Below are positions 1 to 64,000 of a DNA stretch of 64,000 bases, piece after piece. The stretch is taken from the NCBI GenBank assembly GCA_963727145.1, contig CAVSFA010000015.1, forward strand, positions 82,731 through 146,730, read 5' to 3'. The notes below the pieces were generated by a model. That model did no database searches. It worked only from the letters and a program-made list of their open reading frames with translations, and had not been told where the DNA came from. The DNA is from an uncultured beta proteobacterium. GTDB lineage: Bacteria; Pseudomonadota; Gammaproteobacteria; Burkholderiales; Casimicrobiaceae. Each line of letters starts with the position of its first letter. Within the stretch, counting starts at the first letter, position 1. Both the position numbers and the translations under genes were made by a program.

Positions 1-576
1 GGATCGTCGAGGAGGCTCTTCGCGGCGAGATGCGCCTCGCCCATTTGCTGCAGGAGCTCGCGCATGTTCTGCGCACCGGCCCCGGACGCGGCCTGATAGG
101 TCATGCAGGTCATCCATTCGACGAGGTCCCGCTGGAAGCAGGCCGGCGAGCGCCATCACCATCAGGCTGACCGTACAGTTGCCGCCGATGTAGTTCCTGA
201 TGCCCTTCGCGAGGGCGGCGTCGATCACGTTGCGATTGACTGGATCGAGGATGATCACCGCGTCATCGGCCATCCGCATTGCGGACGCCGCATCGATCCA
301 GTAGCCCTTCCATCCGGCGGCACGCAGCTTCGGCGCGACGTCGGCGGTGTAGTCGCCGCCCTGGCAGGTGACGATGACATCGAGCGCGGCGAGGGCGTTG
401 ATGTCGTGCGCACTCTTGACAGGCGGCGTCGCCCTGCCGATGTCGGGCCCCTTGCCGCCGACGGTCGAGGCCGAGAAGAACTCCGGTTCGATCAGCTCAA
501 AGTCGCGCTCGGCGCGCATCCGCTCCATGAGCACCGACCCGACCATGCCGCGCCAACCGACGAAACCGACTCGCAT
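1..576 (-). CDS. asd: aspartate-semialdehyde dehydrogenase, N-terminal part (rest lies beyond window start)
   Basis: Absent from the ORF track because it is open at the window edge. The reverse complement of 481-576 reads [32 protein letters not shown], a canonical Asd N-terminus. It lies downstream of leuB as in leuCDB-asd clusters. Confidence 0.8.
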
Positions 577-897
577 TGCGCCCACCCTTTTCCGAAGCCC
601 CGCGTCCCGGCCCGCCCCCGGGACCGCTCGCGGAGGCGACAGCGGAACCGAGGCGACCGGTCAGGTCGTCTTGATCGACGTGATTTTCGAGCTGCGGCCG
701 CGCGTAGTGACCGTGCGCGCGCCGGCGTCCGCGCCGCATGAGCGCCGCAGGGCCGCCCCAAGGCGCGAATTGCTCCCCCTCGGAGGGCAGCGCAGCGGCG
801 ACAGCCGCAAGCGTGGGGACGCCCAATACCTGCATGGCGGGGCGAGGACCTGCAAACCGGCGGGGCAACCGTCCATAACTTCCCATCCTAGCATGGA

Positions 898-1974
898 TCA
901 AGCGCCATGTTGCAATGCAGCAACGACGGCGTCGCCCATCGCGCGTGTCCCGACCACGCGCTCGCCCGCGAGCGCGATGTCGCCGCTGCGCTGTCCGGAC
1001 CGCAAAACCGCGCGCACGGCGCTCTCGATGCGGTCGGCCAGGTCAGCGCGCGCGAACGTGTAGCGGAACATCATCGCGAGCGACAGGATCGTCGCCAGCG
1101 GATTCGCCTTGTCCTGCCCGGCGATGTCGGGCGCCGAGCCGTGGATCGGCTCGTAGAGGCCCTTGCCCGACGCGTCGAGCGACGCGGAGGGCAGCATGCC
1201 GATCGACCCGGCGAGCATCGAGGCCTCGTCCGACAGGATGTCGCCGAAGAGATTGCCGGTCACGATCACGTCGAACTGCTTCGGGTTGCGCACGAGCTGC
1301 ATCGCAGCGTTGTCGACATACATGTGCGTCAGCGCGACGTCGGGATAATCGCGGGCGCTCGCGGTCACGACCTCGCGCCACAGGATGCTGGTGTCGAGCA
1401 CGTTGGCCTTGTCGACCGAGCACAGCCGCTTGCCGCGTTTGCGCGCGATCTCGAATCCTACCCGCGCGATGCGCCGGATCTCGGAGGCGCCGTAGTGCAT
1501 CGTGTCGTAGCCCTCGTCCTCGCCCGCGGCGTTCTTGCGCCGGCCCCGCGGCTCACCGAAATAGATGTCGCCGGTCAGCTCGCGCACGATCATCAGGTCG
1601 AGGCCGGACACGACGTCGGCCTTGAGCGTCGAGACCGCCGCAAGCTCGGGATAGAGCAGCGCCGGGCGCAGATTTGCAAACAGTGCCAGCGCCTTGCGAA
1701 TCCCGAGGATCCCCTGCTCCGGCCGCAGGGCGCGCGGCAGCGCGTCGTATTGCGGACCGCCGACCGCGCCGAGCAGCACGGCATCCGCCGCGCGAGCGAG
1801 CGCGAGCGTCGTCTCCGGGAGCGGATGCTTCGCGGCGTCATAGCCCGCACCGCCGATCGGCGCCGATTCCGTCTCGATCGGCAGCCCTTCGCGATGAAGC
1901 GCGTCGAGCACTTTGACCGCTTCGCGGACGATCTCCGGGCCGATGCCGTCGCCAGCCAGGACGGCGATCTTCAT
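898..1974 (-). CDS. leuB: 3-isopropylmalate dehydrogenase
   Basis: 358-aa intact ORF. The N-terminus [16 protein letters not shown] and overall sequence are typical of LeuB. It follows leuD on the same strand. Confidence 0.95.
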
Positions 1975-2005
1975 GGGTGCCGCGCGAGCGGGTCCCGTCG
2001 GGCTC

Positions 2006-2644
2006 CTAGGCGAGCCACGGCGCTTCGCTCAGGCGCTTCGCCTCGAAGGCGCGGATTTCTTCCGCGTGCTCGAGCGTGAGGCCGATGTCGTCCAATCCAT
2101 TGAGAAGGCAATGCCTGCGGAAAGGCTCGATCTCGAAGGCGAACGTCATCGAGCCGTCGGGCGCCGCAACGGTCTGCCGCTCGAGGTCGACAGTCAAGCG
2201 GAAGCCGGGGAACGCCCCGACTGCGGCGAATAGCGCGTCGACCTCCGCCTCGGAAAGCGCGACGGGCAAGAGGCCGTTCTTGCAGCAGTTGTTGAAAAAG
2301 ATGTCGGCGTACGACGGCGCGACCAGCGCGCGAAACCCGTAATCGACGAGCGCCCACGGCGCGTGCTCGCGCGAGCTGCCGCAACCGAAATTGCGGCGCG
2401 CGAGCAGGATCTGCGCGCCCTGATACCGCGGATCGTTGAGGACGAAGTCGGGGTTCTTCTGCCGGCCCGCAGACTCCATCCCCGGCTCGCCGTGATCGAG
2501 GTAGCGCCACGCATCGAACAAGTTGGGGCCGAAACCGGAGCGCTTGATCGATTTCAGGAACTGCTTCGGAATGATCGCGTCGGTGTCGACGTTGGCGCGG
2601 TCGAGTGGCGCGACGAGCCCGGTCAATGTGCGGAACGGTTGCAT
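2006..2644 (-). CDS. leuD: 3-isopropylmalate dehydratase small subunit
   Basis: 212-aa intact ORF ([31 protein letters not shown]...), a typical LeuD. Confidence 0.95.
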
Positions 2645-2793
2645 CAGTAGGGCTTGGTCTTTTCGGCGGCCTTCTCGACCGCGCCGCCGGCGGCCTTCAC
2701 GTCCTTGCCCATGCCTTCGATGGTGTTGCAGCCGACGGCACCGGCGACGAATCCCATTAACGCGATCAACGCGGCGAGTTTCTTCTGCACCAC
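2644..2793 (-). CDS. small entericidin-like lipoprotein
   Basis: Small ORF between leuC and leuD. A GTG start follows GGGAGGA. It has a signal/lipobox-like [11 protein letters not shown] followed by a Gly/Lys/Ala-rich tail. The start codon choice is uncertain. Confidence 0.55.
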
Positions 2794-2809
2794 GGTTTCC
2801 TCCCGATAG

Positions 2810-4219
2810 CTACGAAATCCGACGCACATCGACGAAATGCCCGGCGACCGCCGCGGCCGCAGCCATCGCGGGACTCACGAGGTGCGTGCGGCCGCCCGCG
2901 CCTTGCCGGCCCTCGAAATTGCGGTTGGACGTCGACGCGCAGCGCTCGCCCGGCGAAAGGCGGTCGTCATTCATCCCGAGGCACATCGAGCAGCCCGGCT
3001 CGCGCCACTCGAACCCGGCGTCGCGGAACACGCGATCGAGACCTTCGCGTTCCGCCTGCGCCTTGACGAGGCCGGATCCCGGAACGACCAGCGCGAGCTT
3101 GACGTTGGCCGCGACACGGCGCCCGCGCGCGACCACCGCCGCTGCGCGCAGGTCCTCGATCCGCGAGTTCGTGCACGAGCCGATGAACACCTTGTCGATC
3201 GCGATGTCGGCGATCGGCGTATTGGGCGCGAGACCCATGTACGCAAGCGCGCGCTCCATGCCTTCGCGGCGTGCCGCGTCCTTTTCCCTGTCCGGGTCCG
3301 GCACGCGATCCTCGATCGACACCACCATCTCGGGCGACGTACCCCAAGTGACCTGGGGCTTCAGCTGCCCCGCTTCGAGCGTCACGACGCGATCGAAAGT
3401 CGCTCCGTCGTCGCTGTGGAGCGTTCGCCAGTGCGCAACCGCACGGTCCCAAAGCTCCGCCGCCGGCGCGAACGGACGCCCGCGCAGATATTCGATCGTC
3501 ACGTCGTCGACGCCGATCATGCCGGCGCGCGCGCCGGCCTCGATCGCCATGTTGCAGATCGTCATTCGCGCTTCCATCGACAGCGCGCGGATTGCGCTGC
3601 CGCCGAATTCGATCGCGTGGCCGGTGCCACCAGCGGTGCCGATCTTCCCGATCACCGCGAGCGCCAGGTCCTTCGCCGTGACGCCTGTCGGCAGCCTGCC
3701 ATCGGCGCGCACCAGCATCGACTTCGCCTTCTTGATGAGCAGGCATTGCGTGGCGAGCACGTGCTCGACTTCGGAGGTGCCGATGCCGAATGCGAGCGCG
3801 GCGAACGCGCCGTGCGTGCTCGTGTGCGAGTCGCCGCAGACGACGGTCATCCCAGGAAGCGTCGCCCCGTGCTCGGGGCCGATCACGTGGACGATTCCCT
3901 GTCGCTTGTCGCGAAACGGGAAGTACGCCTTGGCGCCGTGCGCGCGGATGTTGGCGTCGAGGGTCTCAACCTGCAGGCGCGATATCGGGTCGTCGATGCC
4001 GCGATCCCAGTGCTGCGTCGGAGTGTTGTGGTCGGCGGTCGCGACGATCGAGCTCGGCCGCCACGGCTTGCGGCCGGCGAGCTTCAGGCCTTCGAACGCC
4101 TGCGGACTCGTCACTTCGTGGACGAGATGGCGGTCGACGTAGAGGAGCGCCGTGCCGTCCGCCTCGGTGCGGACGACGTGGCTGTCCCATAGCTTGTCGT
4201 AGAGGGTGCGCGCGAGCAT
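2810..4219 (-). CDS. leuC: 3-isopropylmalate dehydratase large subunit
   Basis: 469-aa intact ORF with aconitase-family motifs ([24 protein letters not shown]). Confidence 0.95.
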
Positions 4220-4270
4220 GGTCGCTGATATGACCCGACCGGAGCCGACCGGTTCGCGTCCAGCTGCAAA

Positions 4271-5248
4271 TTATAGCGCCGTCGTACGCCCTCCCGCGGG
4301 GGACGCTTCCGGCGCGAGCGGGGCGGGCAAGCCGCGCGTCGCGAGGAACTCGCCGACGGCTTCGGCGAGCCCCGGGGCGTCCGGATCGAACGGCGTCGCG
4401 AGCGTCGCCCGCAGCCAGGTGACCTGGCGCTTCGCGAGCTGGCGGGTTGCGGCAATGCCTTTGGCGCGCAGGGTCGGGGTGTCGATCCGGCCCTCGAGAA
4501 ATTCCCACGCCTGTCGATATCCGACGCAGCGCATCGATGGCAGGCCGGGCGAGAGCGGGTGCTGCGCGCGCAGGCGCCGCAATTCGTCGACGAGGCCGGC
4601 TTCGAGCATCGCGTCGAAACGTTCGGCGATCGCCGCGTGCAGGCGCGCACGGTCCGCGGGAACGAGCGCGACCGCGATCGTTGGGCCGAGTCCATCGCCG
4701 GCCGCGCGCGTACCCTGGAGACGCGAGAGCGGAATGCCGGTGAGCGCGTGCACTTCGAGCGCACGCTGGATGCGCTGCGCGTCCATCGGCTCGAGCCGCG
4801 ATGCGGTCGCGGCGTCGACCTTCGCAAGCTCTGCATGCAGCGCGGGCCAACCTTCGAGGGCGGCGCGCGCATCGATCGCAGCTCGCGTCGCCGGATCAGC
4901 CGCGGGAAGTGCGCTCAAGCCCTCGACCAGTGCCTTGAAATACAGCATCGTCCCGCCGGTGACGAGCGGCACGCGCCCGCGTGCGCGGATGGCCGCGATC
5001 GCAGCGAGCGCGTCGGAGCGGAAACGCGCGGCCGAATACGCGTCGGTTGGCTCGAGGCTGTCGATCAAGTGGTGGGGAATGCGCGCACGCGTCGCCCGAT
5101 CGGGCTTCGCCGTGCCGATGTCCATGCCGCGATAGATCTGCGCCGAGTCGACGCTCACGATCTCGACGCGAAAGCGCTCGGCCAGGGCGAGCGCGAGCGC
5201 GCTCTTGCCCGATGCCGTCGGGCCCATCAGCAGCACCGCGGGAATCAT
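4271..5248 (-). CDS. miaA: tRNA dimethylallyltransferase
   Basis: 325-aa intact ORF with P-loop GPTASGKS and [16 protein letters not shown], typical of MiaA. Adjacent to mutL. Confidence 0.93.
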
Positions 5249-5260
5249 CTCGCCCTTCGG

Positions 5261-7066
5261 TCAGCGGCCGCGCATGAACAACTTGTCCAGGTCCGCGAGC
5301 GTCAGCTGGTACCACGTCGGCCGGCCGTGATTGCACTGGCCCGCGCGCTCGGTCGCTTCCATTGCGCGCAGCAGCGCATTCATTTCCGGCAGCGTGAGAC
5401 TCCGATTGGCGCGAACGGCCGCGTGGCAGGCCATCGTCGACAGCAGCTCGTCGCGGTGTGCAGCGAGCACCTCGCTGCCGCCGTATTCGCGCAGCTCCGA
5501 CAGCACGGCCTTGGCGAGCGCTGCCGCGTCCGCGTCGGCGAGCGGCGCCGGGATCCCCCGCACTGCGAGCGTCGCGGGGCCGAGCGCGGTGATTGCGAAC
5601 CCCAGGCGATCGAGCGCGTCGGCGTGCTCTTCGGCCGCGGCGACTTCGAGCGGCGATGCCGCGAACGTCGCAGGCACCAGCAGCGGCTGTATCGACACGC
5701 GGCCGCTGTGCGCGGACTTCATGCGCTCGTAGACGATCCGTTCATGCGCCGCGTGCATGTCGATCAGCACCAGCCCGGCGCGGTTCTGTGCGAGCACGTA
5801 GATGCCGTGCAGTTGCGCCAGCGCGAATCCGAGCGGCTCGCCCTCGCCGGTGTCCGGGAGGTCCGGCCCGTCACCCCGCATCGGCTCGCGCGTGCCGAAC
5901 AGCCGCGCGTAAAACGCAGTCGCTTCGCCGGCCGGCAGCATCATCGCCGCCTGCTGCGGCGCGGCGTAGGGGAGCGGTCGCAGCGGCGCGACGCCCGATC
6001 CGTGCGTCGACGGTGCGAACGGCGGCGTGCGCGCGGCGGCGAGGCCGAGCTTGTCGGCGGCGGAAACCGCCGGCTGCTCCGCGCCGGTCGTAGCGAGAGC
6101 ATGCTCGACCGCATGGCGGACGAACTCGTGCACCGCACCCGACTCGCGAAAGCGCACTTCGGTCTTCTGCGGATGCACGTTGACGTCGACCAGGCGTGGG
6201 TCGAGCGTGAGCCACAGCGCATACGCCGGCTGGCGGTCGTGATGCAGCACGTCGCGATAGGCCTCGCGCAGCGCATGCGCGAGCACGCGGTCGCGCACGT
6301 AGCGCCCGTTGACGAATGCATACTGGCCTGCGCCCGCCGCCGCGTAGGCTGGGCGCACGGCGAAGCCCGCGATTGCGAGCGGCCCGGCGCGCGCGTCGAC
6401 CAGCGCAGCGGCTTCGACGAACCCGTCGCCGAGCAGCGCCTCGACCCGCGCGCGGCGGCCTTGCGCGAGCAGGCGGTGGACCACGCGTGCATTGTGCTGC
6501 AGCGTGAAGCCCACGTCCGGATGCGCGAGCGCGATCCGCCGGAACGCCTCGTCGCAGTGTCCCCACTCGGTCGCCTCGGTGCGCAGGAATTTCCGGCGCG
6601 CGGGCGTGTTGTAGTAGAGCTCCTGCACGGTGACCGTGGTGCCGGCGGCGAGCGCTGCGGGCGCCGTCGTTCCCACGCTGCCGCCGTCCACTTCGATCCG
6701 CCAGGCGTGCGGCCGGCCGGCGGCGCGCGATGCGAGCGCGAGGCGCGAGACCGCGGCTATGGAGGCGAGCGCCTCGCCGCGAAATCCGAGCGTCGCGATC
6801 GCCACCAGATCGTCGGGCGTTGCAAGCTTCGACGTCGCATGACGCGCCACGGCTAGGGGCAATTCCTCGCGCTCGATTCCGGCGCCGTTGTCGGCGACGC
6901 GGATCCGCTGGATGCCGCCACCGGCGAGATCGACGTCGATCTGCGTCGCGCCCGAATCGAGCGCGTTCTCGAGCAACTCCTTGAGCGCAGCCGCCGGACG
7001 TTCGACGACCTCGCCGGCGGCGATCTGATTGATCAGGTGATCGGGCAGCGCGCGGATCGCCGGCAT
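5261..7066 (-). CDS. mutL: DNA mismatch repair protein MutL
   Basis: The ORF 5261..7225 contains MPAIRALPDHLINQIAAGEVVERPAAALKELLENALDSGA starting at the ATG at 7066 (checked in sequence). The upstream 53 codons look like non-coding read-through. Confidence 0.9.
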   Translation of the reverse strand: MPAIRALPDHLINQIAAGEVVERPAAALKELLENALDSGATQIDVDLAGGGIQRIRVADNGAGIEREELPLAVARHATSKLATPDDLVAIATLGFRGEALASIAAVSRLALASRAAGRPHAWRIEVDGGSVGTTAPAALAAGTTVTVQELYYNTPARRKFLRTEATEWGHCDEAFRRIALAHPDVGFTLQHNARVVHRLLAQGRRARVEALLGDGFVEAAALVDARAGPLAIAGFAVRPAYAAAGAGQYAFVNGRYVRDRVLAHALREAYRDVLHHDRQPAYALWLTLDPRLVDVNVHPQKTEVRFRESGAVHEFVRHAVEHALATTGAEQPAVSAADKLGLAAARTPPFAPSTHGSGVAPLRPLPYAAPQQAAMMLPAGEATAFYARLFGTREPMRGDGPDLPDTGEGEPLGFALAQLHGIYVLAQNRAGLVLIDMHAAHERIVYERMKSAHSGRVSIQPLLVPATFAASPLEVAAAEEHADALDRLGFAITALGPATLAVRGIPAPLADADAAALAKAVLSELREYGGSEVLAAHRDELLSTMACHAAVRANRSLTLPEMNALLRAMEATERAGQCNHGRPTWYQLTLADLDKLFMRGR

Positions 7067-7068
7067 GT

Positions 7069-7779
7069 CTAGCGCCGCAATCCTGCCGCCCACCGCGCAT
7101 AGACGTCGTCGGCAACGGCATTGAGCCGCGCAACCCGCGCGGCGAGGTCGCGCCGGATGTCGCTCGCCGATTGCGCCGCCGCCGACGACTCCGCCGGGAG
7201 CTCGTCGATGCCCGTCGCAAGCCACGCTTCGACGAGATCAGGCGTCATTTCGACGTGACACTGAAGCCCGATGTGACGATCGTCGATCACGTACGCCTGG
7301 TTTTCGTTGTGCGTGTTCGCGAGAACGCGCGTGGCGCCAGGCGGCAGCACGAACGTTTCGTAATGCCATTGGAACGCCGTGAACGCACCGCGGTCGCCGA
7401 ACCACTCGCGCCGCGCATCGGCATCCGTCGTCGCGACGTCGATCCAGCCGATCTCGGCGACCGCGGCCCGTGTCACGGGCGCGCCCAGCGCCTGCGCGAG
7501 CAATTGGCCCCCCAGGCAATGGCCGATCACCGGAACCCGTGCCGCGACCGCGTCGCGCAAGAGCGACACAACGGGCGCGTTCCATGGCAGCGCGTCGTTG
7601 ACGCTCATCGGTCCGCCCATCATCGCGATGCCGGCGAACGCGCGCGGATCCTTCGGCACCGGCGCGCCTTCGTCGATCGCGATCGCCTGCCAGCGCAGGC
7701 CGCGGGCATCGAGCCAGTCGGCGAAATATGCGGGGCCTTCGGTCGGTGAGAAGCGCAGGATGGCGACGGGGCGCGTCAC
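7069..7779 (-). CDS. class I glutamine amidotransferase-like protein
   Basis: 236-aa intact ORF. The nucleophile-elbow context VIGHCLGGQLLA and the later HVE region are typical of the GATase1 (GuaA-like N-terminal) family. Confidence 0.75.
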   Translation of the reverse strand: MTRPVAILRFSPTEGPAYFADWLDARGLRWQAIAIDEGAPVPKDPRAFAGIAMMGGPMSVNDALPWNAPVVSLLRDAVAARVPVIGHCLGGQLLAQALGAPVTRAAVAEIGWIDVATTDADARREWFGDRGAFTAFQWHYETFVLPPGATRVLANTHNENQAYVIDDRHIGLQCHVEMTPDLVEAWLATGIDELPAESSAAAQSASDIRRDLAARVARLNAVADDVYARWAAGLRR

Positions 7780-7830
7780 GGAAAATCGGAGCTTCGGCGA
7801 CGGTGCGTTGCTGCGAACGCCGACTTGCGG

Positions 7831-8649
7831 TCACATTCCGCGGGCGATGCGGGCGTACGCGGAGTGATTGTGGATCGACTCGAAGTTCTCGGCTTCGACG
7901 GCGAATCCATCGATCCGCGGGTCGGCGGCGAGCCGCGCCGCGACGCCTCGCACCAGATCCTCGACGAATCTGGGATTGTTGTACGCGTACTCGGTCACGT
8001 ATTTTTCGTCAGCCCGCTTGAGGAGCCCGTAGAGCTCGCACGAGGCTTCCTCCTCGGCGACGCGGATGATCTCGGTCAGGAACACCGTCGAGGACGGCCG
8101 CACCGATATGGTTACGAGCGAGCGCTGGTTGTGCGCCCCGTATTCGGAGATTTCCTTCGAGCAAGGGCAAAGCGACGTCACGGGTACGGCCACGGTCAGC
8201 GCCTGGCGGAACTCGCCGCCGTCGAGCTCGCCTTCGAGCCGCACTTCGTAGTCGAGGCGGCTCGCGACGCCCGAAACCGGCGCCGATTTCCGCAGAAAGA
8301 ACGGGAAGGCGATCTCGACCCGTCCTCCCGGCGCCTCGAGCAGCACGACGAGCGCATCGAGGAGCTCGCGGAACGTGGCGACCGACAGCGGCGGCTCGCC
8401 GGGCGCGCTGCGCGACTCGAGCAGAGCGACCAGCCGCGACATGTGCGTCCCCTTGCGGTCCTCGGGCAGCGCAACGTAGACGTTGCAGACGGCGATCGTC
8501 GGTTGCGCAACGCCGTCGGCGTCGACGAACAGCAGCGGATACCGGAGCCCCCGGATGCCGACCTGGTCGATGGCGATGTTGCGCTCGTCCCGCCCCGATT
8601 GGATGTCGGGAATCGGGAACATTGCCTGCGGGCGCTCGGGGCGGTTCAT
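7831..8649 (-). CDS. folE2: GTP cyclohydrolase FolE2 (type IB)
   Basis: FolE2/MptA-type sequence (IPDIQS..., [19 protein letters not shown]). Start taken at MNRPERP (8649). Immediately downstream of dxs. Confidence 0.85.
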
Positions 8650-8677
8650 CGGACGGATTGTAGCGAACGGGCGCCGG

Positions 8678-10567
8678 CTATGCAGCGGGCTTGGCGACCG
8701 CTTCCGGGCGGCGCGGTCCGAAGCGGGTCTGAATCGACTTCGCGATGCCGGCGGCATCGAGTCCGCACTCGGCGAGCAGTTGCGCGGGATCGCCGTGGTC
8801 GATGAACGCGTCGGGGAGCCCCAGATGCAGGATGGGGATCACGATCCCCTCGAGGGCGAGGGCTTCGGCAACGCCGCTTCCCGCACCGCCCATCACCACG
8901 TTCTCCTCGACGGTGACGAGCGCGTCGTGCTCGCGGGCGAGACGCATCACGAGCGCCGCGTCGAGCGGCTTGACGAAGCGCATGTTGGCGACCGTCGCGT
9001 CGAGCTCCTCCGCCGCCGCCAGCGCGTGGCGCAGCACCGCGCCGAACGACAGGATCGCGATGCGGTTCGCCCGACGGGCGCTCTGGCGGCGGATCTCCCC
9101 GCTGCCGACGGGAATCGCCGCCATCTCGCTCGCCGGGACCACGCCCGGGCCCGACCCCCGCGGATAGCGAATGGCCGACGGCGTGTCGAGCGTGAAGCCG
9201 GTGTAGAGCATCTGCCGGCATTCGTTTTCGTCGGCAGGCGCCATCACCGTCATGTTGGGTATGCAGCGCAGGTACGCAAGATCGAAGGCGCCGATGTGCG
9301 TGGCGCCGTCGGCGCCGACGATGCCTGCGCGATCGATCGCGAAGACTACGGGCAGGTTCTGCAGCGCAACGTCGTGGATCAGCTGGTCGTAGGCGCGCTG
9401 CAGGAACGTCGAATAGATCGCCACGACCGGCTTCAACCCCGCGCACGCGAGACCCGCGGCGAAAGTCACTGCGTGCTGCTCGGCGATGCCGACGTCGAAG
9501 TAGCGCGCCGGATATTCCTGCGAAAAGCGCACGAGCCCCGAGCCCTCGCGCATTGCCGGCGTGATCCCGATGACGCGCGCGTCTTTCGCCGCGATGTCGC
9601 ACAGCCAGTCGCCGAAGATCTGCGAGTACGGCGGCTTGGCGGCCGCCTTGGGCGCGTAGCCGACCGCCGGATCGAACTTGGTGACTCCGTGATAGAGAAT
9701 CGGATCGTCCTCGGCGCGGGCGTAGCCGTAGCCTTTCCGGGTGATGACGTGCAGCAGCTGCGGCCCCTTGAGCGCCTTGACGTTGCCGAGCGTGTGCACG
9801 AGCGTGTCGATGTCGTGGCCGTCGATCGGGCCGATGTAGTTGAAGCCGAACTCCTCGAACAGCGTGCCGGGAAGCACCATCCCTTTCATGTGCTCTTCCC
9901 AGCGCTTGGCGAGCTCCTTCACCGGCGGAACCTTCGAGAGGACTTCCTTCCCGCCCCGCCGCATCGTGTTGTAGAAGCGCGATGACAGCAACTTCGCGAG
10001 ATAGGAATTGAGCGCGCCGACGGGCTCCGAGATCGACATCTCGTTGTCGTTCAGGATCACGAGGAGGTCGGCGCTGGCGGCACCGGCGTTGTTGAGCGCC
10101 TCGAACGCCATGCCCGCGCTCATCGCACCGTCGCCGATCACCGCGACGACCTGGCGCGTTTCGCCGAGACGCTGCGCGGCGATCGCCATGCCGAGTGCGG
10201 CCGAAATCGACGTCGACGAATGCGCGGTGCCGAAAGTGTCGTACGGGGACTCGGTGCGCCGCGGGAATCCGGACGGGCCGCCCGCCATCCGCAAGCGGCT
10301 CATCGCGAGCCGTCGGCCGGTCAGGATCTTGTGCGCATACGTCTGGTGGCCGACATCCCAGACGAGGCGGTCGTGCGGGGTGTCGAACACGTAATGCAGG
10401 GCGACGGTCAGCTCGACCGTGCCGAGGTTCGACGACAGGTGCCCGCCCGTCTGCGCCACCGACGTGAGCAGAAACGCGCGCAGCTCGCGTATGAGCTGCG
10501 GCAATTCTTCCCGGTCGAGCTTGCGCAGCGCGGCCGGGGAATCGATCCGTTCGAGCAGCGGATACAT
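8678..10567 (-). CDS. dxs: 1-deoxy-D-xylulose-5-phosphate synthase
   Basis: 629-aa intact ORF ([17 protein letters not shown]..., [28 protein letters not shown]). Confidence 0.95.
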
Positions 10568-10570
10568 GGC

Positions 10571-11459
10571 TCAATGCGTGCGCAGCACGATCCAGTCGGC
10601 GAGCTCGGCCAGGCGGCGGGCGCGGGAGCCGAACGGCAGCAGCGCGGCGTGCGCCTCGAGGCGCAACGCCGCGGCGCGTTCCTTCGCCGGCGCCAGACCG
10701 CAAAGCGACACGAACGTGGGCTTGCCTTGGGCCGCGTCCTTGCCGGCGGTCTTGCCGAGCGAAGCGGCGGAACCTTCGACGTCGAGCACGTCGTCGACGA
10801 TCTGAAACGCGAGCCCGGCCGCGCGTGCATAGGCATCGAGCGCCGCCGCCTCGAAAGCGGTCGGTCCCCGTCCGCACATGGCGCCGATGCGCACCGCGGC
10901 GCTGATCAGGGCGCCGGTCTTGCACGCGTGCATCGTCTCCAGCTCGGGCAGCGTGAGCGCCGCGCCGACCGCGGCGAGATCGATGGCCTGTCCGCCGGCC
11001 ATGCCGCGCGATCCCGACGCCGCTGCGAGCGCGACGCAGGCGCGCCCCGCATCGGGCAGTTCCCCACCGGCCAGTACTTCGAACGCCAATGCCTGCAGGG
11101 CGTCGCCGGCCAGGAGCGCCGTCGCTTCGCCGAATGCGACATGGCATGTCGGCTTGCCCCGCCGGAGCGAGTCGTTGTCCATGCACGGGAGATCGTCGTG
11201 GACGAGCGAGTATGCGTGGACGAGCTCGACGGCAGCCGCGGCCGCATCCACGATGTCGGGATTCGCCTCGCGTGACCTCGCCCGCGGCGTAGGCGAGCAG
11301 CGGGCGCACGCGCTTGCCTCCGCCCAGGACCGCGTAGCGCATCGCCCGGTGGAGCGAATCCGACCGGGCCGTCGCGACGGGCAAGGCGCGGTCGAGCGCA
11401 TGCTCGATGCGGCGCTGCCGCTCGCCCGACCAGATCGCAAAGGCGACGTCAGGATTCAT
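10571..11459 (-). pseudogene. ispA: farnesyl-diphosphate synthase, one frame break near 11266
   Basis: The N-terminus MNPDVAFAIWSGERQRRIEHALD...RPLLAYAAGEV is in one frame. The C-terminal part, with LVHDDLPCMDND and FQIVDDVLD motifs, is in the 10571..11440 ORF. The span length mod 3 is 1. Removing one G from a GG run restores GEVTRANPDIVDAAAAAVE. Confidence 0.85.
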
Positions 11460-11703
11460 CGCTGCCGGCGCTCTCGACGCTCGTGCCCTCGAACGCTTGC
11501 AGCACGCCCTTCTCCAGCACCACGACCTGCTGTTCCGCGTCCTTGAGCGTCGCCTGGCAATACTGGAGCAGCGCGGCCCCGCGCTTGTAGGCGGCAAGCG
11601 ATTCCTTGAGCGGCAGCTCGCCGCTTTCCATCGTCGCGACGATCGCCTCGAGCTCCGCGAGCGCCGCTTCGAAACTTGCAGGGACGTCGGGAGTCTCACC
11701 CAT
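11449..11703 (-). CDS. xseB: exodeoxyribonuclease VII small subunit
   Basis: MGETPDVPASFEAALAELEAIVATMESGELPLKESL... is typical XseB. The ATG at 11703 was verified. It overlaps the ispA start by 11 nt. Confidence 0.88.
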   Translation of the reverse strand: MGETPDVPASFEAALAELEAIVATMESGELPLKESLAAYKRGAALLQYCQATLKDAEQQVVVLEKGVLQAFEGTSVESAGSDES

Positions 11704-12006
11704 CGGAATGCGGAGAATTTCTCGTAGGTGGCCGGAGCCGACACGCAAGGGTCCGCGGCGCCAACAGCCGGCCGGCAGCGAACCGAGCCGAACTGCGAGA
11801 AACCGTCCTTGTCTCTGATTTCCTTACGATATTGCCCCATTTGGTGGGGATCGTTATACTAACACGTTTTGGCGACGCGGCCTCCCACGATCCTCTCGTG
11901 CGGCCGACTTAGCATGGCGGTCCGGGGCGGCAAATGACTGCCGTAATCGTCCCGGGTTGTTGGGTTGGGTTGGTTGTAATTCATCCACGAGAAGGAAGCG
12001 CAGGAC

Positions 12007-13113
12007 ATGTCCAATCTCGCCACTGCGGGGCGGTTGCAGCGCGCCACTTCGCAACTCCCCGTCTCCTGGTATTGCGACCCCGCGGTCTTCGCTGCGGAGC
12101 AGCGCCTGCTGTTCTCGCGGGCGCCCGGCTACGTCGGACACGAGCTGATGGTCCCCGAGCGGGGCGATTACTACGCGCTCGAATGGCGCGACAATGCGCA
12201 GGCGCTCGTGCGCAACGCCGAAGGCGTGGAGCTCATCTCGAACGTCTGCCGGCACCGGCAGGCGATCATCCTCACCGGCCGCGGCAACGTTCCCAACATC
12301 GTTTGCCCGATCCACCGCTGGACCTACGACCTCAAGGGCGAGCTCCTGGGCGCGCCGCACTTCGAGGACAACCCCTGTCTCAATCTCGGGCGCTCGCCGC
12401 TCACGAACTGGAACGGGCTCCTGTTCGACGGCAAGCGCGACGTCCGCCGGGACTTGGCCGCGCTGGGCGCGCACGACTTCGACTTCTCGGGCTTCATGCT
12501 CGACCGCGTCGAGATCCACGAGTGCCGCTACAACTGGAAATCGTTCATCGAGGTCTACCTCGAGGACTACCACGTCGTCCCGTTCCACCCCGGTCTCGGC
12601 CACTTCGTCACCTGCGACGACCTCCGGTGGGAATTCGCGCCGTGGGCGTCGCTGCAGTCGGTGGGCATTACCGACCTCGCCAAGGCGGGCAGCAAGACCT
12701 ACCAGCGCTGGCACAAGGCCGTTCTCGACTACTATCGCGGCGAAATGCCGAAGCACGGCGCTATCTGGCTCACCTATTATCCGAACGTGATGCTGGAGTG
12801 GTATCCACACGTGCTCGTCATCAGCACGCTCTACCCGCGCGGCATCGATCGCACGACCAACGTCGTCGAGTTCTACTATCCCGAGGACATCGCCCTTTTC
12901 GAGCGTGAGTTCGTCGAGGCCGAGCAGGCGGCGTACATGGAGACGGCGGCCGAGGACGACGAGATCGCGGAACGAATGGATGCCGGTCGCCGCGCGCTCT
13001 ACAGGATGGGGCGCAGCGAGGAGGGCCCGTACCAGTCGCCGATGGAAGACGGGATGCAGCATTTCCACGAGTTCCTCCGCCGCGAGCTCGACACGCACAT
13101 CGCGCCGCGCTGA
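12007..13113 (+). CDS. Rieske [2Fe-2S] ring-hydroxylating oxygenase alpha-subunit-like protein
   Basis: 368-aa intact ORF with Rieske motif CRHR-x16-CPIHRW. No beta subunit or reductase gene is adjacent. Confidence 0.8.
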   Translation: MSNLATAGRLQRATSQLPVSWYCDPAVFAAEQRLLFSRAPGYVGHELMVPERGDYYALEWRDNAQALVRNAEGVELISNVCRHRQAIILTGRGNVPNIVCPIHRWTYDLKGELLGAPHFEDNPCLNLGRSPLTNWNGLLFDGKRDVRRDLAALGAHDFDFSGFMLDRVEIHECRYNWKSFIEVYLEDYHVVPFHPGLGHFVTCDDLRWEFAPWASLQSVGITDLAKAGSKTYQRWHKAVLDYYRGEMPKHGAIWLTYYPNVMLEWYPHVLVISTLYPRGIDRTTNVVEFYYPEDIALFEREFVEAEQAAYMETAAEDDEIAERMDAGRRALYRMGRSEEGPYQSPMEDGMQHFHEFLRRELDTHIAPR

Positions 13114-13194
13114 CGCGTTGCGGTCGGCGCCGGCGAGACTCGCTGTGCGTGCTCGCCGCAACCGGAGGCGGGAGCGTCCTGCGCCCCGCCACCC

Positions 13195-14067
13195 ATGCAA
13201 TCGCTCTGGATGCTCGCCGCCGGGTTGTGTTTCGCGCTGATGGGCGTGTTCGTGAAGCTCGGCGCCGAGCAGTTCAGCGCGGCCGAGATGGTGTTCTACC
13301 GGTCGCTGTTGAGCATCGCGGTGACGTGGGGACTGCTCGCGAAGGCGGGAATGACGGTCAAGACCACGCGCTTCGGCATGCACGCGCACCGCGGCGTCGC
13401 GGGATTCGTCTCGCTGTTCATGTTCTTCTACACGCTTACCGTTCTGCCGGTCGCGACGGCGATGACGCTCAATTACACTTCGCCGGTGTTTCTCGCCGTG
13501 CTGCTCGCATGGCTCGCCCGCGAGCGCCCGGGCGGAAAGCTCGCGCTGACGATCGGGCTCGGCTTCGCCGGCGCGGTGCTGCTGCTGCAACCGACGCTGT
13601 CGTCGGACCAGCTCGCGGCCGGGCTGATCGGTCTTGCATCCGGCGCCACGTCGGCGGTCGCGTACTGGAACGTACGGCAGCTGGTCCAGGCCGACGAGCC
13701 GGTCGACCGTGTCGTTTTCTATTTCGCGCTGTTCTCGCTCATGGGCGCGCTCGTCTGGATGACGCCCACCGGCTGGAGCGAAGTGACACTCGACAACGTC
13801 TGGGTGCTCGCCGGCGTCGGCGTGATGGGCACCGCGGGTCAGCTCGCCATGACGCGCGCGTACGGCCGCGGCAAGACGCTCGTCACGGCGACGCTGTCGT
13901 ACAGCGGCATCGTGTTCTCGAGTGCGCTCGGGATCCTGATCTGGCACGATGTGCTCGGCATCGCGTCTTGGCTCGGCATGGCGCTGATCGTCGCGGCGGG
14001 CATCGCAGCCGTGCAGTTCGCGCCGGGCGCGGGGCCCGACGCCGGGCCGCAGGTCACCAACGACTGA
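13195..14067 (+). CDS. EamA/DMT family transporter
   Basis: 290-aa intact, strongly hydrophobic ORF with about 10 predicted TM segments in an EamA-like duplicated pattern. Confidence 0.8.
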   Translation: MQSLWMLAAGLCFALMGVFVKLGAEQFSAAEMVFYRSLLSIAVTWGLLAKAGMTVKTTRFGMHAHRGVAGFVSLFMFFYTLTVLPVATAMTLNYTSPVFLAVLLAWLARERPGGKLALTIGLGFAGAVLLLQPTLSSDQLAAGLIGLASGATSAVAYWNVRQLVQADEPVDRVVFYFALFSLMGALVWMTPTGWSEVTLDNVWVLAGVGVMGTAGQLAMTRAYGRGKTLVTATLSYSGIVFSSALGILIWHDVLGIASWLGMALIVAAGIAAVQFAPGAGPDAGPQVTND

Positions 14068-14106
14068 CGCGAGCGGAGCTTCACGCGTACGATTGCGAGT
14101 TCAACG

Positions 14107-14955
14107 ATGCATCACACGCTCATCTCCACCGCCGACCTCGCCGCAGCGCTCGACGATCCGCTGCTGGTGATCGTCGACGTGCGCCACGATCTGGCGCAGC
14201 CCGACGCGTGGGGCGAGGCGCAGTACCGTGCCGGGCACATTCGGGGCGCGCGGTTCGCGCACCTCGATCGCGATCTGTCTGCGCCGAAAACCGGAACCAA
14301 TGGCCGCCATCCCTTGCCGACGCCCGCGGCAACGGCTGCGACATTTGGTCGACTCGGCATCGATGCGGTCAAGCAGGTCGTCGCCTACGATCAGGGCGGC
14401 GGAATGTTCGCCGCGCGCCTGTGGTGGATGCTGCGCTGGCTGGGCCACGACGCAGTGGCGGTGCTGGACGGCGGCTTCGCCAAGTGGACGCGCGAGGAGC
14501 GGCCGGTGGCCACCGCGTTGCCGCCGACGCGCGCCGCACGCTTCGAAATTCGCGGCGTCGCCTCGACGGTGAGTGCCGCCCAGGTTTTGGCGAGCCTCGA
14601 CGAGCGCACGCTCGCTCTCCTCGATGCCAGGACACCGGAACGCTTCCGCGGCGAGACCGAGCCCATGGATCCCGTTGCCGGGCACATCCCGGGCGCGCGG
14701 AACCGGCCGTACGCGCAGAATCTCGCTGCTGACCTGACGTGGAAGAGCGCGACGCGGCTTCGCGAGGAATTCGACTCGCTTCTGGGAACGACGCCGCCGG
14801 CGCAGGTCGTCAACCATTGTGGCTCCGGCGTCACCGCGTGCCACAACATCCTGGCGATGGAGATCGCCGGGCTTGCGGGGTCGCGCCTATATCCCGGCTC
14901 GTGGAGCGAATGGTGCGCGGATCCGGCGCGGCCCATCGCGCGCGGCGATGCCTAG
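14107..14955 (+). CDS. sseA: 3-mercaptopyruvate/thiosulfate sulfurtransferase (tandem rhodanese)
   Basis: 282-aa intact ORF with two rhodanese domains, active-site loop CGSGVTA and C-terminal SWSEW. Confidence 0.85.
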   Translation: MHHTLISTADLAAALDDPLLVIVDVRHDLAQPDAWGEAQYRAGHIRGARFAHLDRDLSAPKTGTNGRHPLPTPAATAATFGRLGIDAVKQVVAYDQGGGMFAARLWWMLRWLGHDAVAVLDGGFAKWTREERPVATALPPTRAARFEIRGVASTVSAAQVLASLDERTLALLDARTPERFRGETEPMDPVAGHIPGARNRPYAQNLAADLTWKSATRLREEFDSLLGTTPPAQVVNHCGSGVTACHNILAMEIAGLAGSRLYPGSWSEWCADPARPIARGDA

Positions 14956-15020
14956 CGAGGAGGCCATCGGGCGCAAGTCACGGATGCGCGAGCGAGCGCG
15001 CGCGCCTTCCGATGAGCGGC

Positions 15021-15611
15021 TCAGCTCCGCGCCGGCCCGAGCGGCCATGCCGCCACATCGCGGTACCCCGAGCCGTCCGACTGCAGATCCGACGCAGTCA
15101 GCGTCATCCTGTCCACCTTCCAGACGATCGCCGTGCGCGCCGTCGCCAGCACGCGCCTGCGGCATCGGCGCGCGAGGGTGACATGGGCGCGAAACGCGCG
15201 ATCGTCGGCCGGGAATCCCGCCGCGGCCAGCGCGTCGCGCAGACGCGCCACGAGCCGTTCGAGCTCGGGAGGCGTCGCGTTCGTGCCGAGCCAGGCTATC
15301 CCAGCGTCGCGGAACCCGCTGGTACGATCGAGCACAAGAACGAGCGGCGGCGCCGAGCCTGCCACCGCAGCGCCGATTTCGCGCAACGCGCCCAAGCGCG
15401 CCGGCGCGACGTCGCCGACGAACGCGAGTGTCAAGTGAATGTTCGCAGGCCGCGGCGACCTGCCCCCCGCATCCATTGCGACCTCGCGCGCAAGGACCGC
15501 AACGGCGTCCCGTGTCGCCCCATCCGGCCACGCCGCGAAGAAAACGCGCAGCGGCGCTTCGCGCGCCACGGCGTCGCGCGTGTCGAAGTGCGCTGGCTGG
15601 GTTGAAGGCAC
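15021..15611 (-). CDS. thpR: RNA 2',3'-cyclic phosphodiesterase / 2'-5' RNA ligase family protein
   Basis: Two H-x-T-x motifs (HLTLAF, HVTLAR) in the C-terminal part of the chimeric ORF 15021..17387. A GTG start at 15611 is proposed; the start is uncertain. Confidence 0.7.
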
Positions 15612-15754
15612 GCAATCAGTGTAGCGCCGCCCGTCGCGGGCGATGCGCCGTCGCCCGTGGGTTTTCGCATCGCAGCGCGAAACCGTCGGGCGCCCTTTCG
15701 CAAACAACGACCGCGCGCCCTTTCGGGCCGCGCGGTCTGCGAGCCGGTACGGTG

Positions 15755-17069
15755 TCAGCCGTTCGCGACGTGCAACTCGGCCTTCGGCTTGTCGAAGAAC
15801 TGCTCGTCCTCGGTCGAGTTCCGCAGCGCGGTCGTCGACGACTGGCTCCCCTGGATCGTCGTCGTCACCGCGTCGAAGTAGCTGGTACCGACTTCGCGCT
15901 GGTGCTTGATCGCCGTGAAGCCCTTCGCCATTGCCGCGAACTCCGCTTCCTGCAGCTCGACGAACGCCGTCATGTGCTCGTGCGCGTAGCCGTGCGCGAG
16001 ATTGAACATCGAATAGTTGAGGCTGTGGAAGCCGGCGAGGGTGATGAACTGGAACTTGTAGCCCATCTTCCCGAGCTCGGTCTGGAACTTCGTCACCGTC
16101 GCGTCGTCGAGATTCTTCTTCCAGTTGAACGACGGCGAGCAGTTGTACGCGAGCATCTTGCCGGGGAACTTTGCGTGGATCGCGTCGGCGAAGGCCTTCG
16201 CGAAATCGAGATCGGGCTTGCCCGTCTCGCACCACAGCAGGTCCGCGTAGGGCGCGTAGGCGAGTCCGCGCGCGACCGCCTGTTCGAGTCCCGCCTTCGT
16301 CTTGTAAAAGCCCTCGACCGTTCGCTCTCCGCTCAGGAATGGCCTGTCGTTGACGTCGATGTCCGAGGTCACGAGATCGGCCGCCTCGGCGTCGGTGCGG
16401 GCGAGGAGCAGCGTCGGCACGCCCATGACGTCGGCGGCGAGCCGCGCCGCGATCAGCTTGTCCACCGCCTCGCGCGTCGGGTACCAGCACCTTGCCGCCC
16501 ATGTGGCCGCATTTCTTGACCGACGCGAGCTGGTCCTCGAAATGAACGCCTGCCGCACCCGCCTCGATCATCGCCTTCATCAGCTCGAACGCGTTCAGCA
16601 CGCCGCCGAATCCGGCTTCGGCGTCGGCGACGATCGGCGCGAAATAGTCGATCGTGTCGCTGCCCTCCATGTGCTGGATCTGGTCGGCGCGCATGAACGT
16701 GTTGTTGATGCGCTTGACGACGTTCGGGACCGAATTGACCGGATAGAGCGACTGGTCCGGATACATCTCGCCCGCGATGTTCGCGTCGGCGGCGACCTGC
16801 CAGCCCGAAAGGTAGATCGCCTTGAGGCCCGCCTTCACCTGCTGCATCGCCTGGTTGCCGCTCATCGCACCGAGCGAATTAACGAAGGGCTGCTCGGTAA
16901 CGAGCTTCCAGAGCTTTTCCGCGCCGAGGCGCGCGAGCGTGTACTCGATGTGGATCGAGCCGCGCAGTCGAACGACGTCTTCCGCCGTATACCCGCGCGC
17001 TATGCCTTTCCAGCGCGGATTCTCCGCCCATTCCTTCTTGAGCCGTGCTGCTTCGAGATCGTAGTTCAT
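15755..17069 (-). pseudogene. aceA: isocitrate lyase, one frame break at about 16479-16481
   Basis: The N-terminal part [23 protein letters not shown]...[13 protein letters not shown] starts at the verified ATG at 17069. The C-terminal part [19 protein letters not shown]... is in ORF 15755..16558. The span mod 3 is 1, and an extra base in a GGG/CCC run explains the break. Confidence 0.9.
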
Positions 17070-17855
17070 GGTTGCTCCCATCTTGCGTCGTGGCCAATCC
17101 GGCGTGTCGCGCGGTCCGCCGCGCGCGCCCGGAACCTTGGTCAGCAGCCGCACATGCCGCGAAGCCTCGCGCCGCGTGCTGCCGCAGTGTGAAACGGTAG
17201 GCGAGCCCAGCCGCCAGCGCTTCACTGCACGGTCCGGCGAGGATCGCTCGGGCGGACGGGCGGGCGTGGATGGGGTGGAACCCAAGCCCTGCTTGTGGCC
17301 TCGGTCGAGTTCGCCGTTGGCCGATCGTGACGCCTGCCAAGTTAGCAAAGTTACGTCGCGCTGACAAGAGGAATTATTGCATTGCAATACAGTAAATATT
17401 TCACAGAATCATACTGTTAAAATATATTTCCGCATCGTGGAAACGAAAAGCGCCCATGCGTCCGCGGCCGGTGCTGCATCGCGATAGCCCAACCCCCGCC
17501 CGGTACCGATTCGAGGGCGACCTGGCGCCTGAGCGGGTTCGAGATTTGCACCAGGTATTGCGTTCTACAGCGGAATGAAACCACGAGCGAAAATCGGAAA
17601 TGATCTTCGCGCCTTGCGCGGCAATGTACGCAGCGCGATCGATTGTCCGCTGCGCGAGCGTACGCGCATGCTGATCGTCACTCTGTCTGCGTCGCGGTCG
17701 CACTGTTGACAGACACTGCGGACGGTGCAACTGTTGCCCGTTCGCGCGCAGACGACGAACAATCACGGCGAGTGCGCTCCATGCCGTCGGCAATTCACGC
17801 GACCCGACGTCGATGCGAAGAAAGCGGCGCGCGTTTCCGGACGAGGAGAGGCATC

Positions 17856-18173
17856 GTGCGTTCCATTCGACTGATCGTCGCGGCTGCCGTCGCTGCCGGC
17901 ACGGGCTTCGCCGTTGCGCAAGGCACCGATCCGAACCTTGCGCGCAATCTCGCCGCGACCTGCGCGAACTGCCACGGCCCCGACGGCGTGAGCCAGGGCG
18001 GAATGGCGAGCCTTGCCGGCATGAGCAGAGGCCGACATCGTCCGCAAGATGCGGGAGTTCAAGACCGGCAAGCAAGCCGGCCACGATGATGCAGCAGCTG
18101 GCGAAGGGCTACACCGACGAGCAGATCGAGCTCATCGCCGGCTGGTTCGCGGCGCAGAAGGCCGCCGAAGTGA
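17856..18173 (+). pseudogene. fccA: flavocytochrome c sulfide dehydrogenase, monohaem cytochrome c subunit (frame breaks)
   Basis: GTG at 17856 follows AGGAGAGG. Signal peptide VRSIRLIVAAAVAAGTGFAVAQG and haem site CANCH are present. The rest (IVRKMREFKTGKQ / MMQQLAKGYTDEQIELIAGWFAAQK) is spread over other frames. The end coordinate is approximate. Confidence 0.6.
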
Positions 18174-18190
18174 GCGGCCCGGCGGAGGAA

Positions 18191-19477
18191 ATGACGATGC
18201 GCCGACGCGAATTCCTGAAGGCGGCCGCCGCGGGATCGGCGTCATCGGCGCTGCCCGCGTGCGCGACGATCGGCGGCGTGCGTCCGGCAAGGTCGTCATC
18301 GTCGGCGGCGGCTACGGCGGCGCGACGGCCGCCAAGTACATCCGGATGTGGAGCGACGGCACGGTCGACGTCACCGTGGTCGAGCCGAACGCCGAGTTCA
18401 TTTCCTGCCCGATGTCGAACCTCGTGCTGGGCGGAAGCAAGGATATCGCGTTCGTGACCGTCGGCTACGACAATCTCGCGAAGCGCCACGGCGTCAAGGT
18501 CATCCGCGACACCGCGACCGCCGTCGATGCCGGACAAGCGCGTCGTGAAGCTCGCGAGCGGCGGCGAATTGCGCTACGACCGGCTGATCCTGTCGCCGGG
18601 CGTCGACTTCATGTGGGACAAGGTGCCCGGGCCTCGACAACGCCGAGCGCGCAGGCGAAGATCCTGCACGCGTGGAAGGCCGGTCCGCAGACGGTGGCGC
18701 TGCGCAGGCAGCTCGAAGCGATGCCGCGACGGCGGCGTCTACGTGATCTCGATCCCGGTTGCGCCGTACCGGTGCCCGCCCGGTCCATACGAGCGCGCGT
18801 GCCAGGTCGCGTGGTACTTCAAGCGCGCGAAGCCGAAGTCGAAGGTGCTGATCCTCGACGGCAACGGCGACGTGACGTCGAAGGGGCCGCTGTTCAAGAA
18901 GGCGTGGGCGGAGGAGTACAAGGGCATCGTCGAGTACCGGCCGAACTACGTGCTGACCGACGTCGATGTCGCCGACGGCGACGGCGAAGTTCGAGGTCCA
19001 CGACGCACGTGAAGGCCGACGTCCTCAACGTCGTCCCGCCGCAGCGCGCGGGCGCCATCGCGCGTGCGGCCGGCGTCGTCACCGCCAACGATCGCTGGTG
19101 CGATGTCGATTTCCTCACCTTCGAATCGGTGAAGGTGAAGAACGTCCACGTCCTCGGCGACGCGATCCAGATCGCGCCCGCGATGCCCAAGTCGGGGCAC
19201 ATGGCGAACCAGCACGCGAAGGTCTGCGCCGCGGCCGTCGTCGTCGCTGCTCGCGGGGCAGCCGCCGAACCCGACGCCCGTGCTCACCAACACCTGCTAC
19301 AGCATGATCACCGACAAGGATTCGGTGCACGTCTGCTCGGTGCACCAATAGGACCAGGAGAAGAAGACGCTTCTGCCCGTCCAGGGCGCCGGCGGCGTCT
19401 CCATGGCGATGAGCGAACAGGAAGGCGCGTACGCGTTCGCGTGGGCGAAGAACATCTGGGCCGATATGCTCGCGTAG
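18191..19477 (+). pseudogene. fccB: flavocytochrome c sulfide dehydrogenase, flavoprotein subunit (multiple frame breaks)
   Basis: Tat signal MTMRRREFLKAAAAG and FAD fold KVVIVGGGYGGATAAKYI. Fragments VEPNAEFISCPMSNLVLGG, YRCPPGPYERACQVAWYFK, VLGDAIQIAPAMPKSGHMANQHAKVCAAAV and C-terminal [12 protein letters not shown] are distributed over all three frames. Confidence 0.8.
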
Positions 19478-19539
19478 GTCATATTGGCGCTTCGCGCCGA
19501 GCCGCCGATTGGGAAACCGAGCGCAGAGCGGGCCATCGA

Positions 19540-19570
19540 CGAAAACGGCGCCTCGGGGGCGCCGTTTTCG
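19540..19570. terminator. bidirectional intrinsic terminator between convergent fccB and clpA
   Basis: Perfect 13-bp inverted repeat CGAAAACGGCGCC / GGCGCCGTTTTCG with a 5-nt loop. The GC-rich stem is flanked by an A-run and a T-run, so it can terminate in both directions. Confidence 0.7.
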
Positions 19571-19585
19571 CTGCGCACGGTGCGT

Positions 19586-21856
<2,271 letters not shown>

Positions 21857-21929
21857 TTCGGTTGCCTCTCACGGCCGTTCCGGATCCGCCGCGGAGTGCG
21901 GCGCCAACGGAGCTTCCCGGCCTTAACGC

Positions 21930-22238
21930 TCAAGTCTCCTCCATCGTGCACTGCAGCGGGTGCTGGTGCTTGCGGGCGATGTCGATCACCTGGTCGACCT
22001 TCGCTGCCGCCACTTCACGCACGTACGTCCCGCATACCCCCATCCCCTCGCGATGCACCTGCAGCATCACCTGCGTGGCCTTTTCCCGGCTCATCGCGAA
22101 AACAGTCTGCAACACCACGACCACAAAGTCCATCGGCGTGTAGTCGTCGTTCAGCAACAGGACCTTGTACAGCGGCGGCGGCTTCAGCCGGGTCTTCTCG
22201 ACCTCGAGAAGGCTGCCGTCGTGCTGCTGTTTAGCCAT
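21930..22238 (-). CDS. clpS: ATP-dependent Clp protease adaptor ClpS
   Basis: [40 protein letters not shown]... is canonical ClpS, directly upstream of clpA. Confidence 0.92.
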
Positions 22239-22484
22239 CGTCCGCAGGATGGGGAAAGGGGCAGATGGTCCTATGTTTGATGATTGCAACAGATTTTTCA
22301 AGGGGAACAAGCTTTTGCCGCCTCCAAGCTTGACGCCGGCTGGAATCTGCGCTTAAAAAAGCGTTGTTTGGCTCCTAAGTGGCTGCTGTTCCGGTTCGTC
22401 CGCGCAAATGACGCTGCACCTGCCGTAGGTGGTACTTGCTGTCCAAACACTAACATCCCGTTCATTCTGGAAGGAAGTAGCTCT

Positions 22485-22688
22485 ATGGCAACCGGAACCG
22501 TCAAGTGGTTCAACGACGCGAAGGGGTACGGGTTCATCACGCCGGACGACGGCGGGGAGGACTTGTTCGCGCATTTTTCGGCGATCAACATGCAGGGCTT
22601 CAAGACGCTGAAGGAAGGCCAGAAGGTCAGCTTCGAAGTGACCCAGGGGCCCAAGGGAAAGCAGGCGAGCAACATCCAGGCCGCCTGA
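22485..22688 (+). CDS. cold-shock protein, CspA family
   Basis: 67 aa, [32 protein letters not shown], with RNP1/RNP2 motifs. The ATG at 22485 was verified. Confidence 0.93.
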
Positions 22689-22738
22689 CGCCGCTCCCGT
22701 ATTTCGTGGCGCGTCTACCCGGTGCCGCCTGCGACAAG

Positions 22739-22765
22739 AGCCCGCCACCCGGCGGGCTTTTTGTT
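22739..22765 (+). terminator. intrinsic terminator downstream of the csp gene
   Basis: AGCCCGCC-ACCC-GGCGGGCT hairpin followed by TTTTGTT. Confidence 0.7.
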
Positions 22766-22974
22766 GTTGCCGCCGAGGGGACCCGGGGCGCCGTTCGTCG
22801 GAACGTTGGAAGCCGACTCATCGTCGGGGCATCTGCCCGCAGGCTTGCGCCCGGGGCCTCCGCTCCGTTAGCGAAATTCGTGATGCCGAGCTATCGGCCG
22901 CGGCACCCCACTCGACCCGGTCGCATCCCCACGCGCTAGCCGCGCGCGGGGCCCCTGCTCCCAGTCTCGCGTCG

Positions 22975-24231
22975 CTACATCCTCTCGATCAGCGCCTTGC
23001 CGAACCCCGAGCAGGAGACCTGCGTCGCGCCCTGCATCAGCCGCGCGAAGTCGTAGGTCACGACCTTGTCCTGGATCGATTTCTCGATCGCCTTGACGAT
23101 GAGTTGCGCCGCTTCCTTCCACCCCATATGGACCAGCATCATCTCGGCGGACAGGATTTCCGAGCCCGGATTGACGTAGTCCTTGCCGGCGTACTTGGGC
23201 GCCGTGCCGTGCGTTGCCTCGAACATCGCGACCGAGTCGGACATGTTGGCACCCGGCGCGATGCCGATGCCGCCGACCTGCGCCGCGAGCGCGTCGGATA
23301 TGTAGTCGCCGTTGAGGTTGAGCGTGGCGATCACGTCGTACTCCGCCGGCCGCAGCAGAATCTGCTGCAGGAACGCGTCCGCGATCACGTCCTTCACGAT
23401 GATGTCGCGACCGGTCTTGGGATTCTTGAACGTCATCCACGGCCCGCCGTCCAGCGGCTGCGCGCCGAACTCCTTCTGCGCGAGCGCGTAGCCCCAGTCG
23501 CGGAAGGCGCCCTCGGTGAACTTCATGATGTTGCCCTTGTGCACGAGCGTTACCGACCTGCGGTCGTTGTCGATCGCGTACTGGATCGCCTTACGCACGA
23601 GGCGCTCGGTGCCTTCGCGTGACACGGGCTTGATCCCGATGCCCGAGGTTTCCGGGAAGCGGATCTTCTTGACGCCCATCTCCTTGATCAGGAATTGGAC
23701 GAGCTTCTTCGCGCCGTCCGATTCGGCCAGCCATTCGATGCCCGCGTAGATATCCTCGGAGTTCTCGCGGAAAATCACCATGTCGGTCTTTTCCGGCTCC
23801 TTCACCGGACTGGGCACGCCCTTGAAATACCGCACCGGACGCAGGCAAACGTAGAGGTCGAGTTGCTGGCGCAGCGCGACGTTGAGCGACCGGATGCCGC
23901 CGCCCACCGGCGTAGTCAGCGGCCCCTTGATCGAGACGACGTAATCCTTGAGGATCGCGAGCGTCTCGTCCGGCAGCCATACGTCGGGACCGTAGACCTT
24001 CGTCGACTTCTCGCCGGCGTAGATCTCCATCCAATGGATCTTGCGCTTGCCGCCATAAGCCTTTGCTACCGCGGCATCGACGACCCTGATCATCACCGGC
24101 GTAATGTCGAAGCCGGTGCCGTCGCCTTCGATATACGGGATGATCGGGTTGTCGGGAACGTTAAGGCTGTAATCCTTGTTGACGGTGATCTTCTGGCCCC
24201 CGGCCGGAATCTTGACGTGCTGACTGGACAT
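22975..24231 (-). CDS. icd: NADP-dependent isocitrate dehydrogenase
   Basis: 418-aa intact ORF ([17 protein letters not shown]..., [19 protein letters not shown]), typical of homodimeric Icd. Confidence 0.95.
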
Positions 24232-24638
24232 GGAATCTCCTTGGGGGTCGCCGCCGGGCGTTCAGCCGCGGCCTCGCGCGCGACCGCGGGTGCGGTAATC
24301 GGGTTGTTGCAAACCCTTAATTATCCTCGAATTCGGTGGATACTGCCATGCGGAGCCCGCTCGCGAATCGATCCAGGTCAAAGATCGGCGCCGGGAATTG
24401 GCCCTCTCAGGGCGCGAGCCGCCTCCGCGATGGCCGGCAATGTTGCGACTTCGATTGCTTGCCGGTCGCGGACGCGATGTCTCCCGCGAAAGGGGTATTG
24501 CGCGCGTGCTATCATCGCCGCCCGTCCGACGATCCCGTCTCGCTGCGGCGGTCGCCGCCGTCGCGCTCCGCGCCGTAGTCCGTTGCGTCTGCCGGCTTCC
24601 AGTCCCGATCGCTATCGCTGCATCGACACCGCCGCGCG

Positions 24639-26096
24639 ATGATCCGCCGCCTGCTCGCCCGCCTTATTCCTGCCAGATCCGGGATCGGCCGCCTGCGCGC
24701 TCGCGTCTATGCCCCCTCCGATCACCCGCTACGTCGCAGTCAGCTCTCGCGCGGCGCGCTCGACGTGACGCGGCGACTGCAGGACGCCGGGTTCAAGGCC
24801 TTCGTCGTCGGCGGCGCCGTGCGCGACCTGCTGCTCGGCATCGAGCCCAAGGACTTCGACATCGCGACCGACGCGCCGCCGGAGCAGGTGAAGCCGCTGT
24901 TCCGCCGCGCGTTCATCATCGGCCGCCGCTTCCGTCTCGTGCACGTGCACTCGGGCGCGGAGATGATCGAGGTCTCGACCTTCCGCGCGGCGCAGACCGG
25001 CGACGACGCCACCGACGAGCACGGCCGGCTGCTGTCGGACAACGTCTACGGCTCGCACGCCGAGGACGCCGCGCGCCGCGACTTCACGATCAACGCGCTC
25101 TACTTCGATCCGGCGACCGAGGAAGTCTGGGATTACGTCGGTGGCGTGCCGGACATTCGCGCGCGGCGGCTGAAGCTGATCGGCCCGCCGGTCACGCGCT
25201 TCCGCGAGGACCCGGTGCGCATGCTGCGCGCCGTGCGTCTCGCCGCGAAGCTCGGCATCGCGATCGAGCCGAAGACCGCGGCGCCGATTCCGAAGCTCGC
25301 CGTCTCTGATCCAGAACGTGCCGCCCGGCGCGGCTGTTCGACGAGATGCAGAAGCTGCTGCTGTCGGGCCACGCGGTGGAGACGCTGAAGAGCCTGCGCG
25401 CGCACGGGCTCTCGCACGGCCTGCTGCCGCTGCTCGACGTCATCGTCGAGCAGCCGCTCGGCCAGCGGTTCATCGAGCCGCGCTCGCCAACACCGATCAG
25501 CGCGTCCGCGACGGCAAGCGCGGCGTCTCGCCGGCGTTCCTGTTCGCGACGCTGCTGTGGCACGAGGTGCTGGCGACGTGGAACGCGGCGAAGGCGCGCG
25601 GCGAAAAGCCGATCCCGGCGCTGTTCGATGCGATGGACGCGCGTGCTCGAACGCCAGGCGAAGCAAATCGCGATTCCGCGCCGCTTCGAGGCGACGATCA
25701 AGGAGATCTGGTCGCTGCAGCCGCGCTTCGAGCAGCGCGCGCGGGCAGCGTCCGTTCCGGCTGCTCGAGCACCCGCGCTTTCGCGCCGCCTACGATTTCC
25801 TCGACTGCGCTGCAAGAGCGGCGAGGTCGAAGGCGAGCTTGCAGGTCTCGCCGACTGGTGGAACCGGTTCGCGGATGCGGGCGACGACGAGCGCGAGGCG
25901 ATGCTGAAGCCCGACGAGGCGCCGAAGAAGAGGCGCCGCTCGCGCGGCCGCGGCCGCAAGCGCCGCGACGACGCCGCGCCGGAGGCGCCCGACGCCGAGC
26001 CACGCGCCAATGAGCGCGCGCCGCCGTTCCAGGCTGCGAACGGCTCGTCCGGAACAAGCAGCGGCGATCACCGCAAACGCGCGGATGCGCCGATGA
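24639..26096 (+). pseudogene. pcnB: poly(A) polymerase I (several frame breaks)
   Basis: The N-terminal 230 aa are intact (FVVGGAVRDLLLGIEPKDFDIATDA, RRDFTINALYFD). Later parts (MQKLLLSGHAVETLKSL, SPAFLFATLLWHEVL, QIAIPRRFEATIKEIWSLQPRFEQR) lie in other frames. Proposed stop TGA at 26094-26096 overlaps the folK ATG (ATGA). Confidence 0.8.
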
Positions 26097-26612
26097 GACC
26101 GCGCCCGCATTCGTCGGCCTGGGCAGCAACCTCGCCCATCCCGCGCCGGCAGCTCGCGCGCGCGGTACGCGCGCATTGCGCGCCTGCCGGGCGACGCGCA
26201 TCATCGCGGTGTCGCCGCAACTACGCGAGCGGCGCCGATCGGCTGCGACGCGAGCCGCAGCCCGACTACGTGAACGCCGTCGTCGGGCTGCGCACGCCGC
26301 GTGCTCGCCGCGCGCGCTGCTCGTCGCAGCCTGCCCGCGATCGAGCGGCGGCAGCGTCGCCGGCGCGACGCCGAGACGCCGCGCAACGCGCCGCGGACGC
26401 TCGACCTCGATTTGCTACTATACGGCCGCCGCCGCATCCGTCAGCCGGGTTGACGCGTGCCGCATCCGCGCATGCACGAGCGGGCGTTCGTGCTGCGGCC
26501 GCTGCTCGACATCGCGCCGGCGGTGACGATTCCCGGGTCGCGGCCTCGCGCGGCGCTTTCTCGGCAGCGTGCGCGGCCAGCGCATCGCCCGCACCCGCAC
26601 CCACGTTCTGTA
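26093..26612 (+). pseudogene. folK: 2-amino-4-hydroxy-6-hydroxymethyldihydropteridine pyrophosphokinase (several frame breaks)
   Basis: HPPK fragments AFVGLGSNLAHP, RRQLARAVRA, TRIIAVSP, QPDYVNAVVGLRT and PHPRMHERAFVLRPLLDIAPAVTIPG are spread over three frames. Stop TAG at 26610-26612. Confidence 0.7.
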
Positions 26613-26637
26613 GCTGCGCGCTCAGCAGACCAACCCG

Positions 26638-27288
26638 ATGGACCTGGAGAAGTGCCGCTACATCGTCGTCGAAGGGCCGATCGGTGCCGGCAAGACGAGC
26701 CTCGCGCGGCAGCTCGCCCATCATCTGGACGGCGAGGAGCTGCTCGAGCAGCCCGAGGACAACCCGTTCCTCGCGCGCTTCTACGAGGACATGGCGCGCT
26801 ACGCGCTGCCCGACGCAGCTCACGTTCCTGTTCCAGCGCGTCGACCAGCTGCGCGGCGTGGGCCAGCTCGACATGTTCCGCCGCACGACCGTCGCCGATT
26901 TCCTGCTCGACAAGGATCCGCTGTTCGCGCGACTCAACTTGACCGACGCCGAATACGTGCTCTACGAGAAGGTGTACGCGCACCTGAAGCCGAGACGCCA
27001 GTGCCGGACCTCGTCATCTACCTGCAGGCGCCCGTCGACACGCTGGTCGAGCGCGTGCACCGGCGCGGCGTCGACTACGAGCGCACGATCTCCGCACATT
27101 ACCTCGCGCGGCTCGCCGACGCGTACAGCCGCTATTTCTACCGCTACGACGAGGCGCCGCTCCTGATCGTCAACAGCGAGCGGCTCAATTTCGTCGACGA
27201 TCCCGACGCACTTCGACGCTGCTGCTCGCGCGCGATCGGCGCGATGCGCGGCCGGCGCGAGTTCTTCAATCTCGGCCAGACCGCCTGA
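26638..27288 (+). pseudogene. deoxynucleoside kinase family protein (two compensating frame breaks)
   Basis: P-loop VEGPIGAGKTSLARQL at the N-terminus. The central part TQLTFLFQRVDQLRGV...DKDPLFARLNLTDAEYVLYEKVY is in another frame, and reading returns to the first frame at PDLVIYLQAPVDTLVERV. Confidence 0.75.
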
Positions 27289-27292
27289 CGCC

Positions 27293-28137
27293 ATGGACAC
27301 ACCTTATACGACCCCTGTGCCGTCCGCGAGCCGGCCCCGGCGCGCGTCACCGTCCCCGCGCTCGCGGCGATGGCCCGCGACGGCGAGAAGATCGCGATGC
27401 TGACCGCCTACGACGCGAGCTTCGCCGCGCTCTGCGAACGCGCCGGCGTCGACGTGCTGCTGGTCGGCGATTCGCTCGGCATGGTGATCCAGGGTCACGA
27501 CTCGACGCTGCCGGTGTCGCTCGCCGACGTGCTCTACCACACGCGCTGCGTCGCCGCCGGCACGCGCGCGTGCGCTGGTCATCGCCGACCTGCCGTTCGG
27601 CAGCTACCAGGCGGGTCCCGAGGCGGCGTACGCCGCGTCGGCCGCCGCGCTCAAGGCCGGCGCGCAGATGGTCAAGCTCGAAGGCGGCGCCTGGCTCGCA
27701 CCGACGGTCGCATTCCTCGCCACGCGCGGCGTCCCGGTCTGCGGGCACGTCGGGCCTGCTGCCGCAGTCGGTCAATGCGCTCGGCGGGTATCGCGTCCAG
27801 GGAAAGACGCCGGATGCCGCGCGGGTCGCTGCTCGCCGACGCCGCGGGCGCTGGCCGCGGCGGGCGCCGCGATGCTCGTCGTCGAGTGCGTGCCGCGCGC
27901 GCTGGGCGAGGCGCTGACGCGCGCGGTCGCCGTCCCGGTCATCGGCATCGGCGCCGGGCCCGCATGCTCGGGCCAGGTGCTGGTAATGTACGACGCGCTC
28001 GGCATCCAGCCCGGCCGCGCCGCGCGCTTCGTCCGCAATTTCATGACGGGCAGCGACAGCATCGAGCGCTGCCTTGTCCGCGTACGTCGCGGCGGTCAAG
28101 GACGGATCGTTTCCCGGGCCGGAGCATTGCTTCTGAC
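27293..28137 (+). pseudogene. panB: 3-methyl-2-oxobutanoate hydroxymethyltransferase (several frame breaks)
   Basis: Fragments [88 protein letters not shown] and [22 protein letters not shown] lie in different frames. Start and stop are proposed, not certain. Confidence 0.8.
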
Positions 28138-28203
28138 TGTCGCGCGCGCGTCGACCGGCGCCGCTCCGCGGCGACAGCGCCGCTTCCGACGACGGGGATT
28201 CCG

Positions 28204-29167
<964 letters not shown>

Positions 29168-29240
29168 TAAGAGCGGCGCAGATCGACGCCGCCGCTCCCG
29201 GTTCCTCCGCCCGCTAGCGTCGACATTCGGGCGTTCGTCC

Positions 29241-30232
29241 ATGGCCATCGCCAAATCATTGTCCAAATTGATCCTCCGCTCGATCGCATTCGTCCTCGCG
29301 CTCGCTTTCGCGGCCGAGCGCTCGCGCAGGCGCCCGCCTACCCGGCAAGACCGATCCGCCTGATCGTGCCGTTCCCGCCGGGTGCCGGCACCGACACCGT
29401 CGCGCGCTTCGTCGCGCAGAGGCTGGCCGAGGCGATGAATGCCACGATCATCGTCGACAACCGGACCGGCGCCGGCGGCGCGATCGGCGCCGCGGAGGCG
29501 GCGAGGGCCGAGCCCGACGGCTACACGCTGCTGTTCGTCGCCGGCCCGTTCACGACCGTCGCGGCGGCGGCGAAGAACGCCGGTTACGACCCGGTGCAGC
29601 CAGTTCGTGCCGGTCGCACCGATCGCGACGGGTCCGCTGGCGTTCGTCGTCGAACTCGGCAGTGCCGGCGAACTCGATGCGCGAGTTCATCGCGCTCGCG
29701 AAGCGCGAGCCGGGACGCTCAACTACGGCTCGGCGGGCCCGGGCAGCATCAATCACCTCGCGCTCGAGCTCCTGAACGCGCGCGCCGGCACCGTCATCGT
29801 TCACGTTCCGTACAAGGGCATCGCGCCGGCGACGCTCGACCTGCTGTCCGGCCAGATCCAGGCGATGACGGCATCGATTCGGCGACGCTGCCCTACATCG
29901 CCGACAAGAAAGTGAAGGTGCTCGCGGTGACCGGCAACCGACGCGCACCGCTGCTGCCCGACGTGCCGAGCTGGCAGGAAGAGGGCGTCGCGAATGCCGA
30001 CGTGGTCAACTACTGGGGCATCGTCGCGCCAGCCGGCACACCGCCCGAGATCGTCGCGACGCTCAATGCCGCGGTGAATCGCGTCCTCGCGCAGCCGGAC
30101 GTCAGGGAGCGGCTGGACAGGGAAGGCGCCGAAATCGTCGCCGGGCCGCCCGAGCGCCTGGCTGCGATCATCGCGACCGACCTTGCCAGATGGAAGAAGC
30201 TGATCGCCGAAGCGAAGCTCAGCCTCGAATAG
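29241..30232 (+). pseudogene. Bug-family (tripartite tricarboxylate transporter) periplasmic substrate-binding protein (frame breaks)
   Basis: Signal peptide MAIAKSLSKLILRSIAFVLALAFA, then IRLIVPFPPGAGTDTVAR, NYGSAGPGSINHLALELL, VPYKGIAPATLDLLSGQIQ and YWGIVAPAGTP across three frames. Confidence 0.75.
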
Positions 30233-31117
30233 GACGGGCGGAGGCGGCCCGCGGCGACCGCAGCACCAGCACGTTGCCGAAGACGGCGAGCACGACGCCG
30301 ATCACGCCGAACACGTTCCAGCGGTAGCCTTCGAGCAGCGTCGAGAGGAACATCGCGATGACCGGCGTCGCGACGCCGACGTACGACGCGGGCCCCGCGC
30401 CCACCCGCTTCAACAGCGTGAGATAGGCGAGGAACGCGGCGATGCTGCCGAACACCGCAAGATACGCGAGCGAGATGACGTAGTCCGCGCGCGCGTCGAA
30501 GGACCAGGTGACTCCGCCGGCCGCCGCCACGACCGCAGCGATGAGAGCGCCATAGCCCATGCCCCACGCGGTCGTCTCGACGATCGGCAGGTGCATCCGT
30601 TGCATCCGCATCGACACCAGGTTGCCGCCCGTCGCGAGCGCCGTGCCGCCGAGCCCGTAGGCGACGCCACGCCCGGCATCGCCGCCGGCGCCTGCCGCCG
30701 CGAGCTCGGGCAGGAACAGGAGCGCGACGCCGCTGACGCCGAGCAAGGCGCCCGCAAGCGCGCGGACCGTTATCGGCGTGCCAAACGCGTACCGCGTCCC
30801 GAACAGGCTCATGAACGCCATCGTCGAGAACAGCACGGCGACGAGGCCCGAGGCGACATATTGCTCGGCACGGTAGATGGCGACGTAGTTGAGACCGAAG
30901 AACAGCGCGCCCTGCGCGGCGAACAGCGCGTGCCGCCGCAGCGGAAAGCGCAGAGATCGCCCGGTCGCGAGGCAGCCGCCGGCGATCAGCGTCGCGGCGA
31001 GCGCGAAGCGGTAGGCGACCGACGCTTCCGGCGCGACGCGCCCAGCTGGAACGTGATCGCGAGCCAGGTCGAGCCCCAGATGACCGTGCATAGAAGGAAC
31101 AACGGAACAGGGCCCAT
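30219..31117 (-). pseudogene. EamA/DMT family transporter (one frame break near 31040)
   Basis: The N-terminus MGPVPLFLLCTVIWGSTWLAITFQLG (ATG at 31117) is in a different frame from the 290-aa hydrophobic ORF 30219..31091. Confidence 0.7.
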
Positions 31118-31154
31118 CGCCAGGGGATTCCGGGTTCGCCGCGCCGGTTTTCGC

Positions 31155-32324
31155 TCACGCCGCCCGCAGCGCGTCGACGATCTTCAATCGCGCGGCCGCG
31201 CGCCGCAGGCAGGAAGCCGCCGACGAAGCCCATCACCAGCGCGAAGGCAAGCGACGCCGCGACGATGCCCGGCGTCAGCGTGAAACAGAAGGCGAGCTCG
31301 GCGAAGGTCTGGAAGTTCATCGTCGAGATCGAGAACGCCTGCATCGCGACGCCGCGGCGAGCCCGACGACGCCGCCGATCAGGCCCAGCAGCAGCGCCTC
31401 GACCAGGAACGCGGCGAGGATCGCGCGACCGCGAGAAGCCCAGCGCGCGCAGCGTGCCGATCTCGGCCGTGCGCGACGCGACGCTCGCGTACATCGTGAT
31501 CATCGCGCCGATGATCGCGCCGATCGAGAAGATCACCGAGATCGTCGTGCCGAGGTAGCTGATGAACTTGGACAGCGCTTCCGACTGGTCGGCGTAGAAC
31601 CGCGTCTCGCGCTTGGCCTCGAGCGTGAGCCGCGGATCGGATTCGATCTGCTCCTTCACCGCATCGAAGCGATCGGTGTCGGCGAGCCTGAAGATCAGCG
31701 CCGAGAAGCCGAGGCGCCGGAACGCCTGCAGCATCTGCTCGGCATCGCCCCAGATCTCGGAATCGAAGCCGGTGCGGCCGGCGTCGAACACGCCGACGAC
31801 CGTCCAGTCGCGTGAGGCGAAGCGCAGCGTCTCGCCGACGCCCGCGCCGCGGAACCCGTTGGCGATCGATCGCCCCGCGATGATCTCGGACGTGCCCGGC
31901 CGGAACATCCGGCCCTCGACGAGCTTCACCTGCGGGCGCAGCACGAGCCCCGCCGGCGTCACGCCGCGGATCACGACGTTCGACGGCTTGCCCGGAGTCG
32001 CGCTTCGGCAGGTTGATGAGCACGACGGGCTCCTTCGAGATCAGCCGCTCGCCGTCCTGGCCGATCGCGATGTCGGGCAGGCTTTCGACGATCGCCGCCT
32101 GCCGGCGGTCGACGCCGCTCTGCACCTCGGTCTGCGAGCCGCGCCGGATCACGACCACGTTGTCGTCCTGGCCCGGTCGCGACCAGCGTCTGCTCGAGCC
32201 CGGCGGCCAGCATCAGCACCGTCGCGAACACGTACACGACGAGCGCCATGCCGCCGGCGGTCAGCGCGTCGTGAGCTTGCGCGCCGCGAGGTTGCGCGAC
32301 GATGTAGCTGAAAGGAAGCGTCAT
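31155..32324 (-). pseudogene. ABC transporter permease, FtsX/MacB type, copy 2 (frame breaks)
   Basis: MTLPFSYIV... N-terminal TM, then a periplasmic domain (ORFs 31379..32158 and 30010..31974), then an FtsX C-terminus ending LKIVDALRAA*. Its ATG overlaps the stop of the upstream permease (ATGA). Confidence 0.75.
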
Positions 32325-33494
32325 GTCCGCATCACGCTGACGGCGCGCAGGCCGTCGACGATGCGCACGCGCGCGGCTCGCCACGCGGGCACCAGCGGCG
32401 GCGACGACGCCGACCAGCAGCGCTGCGGCCGAGCTGCATCAGCACCGTTTCGTCGCTCACGAAGAAGATCGGAAACAGCGTGCCCATCTGCGTCGGCGAA
32501 AGCGCGCGCGAGCGGAAACGTCAGCGCGATGCCGAGCGAGCCGCCCACCAGCGCGATGCCGATCGACTCGGCGAAGATCAGCAGCGCGACGAAGCCGCCG
32601 AGAAACCGAGCGCCTTCATCGTCGCGTACTCGGAGCTCGCGCTCGCGCGCCGTCATCGCCATCGTGTTCGCCATCACCGCCATGATGATGACGATCACGA
32701 CGAACGACACCGCCTGGATCGCGAGCAGGATCGCCTCGGTCATCGCGACGAACGCCAGCTGGAACGCCTTCTCGGTCTCGGTCAGCGTCTCGGCGAGCGA
32801 GTTCTTGAACGTCGCGTCGATCGCCGCCGACACCTCGGCGGCCTGACCCGGATCGCGCAGCCGGACGAGCATGATCCCGGCCTGGTCGCCGCGGCGGGGA
32901 TAGAGCTTCTTGACCGTCTCGTTCAGGAGATCCCAGTGGAAATACAGCGTCGATGTGTCGGTGCCCTTGTCCGCGCCGTCGTAGATGCCGCGCAGGTTGA
33001 ACGTCCAGGTGCCGGGATAGATCGTCCCGCGCAGCGGGATCTGGTCGCCCACTTTCCAGCCGTAGTGGTCGGCGAGCTTGCGGCCGGCGATCGCGCCCTT
33101 GCGGTCGAGCAGGAACGCCTTGCGCTCCGCGTCGGACAGAATGAGCTCCGGGTACATGTCGAGGTACGCTCGGCGCGTCGATCGCGAATTGCGGGAAGAA
33201 ATTGCGCTCGGTCTGATAGACGCCGCCGAACCAGTTGGCCCACGACACCGATAGCACGCCCGGAACCTGCCGGATCTTCTGCGCATAGGTGAGCGGCAGC
33301 GGGAACACGAGCGAAACCGAGCTCCGCGTCACGAGCCGCGCGCTCGAGCTTGCGTTGGCGCCCGCGTACCACGCGTCGACGATCGTGCGCAGCAGGCCGA
33401 ACGCCGTGATCGCGACGACGATGCCGACGACGGTCAGCGCCGTTCGCAGCTTGTGGCGGAACGCATTGCGCACGACGAGGAGGACGACGAACAC
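32321..33494 (-). pseudogene. ABC transporter permease, FtsX/MacB type, copy 1 (frame breaks)
   Basis: MFVVLLVVRNAFRHKLRTALTVVGIVVAITAF N-terminus. The periplasmic domain and FtsX-like C-terminus are split between ORFs 32616..33494 and 32321..33286. Confidence 0.75.
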
Positions 33495-33528
33495 GGAGCG
33501 GGCCTTAAGGGTTTGCGCCGGACCGCCA

Positions 33529-34314
33529 CTACTCGGTGAGAACGCCTTTTTCGAGATGGATCAGCCGGTGCGCCTTTTCCGCCGCCTTCGGGTCGTGCGT
33601 CACCATGATGATCGTCTTGCCGATCTCGACGTTGAGTCGGTCGAGGAGGCCCAGGATCTCCTCGGCGGTCGTCCGGTCGAGGTCGCCGGTCGGTTCGTCG
33701 GCGACGATGATCGTCGGATCGGTGATGAGCGCGCGCGCGATCGCGACGCGCTGCTGCTGGCCGCCCGACAGCTCGTTCGGATAGTGGTCGCTGCGGTCGG
33801 TGAGGCCGACCAGCGCCAGCGCCGTCTCGACCCGCTCGCGGCGCTCGCGGCGCGACAGGCTCGTCAGCAGCAGCGGCAGTTCGACGTTCTCGAATGCGGT
33901 CAGCACCGGCATCAGGTTGTAGAACTGGAAGATGAAGCCGACGTGCGCCGCGCGCCACGCGGCGAGATCGGTCTCGGACAGGCGCGCGATGTCGACGCCG
34001 GCGATCCTGATCTCCCCGCCGCTCGGCTTGTCGATGCCGGCAATGAGGTTGAGCAGCGTCGACTTGCCCGAGCCCGACGGGCCCATCAGCGCGAAGTAGT
34101 CGCCGGCGTAGACGTCGAGGTTGATGTCGACCAGCACGGGGATCACCTGGTCGCCGCGCACGTAGTACTTGGTCAGGCTGCGGATCGCGACCAGCGGCTC
34201 CGTCGCGGCGGCAGGGGCTTCCGCACTTCGCTTGCCGGAGGGAACGGCGCGCGCGGCCGCACCGCCGTCCGCGGGGACGGGTGAAGGGAACGCGGGCAAC
34301 GGGATATCGGTCAT
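33529..34314 (-). CDS. ABC transporter ATP-binding protein (MacB/LolD-like)
   Basis: 261-aa intact ORF with Walker [10 protein letters not shown], signature [15 protein letters not shown] and Walker [13 protein letters not shown]. Confidence 0.9.
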
Positions 34315-34337
34315 CGCGGCGACGGCAGGGCGATCGT

Positions 34338-35554
34338 CATTTCGTCGCGATCTTGACCAGTGCGTCCGTCTTGAGCTCGGGCGCCGGTTTCAGCACGGCC
34401 TTCTCGCCGGATTTCACCGCACCGGCGATCGCCGATCAGGTCACCGATCTTCGCGCCCGGCGTCACGGGCACCTCGATCGCCTTGCCATCGCGCGACGAC
34501 GAACACCGCGCTCCTCCCGTCACGTAGGGCAAGGGCCTCCGGATTGACGGCGAGCAGCGGTCTCTGCTGCTCGGGCGTCACGTCCTGCGACAGGAACGAC
34601 ACCTTCGCGCTCATCTCCGGCAGGACGCGCGGATCGATCACGTCGAAGCTGACCTTCGTCATCACCGTCGCCTTGGCCCGGTCGACGGTCGGCACCATCC
34701 GGCTGATGCGGCCGCGAAAGCGCACGTCGGGCAGCGCGTCGAGCGTGATCTCGCACGGCTGGCCGACGCTGACCTTCGCGAGGCTCGACTCGGAGACGTC
34801 GGCCTCGACTTCGAGCGTGCTCATGTCGGCCATCGCCACGACGGCGCCCTTCGAGTCCGCCGCGGACGAAAACGGCGTCACCATGTCGCCGACATTCGCG
34901 CTCTTCGACAGGATCACGCCGTCGAAGGGCGCGCGGATCAGCGTGTAGTCGACGCTGACCTGCGCGTTGCGCGCATCGGCCTCGGCGACGCCGATCGCCG
35001 CCCTGGCGTTGGCGACGCCGGCAGCTGCGCGGTCCGCGCGCATCGTTGCCGAATCGAGTGCCGCCTGCGACACGAAGCCCTTCGCGAGAAGATCCCGGTT
35101 GCGCTTGAGCGATGCGGCCGCGTCGACGTCTTCGGCCTGCGCCTGCTCGAGCGCCGCGCGCGCCGCCCGGACGTTCGCCTGCGGCACTCTGCGCCTGGGC
35201 GACGACGTCGCGGTTGTCGAGTCGGGCGATCACTTCTCCGGACTTGACGCGCGAGCCCTCGGCGACCCCGAGCCATTCGAGTCGGCCTGTCGCCTTCGAC
35301 GCAATCGCCGCCTTGCGCTGCGCGACCACGTAACCGGTCGCGTTCAGCACGACGTATTGCTGCGACGGATAGGTCGTCACGACCGGTGTGGTCTGCACGG
35401 TGACCGCGCGCGGCTGCACGCCGTACCAGAGGGCACCCGCGAGCGCGGCGATTCCGACCCCGCCGAGCCACAGCCATCTGCGCCGGCGCCGGGACGGAAT
35501 GGGCGCGAGATTCCGATCGATCGTGAGCTTGGCCAGGTCGGACTGAGTATTCAT
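34338..35554 (-). pseudogene. HlyD-family efflux periplasmic adaptor (frame breaks)
   Basis: The N-terminal TM and barrel (ORF 34520..35554), the coiled-coil and beta-barrel part (ORF 34441..35187) and the C-terminal DGKAIEVPVTPGAKIGDL are in different frames. Confidence 0.75.
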
Positions 35555-35686
35555 CGTGCGTCGGTGCAGGAAGCGGCAAGTTTACCGCGCCCGCGCCCTT
35601 GCTCGCGGACGTGCGGTCGATGCGCCGATATGGGTCTCTCTTGATCCCGATCAATCCCGGAGCTTGCATCGCCATCGCGCATGGGC

Positions 35687-35709
35687 GATAATGCGAATGA
35701 TTCTTATTA
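35687..35709 (+). promoter_or_regulatory. putative Fur box upstream of bfd
   Basis: GATAATGCGAATGATTCTTATTA lies 13 nt upstream of the bfd ATG and resembles the Fur consensus GATAATGATAATCATTATC. Confidence 0.55.
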
Positions 35710-35721
35710 CTGCGCGCCGCC

Positions 35722-35910
35722 ATGTACGTCTGCCTCTGCAACGCCATCACCGATCACGAGATCCGCGACGCCGTCGCGCTCGGGGCGCGCACGCTTGGCG
35801 ACTTGACGACCTCGCTCGGGGTTGCGAGTTGCTGCGGCCGGTGCGCCGATTGCGCCCGGCGCCTGGTCGGCGAAGCGTCGCGCGAGCTGGCCGCGGCCGG
35901 CGACGACTGA
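35722..35910 (+). CDS. bfd: bacterioferritin-associated ferredoxin
   Basis: 62 aa, [18 protein letters not shown]...CCGRC, with the typical Bfd [2Fe-2S] cysteine pattern. Directly upstream of bfr. Confidence 0.9.
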
Positions 35911-35986
35911 TCCCGAACGACTCGCGCGCCAAGGCCGGCTTTGGGCCGGCGACATCCTCGATCCCAGTGGAAAGGCAGGCACGATC

Positions 35987-36482
35987 ATGAAAGGCGAGCG
36001 CGAGGTCATCGCCCACCTGAACCAGGTTCTGCGCAACGAGCTGACCGCGATCAACCAGTACTTCCTGCATTCGCGGATGTTCAACAATTGGGGCTATCAG
36101 CGGCTGGGCGAGCACGAGTACGGCGAGTCGATCGACGAGATGAAGCACGCCGACCGACTGATCGAGCGCATCCTGTTCCTCGAAGGGCTGCCCAAGATGC
36201 AGGAACCGACAAGCTGATGATCGGCGAGAACGTGCGCGAAGCGCTGGAGTGCGATCTCAAGCTCGAGCGGCACGCGCATCCGATGCTGAAGGCCGCCATC
36301 GCTCACTGCGAGACGGTGGGCGACTACGTGTGCGCGCGAACTGTTCGAGGAGATCATCGAATCCGAGGAGGGGCACATCGACTATCCTCGAAACACAGCT
36401 CGCCGTGATCGACAAGGTCGGCATGCAGAACTACCTGCAGTCGCAGATGAAGGTCGTCGTCGTAGGCGGTGCGCGGCTCTAG
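35987..36482 (+). pseudogene. bfr: bacterioferritin (about three frame breaks)
   Basis: [69 protein letters not shown], then [19 protein letters not shown], then [28 protein letters not shown], in different frames. Confidence 0.85.
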
Positions 36483-37436
36483 CCGCCATCGAGCGGCGTG
36501 GCCTCGGCAGGCAGCGCCTCCCCGCGGCCGCTCGCCCGCCACGCCTGTAGGGAAATGAGCGTCAGACCGGCGCCGATGCAGCGCGATGCCGCTCCATTCG
36601 TTCGCCGCCAGCCGCTCGTCGAAAATGGCCATCGAGGACAGCAGCGCGATCACCGGAATCGCGAACATGTTGAGCGACGCCGTCCCCGCCGGCAGGAACC
36701 GCAGCACGGCGATCCACAGCAGGAATCCCGGCGCCGTCGACACCGCGCCCGTCCAGAAGAGCAGCACTGCATAGGTCGACGCTCCACTGCGTCGCCCGGC
36801 AGGCTCATCACGATCGGCAGCGCGGTGAGCGGCAGGACGCCGATCAGCATCTGCCACGCGATGAAGTTGAGCGGGTCGAGCTCGTGTCGCCGCTGGAAAT
36901 ACTTGGTCGCGATCGTGCCCGCGGCCCAGCCGAAACCCGACAGCACCGCCCACAGCTTGGCCGACAGATCGCCGGGCCAGTTCCACGGCTCGACGACCAG
37001 CGCGAGACCTGCGAGCGCGAACGCAATCGCCATCCATTGACCGCCGCTGACGCGCTCGTGCAGCACCGGCCACGCGATGAGCAGCGTCCAGAACGGCATC
37101 GTGAAGACCAGCACCGACGTGCGTCCGGCGCCGCCGCCGGCCAGCGCCATCGTCGTCGAGCCGAAGTTGATCGTCGTCTGGAAGAAGCCGGTGACGACGA
37201 TCGCGATCCACGATTCCGGGAGGATGGCGCCGAGCCACCCCGGCTGCGAGCCGCTCGCGGAGCGGCGGCGAGCAGCGCCGGCGGTGCCCCGACGAGCGAT
37301 CGCTGCCGCCATGGAGCACCGCGAACAGCACGGCGATCGCGAGCCACGTGCGCTGGACGTTGAGGACGACGGGGTCGGCGCGCTCGAGCGCGAGCTTCAT
37401 CACGATCCAGTTGCTGCCCCAGATCGGCGTGAGCAC
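36480..37436 (-). pseudogene. EamA/DMT family transporter (frame breaks)
   Basis: Hydrophobic fragments LTPIWGSNWIVMKLAL, FFQTTINFGSTTMALAGGGAGRTSVLVFTMPFW and LLWIAVLRFLPAGTASLNMFAIPVIALL lie in ORFs 36354..37436 and 36650..37312. Confidence 0.65.
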
Positions 37437-37490
37437 GGCGAGCGCGATGTAGGCGCCGCGCCGCGGACTGCACCGCGAAGCGCCGGGAAA

Positions 37491-38390
37491 TCAACGGACG
37501 AGAAACGACTCGATCGCCGCAGCGACGGCAGCCGGCTGATCGTGATGCAGCATGTGGCCGGCGTCGGGAATCGTGACGAGCCGTCCGTTCGGGACGTGCG
37601 CGAGGCGCCGGCGCGATCCCCGCGAGATCATCGGTTCCGCCCTCGCCCTCGGGATGCTGGTCGAGCCACTTTGGAATCGTCGATTCGGCCGCCGCGATCC
37701 ACAGCACGCGGCGCGGCGATGGTGCGCCAGATCGCGAACACTTCCTCCAGCCGATACGTGGTCGGAAACGGAAGCTTGTGTCGCGGATCCGACGCGAGGC
37801 GCGCGGTGCCGTCGGGCAGCGAGCGCCGCCCAGTGCGTCGCGAGGAACATCGCCTTGTCGCGCGGCAAGCCGCGGATTGTTCTTCTGCAGCCGGTCGGCG
37901 ACGGCAGCGAGCCCGGAGTACGGCGCGAATTCCTGCTGGCGCGGACAGCGCGTCGAGCCATGCGGCGATCTTTTTCGGCGCGACGGCCGGCTCCTCGCGC
38001 GGGAATGCCGAAGCCGTCGAGCGAGACCAATGCGCGCACCCGCGCGGGGCGCGCGCCGGCGTAATCATCGCGACGTTGCCGCCGAGGCTGTGGCCGACGA
38101 GGTCGACGGGCTCGCCGGGCGCGAGCGCGTCGAGCAGCGCTTCGAGATCGGCGACGTAATCGGGAAACCAGTAACCCTGCGGCTGCCACGCGCTGCGGCC
38201 GTAGCCGCGCCGGTCCGGCGCGATCACGTGCCAGTCGCCGCGCGAGCGCGTCGACCAGGAACTGGAACGACGCGCCGACATCCATCCAGCCGTGCAGCAG
38301 GAAGAGCTTCGGCGCCCGCGGGTCGCCCCACGTCAGCACATGGTGATCGAGACCGCGCAGCGGAATCCGCAGCGACTGCGCAGGCTTCAC
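37491..38390 (-). pseudogene. alpha/beta-fold hydrolase (multiple frame breaks)
   Basis: Fragments LFLLHGWMDVGASFQ, HVIAPDRRGYGRS, nucleophile elbow VGHSLGGNVA and C-terminal IPDAGHMLHHDQP are spread across frames. A GTG start at 38390 is proposed. Confidence 0.7.
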
Positions 38391-38876
38391 GCGCGGCCTC
38401 GCGTCAGAGCCAGCGCTCCAGGCGTCACTTCTTCCTGCAGATGCGCGAGGCCGTCCTGCCAGCCGGTGCGGTAGTTGCCGTCGGCGGCAAAGCGCAGCGC
38501 GTCCTTCTGCTCGCTGCCGCGCGGCGCTCGCGCAGCCGTCGCCGAAGCCCAGTCGATACGTCAGCGGGAAGCCCGGAGAGGTTGACGTTGGGCGGCGGCG
38601 GCCGGCAGTCGACGTAGGGCGTCGGCGGCGGCAGCGGGGCCGCCGCGCGGCGCGGCCGGCGCAGACCGGCGTCCGACGCGAGCGGCGGCGCCACGGTCGC
38701 GCAGCCGGCGCACGGCAATGGCAAGCGACGGAAGATGACGCTGCGCAAGCGACGAAGCGACAAGGGCGGAATTCTGCACCGCGTCTGCGCCGTGAGCACG
38801 ACGGGCCGCGCAAGATCGCGGAATTGCAGCGCTCGCGAACAGGGTAGAATTCTAGCACGTCCGGCGCCGCCTCGAC

Positions 38877-41800
38877 ATGACCGCCCCGTCCTTCGTTCAC
38901 CTGCGCCTGCACAGCGAATTTTCGATCGTCGACGGCACGGTCCGCATCGACGCCGCAGTCGCCGCGGCAGCTGCGGACGCATGCCCGCGCTCGCGATCAC
39001 CGACCTCGCGAACGCTTTCGGGCTCATCAAGTTCTACAAGGCGGCGCGCGCGCGCGGGCGTGAAGCCGATCGTCGGCTGCGACGTCTGGCTCACGCACGA
39101 CGCCGAGCGCGACCAGCCTTTCCGCGCGTTGCTGCTCGTCGCAATCGCGCGCAGGCTACCTCAAGCTCGCCGACTGGCTCACGCGCGCGTATCGCACCAA
39201 CCAGCATCGCGGCCGCGCGGAATTCCGGCGCGAGTGGTTCGCCGAAGGCACCGACGGACTGATCGCGCTTTCCGGCGCGCGCGACGGCGACGTCGGACAG
39301 GCGCTGCTGCAAGGCAATGGCGCGGGCGCCGCCAGGGCCGCGCGCGACTGGGCGCGCCCGGTTCCCCGACCGCTATTACCTCGAGGTGCAGCGCGCCGGG
39401 CACGGCGACGACAACGCGCTGGTCGCCGCGACGGCGCGCCTCGCGTGCGACCTCGCGCTGCCGGTCGTCGCGACGCATCCGGTGCAGTTTCTTCGTCCGC
39501 GAAGATTTCCGCGCGCACGAAGCGCGCGTCTGCATCGCCGACGGCGACGTGCTCGCCGACGCGCGGCGGCCGCGGAAATTCACGCCGGACCAATATTTCA
39601 AGACGCAGGCCGAAATGGCGACGCGCGTTCGCGGACCTGCCCGAGGCGCTCGCCAACTCGGTGGCGATCGCGCATGCGCTGCAACCTGACGATTCCGCTC
39701 GGCAAGCAACTACCTGCCCGACTTTCCGACGCCGGCCGGCGTCACGCTCGACCAGCATCTGAAGCGCGAGGCGGCGGCCGGTCTCGAGCGGCGTCTCGCG
39801 GCGCTCTATCCGGATCCCGCGGTGCGCGAGCAGAGGCGGCCCGAATACGTCGCGCGACTCGATTTCGAGACCAACACCATCGTGCAGATGGGATTCGCCG
39901 GCTATTTCCTCATCGTCGCCGATTTCATCAACTGGGCGAAGAACAATGGCGTGCCGGTGGGTCCGGGCCGCGGCTCCGGCGCCGGATCGCTCGTCGCCTA
40001 TTCGCTCGGCATCACCGACCTCGATCCGCTGCGCTACGCGCTGCTGTTCGAGCGCTTCCTCAATCCCGAGCGCGTGTCGATGCCGGACTTCGACATCGAC
40101 TTCTGCCAGGACGGCCGCGACCGCGTCATCGATTACGTGAAGGAGAAGTACGGCGCGGATTCGGTGTCGCAGATCGCGACGTTCGGCACGATGGCCGCGA
40201 AAGCCGCGGTCCGCGACGTCGGCCGCGTCCTCGACCTCGGATACAACTTCTGCGACGGCATCGCCAAGCTGATTCCGTTCCAGCCCGGCAAGCTCATCAC
40301 GCTGAAGCAGGCGCGGGAGATGGAGCCGCTGCTCGCCGAGCGCGAGAAGAACGAGGAGGAAGTGCGCGAGCTGCTCGAGCTCGCCGAAGCGCTGGAAGGC
40401 CTGACGCGCAACGTCGGCATGCACGCGGGCGGCGTGCTGATCGCGCCCGGGCAAGCTCACCGATTTCTGCCCGCTCTACACGCAGGCCGGCGCCGGCGGC
40501 GCAGTCTCCCAGTTCGACAAGGACGACGTCGAAGCGCTGGGCCTCGTCAAGTTCGACTTCCTGGGCCTGACGACGCTGACCATCCTCGACTGGACGCTCC
40601 GGTACGTGCGAAGCCTCGACCCGACATTCGGGTTGACGCTCGAGTCGCTGCCGCTCGACGACAAGGCTGCCTACGACATCTTCCGCGACGGCAACACGAC
40701 CGCGGTGTTCCAGTTCGAATCGCGCGGCATGCGCGACCTTCTGAAGCAGGCGCCGCCGACGCGCTTCGAAGACGTCATCGCGCTGGTCGCGCTCTACCGT
40801 CCTGGACCGATGGAGCTCATTCCCGAGTACATCGCGCGCAAAAGCGGCCGCGAGCGCGTCGAATATCCGGACCCGCGCCTGGAGCCCATTCTCGGCCCGA
40901 CCTACGGCGTGATGGTCTATCAGGAACAGGTGATGCAGATCGCGCAGGTCGATCGGCGGCTACACGCTGGGAGGCGCCGACCTGCTGCGCCGGGCGATGG
41001 GCAAGAAGAACGCCGAGGAAATGGCGAAGCATCGCGACATCTTCATCGCCGGTGCCGAGAAGAACGGACTCACCCGGACCAAGGCGATCGCATCTCTTCG
41101 ATCTGATGGAGAAGTTCGCGGGCTACGGGTTCAACAAGTCGCACGCCGCCGCGTACGCGCTGATCGCCTACCAGACCGCGTAGTTCAAGGCGCATCATCC
41201 GGCAGCGTTCATGGCCGCCAACCTCTCGCTGGTGATGGACGACACCGACAAGGTCCGCGCGCTCCGCGACGACGCGCTCTCGCTCGGACTGGAGATCCTC
41301 GCTCCGGACGTCAACGCGTCGAACTACCGCTTCGAGCCCGTCGACGACGAAGCGGATACGCTACGGGCTCGGCGGCATCAAAGGGACCGGCCATCTCGGC
41401 GATCGAGGCCATCGTCGCCGCACGCGCGAGCGGCGGGGCATTTCGCGACCTATTCGATTTCTGCCGCCGCGATCGACAAGCGGCATCGTCAACCGGCGCG
41501 TCGTCGAGGCGCTGATCCGCGCCGGCGCGTTCGACGCGATCGATCGCGCGGCGCTCGTCGCTCTTCGCCTCCGTCGGCATCGCGCTGGGCGAGGCCGAGC
41601 GCGCCGAAGCCTCGGCGGCGCAGGTGTCGCTGTTCGGCGAGGAACAGCACGACCGCGGGATTGACGCTGGTCGCGACGCGCGAATGGACCGAGGCCGAGC
41701 GGCTCGTCCACGAAAAGGCGGCGCTCGGCTATCTACCTTTCGGGACATCCGTACGCGGCCTACGCGCAGGAGCTGGCACCCCTCGTCAAGATGCGCTCGC

Positions 41801-42326
41801 CAATCTGCAACCACGCACGCGAGCCGGTGCTGATCGCCGGCATCGTCACGGCGCTGCGCGTGCAGTCGAGTCGCCGCGGCAAGATGGCGTTCGTCACGCT
41901 GGACGATGGGCAGCGCTCAGCCGAGATCGTCGTGTTCAACGAAACCTACGACGCCGCGCGGCAGCCAGCTGCGCGAGGACCAGCTCGTCGTCGTCGAGGC
42001 AAAGGTCCAGCCGCGGATGGCCGACGACGGGCAGATGCAGGGTCTGCGCATCGTCGCCGAAAGCATCCACGACCTGAGCTCGATCCGGCGCCGTTTCGCG
42101 AAGGGCCTGCGCCTCGCCTGCAACGGCGGCGCCGACGCCTCGCGGCTGTTCGAGCTGCTGGCGCCGTTCAGGAACGGCAGCTGCCCGATCATCGTCGAGT
42201 ACCGCAACCGCGGCGTCGGCGGAGAGCTCGAGCTGCCCGAGGCTTGGCGCGTCAATCCCGACGATCAGCTGATCAAGCGAGCTCCGCGACTGGCTCGCGC
42301 CGGAGAACGTCCGCATTGTCTATTGA
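38877..42326 (+). pseudogene. dnaE: DNA polymerase III alpha subunit (more than ten frame breaks)
   Basis: PHP N-terminus MTAPSFVHLRLHSEFSIVDGT. The long in-frame core (39822..41183) contains [46 protein letters not shown]. The OB-fold part is GKMAFVTLDDG. C-terminus NVRIVY* with TGA at 42324-42326. The first break (about 38979) is a missing G (GAC GGC ATG read as GACGCATG). Confidence 0.9.
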
Positions 42327-42552
42327 GCGCCGGTTGGCGCCCGTGGCCGGGGCGGCATGGATTGTGGCGCCATCGCGATTTCCTCCTTCTCTGAAGCGCG
42401 CAGGGCTCCGCCGTCGGCTCGCGCATCACGCGCACGGCGCTGCCGATGGCCGCGATTCTGGTGGTCGGCGCCGGCGAACCTGGCATGCGTTTGGCGCATT
42501 CGCTTCGGATACGACGTCTTGACGATTACACCTGGAACGCGGCGCTCGACGC

Positions 42553-44132
42553 TCAGCGCTCTGGCGCGAACAGTGCGCGCAGCTCGGTCTTCAGCACCTT
42601 GCCTGCATTGTTTTTCGGCAGCTCGTCCATGAAGCGGTAGGCCTTCGGCCGCTTGAACCGCGCGACGTGGGCGAGGCACAGAGCGTCCAGCAACGCTTCG
42701 AGCGCCCGCCTTGCCTCCGCGTTCGCCGGCACGCCGCCCCGCGGGACGACGCAGGCGACGACCTCCTCGCCCCATTCCGCGTGGGCTCGCCCCACGACGG
42801 CAACTTCGGCAATGCCCGGATGCAACAGCAGAACCTCCTCGATTTCGCGCGGATAGATGTTCGAGCCACCGCTGATGATCAAGTCCTTCGAGCGGTCCTT
42901 GAGCGTGAGGAAGCCGTCGCCGTCCTGCATGCCGACGTCGCCCGTATGGAGCCAGCCGTTCGCGAGCGCCTCAGCGCTCGCCTCCGGATTCCTCCAGTAG
43001 CCGCGCATTACCGTCGGCCCGCGGACCAGCACCTCGCCGACCTCGCCCCGCGACAGTGCATGATCGCCGGCACCGGCAATCCGCACTTCGATCCCGGTCT
43101 GCGGGACCCCCACCGACCCCAGCCGCGCATCGTCCCCGCGTGCGAGCGCATCGGCGATGAGCGCGCGGTTCATTGCGGTGATCGTCATCGGCGATTCGCC
43201 CTGGCCGTAGATTTGCGCCAGCCGGGGACCGAGCGCCGCGAACGCCGCCTTGCAGTCGGCGACATACATCGGCCCGCCGCCATAGACGATGCTCTTCAGT
43301 CGATCGAGTCGCGCCCCGCCGATGCCCGGCGCAGCGACCAGACGCCTCACCATCGTCGGGGCCGCGAAAAAGCAGGCGCGGTCCCACGTGGCGAGCAGCG
43401 CGAAGATCTCATCGGCAACGAATCCTCCGGATTCCGGCACCACCTGCACCGCGCCGGCAAGCACGTGGGGCAATACGTACAGACCCGAACCGTGCGACAG
43501 CGGCGCGGGATGGAGCAGCGCATCGCCGGGTGCGATCGCCTCGACGTCGGACAGGAAGCATCGACTCATCGCGAGCAGATTGCCGTGCGAGATCTCGACG
43601 CCCTTCGGACGGCCCGTCGTGCCGCTCGTGTAGAAGAGCCACGCCGGATCGTCGGGCGTGCACGGCGCGGGTTCCGCGCGCGGCGCGGCCGCGAACAGCG
43701 CCGCATAGTCGGCGCTTCCGAAGTCGACGCACCGCTCGAGCGCCGTCTCGCTCTCGCGCATATCCCCGATGGCGCCATGCCAAGCGGCATCGACGAGCGC
43801 CCAGCGCGCGCCGCTGTTCGCGAGCACGTAGGCAAGCTCGCGCGAATGAAGCTTGGCGTTGACCGGCACTGCAACGAGGCCACGCCCACCAGCAGCCCGA
43901 GCAGCGCCTCGACGTACTCCGGCACGTTGTGCGAGACGATCGCGATGCGATCGCCCGCGGACAGTCGGCCCGCGATGAAGGCGCCGGCGAGCCGAGCCAC
44001 CCGGTTCGACAATCGCGCGTAATCGTGGACCACCGTGCTGCCACGCGCCACTGCCGGAAGATGCGGCCAGCAAAGCGCGGTGCGCAGCAGCAGCGAGGCA
44101 ACGTTGTGATGCGGGGAAGGCGGATGTTGCAT
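42553..44132 (-). pseudogene. AMP-dependent acyl-CoA synthetase/ligase (one frame break near 43880-43900)
   Basis: The N-terminus MQHPPSPHHNVASLLLRTALCWPHLPAVA (ORF 43566..44132) joins the long ORF 42553..44244, which carries the AMP motif LFYTSGTTGRPKGV and C-terminal GKVLKTELR. Confidence 0.8.
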
Positions 44133-44215
44133 CGCGGGCAGGAAAGCATCGTGCTGCGGGCAGTGTAGCCCAGCGGCGTTCGGCTAGAATCACCGCTGGA
44201 CCTTTCGGAGCCGCC

Positions 44216-45247
44216 ATGCCTGCCAGGAAATCATTGCCCGCCACGATGCGCTACGTCGCCGCCCGCGAGCCGGGACCGCCGGCCGTGCTGGCGCTTGCCG
44301 AGGGCCCGGTGCCGCAACCGAAGACCGGCGAGGTGCTGATCGAGGTAAGCTATGCAGGCGTCAACCGGCCGGACTGCCTGCAGCGTGCGGGAGCCTATCC
44401 GCCGCCGGCCGACGCCTCGCCGATCATCGGGCTCGAGGTCGCGGGAAGGATCGTTGCGCTCGGCGATGGCGCGCACGGATGGCGGATCGGCGATCACGTC
44501 TGCGCACTGACGCCGGGCGGCGGCTACGCCGAATACTGCACGACGCCGGCCGGCTGCTGCCTACCCGTACCCACGGGCCTCTCGGCGCTCGAGGCGGCGA
44601 GCCTTCCCGAGAACTTCTTCACCGTCTGGAACAACCTGTTCGACCGCGGCCGATTGCGCTGCGGTGAAAAGGTGCTGATCCACGGCGGCTCGAGCGGCAT
44701 CGGCCTCACCGCGATCCAGCTCGCGAAGCAAATCGGCACGACGGTGATCACGACGGTTGGCAGCGACGAAAAGGCCGCGTTCTGCCGCTCGATGGGCGCG
44801 GATCACGCGATCAACTACCGCACGCAGGACTTCGCGGCCGAGGTCGCACGCATCACGGACAAGCGCGGCGTCGACGTGATCCTCGACATGGTCGGCGGCG
44901 ATTACATCGAGAAGAACCTGAAGTGCCTGGCGCTCGAAGGGCGGCTCGTCATCATCGCGTTCCTGCACGGCAGCCGCGTCGAGATCGACTGGCGGCACAT
45001 CATGATGAAGCGGCTGACCGTCACCGGGTCGACGCTGCGCGCGAGTCCTCTCGAGCGCAAGGTCGAGCTCGCGCTATCGCTGCAGCAACAACGTCTGGCC
45101 GCTTCTCGAAAGCCGCGAGGTGAAGCCCGTCATCCATCGCGTGTTTCCATTCGCGGAAGCCGCTGCGGCGCACGCGCTGATGGAGAGCTCGCAGCACATC
45201 GGCAAGATCATGCTCGAGATCAGGGGTCAGGCAGCGGGCAACAGGTG
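44216..45247 (+). pseudogene. NAD(P)H:quinone oxidoreductase, zinc-independent MDR family (one frame break near 45090)
   Basis: MDR fold with GEVLIEVSYAGVNRPD and VLIHGGSSGIGLTAIQLAK. The C-terminus VWPLLESREVKPVIHRVFPFAEAAAAHALMESSQHIGKIMLE is in another frame. GGAG lies 5 nt before the ATG at 44216. Confidence 0.75.
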
Positions 45248-45333
45248 AAAGCAGCGGCAGCGCCGGAGCCCTGCGCATTCCGCCGCTCGCCGCGCCCTTG
45301 GCGATATCCCGTTTCCTGACCGCTGTCCGCGGG

Positions 45334-46080
45334 TCAGTACGTCGCCCGTCCGCCCGACAGGTCGAACACCGCCCCGGTCGAAAACGAGCATTCCGCGCTC
45401 GCGAGCCAGCAGACCATCGCCGCGATCTCTTCGACGCCGCCGAAGCGCCCGAGCGGGATCTTCGACAACATGAAATCGATGTGCTGCTGCGTCATCTGGT
45501 CGAAGATGGCCGTGCGCACCGCGGCCGGCGTCACGCAGTTGACGCGGATGCCGGTTTTCGCCAGCTCCTTGCCGAGCGACTTGGTGAGTCCGATCACGCC
45601 CGCCTTCGACGCGCTGTACGCCGGCGCGTTGGGGTTCCCTTCCTTCCCCGCCACCGACGCGATGTTGACGATGCGGCCGTAGTCGCTTTTGAGCATGAAC
45701 GGCACGACGGCCCGGTTGCAATAGAAGAGCCCGTTGAGATTGACGTCGATCACCTGCCGCCACGCGTCGACCGGATACTCCCACGTGGTCGTATTGGGTC
45801 CGGTGATGCCGGCGGAGCAGACAAGCACGTCGATTCTGCCGAGCGTTTGCGCGGCTGCCGCCGCGGCGCGCTCGACGGCGTCGGCATCGGCGACGTCCAA
45901 TGCCTGAGTGATCGTTGCGCCGCCCAATTGCCCGCGCGCGGTCGCGAGCGCCGCCGCATCGCGGTCCCACAGCGCGACGGTTGCGCCGCTCGCCGCGAGC
46001 CGCTGCGCGACGGCGAGGCCGATGCCGGCGGCGCCGCCGGTGACCACGGCGGTGCGATTGCCGAAGTCGAGCTCGTTCAT
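45334..46080 (-). CDS. short-chain dehydrogenase/reductase (SDR)
   Basis: MNELDFGNRTAVVTGGAAGIGLAVA (TGxxxGIG) and the YSASK catalytic motif. 248 aa, intact. Confidence 0.88.
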   Translation of the reverse strand: MNELDFGNRTAVVTGGAAGIGLAVAQRLAASGATVALWDRDAAALATARGQLGGATITQALDVADADAVERAAAAAAQTLGRIDVLVCSAGITGPNTTTWEYPVDAWRQVIDVNLNGLFYCNRAVVPFMLKSDYGRIVNIASVAGKEGNPNAPAYSASKAGVIGLTKSLGKELAKTGIRVNCVTPAAVRTAIFDQMTQQHIDFMLSKIPLGRFGGVEEIAAMVCWLASAECSFSTGAVFDLSGGRATY

Positions 46081-46108
46081 CGCAATGGCCGCGTGCTCGA
46101 TCCGCCCG

Positions 46109-46921
46109 CTAGCGGAGAAGCAGCACCAGCCCGAAGACCAGCGCCAGCACGCCGACCACGGCAACTACGGCGATGATGGCGTAGAGGGTGTTGCGCGTTT
46201 CGCTCTGGAAGACGAGCAAATCGTCGACGAGCTCGGCGACCTGCGCGTTGGTCGCCATCGATTCGATCGGGTGCGGGTCGGCCGAGGCCGTGTCCGCGCC
46301 GTTGCTGCGCGCCTCCGGCACGTCGATCGGCAGGATCACCGCGAAATTGGTGACGGGTAGCGTGCGAAACGATGTGGTGTCCCAGATCTTGGTGCGGACT
46401 TCGCGCCGCAGTCCATACGACATGCCGCGCGTCTCCCGCGACGATACCCGTTCGCCGGCGTCGACGAAGAACTTGTTGGGGAGCCGCCCTGAAAGCGCGA
46501 CGCGCAGCAGCGGGTCGAATTTCTCAGCCGCCATTCCCAGGTTGATCTGAAATTGCGCGGGGCTGTACTGCTGGCCGAAGCCCGACTCGTCGATGAAAAT
46601 CAGCGATCCGATCGCGTTGCCATTGCTGCGAATCGAATTCGTCTTGCGCTCGCGAATCCGCAGGACACCCGACAGGGCCTCGAGCCTGCCGCCCGTCGAC
46701 AGCTCTACCGTCTCGCCCTTCGCCACCGCTACTTTCATCACGAGGACGCTGTCCTTGCCCTCTTCGATGACGAGCCGCGCCTTGGTCGGCTTGAAACTGA
46801 CGAGCGGCATGGCGCCTTTGGCCCCCTCATTCCGGTGCAAAGCAAACATCAAGGCCGGTTTCGCGTCGCAATCGCGAACTGCCATCCTCCCCAGGACAGT
46901 TGCCAATGATACCGTGCGCAA
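46109..46921 (-). CDS. hypothetical protein with a single C-terminal transmembrane anchor
   Basis: 270-aa intact ORF. I recognise no family. The C-terminus TLYAIIAVVAVVGVLALVFGLVLLLR is a clear TM helix. The true start may be an internal Met (MFALHRNEG or MPLVSFK). Confidence 0.5.
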   Translation of the reverse strand: MRTVSLATVLGRMAVRDCDAKPALMFALHRNEGAKGAMPLVSFKPTKARLVIEEGKDSVLVMKVAVAKGETVELSTGGRLEALSGVLRIRERKTNSIRSNGNAIGSLIFIDESGFGQQYSPAQFQINLGMAAEKFDPLLRVALSGRLPNKFFVDAGERVSSRETRGMSYGLRREVRTKIWDTTSFRTLPVTNFAVILPIDVPEARSNGADTASADPHPIESMATNAQVAELVDDLLVFQSETRNTLYAIIAVVAVVGVLALVFGLVLLLR

Positions 46922-47039
46922 CTGCGGCGAAATCGCCGCTTATCGTCTCGCGCGCTGGCGTAGACTACAAAAGCGGAATCCGCGACGAAGGAAGTTCGAA
47001 ATTCGTACGATCCTGTAGCACGGCAATCGTCGCCAGGTG

Positions 47040-47255
47040 AGGTCGAAGACCAACGTTGCCTTCGTGCGCGAGCCGAGACCGGCCGTGGAGCGGCTGCTCG
47101 ACTTCTGCGGCCTACCCTTCGACGAGCGATGCCTGTCGTTCCACCGCGTGGCCAACGCCGTCAAGAGGGCGAGCGCATGGCAGGTCCGCGAGGCACTCTA
47201 CCAGTGCTCGTCGGACCGCTGGCGGAACTACGCGCGACACGTTGAGCCACCGGAC
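47040..47255 (+). pseudogene. sulfotransferase-family C-terminal remnant
   Basis: VAFVREPRPAVERLLDFCGLPFDERCLSFHRVANAVKRASAWQVREALYQCSSDRWRNY matches only the last ~65 residues of sulfotransferase-domain proteins. No PAPS-binding N-terminus is present upstream. Confidence 0.5.
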
Positions 47256-47462
47256 GCGAATCTCGCCGATTTCGTTGACGCGACGACGAATCGACCGCCA
47301 GTTCGAGCGGGATCTTCCGCGCTCGAGCTTGTCGTGGTAAGCGGTGGCAGCAGGCACCAGCGGGTCGGCGCATCACGCCGTCGGCACTCTGTTGTACGAT
47401 GCGCACCAAGTCCGGTCGGTGCACGCCCAAGAGCTGCTGTTCCACGTCGGAGGATCCGCGTC

Positions 47463-47822
47463 ATGAGCAAGCTGATCGTTGCGCTTTTCGCCGGCGCGTT
47501 CGCGTTCGGTTCGGTGTCCGCACGAGCGGACGATGTCGACAGGAATCCATCGGAAGGAAAGGCAGCGGAGAAGGGCGCACCCGCCCCAAAGAAGGATTGG
47601 CCGACGCGCCGGGAAAAGCAGGAAGCCACGGCAGCGGCGGCGCGAGAGCGCGGGACGGGGGCCAAGGAGCAGCCGCTGACAGGCGACTTGGGGTCGCCGG
47701 GGGTGCAGGCCCCCGACCGGTCCAAGGCGGCACCGAAGCCGGCACCGAAGCAGAAGGTGAAGAAGCCCGTGCCAAGCGACACGCCGCCAGAACAGAAGCC
47801 TGCACCCTCCGGGCAACAATAG
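47463..47822 (+). CDS. secreted low-complexity Lys/Pro/Ala-rich protein
   Basis: Signal peptide MSKLIVALFAGAFAFGSVSARA followed by a K/P/A/E-rich sequence. It is the 3' part of ORF 47037..47822. Confidence 0.5.
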   Translation: MSKLIVALFAGAFAFGSVSARADDVDRNPSEGKAAEKGAPAPKKDWPTRREKQEATAAAARERGTGAKEQPLTGDLGSPGVQAPDRSKAAPKPAPKQKVKKPVPSDTPPEQKPAPSGQQ

Positions 47823-47957
47823 CGATGGGAGCGGGCTAGCCGTCTCGCTCGCGCAGTCGATCTACTCACGGTCGATGCGGCGGGCCTCGGCAAATCAAGT
47901 CAAGACGACTCTCTCTCGCAACTAATGCCCTGGCCGGCCATCCAATCTTGACGCCCC

Positions 47958-48602
47958 TTGGACATCGCTCACCGCGCCCCCACCTTGCGAAACATGCTTC
48001 CCGTGACGACCGCCCTGATCGCCGCCAACGTGGCGATGTTCCTGCTGCAGTCCATCGTTCCCGGGCTGGTGTTCCCGCTCGCGCTGTGGCCGCTCACCGG
48101 CGCGCCCGCGGGCGCAGACGTTGGCTTCGGCGTCTGGCAACTTGTCACCTACGCTTTCCTCCATGGCAGCGTGCTCCATCTGGCGTTCAACATGTTTGCG
48201 CTGTACATGTTCGGCGGAGCGGTTGAAGGCGTATTCGGTGGCCGGCGCTACCTGACGTATTACCTCGTCAGCGTCGTGTCCGCCGCGATCACGCAGCTTG
48301 GTTTCGCAGCCCTTACCGGCTCGTTCTATCCGACGATAGGCGCTTCGGGCGGTGTTTTCGGGTTGTTGCTCGCGTACGCGATCTACTTCCCGCACAGTCG
48401 CGTCATGCTGCTTTTCCCGCCGATTCCCATGCCGGCGCGGATGTTCGTTGCGGTCTATGCGGCGCTGGAACTCTATCTCGGCGTGACCGGGACGCAAGGC
48501 GGCGTCGCGCACTTCGCCCATCTGGGCGGCATGATCGGCGGCTTCGCGCTGCTGCACTATTGGCGTGGAGCGCGCAACTGGCGCCGGCCGGCAGGGCCTT
48601 GA
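47958..48602 (+). CDS. rhomboid-family intramembrane serine protease
   Basis: Six hydrophobic segments, catalytic GASGGVFG and AHFAHLGG motifs. The start may be the internal MLPVTTAL. Confidence 0.85.
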   Translation: MDIAHRAPTLRNMLPVTTALIAANVAMFLLQSIVPGLVFPLALWPLTGAPAGADVGFGVWQLVTYAFLHGSVLHLAFNMFALYMFGGAVEGVFGGRRYLTYYLVSVVSAAITQLGFAALTGSFYPTIGASGGVFGLLLAYAIYFPHSRVMLLFPPIPMPARMFVAVYAALELYLGVTGTQGGVAHFAHLGGMIGGFALLHYWRGARNWRRPAGP

Positions 48603-48699
48603 CAGAATCCAGCGCGGGAACGGCCGCGAAGCTTGCTCCGAGAGTAACGGTCAGCAACGCAGGGGCAAATCTCGCGGAACGAGCTTAGGGGGTGGCCAG

Positions 48700-49395
48700 A
48701 TGAGCACGGAAGGAAGTGTGCTGGTCGCTGGCGTTGGCCCGGGGCTGGGATTGGCCGTGGCCACGCGTTTCGCTCGCGAGGGGTATCGGGTCGCGATGCT
48801 GGCGCGTACGCGGGATCGACTTGCGGCGTTGGTTGGACTCGCTCCGGACCGTTTGGTCGCGATGCCTTGCGACGTTACCAATCCCGCCGGGGTCAGCGCA
48901 GCCTTCGAGGAGACCGAACACCGGCTGGGACCGCTCGCATGCGTCGTATTCAATGCGGGTGCGTATCGACCAGGATCGATCCTCGACATCGCGCCCGATG
49001 ATTTCGAGCATTGCTGGCGAGTCGGCGCGTTTGCTGGCTTCCTCGTCGGGCAGGCGGCGGCGCGGCGAATGGTGGAGCGCGGATCTGGAACGATCCTGTT
49101 TACGGGGGCCACTGCGTCCTTGCGGGGTGGAGCCAACTTCGCCAGCCTCGCGTCACCAAAGTTTGCGCTGCGCGCGGTGGCGCAAAGCATGGCGCGCGAG
49201 CTCGGCCCGCGCGGAATTCACGTCGCTCACGTCATCATCGATGGCCAGATTGGTGAGAGTGCAGACGGCGGTCGCTCGCCCAACAGCCGGCTTGCGCCCG
49301 ATGCGATCGCCGAGGCTTATCTCAATCTCCACCGCCAGCACCGCTCCGCCTGGTCGCAGGAGATCGACCTGCGTCCGTGGGTGGAGCGTTTCTGA
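48700..49395 (+). CDS. short-chain dehydrogenase/reductase (SDR)
   Basis: MSTEGSVLVAGVGPGLGLAVATRFA (Rossmann fold), NAGA motif, 231 aa intact. The ATG at 48700 was verified. Confidence 0.8.
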   Translation: MSTEGSVLVAGVGPGLGLAVATRFAREGYRVAMLARTRDRLAALVGLAPDRLVAMPCDVTNPAGVSAAFEETEHRLGPLACVVFNAGAYRPGSILDIAPDDFEHCWRVGAFAGFLVGQAAARRMVERGSGTILFTGATASLRGGANFASLASPKFALRAVAQSMARELGPRGIHVAHVIIDGQIGESADGGRSPNSRLAPDAIAEAYLNLHRQHRSAWSQEIDLRPWVERF

Positions 49396-49702
49396 GCAGG
49401 TTCGCGGGATCGGGCGAAGTCCGGGGTGTCGAAAGCAATGGCAGCAATGCGAGGTCGCCGACTTGCGCAAGCGCGTAAGTGCGGCCGAGAGCGTACGTGG
49501 TGAGCTGGCGGTTCAGGTCTGTACTGACGGAGTTACTGCAGGAGAAGCAAGTAGCGGCGCAGCGGGACTGACTTAGTATCGTTGCGGCACCGTAGGAACG
49601 CGCCAGGAACAGGCGCGAGCGCTTCCTGCAGCCCGCAGACGGAGCGTAGGCATTGTTCTATCGTGGCAGTGAGATGATCGTCGGCTGACGGAGTCCGGCG
49701 CG

Positions 49703-51659
49703 ATGAAACAGGCGATTCCGAGCGGACTGCTGGTGAATAACAATGCGTTCGATTCGCTCATGGCGCGCCACCTCGACTGCTGGCCGAGCCAGCCCGGTGA
49801 ACCTGATGCCGAGCGGACTGCACGTCAGCACCTACGCGTTCAACCCGGGGATCGGTCAGTACCTGTACTTCTTCACCAACGCCGCGAACAACGGCGCAAC
49901 GAGCAACAGCTGGTCTGCAGCGAGCGGCTCGGGAGGGGGGTTGCTGGGCGCCAGCGGTGCCGCGGGTTTCCTGCCCCTCTGGACCGGTGCGACGACGCTG
50001 GGGAACTCCGCTGTGTCTCAAAACAGCGGCAATGTGGGCATCGGCGTGGCGGGCGCACGTTCAACCAGCTGCAGGTCGGGGATACGCCCGGCTTCTCCGC
50101 CAATCAACTGGCGCTGGGCAACGGTGTCCAGGCCATGTCGTTCGCACTCACGCCCGCCGCATCGATCTGGTATGGCAATACCGCCTTCTCGCTGCAATAG
50201 ACCGTCGGTGACTCGTTCGTGGGCATCGGCGGCAACCCGACGCACAACCTCGATGTGTTGGGCGGCAACGCGCAGATCGGCCTCGTCGATACTGTCAACT
50301 GGGGCTTCAGCGACGATCTCGAAATACACCAACCGCTTGGAGATAAGTCCAGTAGATGCGTTCCAGATATCGGTCGGCGGACTCGCACACCCGCACTTCT
50401 GGATCGGTAGCAACGGCAACGTGGCGTGGGCACGACGTCGCCGGCCAGCAAACTGCAGATCGGTTCCGTCGGCGCGTCGGGCTACGGCGGCGACGACATC
50501 GCGTTCGGGAACGGCACGCAGGCGTCGGGGATCGCGCAGACGGCGAGCGTCGCGCAATGGTATTCGACGACCAATATCGCGCTGATGCCATGCGGCAATG
50601 GCCACGGGCGGGTAGGGATCAACACAACGACGCCCAGGCGCTGTCCACTTGGAGGTTCTGGACTATCGTCACCGGCAACATGCTATTGAGGCTATAACGG
50701 GTTCAACGACCTTGATGGAGTCCAACCTCGACGTCTGCACGATTTGCATCCAGCGCAAGTCTCGATCTGAGCGAGTCGGCAACGTCATGGCGCTCGAATT
50801 TGATGCCCATTCGGACGCCCGCATCAAGGATATCACCGGCATCAGCGACTCGGCCCGCGACCTCGAAACGATCAATGCACTTGAAGTCACCGACTACACG
50901 CTGAAGGACAAGGTCAAGTACGGCAACAAGCCGTTCAAGAAGGTGATCGCGCAGCAGGTCGAGAAGGTCTATCCCCAGGTCGTCTCGCAGCACGTCGACT
51001 TCATCCCCAACGTCTATCGAGCCGCCAGCACGGTCACGAAGACCGCGGCCGGCACGCTGCTGCACTTCGACAATGCACACGGACTGAGCCCCGGTGCCAA
51101 GCGCCTCAAGCTGCTGACGTCCGGCGACCATACGATGCAGCAGGTCGGCATCGTGTCCATTCCATCCGTCCGCGACGTGCTGATCGACGCGCCGCAGCTG
51201 AACGGCGAAAAGGTGTTCGTCTATGGCGAGGAGGTCGACGATTTCCGCACTGTCGACTACGAAGGCCTGACCACGCTCAACATCTCCGCGACACAGGAAA
51301 TCGCGAAGCGGCTTGCAAAGCAGCAGGCGGACCTCGCCGCGCTCGTCTGCGCCAAGGATGCCGAGGTCGCCGAACTGCGTGAACAACTGGCGAAGCAGCA
51401 GGCGCGCGTCGCCGAGCTCGAAAGCCTGGCCGCCGACATGCGCGAGATCCGCGCGCAGGTCGCGGCATTGAAGCGCAATGCCGCGGCCGTCCCAATGGCA
51501 CGACGCTGCACTGCGCCCCTGATGACGTCAAACCGCGCCCCATCGGCGTGGCTGTTGCTGGCGCTCGTCGCTGTGCCGTCCGCCGCGCAGGTGACGGGCG
51601 CGCCCCCGGGCGTGGCTCCCGTGAGCCGCCGATTGCTGATGGTTACTTCGATGGGTTGA
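49703..51659 (+). pseudogene. tail-fibre-like protein with C-terminal peptidase-S74 intramolecular chaperone domain (several frame breaks in the 5' half)
   Basis: Repeated G-N-V-G-I-G type motifs (GNVGIGVAG, FVGIGGNPTHNLDV, GRVGINTTTP). The intact ORF 50649..51659 carries HSDARIKDITGISDSARDLETINALEVTDYTLKD...KKVIAQQVEKVYPQVV (S74 signature) and a coiled coil (AELREQLAKQQARVAELESL). The 5' start is uncertain. Confidence 0.65.
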
Positions 51660-51870
51660 ACGCCGCGCCCTGCGGCCGCCGATAATCCGGCTCCCCGACG
51701 ATTTCCTACTCGGCGCAACGCGCCTCGAGTCCGTAGCGCTCGGCCTTATAGCGCGCCTTCCCCCACGTTGCGCGAGACCGCATCGCGGAACGGAACGGGC
51801 ACAGTGACTACCGGTGTGCCGCGTCGCTTCTGATGTTTGTGGCAGTTCGCCCAGCGAGAGCCGAAGCGTC

Positions 51871-52074
51871 TCACCGCCACATCGCGTAGCTATTGGCTGG
51901 GTCCACGTAGGCAACGGGGGCACAGCCGAAATCGGGATCGCGCGGGACGGTGAAGTAGAAACCACCGGCGGTCTGATACGCACAGGCTTCGACGTCCAGC
52001 GTTGGCTGTCGCGAGAGGAGAACAACCCCAGAGACGATGCCGAAAACGAGCGAGAGCAGCAACAGGAAGCGCAT
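51871..52074 (-). CDS. small exported/membrane protein (hypothetical)
   Basis: 67 aa, MRFLLLLSLVFGIVSGVVLLS signal/TM, two Cys. Weak evidence beyond ORF shape. Confidence 0.3.
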   Translation of the reverse strand: MRFLLLLSLVFGIVSGVVLLSRQPTLDVEACAYQTAGGFYFTVPRDPDFGCAPVAYVDPANSYAMWR

Positions 52075-52403
52075 CCCAATCTCCCATCTGCACCGCAGAA
52101 TCGCGCTTTTTTTGACACTACTCTGGAGCTGGATGGGCGGCTTTGATCGCGGGCAACTTCGACCCGAAAAGGATTTCCCACTAAATCGCGCAAGTATTCA
52201 GGCGAGCGGGTGATGCCCGTCGGCGACCTAGTGCGCCCTCATCGAATTTGCGCGACACAGGATCGGGGAAACGGAAGGGCTAGCCAGATCACGACCATCG
52301 GTGCGACACAGGGCCGCTACTGCAATCAGCACGCGCCAAAGACAGAATCGACGTGGTAGGAGCGGCACAGATAGGGGGTGGGCATCGGCTTTGACGGGAT
52401 GCG

Positions 52404-52446
52404 TGGTGCCGGCAGTAGGAATCGAACCCACGACCAACTGTTTACA
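52404..52446 (-). other. tRNA 3'-half remnant (anticodon loop to CCA), putative island attachment-site repeat
   Basis: The minus strand reads TGTAA-ACAGT-TGGTC-GTGGG-TTCGATT-CCTAC-TGCCGGC-A-CCA, that is anticodon-loop 3' part, stem, variable loop, T-arm, acceptor 3' strand and CCA. No matching 5' acceptor strand (GCCGGCA) or D-arm lies upstream. Retained TGTAA suggests a tRNA-Thr(UGU)-like origin (inference). Confidence 0.65.
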
Positions 52447-52607
52447 GATTTGTACCGCGGTTACGGACCCTTTCTAAATCAAGCTCTTGCAACACACGCC
52501 AAGTTTCAAGAGCAGCCGTACACAGCCTAGAACGAACCGTACGCAGGCAAAGCAAGTTACGCAATGGCTACGCTGCCCTTTCCGGGACTGCGTCCTTGTC
52601 GAGCTGG

Positions 52608-52949
52608 TCAGGTGAAAACGATCGACAGGCGGCCGTCCTTCCGGGAACGGGGTGTCGCCTTCACGACGATCTGTACGTCGCGTCCGAGCTTCGTGAGACA
52701 GTCCATCAAGCGGCGCTCGGAAAAACCACGGAACTGCCCGCGCAGCAGGTTGGAAAGCTTAGGCTGCGGCATCCCCAGCAATTCCGCGGCTTGGGTCTGG
52801 GTGAGGCCCTTCCGTTTGATGATCTCCGCAATCTTGGCCACGAGTTGGGCTTTGATCAGCATCTCGTCGGCATCGGCGTAACCGAGATCGGCGTAGACGT
52901 TGCTGGTCCCAATCTCTACGTCAATACCTTGCACCTTACGCTTGCTCAT
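52608..52949 (-). CDS. XRE-family HTH antitoxin (HigA-like)
   Basis: MSKRKVQGIDVEIGTSNVYADLGYADADEMLIKAQLVAKIAEIIKRKGLTQTQAAELLGMPQPKLSNLLRG. The ATG at 52949 overlaps the toxin stop (ATGA). Confidence 0.8.
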   Translation of the reverse strand: MSKRKVQGIDVEIGTSNVYADLGYADADEMLIKAQLVAKIAEIIKRKGLTQTQAAELLGMPQPKLSNLLRGQFRGFSERRLMDCLTKLGRDVQIVVKATPRSRKDGRLSIVFT

Positions 52950-53321
52950 CTTGATAACTCCTTCACGACCTGCTCGGCCGTCTTCAGTCGCTCTCTGATC
53001 AATTCCATATCCTGTTTGGGTATGGCGATTCCACTCTTCGCCTTCTTCTGAAACACGTGCAGCACGTACACCGCAGCAACGAAAGCGCACGGTACAAACA
53101 GCGCGGTACGCGTTTCCACGCCAGTCTTCGACGATCTCCAGGACGCCTGCTGACCCAAAGCCGTGGAGTGGCTTGGCCTGTTCGTGCTTCTTACCGGTCT
53201 GGGCGAGGTGCAGGGCATACCCGAACGTATCGATCACTTCCTCCGGCAACGCCATCAAATCCTTCTTTGTGCTGGCAAGCCATACCAGCGGCTTGGGCTC
53301 AGGAGGGGATTCCTTCGGCAT
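52946..53321 (-). pseudogene. RelE/HigB-type toxin of the phage Gp49-like (DUF891) family, one frame break at about 53082-53084
   Basis: LVWLASTKKDLMALPEEVIDTFGYALHLAQTGKKHEQAKPLHGFGSAGVLEIVEDWRGNAYRAV.TVRF, then AVYVLHVFQKKAKSGIAIPKQDMELIRERLKTAEQ in ORF 52946..53218. Removing one T from a TTT run restores VRFVAAVYVLH. Confidence 0.75.
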
Positions 53322-53973
53322 GACGTATTATACCCATATAGATATAATTGTCCCGCGAACGTTCAACATGTGTGAATTCTGCACAGCCGAGCCGTCCGCG
53401 AGTTTTTCCAAAGGAAGCAGCCCGCTATGCTCAAGATTGAACTGCACAATCATGGCACCAACGGGGATCCGGCGCCTTGCTTCGCTACCAGCGCCGAAAT
53501 TGAGATCGCGGAACAGTTGCGACATCGACTCGAGGAACGCTGGCGTCATCCGCACCGCCTCCGCCTTTGCCGGCACCTGGGAGTGACGGCCGCTGAGGGG
53601 AGCGCCTGTCCCCGGCAAATGTTATCGGCAGGGACTAACAGTTATGAACGAACGCGCTCCAACCCGACGAGTCGGCGCTACGGTGATGACGAGTAAAGCG
53701 CGGCCACATTTCAGAGCATTGCCATACCCAACGAGCTCGACAGGGCCGAGCGGCAGGCTACGACGGAGCAATTCGCCTCGGCAGCGAGAATAGCTGCACG
53801 GACGGTCTCAATAGCGCGCAGCAGGTCGCGGTGGCGGGCGTCCGCTTAATGGAAGATTGGCGGCCAAGTTCAACCGGCGGCTCATGACCGATCAGCGACC
53901 GTCGAGGCCGCGCCCGGCGCGGCCGATTATTCGAAGGCCGACTGATATGAGTCCCGCCGACTTTTGACGCGTT

Positions 53974-55137
53974 CTACCGCCCAGCGAGTGACCCCTTCCA
54001 GTCGCGGAACACGTCGATGTCCATTCCGTCCGGGAAAAATAGATACCCGGGTGCGTGCCCCGGCGTGTCGGTCACGCCGTATTGCCAGACGATTTCCTTC
54101 GTGGCGCGGTCGATGACTAGCACGCGATGTCGCTGATCGTCGTTCAGGACGACGTTCCCGTTCGGAAGTTCCAGCGCGAGGGAGGGATGGTCAAGCATCT
54201 TCTCGCCGCTCTTCTCAAAGTATTCCCATGAAATCTTGCCGGACATCGGATCGAAGATGACAACCCGCCCAGGTTTCGAGAAATCGGCCACGATCACCTG
54301 ACCATCGCGAGTCGGAAACGCATCGGACGGATAGCGGACGTGCGGCGCTCGGATGCTCCAAATCAACTTGCCATCCCGGGCGATGCGTGAAATCCACGCA
54401 TTCGAGATCTCCGTCACAAGAATATCGCCGTTGTCGAGTGGCGTCGTGCCATTGGGGTAAGCGAGATAACGCGGCGGATCGTGCTTGCACGTGCCTTCCT
54501 TGCCCCATTGCCCGATAACGGAGGAGGTTGTGGGATCAATGAACTGGACCCGGCAGTTGCGGATGTCGGCGACGACCACTTTGCCGTCAGCCATCAAGTG
54601 CGCGTCATCGGGGTAGTTGAAGTAGCCGGGCTTGCTGCCCTTCGTGTCGGAGGCCCCGACCGTCCAAGTGAGCTGGCGCGTGTTGTAGTCAATGATGTGA
54701 ATGTCGTAGTTGTCTTCTTCATTGACGACGAGCTGCGTGCCGTCCCGCGAAAAGAACACATCATCGTTGCCGCGATAGATCTTGAGATTCGGCGACGGAA
54801 ATTCCCAGACGATGCGCTTGTCCGGCGCGACTTCGATGAGGCGGTTGTTGCGCCGGTCGGCGATGACGATTGGGTACGGCAACGGCGTCCCCCACGATGG
54901 TGCCGGCTTCTCGCGCGTACCGGTGACCGGCGGGATCGGCGGAAGCGTGACGCCGCTGGAAACCGCGCCCGCGCCGATCATTTCCGGGGTTACCTTGACC
55001 GCCTGGACGTCGCTCTTCTCTTTCTTCGGCCCGGCCGGCTGCGCCGATCCTGCGAGCCCAAGTCCGACCAGCCCTGCGGCCGCGAGCACCAAGGTCCACA
55101 GCGCCGCGGCATGCCTTGCGCAATTCCGAATAGCCAT
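53974..55137 (-). CDS. secreted beta-propeller repeat protein (unknown function)
   Basis: GAGGAG RBS before the ATG at 55137. Signal/TM AALWTLVLAAAGLVGLGLAGS. Six to seven ~50-aa repeats of the type N.R(V/L)..(I/V)D....(I/V)W.(Y/F). GC is clearly lower than in the core genome. Confidence 0.7.
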   Translation of the reverse strand: MAIRNCARHAAALWTLVLAAAGLVGLGLAGSAQPAGPKKEKSDVQAVKVTPEMIGAGAVSSGVTLPPIPPVTGTREKPAPSWGTPLPYPIVIADRRNNRLIEVAPDKRIVWEFPSPNLKIYRGNDDVFFSRDGTQLVVNEEDNYDIHIIDYNTRQLTWTVGASDTKGSKPGYFNYPDDAHLMADGKVVVADIRNCRVQFIDPTTSSVIGQWGKEGTCKHDPPRYLAYPNGTTPLDNGDILVTEISNAWISRIARDGKLIWSIRAPHVRYPSDAFPTRDGQVIVADFSKPGRVVIFDPMSGKISWEYFEKSGEKMLDHPSLALELPNGNVVLNDDQRHRVLVIDRATKEIVWQYGVTDTPGHAPGYLFFPDGMDIDVFRDWKGSLAGR

Positions 55138-55702
55138 CAGTTCTCCTCGCGCCACGAAACGGCCCAACATATCCGACGCAAGCGGAGGCTGATTCGATTC
55201 AGGTCAAGGTCGAGCGGAAATATCGACTCAACTGCGGCCAGGTCAACGTCGGCCGCGTTGACCAATCGCCTGCTCCGTCTGTCGCTAACATCCATGCGGC
55301 TGGCTCGTCCGAAGGGACCGCTTACGGGCAAAAGCCCTTTGACTGTTTCTGGCCGCACTCGGCCGGTCGAGCCGGAGCGCCGGACGGTGGGTTCCCTTCG
55401 CGCGGCTCGCGGGCTCACAAGCACGCGGAAGCGTAGAGGTACTCCGGCAGAGCGTGCGACGAGCCTGAGCCGGGCGCTGGCGAAAGGCAGAAGACCCCCT
55501 GCTGAAAGGGCCGGGCGTCGTACTTTGTACGGCGACCGAATTCTTCGACCCCGTCCAAGGTCTCCGTACTTCGCACGACGAACGACGACGGAAAGGGCTG
55601 CGCGCCGTCATATCGACCGGCCGAAACGGGGCCAGGAGCGGCCGCGCAACGGGCACGGGCCGACCTTTCCCCAGCATCGTGGCCCAACGCGCGGCGCGCC
55701 GC

Positions 55703-56497
55703 CTACTTCGTTGCGCCCCAGCCTTTGCGCAGCTGCTTGCCGATCGCGAGCATGAACCGAAGCGTGTCCTGAGTCTCGGGATCGCGCATCAGATGCCAGA
55801 GCCCACCGATTCCGCCAGCCGACGGGGGGGCCGCGCGGCTCGCGGTCGCTGCGGAGTCGATCGACTGCAGGACCTCCTGCACGGTCGCGAGCCGGTCGGC
55901 AAGTTGCGGCAGCATCGTCGCCAGCCGCTCGAGTGCCCCGCTTTCCTGCAACCCTTCGAGCATCTTGACGACGTGTTCGGCGCCGCCGCGGCTGAAACGG
56001 TCGAGCAGCGATAGCCCGTTGCCGACCGTGTCGACGAGGCGGCTCACCATCTCGTCAGTCAGCGCGTCCTCGGCTGAGCCGTAGACGCGCACCAGCTTGA
56101 CCAGCCGGTTGAGGTCGCCATTGTTGACCATCTCCGCCAGGGCGGGGATCGCGCGATCGAGCCCGGCGCGATTCACCTGGTCGAGCAGGGCGAGGCCTTC
56201 GCCGATCGCCTGGCTCAACCGCGTGACCATCTCGTCGGTCAGCGCATCCTGGGCGGAACTGTACAGCCTGGCGATCTGCGAAAGCCGCTCGATGTCTCCG
56301 TTGTTGACCATCTGGGCCACTGCCGGAATAGCCCGTGCGAGCCCGGCACGATTCACCTGGTCCATCAACTCGACGGCGTCGCCCGCGGTCGTCGCGAGGC
56401 GCGTCACCATCTCGTCGGTGAGCGCATCGCGCGCCGCCGAGATCACCCGTTCGACCTCGACGTTTACGGCCCCGGCTTCCTCCGACTGTCCGTTCAT
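55703..56497 (-). CDS. DUF1641-type protein with a three-fold internal repeat
   Basis: AGGAG RBS before the ATG at 56497. Three ~60-aa repeats A.DALTDEMV(T/S)RL....G....L(M/L)D...R(A/G)G.... C-terminal GGLWHLMRDPETQDTLRFMLAIGKQL is typical of DUF1641 proteins found next to NADH-dehydrogenase/SQR-like flavoproteins. Confidence 0.7.
   Translation of the reverse strand: MNGQSEEAGAVNVEVERVISAARDALTDEMVTRLATTAGDAVELMDQVNRAGLARAIPAVAQMVNNGDIERLSQIARLYSSAQDALTDEMVTRLSQAIGEGLALLDQVNRAGLDRAIPALAEMVNNGDLNRLVKLVRVYGSAEDALTDEMVSRLVDTVGNGLSLLDRFSRGGAEHVVKMLEGLQESGALERLATMLPQLADRLATVQEVLQSIDSAATASRAAPPSAGGIGGLWHLMRDPETQDTLRFMLAIGKQLRKGWGATK
56046..56470. repeat. tandem 180-bp repeat (about 2.4-3 copies) inside the DUF1641 gene
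   Basis: The string ACCATCTCGTC recurs at 56046, 56226 and 56406 (period exactly 180 nt) with extended similarity around each copy. Confidence 0.8.
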
Positions 56498-56508
56498 GTT
56501 CGGCTCCT

Positions 56509-57643
56509 TCAGAGCAGCCCGCGTGCCGACACCCAGTAAAGCTTGTTGTATGCCATCTTGAACCAATGCACGGCCTTGGTTGGCGGCTTCGGATCAGGCG
56601 GATTGAGATAATCGAACATCGCGTAGGTCGCGCGGTCTTTGCCGGCTTCGATGAAGCAGAAGACCTTGCCGTCGTAATCGCGAACCGGTGCGCCCAGCTT
56701 GACCATTGCCGCGATGTTCTCGCCCGAGCGCCTCGGCCTCGAAGTGGGCAGTCGAGCCGGCCTTGCTGATCGGGAGGTTGGTCGTGTCGCCGAGCGCAAA
56801 GACGTTCTTGCGGCCTTCCATGTTGAGCTGGTGCCGGTGCGTGGGGATCCAGCCGCCCGCGCCTAGCTTGTTCTTCTCGATCACCTCCATGCCCCGGTGG
56901 GTCGGGATCGAGATCAGCAGGTCGTAGGGCGTCTCGCCGCCCTCTTCGCTCTTCACCACCTTCGCCTTGCCATCGACCTCCTTCAGGTTGAACAGCGTTT
57001 CGTAGCTAATGCCGAGGCGATCGAACTCGGGCGCCGCCCACTTGGCAACGTTTTCCAGCGTGTGGACGCGCCCGATGGGATAGGTGTAGTGCAGTTGAAC
57101 CTTGTCGCGGATGCCGCGATCCTTGAAGTAGTCATGCAGCATGAACGTGATCTCCAGCGGCGCCATCGGGCACTTGTGCGGGACGCCCATGGCGATCACG
57201 ACGCGCCCGCCCTGGAACGCCTGCAGCCGCCGGAACATCTTGACCGCCGTCTCCTCGGTGTAGAACGTCTCCGAGTTCTCGGCGAGGCCCGGAATGAGTT
57301 CCGGCACCGGCCGCGACCCGGTCGCGATCGCGAGAATGTCGTAGTCGAAGGTCTTCCCGCTCTTTGTCTTGACGCGATTCTGGTCGAGCAGAAACTCCTC
57401 GACCGGATCAACGACGAGCGTGATGCCCGGTTCGAGCAACGTCGCCTGGTCCTTGTACAGCTCGTCGGGCGTCATGCGACCGAACGCGAGATACAGGAGC
57501 CCGGGCTGGTACATGTGCTTCTCGGAGGCGGTCACCATCGTGAGCTTGGCCTTGCCGGACTTGAGCTCGGGCTGGAGCCTGCGAGCGAGGTTGTTGGCGA
57601 GAATCGTTCCACCCATTCCACCGCCGATGATCAGGATCTTCAT
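56509..57643 (-). pseudogene. sulfide:quinone oxidoreductase-like FAD-dependent oxidoreductase, one frame break at about 56723-56725
   Basis: GAGGAG RBS. MKILIIGGGMGGTILANNLA (FAD fold), PHKCPMAPLEITFML and ALGDTTNLPISKAGSTAHFEAE. The C-terminus ENIAAMVKLGAPVRDYDGKVFCFIEAGKDRATYAMFDY is in ORF 56509..56799. An extra base in a CCC/GGG run explains the break. Confidence 0.75.
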
Positions 57644-57680
57644 TGCGTCTCCTCTCGTCAACCCATTCGAATGAACGTCG

Positions 57681-57911
57681 TCACTTCGTCTTCTTGACCG
57701 TGATGTGCCAGACGCCGGCTTCCTCGCGCGTGCCGAGGAATTCGTGGCCGACCTTCTTGATCCATTCCGGAATATCGTTGGCCGAACCTTTGTCGGTCGA
57801 CAACACTTCGAGCTCGTCGCCGACCTGCGCCATCTTCATCCAGCCGATCAATTCCATCAGCGGACCGGGACAGAAGCTATCCCGGGCGTCAATCAGTTTT
57901 CTCTCGGACAT
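57681..57911 (-). CDS. tusA: TusA/SirA-family sulfur carrier protein
   Basis: 76 aa, MSERKLIDARDSFCPGPLMEL, with the conserved C-P-x-P active-site motif. The ATG at 57911 was verified. Confidence 0.85.
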   Translation of the reverse strand: MSERKLIDARDSFCPGPLMELIGWMKMAQVGDELEVLSTDKGSANDIPEWIKKVGHEFLGTREEAGVWHITVKKTK

Positions 57912-57937
57912 TGCCAATCCCGCCTTTCCCGCCAGCG

Positions 57938-58333
57938 TTAGAACGACCAGACCTGCGCGTCCCGCGCATCGTCCAGGAACTTCGTCAGACCGAGCGGTTC
58001 GCTGAGGTAGGGTTCCAACCCCTCGCGCTCGACACCCATGACGTCCATCGCCATCGAACACGGGAAGACTCTTGCGCCTCCCAGGTCCACCGCCTGCTGG
58101 AACAGCGTACGGAATGCCGGAACCTTCTTGTCCGCCATCTGAGCGCCAAACGAGCCTTCCGGCGGTGCGTTCACCGTGCTCCCCTTCACAAAGTACGCCA
58201 GCGCGTTCATCGACAGGAACACGCTCACCTCGTTGCCGCTCACCGCCCCTACCGACGCCAGCATCGCAGCCATCTGCAGGCGCTCGTGCGCCCCCGATAC
58301 GACGATGATGCTGATCTTGTTGGAGCCCATCAC
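57938..58333 (-). CDS. DsrE/DsrF/DrsH-like (DsrE3-type) sulfur-relay protein
   Basis: 131 aa, KISIIVVSGAHERLQMAAMLAS...VFPCSMAMDVMG. This is the DsrE3-like Cys motif and fold pattern. Confidence 0.75.
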   Translation of the reverse strand: MMGSNKISIIVVSGAHERLQMAAMLASVGAVSGNEVSVFLSMNALAYFVKGSTVNAPPEGSFGAQMADKKVPAFRTLFQQAVDLGGARVFPCSMAMDVMGVEREGLEPYLSEPLGLTKFLDDARDAQVWSF

Positions 58334-58469
58334 GACCTCTTCATGATCTAGATCGAAACCTGACCAAATTTGCCGCCCGAATCGCGTGGACCTGACCGCG
58401 GCCGGGAGGGGTCGTCGTTGTACGCCCGGATTCGTGCGCTGCCGAAAGACACCACGGCGACAGCAGAAA

Positions 58470-59648
58470 TCATGCAGCCTTCGTCGCTTGCGACCAAGGT
58501 GGAAACAGCCGCACCATGACCGAGAGCAGCACGAACGGCGCAGCGATCACGCCAGCCGCCGCAAGTAATCCCTCACGACCCAGGAAGGTCGGCGTATACG
58601 TTAGTAGCCCCTTGCCGGTCTTGGAAATCTCCTGACCGCCGATGACGACGTTCCAGCGCATCATCAGCACCGCGAGCAGCACGAGACATGCGCTGACGAA
58701 CACACCCGCTGTCAACGTCTTGCCGCCGATGCCGCGCCAGATCATCAACGTTAGGATCACGAGCGGCAAGGCAGAGCCGATACCGAACTGAAGGATCACG
58801 AATGGCACGATGAGCTGGCCATTGACGAACTCCAGGATCATCTCAGTGCCCTCGCGGCCCCGGTAGACGAGGCTTGCGAACTCCACGCCCTCGAGCAGCA
58901 GCGTGAACATCATGAATCCCCACAGCGTATATGCCATGCCCTTGAGGCAAGGCAGGTCAACCGCCACTTTGCGCAACCGGCACGAGAACACGTAAATGAC
59001 GATCACGAGCGCAGTACCGGAGATGATCGCCGAGAAAAGGAATATCGCGGGCATCAGGTCGGACGACCACCACTCGCGCGACTTGAGCGAGCCGAACACG
59101 AAGCCGACATAACCGTGCAGGCCGTGCGCCGCCGGTATGCCGATGACGGCCAGCGCAAAGATCCATTTGCGATCGTAACTCATCGCCTTTTCCGACAGGT
59201 CGTCGGACCCGAGCGAGAGCACGCGGTAGAACAGACGCAGCATACCCTTGGACCGTTGCGCCTCGCGCACGATGTGCGGCCGGAACACGAACCAGTTCTC
59301 GAGCAGCAATAGCAGCACGTAGAAGCTCGCCGCGTAGCCGAAGATCGCGAACGCAGACGTCGTGTGCGGTGTGATCATCGCATTGAGCGCACGCTCGGGA
59401 TGGCCGAGATGTAGCAGCAACGGCGTAGGCACGACGAGCATGCAGCACAGCGACGTCAGCAGCGCGAGATGCGCGACCGGTCTGAACCGCTGCATGCCGA
59501 ACACCTGATACAGGCTCGAAACCGTAAACGCACCGGCGACGAGTCCGGTGAGGTAAGGATAGACGACGACGAGTACCGTCCAGGGGATGACGGTCTCGTT
59601 GGGGTATACGTAGCCGATGAACGGCGCGATGTTGGGGACGGGTTCCAT
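58470..59648 (-). CDS. NrfD/PsrC-family integral membrane quinone-interacting subunit
   Basis: 392-aa intact, about 10 TM segments. The N-terminal WTVLVVVYPYLTGLVAGAF is typical of the NrfD/PsrC/DsrP family. Its start overlaps the stop of the FeS gene (TGATG). Confidence 0.8.
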   Translation of the reverse strand: MEPVPNIAPFIGYVYPNETVIPWTVLVVVYPYLTGLVAGAFTVSSLYQVFGMQRFRPVAHLALLTSLCCMLVVPTPLLLHLGHPERALNAMITPHTTSAFAIFGYAASFYVLLLLLENWFVFRPHIVREAQRSKGMLRLFYRVLSLGSDDLSEKAMSYDRKWIFALAVIGIPAAHGLHGYVGFVFGSLKSREWWSSDLMPAIFLFSAIISGTALVIVIYVFSCRLRKVAVDLPCLKGMAYTLWGFMMFTLLLEGVEFASLVYRGREGTEMILEFVNGQLIVPFVILQFGIGSALPLVILTLMIWRGIGGKTLTAGVFVSACLVLLAVLMMRWNVVIGGQEISKTGKGLLTYTPTFLGREGLLAAAGVIAAPFVLLSVMVRLFPPWSQATKAA

Positions 59649-60487
59649 CAGACAACGTCCTTGTCGAGGCCGACGTAATAGACGTTCGGGGCATTGCCAG
59701 ATTCCGGCTTGAGCACGCGGGTCCGATTGTTGCGGATAAACTGGCTTACCGAGCTTTGCTTATCGCGCAGATCGCCGAAGATGCGCGCGCCGACCGGGCA
59801 CACGGCAACGCACGCGGGCTGCAGCCCCTTGGTGATGCGGTGATAGCACCACGTGCACTTGTCCGTCACCTGCTTCTCCTCGTTGAAGAAGCGCGCGCCG
59901 TAGGGGCAGGCTTGCACGCAATACTGGCATCCGATGCAGTACTTGTGATCGATGACGACCACGCCATCGTCGGTACGGTAAGTCGCACCGGTGGGGCATA
60001 CCTGCACGCAGGCCGGGTGCGTGCAGTGATTGCAGAGTTTCGGCACGAAAAACGCCTTTTCGACCTTTGCGTCCTTGTAGCGATTGGCGAACCGGTATTC
60101 ATGTTCGGAGCCCGAGGCCTCGATGTTTACCAGGTCGCTGTGGCTGTCGATGCGCGGTCCCTCCTCCCCTTCGAGATAGACGTAACGCTCGACCCAAGTG
60201 CGAAAATGGTGTGCGTCGCCGATGACGTCGTTTTCACGCTTGCAGGCCTCAACGCAGCGCAGACAACCGATGCACTTGGTCGCATCGACGCCGAACGCCC
60301 AGCGGTGTTTGGTCCAGTCGTATCCTGGTATTGGAGGAGGTGAAACCACGGACGGCTCGGCTGCTGACTCGGCTTGCGTGACCGCGACCTTGCCGGCTGC
60401 GGCCACGCCGACACAGGCGGCCACGCCCCCGAGAAGGCGAAGGAATCCGCGCCGCGCATCAGCACTCTTGTCTCTGGGCTCGGTCAT
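59648..60487 (-). CDS. Tat-exported 4x[4Fe-4S] ferredoxin-type subunit (NrfC/PsrB/DsrO-like)
   Basis: Tat motif ARRGFLRLLGG. Four Cys clusters: CIGCLRCVEAC, CNHCTHPACVQVCP, CIGCQYCVQACP, CTWC...CVAVCP. Confidence 0.85.
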   Translation of the reverse strand: MTEPRDKSADARRGFLRLLGGVAACVGVAAAGKVAVTQAESAAEPSVVSPPPIPGYDWTKHRWAFGVDATKCIGCLRCVEACKRENDVIGDAHHFRTWVERYVYLEGEEGPRIDSHSDLVNIEASGSEHEYRFANRYKDAKVEKAFFVPKLCNHCTHPACVQVCPTGATYRTDDGVVVIDHKYCIGCQYCVQACPYGARFFNEEKQVTDKCTWCYHRITKGLQPACVAVCPVGARIFGDLRDKQSSVSQFIRNNRTRVLKPESGNAPNVYYVGLDKDVV

Positions 60488-60530
60488 AGCAAAGCGCTCC
60501 TCAGCGGAATGGTGGCGGTCCGTCTGATGT

Positions 60531-61565
60531 TCACTCGGAACCCGCACTCGAGAAGTAGGTCGCGAGCGCGTCCACATCGCCGTCGCTCAGGCTCTTCGCC
60601 ATCCCGCCCATCACGTCGTTCTTCCGGGCACCGTCGCGATAAGCCTTGAGCGCCGCGACGAGGTAATCCTTCTGCTGTCCGGCAAGGCTCGGCCACACCG
60701 GGTTGCTGCTGATGCCGTTCGCGCCGTGGCAGCCAACGCAGGCTGCAGCCTTCGCCTTGCCGGCGGCGGCGCTAGAACCAATAACAGCCACCCCTGCCGT
60801 CTTCAACTTCAATGCTGCGAAATGCGTGGCGACCTCGCGCATGTCCGCTTCGCTCAGTACCTTCGCAATTGCCGCCATCGTTGCGTTTTCCCTTGCACCT
60901 GACTTGTACGCCTTCAGCGCCTCAACGAGATACGCGTCGTGCTGTCCGGCGAGGTTCGGCCACATCGGATTCGCACTCACGCCGTTACCGCCATGACACC
61001 CGGCGCAAACGCTCGCCTTGCCTGCTGTGCCGGCGCCGTTAGATGCAGCCGGCGCCGCGGGACCGCGAAGGGTCCTTGGCGAGTGCGGGTTGTGGCACAC
61101 CGTGCACTGCTGCGTGCCCGCATGGGTTGCCAGCACGATCTGCTTCTGCTCAGCGGGCCTGCCGGGCATCTTTTCATGGCAGAGCGGGCACAACCTCAGC
61201 GTGTCAGTCGGTACGGCGAGTTTGCCGCCTGCCGGATGATCCACGCCGGTGGACACGTGCTCGAATTTGCCCTTGATGTCGCGTTCGCCGGCCGCTCCGT
61301 GGCAGACCTCGCATTGGACGGCCTTGCCTAGATCGACGCGGTGGTGGACGCCCTCGGACCATTCGGCGTAGCGCTCAGCATGGCAGGTGCGGCAATAGTC
61401 GGAGCCTTTGAACTTCGGCTTGTCCGACGCGATCTCAGCGACCGAATCGCCGCGATAGTGGCCGTAACGGTAAAACGAGTCCGCAGTAAAGAAGAGCTTC
61501 GCCGCGTAGGCCGCTCCACCGAATGCGACCAACAGAACGATGAGTCGAGCGACGTGCTTGGGCAT
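60531..61565 (-). CDS. membrane-anchored hexahaem c-type cytochrome (tetrahaem module plus two c4-like monohaem domains)
   Basis: N-terminal [24 protein letters not shown]. Six CxxCH sites: CRTCH, CEVCH, CPLCH, CTVCH, CAGCH, CVGCH. The last two lie in a duplicated ~95-aa domain ([29 protein letters not shown] / [29 protein letters not shown]). An alternative start is at 61634. Confidence 0.85.
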
Positions 61566-61919
61566 GTCGTTGTGGCCCCTGCTTCCAGTCTCGGGACGAG
61601 GGTGTTTAGTGCAGGAGATCGCCTTGCCTGGCAAGTCGGTTCACGCCCTGCAAGTTCCCCAATGCACCAGGTGCGACTATTTGCCGCACTCGCTGCGGGG
61701 CTATTGATGTATGTCAAGAATTGTCGACGACACGCCCGCGAACGCATCGCCCGTTGGCAAGAACGCATCTGCCGTGAGAAGTTGTAACAGCTTGGATTTC
61801 TAGGCGCTCGAATTGCCTGACGAATACCTGACAAACAAGCGCATCTCGCACCTATGCGAGCGCGCGACTCGTTTGCTGTGACCGTAGAACAGCATTGTCG
61901 GGGGCCCAACCACAACTCT

Positions 61920-62692
61920 CTAATCGCGACCGTGAAGACATACGAGTGCACGGCCAGATAGCGCACACGGTGGCCGGTGAGCGCATTTGTTGTTGGGCCG
62001 CAGCGGGGCCAGCAACCGATCGCGCCACTCGGCGATCTTGGCCGGCGTCAAATCGACCAGGCTATAGTCGGCCGAGCTCGGATTTTTAGCAGTCGAGCTG
62101 CGCGCATTCTGAGTGAAACGCACGGCAAAACGGCCACAGGGCTTCCCATCCGATTGGGCCCAGTTCAAAGTCCCTGGCACTTTGAACGAAATCCCTCCGG
62201 TGGCGTACTGAGCCATGGCGAGTGGCATGCTGGGACTGGCGGTGTGCCAGGTCGGCGGCCAGTGATCGGGCCAATGGCCCCACATGTTGAGCTGGCCCAG
62301 CGCGTCGAACAGCCCGAGGTATTGGTGATAGACAGCGCCGGGCGCATCCTTGGCGATCGGGCAACCAAGCGTTACTAACCCGCACACCCCGCGTGCGGTC
62401 GGGGTCAAGCGATCGCAGGGCACTGCCGATCCGGAGAGCGCCCTTGCTGGGGCCGACAAGGAGCTTGAACGGGCTGGGCCGGTCCCGCATCAGCGTATGC
62501 AGCACGTCCGAGGAACCTGAGCCATAGCGAAAGACCGGCGCGCCATGCACTGTCTTGGCGTCGGGCAGGGAAGCCGCCAACTCGCGCCCGATGGTCGCGC
62601 GTCATTGCCGTAGTTGTCCTGCCTCGGTCGCAGGTGACGTTGGACTCGACAACGCCAAAACGGGTTGGTTGTCGGTAGTGCAGCGGCGGCAT
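61920..62692 (-). pseudogene. hypothetical protein, at least two frame breaks
   Basis: ORFs 62405..62755, 62086..62580 and 61920..62459 read consecutively (…VHGAPVFRYGSGSSDVLHTLMRDRPSPFKLLVGPSKGAL… / …GCPIAKDAPGAVYHQYLGLFDALGQLNMWGHWPDHWPPTW…). I recognise no family. Confidence 0.25.
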
Positions 62693-62730
62693 CGAAGAAT
62701 GAATCGCTTCGGTGGCGTCCGCCGTGCGAG

Positions 62731-63159
62731 TCAACCGCCTTTGGAGTGGAACCAATCGCGATACTTCATGTCCTCGCGCGCCAGGTGTTCCATCAGTACA
62801 CGGGACATGTGGAGCCCCTTCGCCAATGAGGCCAGGTTAGTAGGCGTGTCGGCGAAGTTGTCCATCGCGGCGTAGAATTCCGCCGCCAGCCTTTCATGTA
62901 TGACATGGTGCTGCTCGGAATCTGGGTAGCCGCGATCGCGCAGCAGACGTTCCTCGCTGGTAAAGTGCGCGATGGCGGTGTCCAGCAGGCGCTGCATTAA
63001 GCGCAGGATCTCCTCCTGTCCTATCTCCGCTGCCAAGCCTGCGATAACGTCATTCACCCGGCCGATCAACTGCTTGTGTTCGCGGTCGATTTGGGCGTCA
63101 CCGGCGGAAAGACCTTCGCGCCACGCGATCTCTAGATCCGTTTCGTCAGCGGTTGTCAT
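62731..63159 (-). CDS. bacteriohemerythrin-like metal-binding protein
   Basis: IDREHKQLIGRVND, HFTSEERLL, HHVIHERL and HLAREDMKYRDW are spaced hemerythrin His/Glu/Asp ligand motifs. The ATG at 63159 was verified. Confidence 0.8.
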   Translation of the reverse strand: MTTADETDLEIAWREGLSAGDAQIDREHKQLIGRVNDVIAGLAAEIGQEEILRLMQRLLDTAIAHFTSEERLLRDRGYPDSEQHHVIHERLAAEFYAAMDNFADTPTNLASLAKGLHMSRVLMEHLAREDMKYRDWFHSKGG

Positions 63160-63442
63160 TGAACCTTCAGCGCAAGTTATCGCGTCAACCAAGTTGTTGG
63201 CGTTGCTGGGGAACATGCAATGTCATCCTGGACTCACGAACCGCACTGATGAAACGCCGCGCCAACTTCACGCAGCCAGTACCGATGCGGCAGGGTCGGG
63301 TGCATCACGGTCGTGATCGTCAATGCCAGCATCCGCAAATTGCGAGGGGTAACCCAAATCACACTAGGGAAGGCGCCCACGGGCGACGATCTCGATCGCG
63401 CTTAGCGGTAATGCGCGTCCGTCGGCTAGGCCGCGGCAACCG

Positions 63443-63616
63443 CTATTCCGCCCACTGCCCGAAGTGCGTTATCGTGATATCCGAATACGGGTCGAGCTCC
63501 TTTTCTGCGCGGCGCGCAGCGCGGTCTTGATCGCCAGCCATTCGCAGCAGGATCATCACAAACAAGACACCAAGCGCCCAAGCGACTAAGACCAACAGGA
63601 TCCAGCTGCCGTCCAT
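63443..63616 (-). CDS. small single-pass membrane protein (hypothetical)
   Basis: GGGAGGG RBS before the ATG at 63616. MDGSWILLVLVAWALGVLFVMILLRMAG TM helix plus a charged tail, 57 aa. Confidence 0.4.
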   Translation of the reverse strand: MDGSWILLVLVAWALGVLFVMILLRMAGDQDRAARRAEKELDPYSDITITHFGQWAE

Positions 63617-63900
63617 CGCACCCTCCCAATCCGGCGGACCACGAACGGCGCATTCTCGTGACATCAGGAGGGCGCACGATTGTTCCAGATCAATAAAGGA
63701 TGGGTTGTGGCCAATTTGTAAGCTCGATGTCAGGTTAGAGCACCGCCAGCCGCCAGAAAGAAGCGCCCCAGATCCGAAGACCGAGGGCGCGGGCTGCTCC
63801 GGCTTAAGCACTAGGAGGACCGCGTGAAACCGCTCGAACGCGACGAACGGGATCACCAGTAGGTAACTGGACAACGCAACTGCCGAAAGGCGGATTACTA

Positions 63901-64000
63901 GGCTAGTGGACTGTAACGATTGAAGCGGGAGTAATCCGTCGTGTGGGATCGAAGTATTTCCACTTCACGGGTTTGGCCTCTTTGTTGTACTGACGGATGT
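63901..64000 (-). mobile_element. IS630-family transposase, C-terminal end (rest beyond window end)
   Basis: The reverse complement of 63901-63999 reads IRQYNKEAKPVKWKYFDPTRRITPASIVTVH*. The N..AKP.KW.Y.DP.RRI tail resembles IS630-family transposase C-termini as I recall them. Only 32 codons are visible. Confidence 0.5.

Follow-up and report, generated by a model that had tools for sequence, protein, structure and literature searches.

Gene content of the locus

The window analysed here is a 64,000-nucleotide stretch of contig CAVSFA010000015.1 from an uncultured betaproteobacterium. Between positions 55703 and 61565, its minus strand carries seven co-directional open reading frames (ORFs), all found where the initial annotation had placed them. 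Block A (58470-61565) is a triad encoding a cytochrome c, an FeS protein and NrfD, and Block B (55703-58333) is a cassette encoding a DsrE-like protein, TusA, an SQR-like flavoprotein and a DUF1641 protein. The close spacing described earlier holds inside each block; between nrfD and dsrE, however, a 136-nt gap marks what comparative data reveal to be the junction of separate blocks.

The first gene of Block A (60531..61565, minus strand; 344 aa from the ATG at 61565, the mechanical ORF beginning at a TTG at 61634) encodes a membrane-anchored hexahaem cytochrome c, as previously proposed, with six CxxCH motifs and a single N-terminal transmembrane helix (residues 4-28). Four c3/c7-type haems are followed by a C-terminal dihaem cytochrome c4/PdsA-like domain. 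The protein matches the Pfam families Cytochrom_C, Cytochrome_C7 and Paired_CXXCH, falls below the cut-off of NCBIfam PdsA (E = 2.8e-20), and aligns through residues 177-340 to the cytochrome c4 structure 6Q2U (E = 1.4e-22); its homologues are 344 aa long. The second gene (59648..60487, minus strand; 279 aa from the ATG at 60487) encodes a Tat-exported 4x[4Fe-4S] protein of the NrfC/PsrB type, an assignment borne out by the Tat motif RRGFL and by 16 cysteines in four ferredoxin-type groups. It matches Pfam Fer4_11 (E = 1.7e-28), among NCBIfam families it scores best against TtrB and DsrO (each below its own cut-off), and its closest solved relative is PsrB (2VPW_B, E = 2e-42). The third gene (58470..59648, minus strand; 392 aa) encodes an NrfD-family integral membrane quinone/quinol-interacting subunit, and the earlier call is upheld by the match to PF03916 (E = 1.2e-38) and by approximately eight hydrophobic, transmembrane segments. 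NrfD homologues are numerous (7657 found, up to 95% identical); a sequence search for a solved structure returned none. The annotated stop/start overlap is also real, in that the FeS stop and the NrfD start have one base, 59648, in common.

Block B opens with a cytoplasmic DsrE-family sulfur carrier (57938..58333, minus strand; 130-131 aa) matching Pfam DrsE_2 (PF13686; E = 3.9e-12). This protein had been called DsrE3-type; the family assignment stands, but the DsrE3 subtype is unsupported, given a single conserved cysteine (VFPCSMAMD), the absence of a C-X7-C motif, and a closest solved relative, 2QS7 (E = 6.5e-15, cysteine aligned), that is a DsrE2B protein (PMC4175335). The next gene (57681..57911, minus strand; 76 aa) encodes the sulfur carrier TusA, as annotated, matching PF01206 (E = 6.3e-20) and carrying the CPGP cysteine within the motif DSFCPGP. 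The flavoprotein gene (56509..57643, minus strand) encodes 377 aa once the frame is corrected, since an extra base at approximately 56726 (minus strand GCGCT[C]GGGCGAG) leaves it as two ORFs, 56594-57661 and 56509-56799. The product belongs to the Pyr_redox_2 family, is SQR-like (type III-like) and contains only two cysteines, C158 and C329, and a short C-terminal helix. No transmembrane helix or signal peptide was found in it, and no transmembrane segment in the DsrE or DUF1641 proteins.

The last gene (55703..56497, minus strand; 264 aa from the ATG at 56497, the mechanical ORF beginning at a TTG at 56566) encodes a DUF1641 protein with a triplicated repeat, in agreement with the initial annotation. 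Three 60-aa amphipathic helical repeats begin at residues 24, 84 and 144, the first two identical at 39 of 60 positions, and precede a C-terminal DUF1641 head (GGIGGLWHLMRDPETQ...) whose match to Pfam DUF1641, although short, exceeds the cut-off (24.7 bits against 21). The mean hydrophobic moment was 0.329, compared with 0.222 +/- 0.024 in shuffled sequences, none of 500 reaching the observed value. Repeat number varies from two to four among homologues. The top PDB matches of the family profile were YjlC/Ncp (9SNK_B, E = 0.0015; 9PXK_E, 0.0032) and HucM (7UUS_Q, 0.053), and an AlphaFold monomer model was poor (pLDDT 49.6).

Conservation and separation of the two blocks

Our neighbourhood surveys revealed strong conservation within each block. 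Among 80 species-level genomes, the FeS and NrfD genes were adjacent in every case (80/80), and a cytochrome match lay immediately upstream in most triad loci, being only partial in a few; four of the 80 triad contigs end just upstream of NrfD. In 80 metagenome flavoprotein loci, with each neighbour counted where the contig has room for it, the cassette, which is widespread, was constant: DsrE occurred in 68/68, TusA in 68/68 and DUF1641 in 66/66 loci, in a universal gene order, confirming the association of DsrE/TusA, the SQR-like flavoprotein and DUF1641 seen by the initial annotation.

The annotation had gone further, joining all seven genes in one apparent system lacking a catalytic subunit. 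This unity was not recovered in the relatives surveyed, where the two gene sets behaved as independent units at the evolutionary level, and the cassette has its own catalytic subunit in the SQR-like flavoprotein. Cassette genes were absent downstream of the triad in all 59 loci with more than 3 kb of downstream sequence (0/59), and NrfD was absent from all cassette loci (0/80). The closest relatives of either block lack the other, including L001/L010 (NrfD 94% identical), L170 (cassette DNA 88% identical), L090 and L092. On a single 1.1-Mb contig both blocks are present, the triad genes lying more than 10 kb away from the cassette. Comparison by blastn showed that DNA homology ends at the gene boundaries of each block itself, extending over 58467-61729 for the triad and over 55703-58333/58350 for the cassette. 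Within the 136-nt spacer (58334..58469, no strand assigned), approximately 116 nt (58351-58466) showed homology to none of the relatives, whether of Block A or of Block B. A search of the spacer for a terminator or promoter consensus found none, its RNA fold was no better than that of shuffled sequences (z = +0.89), and no upstream motif was common to it and other cassette loci.

We therefore weighed a single operon and system, in which sulfur carried by DsrE/TusA would be oxidised by the flavoprotein and the resulting quinone electrons drawn specifically by NrfD, the FeS protein and the cytochrome toward periplasmic acceptors. The shared strand, the 136-nt distance without a terminator-like site, the metabolic compatibility of two blocks that both act on quinone, and the linkage of a periplasmic rhodanese to the triad in 11/80 relatives are in keeping with such a system. 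It is nonetheless improbable in view of the absent co-occurrence, the nearest relatives that carry one block only, and the DNA homology that stops at the block boundaries. Moreover, the flavoprotein and carriers are cytoplasmic whereas the FeS protein and cytochrome are periplasmic, which leaves the general quinone pool as the sole possible link. We favour, at a probability of roughly two in three (0.68), two functionally self-contained respiratory modules with only the quinone pool in common, their adjacency being a lineage-specific juxtaposition. Given the common strand, the short gap and the lack of a terminator-like site, the two blocks may still be co-transcribed in this organism.

Proposed roles of the two modules

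Directly before the cytochrome gene of the triad, and on its strand, five loci (L011-L014 and L030; NrfD 82-90% identical) have an MtrB/PioB-like porin gene, and in two of these (L011 and L012) an MtrA-like decahaem gene lies upstream of the porin gene. In close relatives, the triad follows MtoA/MtoB-like porin-cytochrome genes and in this resembles NetBCD, a quinol:cytochrome c module. Near the triad, 25-26 loci have a CbcL-like multihaem/cytochrome b fusion. In 11 of the 80 triad loci, the gene directly before that of the cytochrome encodes a periplasmic double rhodanese, making a sulfur role of the triad possible in some lineages. The lack of a catalytic partner, which the initial annotation had stressed, is no anomaly, because the triad is a known kind of quinol:cytochrome c module (NrfBCD/NetBCD/ACIII) that needs none. 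Judging from domain content and gene neighbourhood, Block A would be an inner-membrane quinol/quinone:cytochrome c oxidoreductase of this kind. Quinol would be bound by NrfD, and electrons would cross four [4Fe-4S] clusters in the periplasm to reach first the tetrahaem domain, which is anchored, and then the high-potential dihaem c4 domain fused to it. Periplasmic acceptors may receive them next, or the flow may be reversed, from extracellular donors via MtoAB-type conduits in the relatives.

The flavoprotein of Block B matched the NCBIfam type III SQR family (selenoprotein subtype; E = 8.5e-94, 314.7 bits, below the cut-off of 525) and human SQOR (E = 1.7e-32) with both catalytic cysteines aligned, and the top 19 Foldseek matches were SQR or flavocytochrome c sulfide dehydrogenase (FCSD) structures. 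C158 and C329 were invariant across 23 homologues. An alternative is that Block B is no sulfide oxidase, and that the flavoprotein acts either as an NDH-2-like NADH:quinone oxidoreductase with an Ncp-like partner or as an NAD(P)H-dependent persulfide/polysulfide reductase on TusA/DsrE-bound sulfur. The sole solved flavoprotein-DUF1641 complex is indeed that of NDH-2 with Ncp, NDH-2 structures rank lower down in both the sequence and the fold searches, and a Ralstonia homologue (35% identical, with a DUF1641-like neighbour) lacks the second cysteine, TusA and DsrE. This alternative is hard to sustain, however, since the SQR matches are far stronger (E = 1.7e-32 against approximately 1e-5 to 1e-6 for NDH-2, which matches at the N-terminus only), both SQR catalytic cysteines are invariant, the segment corresponding to the second dinucleotide-binding motif of NDH-2 reads GGRVVIAMGVPHKCPMAP without GxGxxG, and H2S induces a homologous operon.

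The SQR-like assignment survives, but the gene is not intact, and its 1-nt frameshift means that Block B may be inactive in the window organism. It is possible, though we consider it doubtful, that Block B is a decaying pseudogene cassette encoding nothing functional, the insertion cutting off Cys329 and the C-terminal helix of the flavoprotein. The extra base lies outside any long homopolymer and is absent from 6/6 relatives, and the best 120 homologues are all exactly 377 aa. Against decay, the gene has no other defect and is elsewhere 93% identical to intact homologues, the nearest relatives are metagenome-assembled genomes, and a second frameshift splits a higB-like toxin gene 3.5 kb away. 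The 'MFD' series was assembled from long reads, and indel errors are therefore likely.

Block B would be a cytoplasmic sulfide-oxidising unit. Conservation of both SQR catalytic cysteines suggests that the flavoprotein, via FAD and the Cys158/Cys329 pair, would oxidise sulfide to enzyme-bound sulfane sulfur. The strict gene linkage, together with published sulfur transfer from DsrE to TusA, suggests that this sulfur would be passed to the TusA/DsrE carrier pair rather than freed as polysulfide. The enzyme, which lacks a transmembrane segment and ends in no more than a short helix, would pass the electrons to quinone. Published DUF1641 proteins act as scaffolds for enzymes, tether them to the membrane and carry quinone. 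By homology, the window protein probably oligomerises into an amphipathic helical tube that docks on the membrane by its Trp/Arg/Lys-bearing head and supplies the flavin site with quinone, in the manner demonstrated for HucM, ForE and Ncp; tube length would depend on how many 60-aa repeats are present. The short DUF1641 match, E values of approximately 1e-3 against solved structures and the low model confidence make the tube putative, and the C-terminal helix of the flavoprotein might bind the membrane by itself, which counts against this model.

Comparison with known systems

Block A has the same trio (multihaem cytochrome c, NrfC-type 4x[4Fe-4S] protein and NrfD) as NrfBCD of cytochrome c nitrite reductase and, going by the description in a citing paper rather than by the sequences, as NetBCD/PdsA of Aeromonas hydrophila, which that paper cites as a quinol:cytochrome c system serving extracellular electron transfer. 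Both are quinol:cytochrome c oxidoreductases without a molybdopterin or sirohaem subunit, like Block A, and net, by that description, adjoins mtr, just as relatives of the triad adjoin MtrA/MtrB-type genes; mto/mtr genes are absent from the 2.4 kb upstream of Block A inside the window. PdsA is a dihaem shuttle that the C-terminal half of the Block A cytochrome resembles. The anchored tetrahaem domain with its fused dihaem c4 domain differs from the pentahaem NrfB type. ACIII (ActABCDEF), QrcABCD and DsrMKJOP likewise combine an NrfD-like subunit, an FeS subunit and a periplasmic multihaem cytochrome. The FeS protein matches the FeS domain of ACIII ActB (6BTM_B, E = 3e-21), and the penta/monohaem ActA/ActE pair is functionally comparable to the 4+2 haem fusion. 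Block A, however, lacks the molybdopterin-like ActB1/QrcB domain, ActD and ActF of ACIII/Qrc, and DsrM and DsrK of DsrMKJOP, and its NCBIfam scores fall below the cut-offs for DsrO (196.6 against 200), DsrP (37.6 against 350) and QrcC (92.7 against 400).

The DsrE/TusA/SQR linkage of Block B is already published. In Methylacidiphilum fumariolicum, MFUM_v2_0219-0221 form a type III sqr-tusA-dsrE2 operon with approximately 1.7-fold H2S induction and a proposed role in sulfide oxidation, the flanking genes 0218 and 0222 not being co-regulated; in Metallosphaera cuprina, Mcup_1722-1724 are tusA-sqr-dsrE4. Compared by description, both operons combine an SQR-like flavoprotein, TusA and a DsrE-family protein as Block B does, but in another gene order and with no DUF1641 gene mentioned. 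In Haloarcula hispanica, pHH400 encodes a DUF1641 protein together with TusA and a flavoprotein (41% identical), and next to these lie genes for DsrE, TusA, a rhodanese-MBL fusion and YeeE. In the cst operon of Staphylococcus aureus (CstA, CstB, SQR), SQR occurs together with sulfurtransferase domains, TusA-like and DsrE/TusD-like, to which sulfane sulfur is transferred, and a persulfide dioxygenase-rhodanese follows downstream; the Haloarcula island brings together the same functions. Unlike Block B, cst has its carriers fused in one multidomain protein, a type II SQR (staphylococcal type II sqr, approximately 25% identity) and no known DUF1641 partner.

A search of the searchable literature found no description of a DUF1641 partner for an SQR. 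HucM of Huc hydrogenase, ForE of the ForCE formate dehydrogenase and Ncp/YjlC of Ndh-Ncp resemble the window protein, whose oligomerisation and quinone binding are putative, in being small, all-helical and amphipathic with a C-terminal DUF1641 head, and in being encoded right after a quinone-reducing enzyme without a membrane anchor. The client of Ncp is, like that of the window protein, a flavoprotein with two dinucleotide-binding domains related to SQR. The window family differs in its two to four tandem 60-aa repeats, none being reported for HucM, ForE or Ncp, and in its hosts, Gram-negative Betaproteobacteria, Acidobacteria and haloarchaea instead of Bacillota or Actinobacteria. Its presumed client, unlike theirs, is an SQR-like sulfur enzyme, and since HucM, ForE and Ncp are quinone-conducting scaffolds, that scaffold probably has a new client in the SQR-like flavoprotein.

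Two gene blocks meeting at one locus

Seven genes on the minus strand, whose mechanically called ORFs span 55703-61634, had been read in the initial annotation as one system joining sulfur trafficking to a quinone module. Gene models were chosen by homologue lengths and ribosome-binding context. The triad (Block A) comprises a cytochrome c (61565-60531, 344 aa), an FeS protein (60487-59648, 279 aa) and NrfD (59648-58470, 392 aa), and the cassette (Block B) comprises a DsrE-like protein (58333-57938, 131 aa), TusA (57911-57681, 76 aa), a flavoprotein (57643-56509, 377 aa once its frame is corrected) and a DUF1641 protein (56497-55703, 264 aa). Pfam and NCBIfam profile searches bore out the families proposed for all seven products, the DsrE3 subtype apart, and the reported stop/start overlap was also present, one base being common to the FeS stop codon and the NrfD start codon.

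The single seven-gene system did not survive a survey run from both sides, in which the other block never adjoined. The NrfD survey, with one genome per species, returned at least 559 confirmed matches, and the analysis retained the best 80 loci (63-94% identity). The FeS gene was adjacent to NrfD in all 80 of these, and a cytochrome match lay directly upstream in most; a few of the cytochrome matches were partial, and four contigs ended just upstream of NrfD. DsrE, TusA, flavoprotein and DUF1641 genes were found in none of the 59 loci, among these best 80 of at least 559, that had more than 3 kb of downstream sequence. The flavoprotein survey covered 80 metagenome loci at 79-94% identity. DsrE and TusA preceded the flavoprotein wherever there was room to see them (68/68 loci), the DUF1641 gene followed it likewise (66/66), and NrfD occurred in 0 of the 80; the five FeS matches were 33-38% identical ferredoxin-type proteins located kilobases away. 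Individually inspected neighbourhoods revealed the same separation, with unrelated flanks each time, and on the one 1.1-Mb contig that carried both blocks, every triad gene lay more than 10 kb from the cassette. At the nucleotide level, homology to the triad of a relative (L010) covered 58467-61729 and homology to three relatives' cassettes (L170, L090, L092) covered 55703-58333/58350, leaving a unique spacer of about 116 nt. The two-way surveys, the neighbourhoods and these homology limits indicate that, at the level of sequence, two blocks with independent inheritance have come to lie side by side here, and that the seven-gene arrangement is no conserved entity. Through the quinone pool the two might nonetheless work together, like any quinone reductase and quinol oxidase. 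The seven-gene unit is not worth pursuing as such, and the four-gene cassette is the useful remainder.

A promoter and terminator scan of the junction spacer between NrfD and dsrE (58334-58469) yielded nothing informative, and predicted RNA folding of the spacer and of the 3' end was no better than that of shuffled sequences. Alignment of the 200 nt upstream of dsrE from 15 loci revealed no shared promoter, only a motif in one subgroup. This conserved element of about 45 nt (ctacgggtaaacaccgaatgaca...ggtcatactt) lies roughly 60-110 nt upstream of dsrE in L096, L097, L099 and L100, is absent from the window and the other cassette loci, and could be an operator or leader element.

Downstream of the cassette, past a 530-bp gene-free GC-rich gap, the window encodes a secreted NHL/beta-propeller protein (53974-55170, minus strand); NHL-repeat genes also occur near the L170 cassette and near the L050 triad (64% identical). 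Further along, a HigB/Gp49-like toxin and an HTH_37 antitoxin read as one 237-aa ORF (52608-53321, minus strand; ORF 52946-53218), and an ORF with a Peptidase_S74 (tail-fibre/endosialidase chaperone) domain is present at 50649-51659 and 49743-50585 (plus strand). The Peptidase_S74 ORF and the toxin-antitoxin pair together suggest that a patch of mobile or phage origin lies about 2-5 kb downstream of the cluster. A tRNA gene search across the entire window gave no match.

The cytochrome-FeS-NrfD triad

The features first proposed for the triad proteins were confirmed. The cytochrome carries six CxxCH motifs and one N-terminal transmembrane helix, as expected of a membrane-anchored hexahaem protein, and a dihaem cytochrome c4 domain makes up its final 165 residues. 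In the FeS protein, a twin-arginine motif and 16 cysteines arranged in four groups are consistent with a Tat-exported 4x[4Fe-4S] protein. A triad lacking a catalytic subunit has the architecture of NrfBCD-like quinol dehydrogenase modules: NrfD, a Tat-exported four-cluster NrfC-like protein and a multihaem cytochrome c stand in one putative operon, as in modules of the NrfBCD/NetBCD kind, so that the triad belongs to a module type already known. Assignment to DsrMKJOP (as DsrJOP), alternative complex III (ACIII) or Qrc was rejected because the triad lacks the further subunits that define them and its equivalog scores fall below the curated cut-offs; DsrM/DsrK, ActB1/ActD/ActF and QrcB were not found beside the triad in the window or in three relatives with Pfam-annotated neighbourhoods. 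A phmmer search of NrfD against the PDB gave no match.

Neighbours of the triad were counted in the best 80 genomes of the at least 559 NrfD matches. Further c4-type cytochromes recurred in these 80 genomes, as did fusions of a CbcL-like multihaem protein with cytochrome b (25-26 loci), MtrA-like decahaem cytochromes (12), MtrB/PioB-like porins (10) and two-component systems (11 to 14). Among close relatives, L011-L014 and L030 have the genes for the cytochrome, FeS protein and NrfD directly after an mtoB-like porin gene on one strand; L011 and L012 also encode an mtoA-like decahaem cytochrome upstream of the porin. MtrAB-type genes were found neither in L010 nor in the 2.4 kb available upstream within the window. 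Many triad loci, noted together with L011-L014, L030 and L003/L017, encode a conserved 263-aa membrane protein as well as the CbcL-like fusion; in one gene call this membrane protein is labelled Aq_1264_TM.

At 11 of the 80 triad loci (L053, L054, L058, L064, L066, L070-L073, L075 and L079), in Ramlibacter-type Burkholderiales, the gene immediately upstream of that for the cytochrome is co-directional with it and encodes a secreted, periplasmic double-rhodanese. This position suggests that some triads serve periplasmic sulfur chemistry, and it leaves a small door open to a sulfur role for triads in the rhodanese-linked lineages.

Among described systems, NetBCD of Aeromonas hydrophila is cited as a multi-subunit quinol:cytochrome c oxidoreductase in extracellular electron transfer, with PdsA as its dihaem shuttle. 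NetBCD is mirrored by the porin-cytochrome-FeS-NrfD order of L011-L014 and L030, and the PdsA model matches the C-terminal half of the window cytochrome, though below threshold. NetBCD was not found in the review by Zhong & Shi (2018), and we dropped 'MofABC' as a name for the triad (He et al. 2017) because MofA is a multicopper oxidase. The triad adds a well-populated family, with at least 559 species-level matches, to the candidate NetBCD-like quinol:cytochrome c modules that adjoin Mto-type iron-oxidation or extracellular electron transfer genes.

An SQR-like flavoprotein with sulfur carriers

The flavoprotein gene is broken into two ORFs in the window, a defect that the initial annotation did not record. 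The 120 best homologues are all exactly 377 aa long, and the frame-corrected product aligns without gaps to the homologue P0121 at 93% identity, through ...EAEALGENIAAMV... The cause is an extra C in GCGCT[C]GGGCGAG at about position 56726, missing from 6/6 relatives. A second frameshift lies about 3.5 kb away, where the higB-like toxin gene is split at 52946-53321; the proper C-terminus of this toxin (AAVYVLHVFQKKAKSGIAIPKQDMELIRERLK) sits in a different frame, which hints at assembly indel errors. The closest relatives are metagenome-assembled genomes. In view of this origin and of the nearby second frameshift, the flavoprotein frameshift is more likely an assembly indel than the mark of a true pseudogene.

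The flavoprotein N-terminus, MKILIIGGGMGG, has an FAD-binding Rossmann fold of the two-dinucleotide-binding-domain flavoprotein family (Pyr_redox_2 in Pfam, E 3.6e-16), and among solved structures the protein comes closest to human SQOR (E 1.7e-32), Acidianus SQR and Aquifex SQR, in keeping with the SQR-like identity proposed at the outset. The alternative, that it groups with ordinary NADH dehydrogenases of type II (NDH-2), was rejected since SQR matches were far ahead, with NDH-2 matches weak and limited to the N-terminus. A Foldseek search with a moderate-quality model of the flavoprotein placed SQR and FCSD structures at ranks 1-19. Its sole cysteines, C158 (KCPMAP) and C329 (VFCFIEAG), are invariant in 23 homologues; their counterparts in human SQOR are the cysteines of KCAGAP and TSCPLV, which we take to be the catalytic pair Cys201/Cys379. 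In type III SQRs the comparison pair is Cys159/Cys339 (PMC13047784). The closest NCBIfam model is NF049943 (type III SQR, selenoprotein subtype), with 314.7 bits against a cut-off of 525 (E 8.5e-94); because the model describes the selenoprotein subtype, a score below its cut-off is expected for a cysteine enzyme. Judged by its homology and its cysteines, the Block B flavoprotein is an SQR-like enzyme.

Its length of 377 aa compares with 409-437 aa in solved SQRs, the C-terminus being 30-60 residues shorter; alignments end at residue 390 of 430 in Aquifex SQR and at position 352 of 406 in the type III model. Where SQRs have C-terminal amphipathic helices as membrane anchors, one short helix is predicted at residues 356-374, in a low-confidence region (model pLDDT 63). 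None of the four cassette products (flavoprotein, DsrE, TusA and DUF1641 protein) has a transmembrane segment or an evident N-terminal signal sequence; lacking transmembrane segments, the Block B proteins are taken as cytoplasmic.

The proposed DsrE3 subtype had to be abandoned, since the protein has a single Cys and its residue +8 is Gly, giving no DsrE3A C-X7-C motif. A structure search with this protein gave no match to 3MC3 (DsrE3A). Its best solved relative is 2QS7, a DsrE2B protein (Liu et al. 2014, PMC4175335), whose Cys aligns with the single Cys of the window protein. The conserved Cys and the adjacency of its gene to that of the flavoprotein (68/68 loci) match DsrE4 (prototype Mcup_1724), which Liu et al. 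(2014) define as a DsrE group linked to SQR. No sHdr, lipoamide dehydrogenase or lipoate-binding genes were found in the cassette neighbourhoods inspected. TusA was confirmed (PF01206, 71.2 bits vs a cut-off of 28.6), with its CPxP cysteine in the motif DSFCPGP. Biochemical work on other DsrE and TusA family members has established that sulfur passes from DsrE to TusA, and a type III sqr-tusA-dsrE2 operon is induced by H2S in Methylacidiphilum fumariolicum (Schmitz et al. 2023). Published SQR operons with TusA and DsrE make the SQR-TusA-DsrE linkage already known.

The DUF1641 partner and its possible role as a quinone conduit

The DUF1641 gene lies on the same strand, directly 3' of the gene for the membrane-segment-free flavoprotein, and the two are also adjacent in Haloarcula and Ralstonia. 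The DUF1641 domain itself is C-terminal (PF07849, 24.7 bits vs a cut-off of 21). The triplicated repeat noted earlier proved to be three exact 60-residue repeats in the window protein; among homologues in L090-L169 and P0241-P0360 the repeat (DALTDEMV...NNGDL.RL) occurs in 2, 3 or 4 copies. Homologues fall into length classes of about 170-210, 257-276 and 311-325 aa, a single one reaching 385 aa; one homologue, P0242, is 100% identical, and the family has 218 representatives at 50% clustering. The window protein is predicted to be all-helical, with a mean hydrophobic moment above that of 500/500 shuffles. Its AlphaFold2 monomer model (pLDDT 49.6) was too poor for a fold search. When the family profile was searched against 177,635 PDB sequences, the top three hits were YjlC/Ncp (E 0.0015 and 0.0032) and HucM (E 0.053). 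The match falls in the head motif GGxGGLW..RDPxxQ. The head of the window protein has aromatic and basic residues suited to membrane contact, and its GGLW234HLMR...KQLRK stretch pairs in the alignments with HucM's Trp region and with GLFGLLRMLKDP of Ncp.

The cassette is extremely conserved and very widespread in Betaproteobacteria and Acidobacteria of soil, sediment and groundwater and reaches the haloarchaea; genome records give its products generic names (FAD/NAD(P)-binding oxidoreductase, DUF1641 domain-containing protein). On plasmid pHH400 of Haloarcula hispanica, a cultured and genetically tractable host, an island at 72300-81391 (L172) encodes TusA, a 41%-identical flavoprotein and a DUF1641 protein, along with divergently oriented DsrE and TusA, a rhodanese-metallo-beta-lactamase (persulfide-dioxygenase-like) fusion, two YeeE/YedE proteins and a thioredoxin. 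This island looks like a complete set for handling sulfide and sulfane sulfur. Its DUF1641 orthologue scores 55.9 bits (PF07849) and is joined to the window family by hhalign at 94.7% probability; a tblastn search of the window DUF1641 protein against plasmids gave no match. On the megaplasmid of Ralstonia solanacearum (L174, 3450-5113), a 35%-identical flavoprotein has Ala in place of the second catalytic Cys (GRVVAIAQMG); the next ORF, of 195 aa, still ends in a DUF1641-like C-terminus (GLIGLLRMTREPEIRRGMAF), TusA and DsrE being absent. This locus has lost the cysteine and the carriers yet keeps the partner, so the DUF1641 pairing outlives the sulfur chemistry.

Interest centres on the SQR-DUF1641 hypothesis rather than on the seven-gene cluster. 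In the DUF1641 literature searched, whose coverage was incomplete, we found no description of a DUF1641 protein as an SQR partner. The flavoprotein and the DUF1641 protein would form a cytoplasmic complex in which a helical tube supplies quinone to the flavoprotein, and TusA/DsrE would accept sulfane sulfur from it. Repeat copy number may set the length of the stalk or tube. We give a probability of about 40% to the full reading: a soluble or peripheral flavoprotein-DUF1641 SQR complex whose homo-oligomeric tube, with a length following its 2, 3 or 4 repeats, extracts membrane quinone, and whose sulfane sulfur is captured directly by TusA/DsrE. Such a complex would be the first sulfur-metabolising client of the DUF1641 scaffold and the first client in Gram-negatives and haloarchaea, and its conduit would be modular and of variable length.

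Three described systems offer the comparison. HucM is a tetrameric amphipathic coiled-coil tube, the scaffold of the Huc hydrogenase, through which menaquinone travels 94 Å from the membrane; ForE is needed if menaquinone is to bind and ForC is to show formate:menadione activity; and Ncp (YjlC) provides a tube, membrane attachment and quinone carriage for an NDH-2 without membrane-binding residues. The SQR-like flavoprotein is probably a new client of this recently described scaffold, the cassette being a known sulfur gene linkage with this probable client added. If the partner is a quinone conduit here too, it would account for the way an SQR in the cytoplasm, lacking a full membrane anchor, can reach quinone while it channels toxic sulfane sulfur to protein carriers, and the Huc/ForCE/Ndh-Ncp mechanism would reach sulfide oxidation and hosts other than those of its recent discovery, the Gram-positive Bacillota and Actinobacteria.
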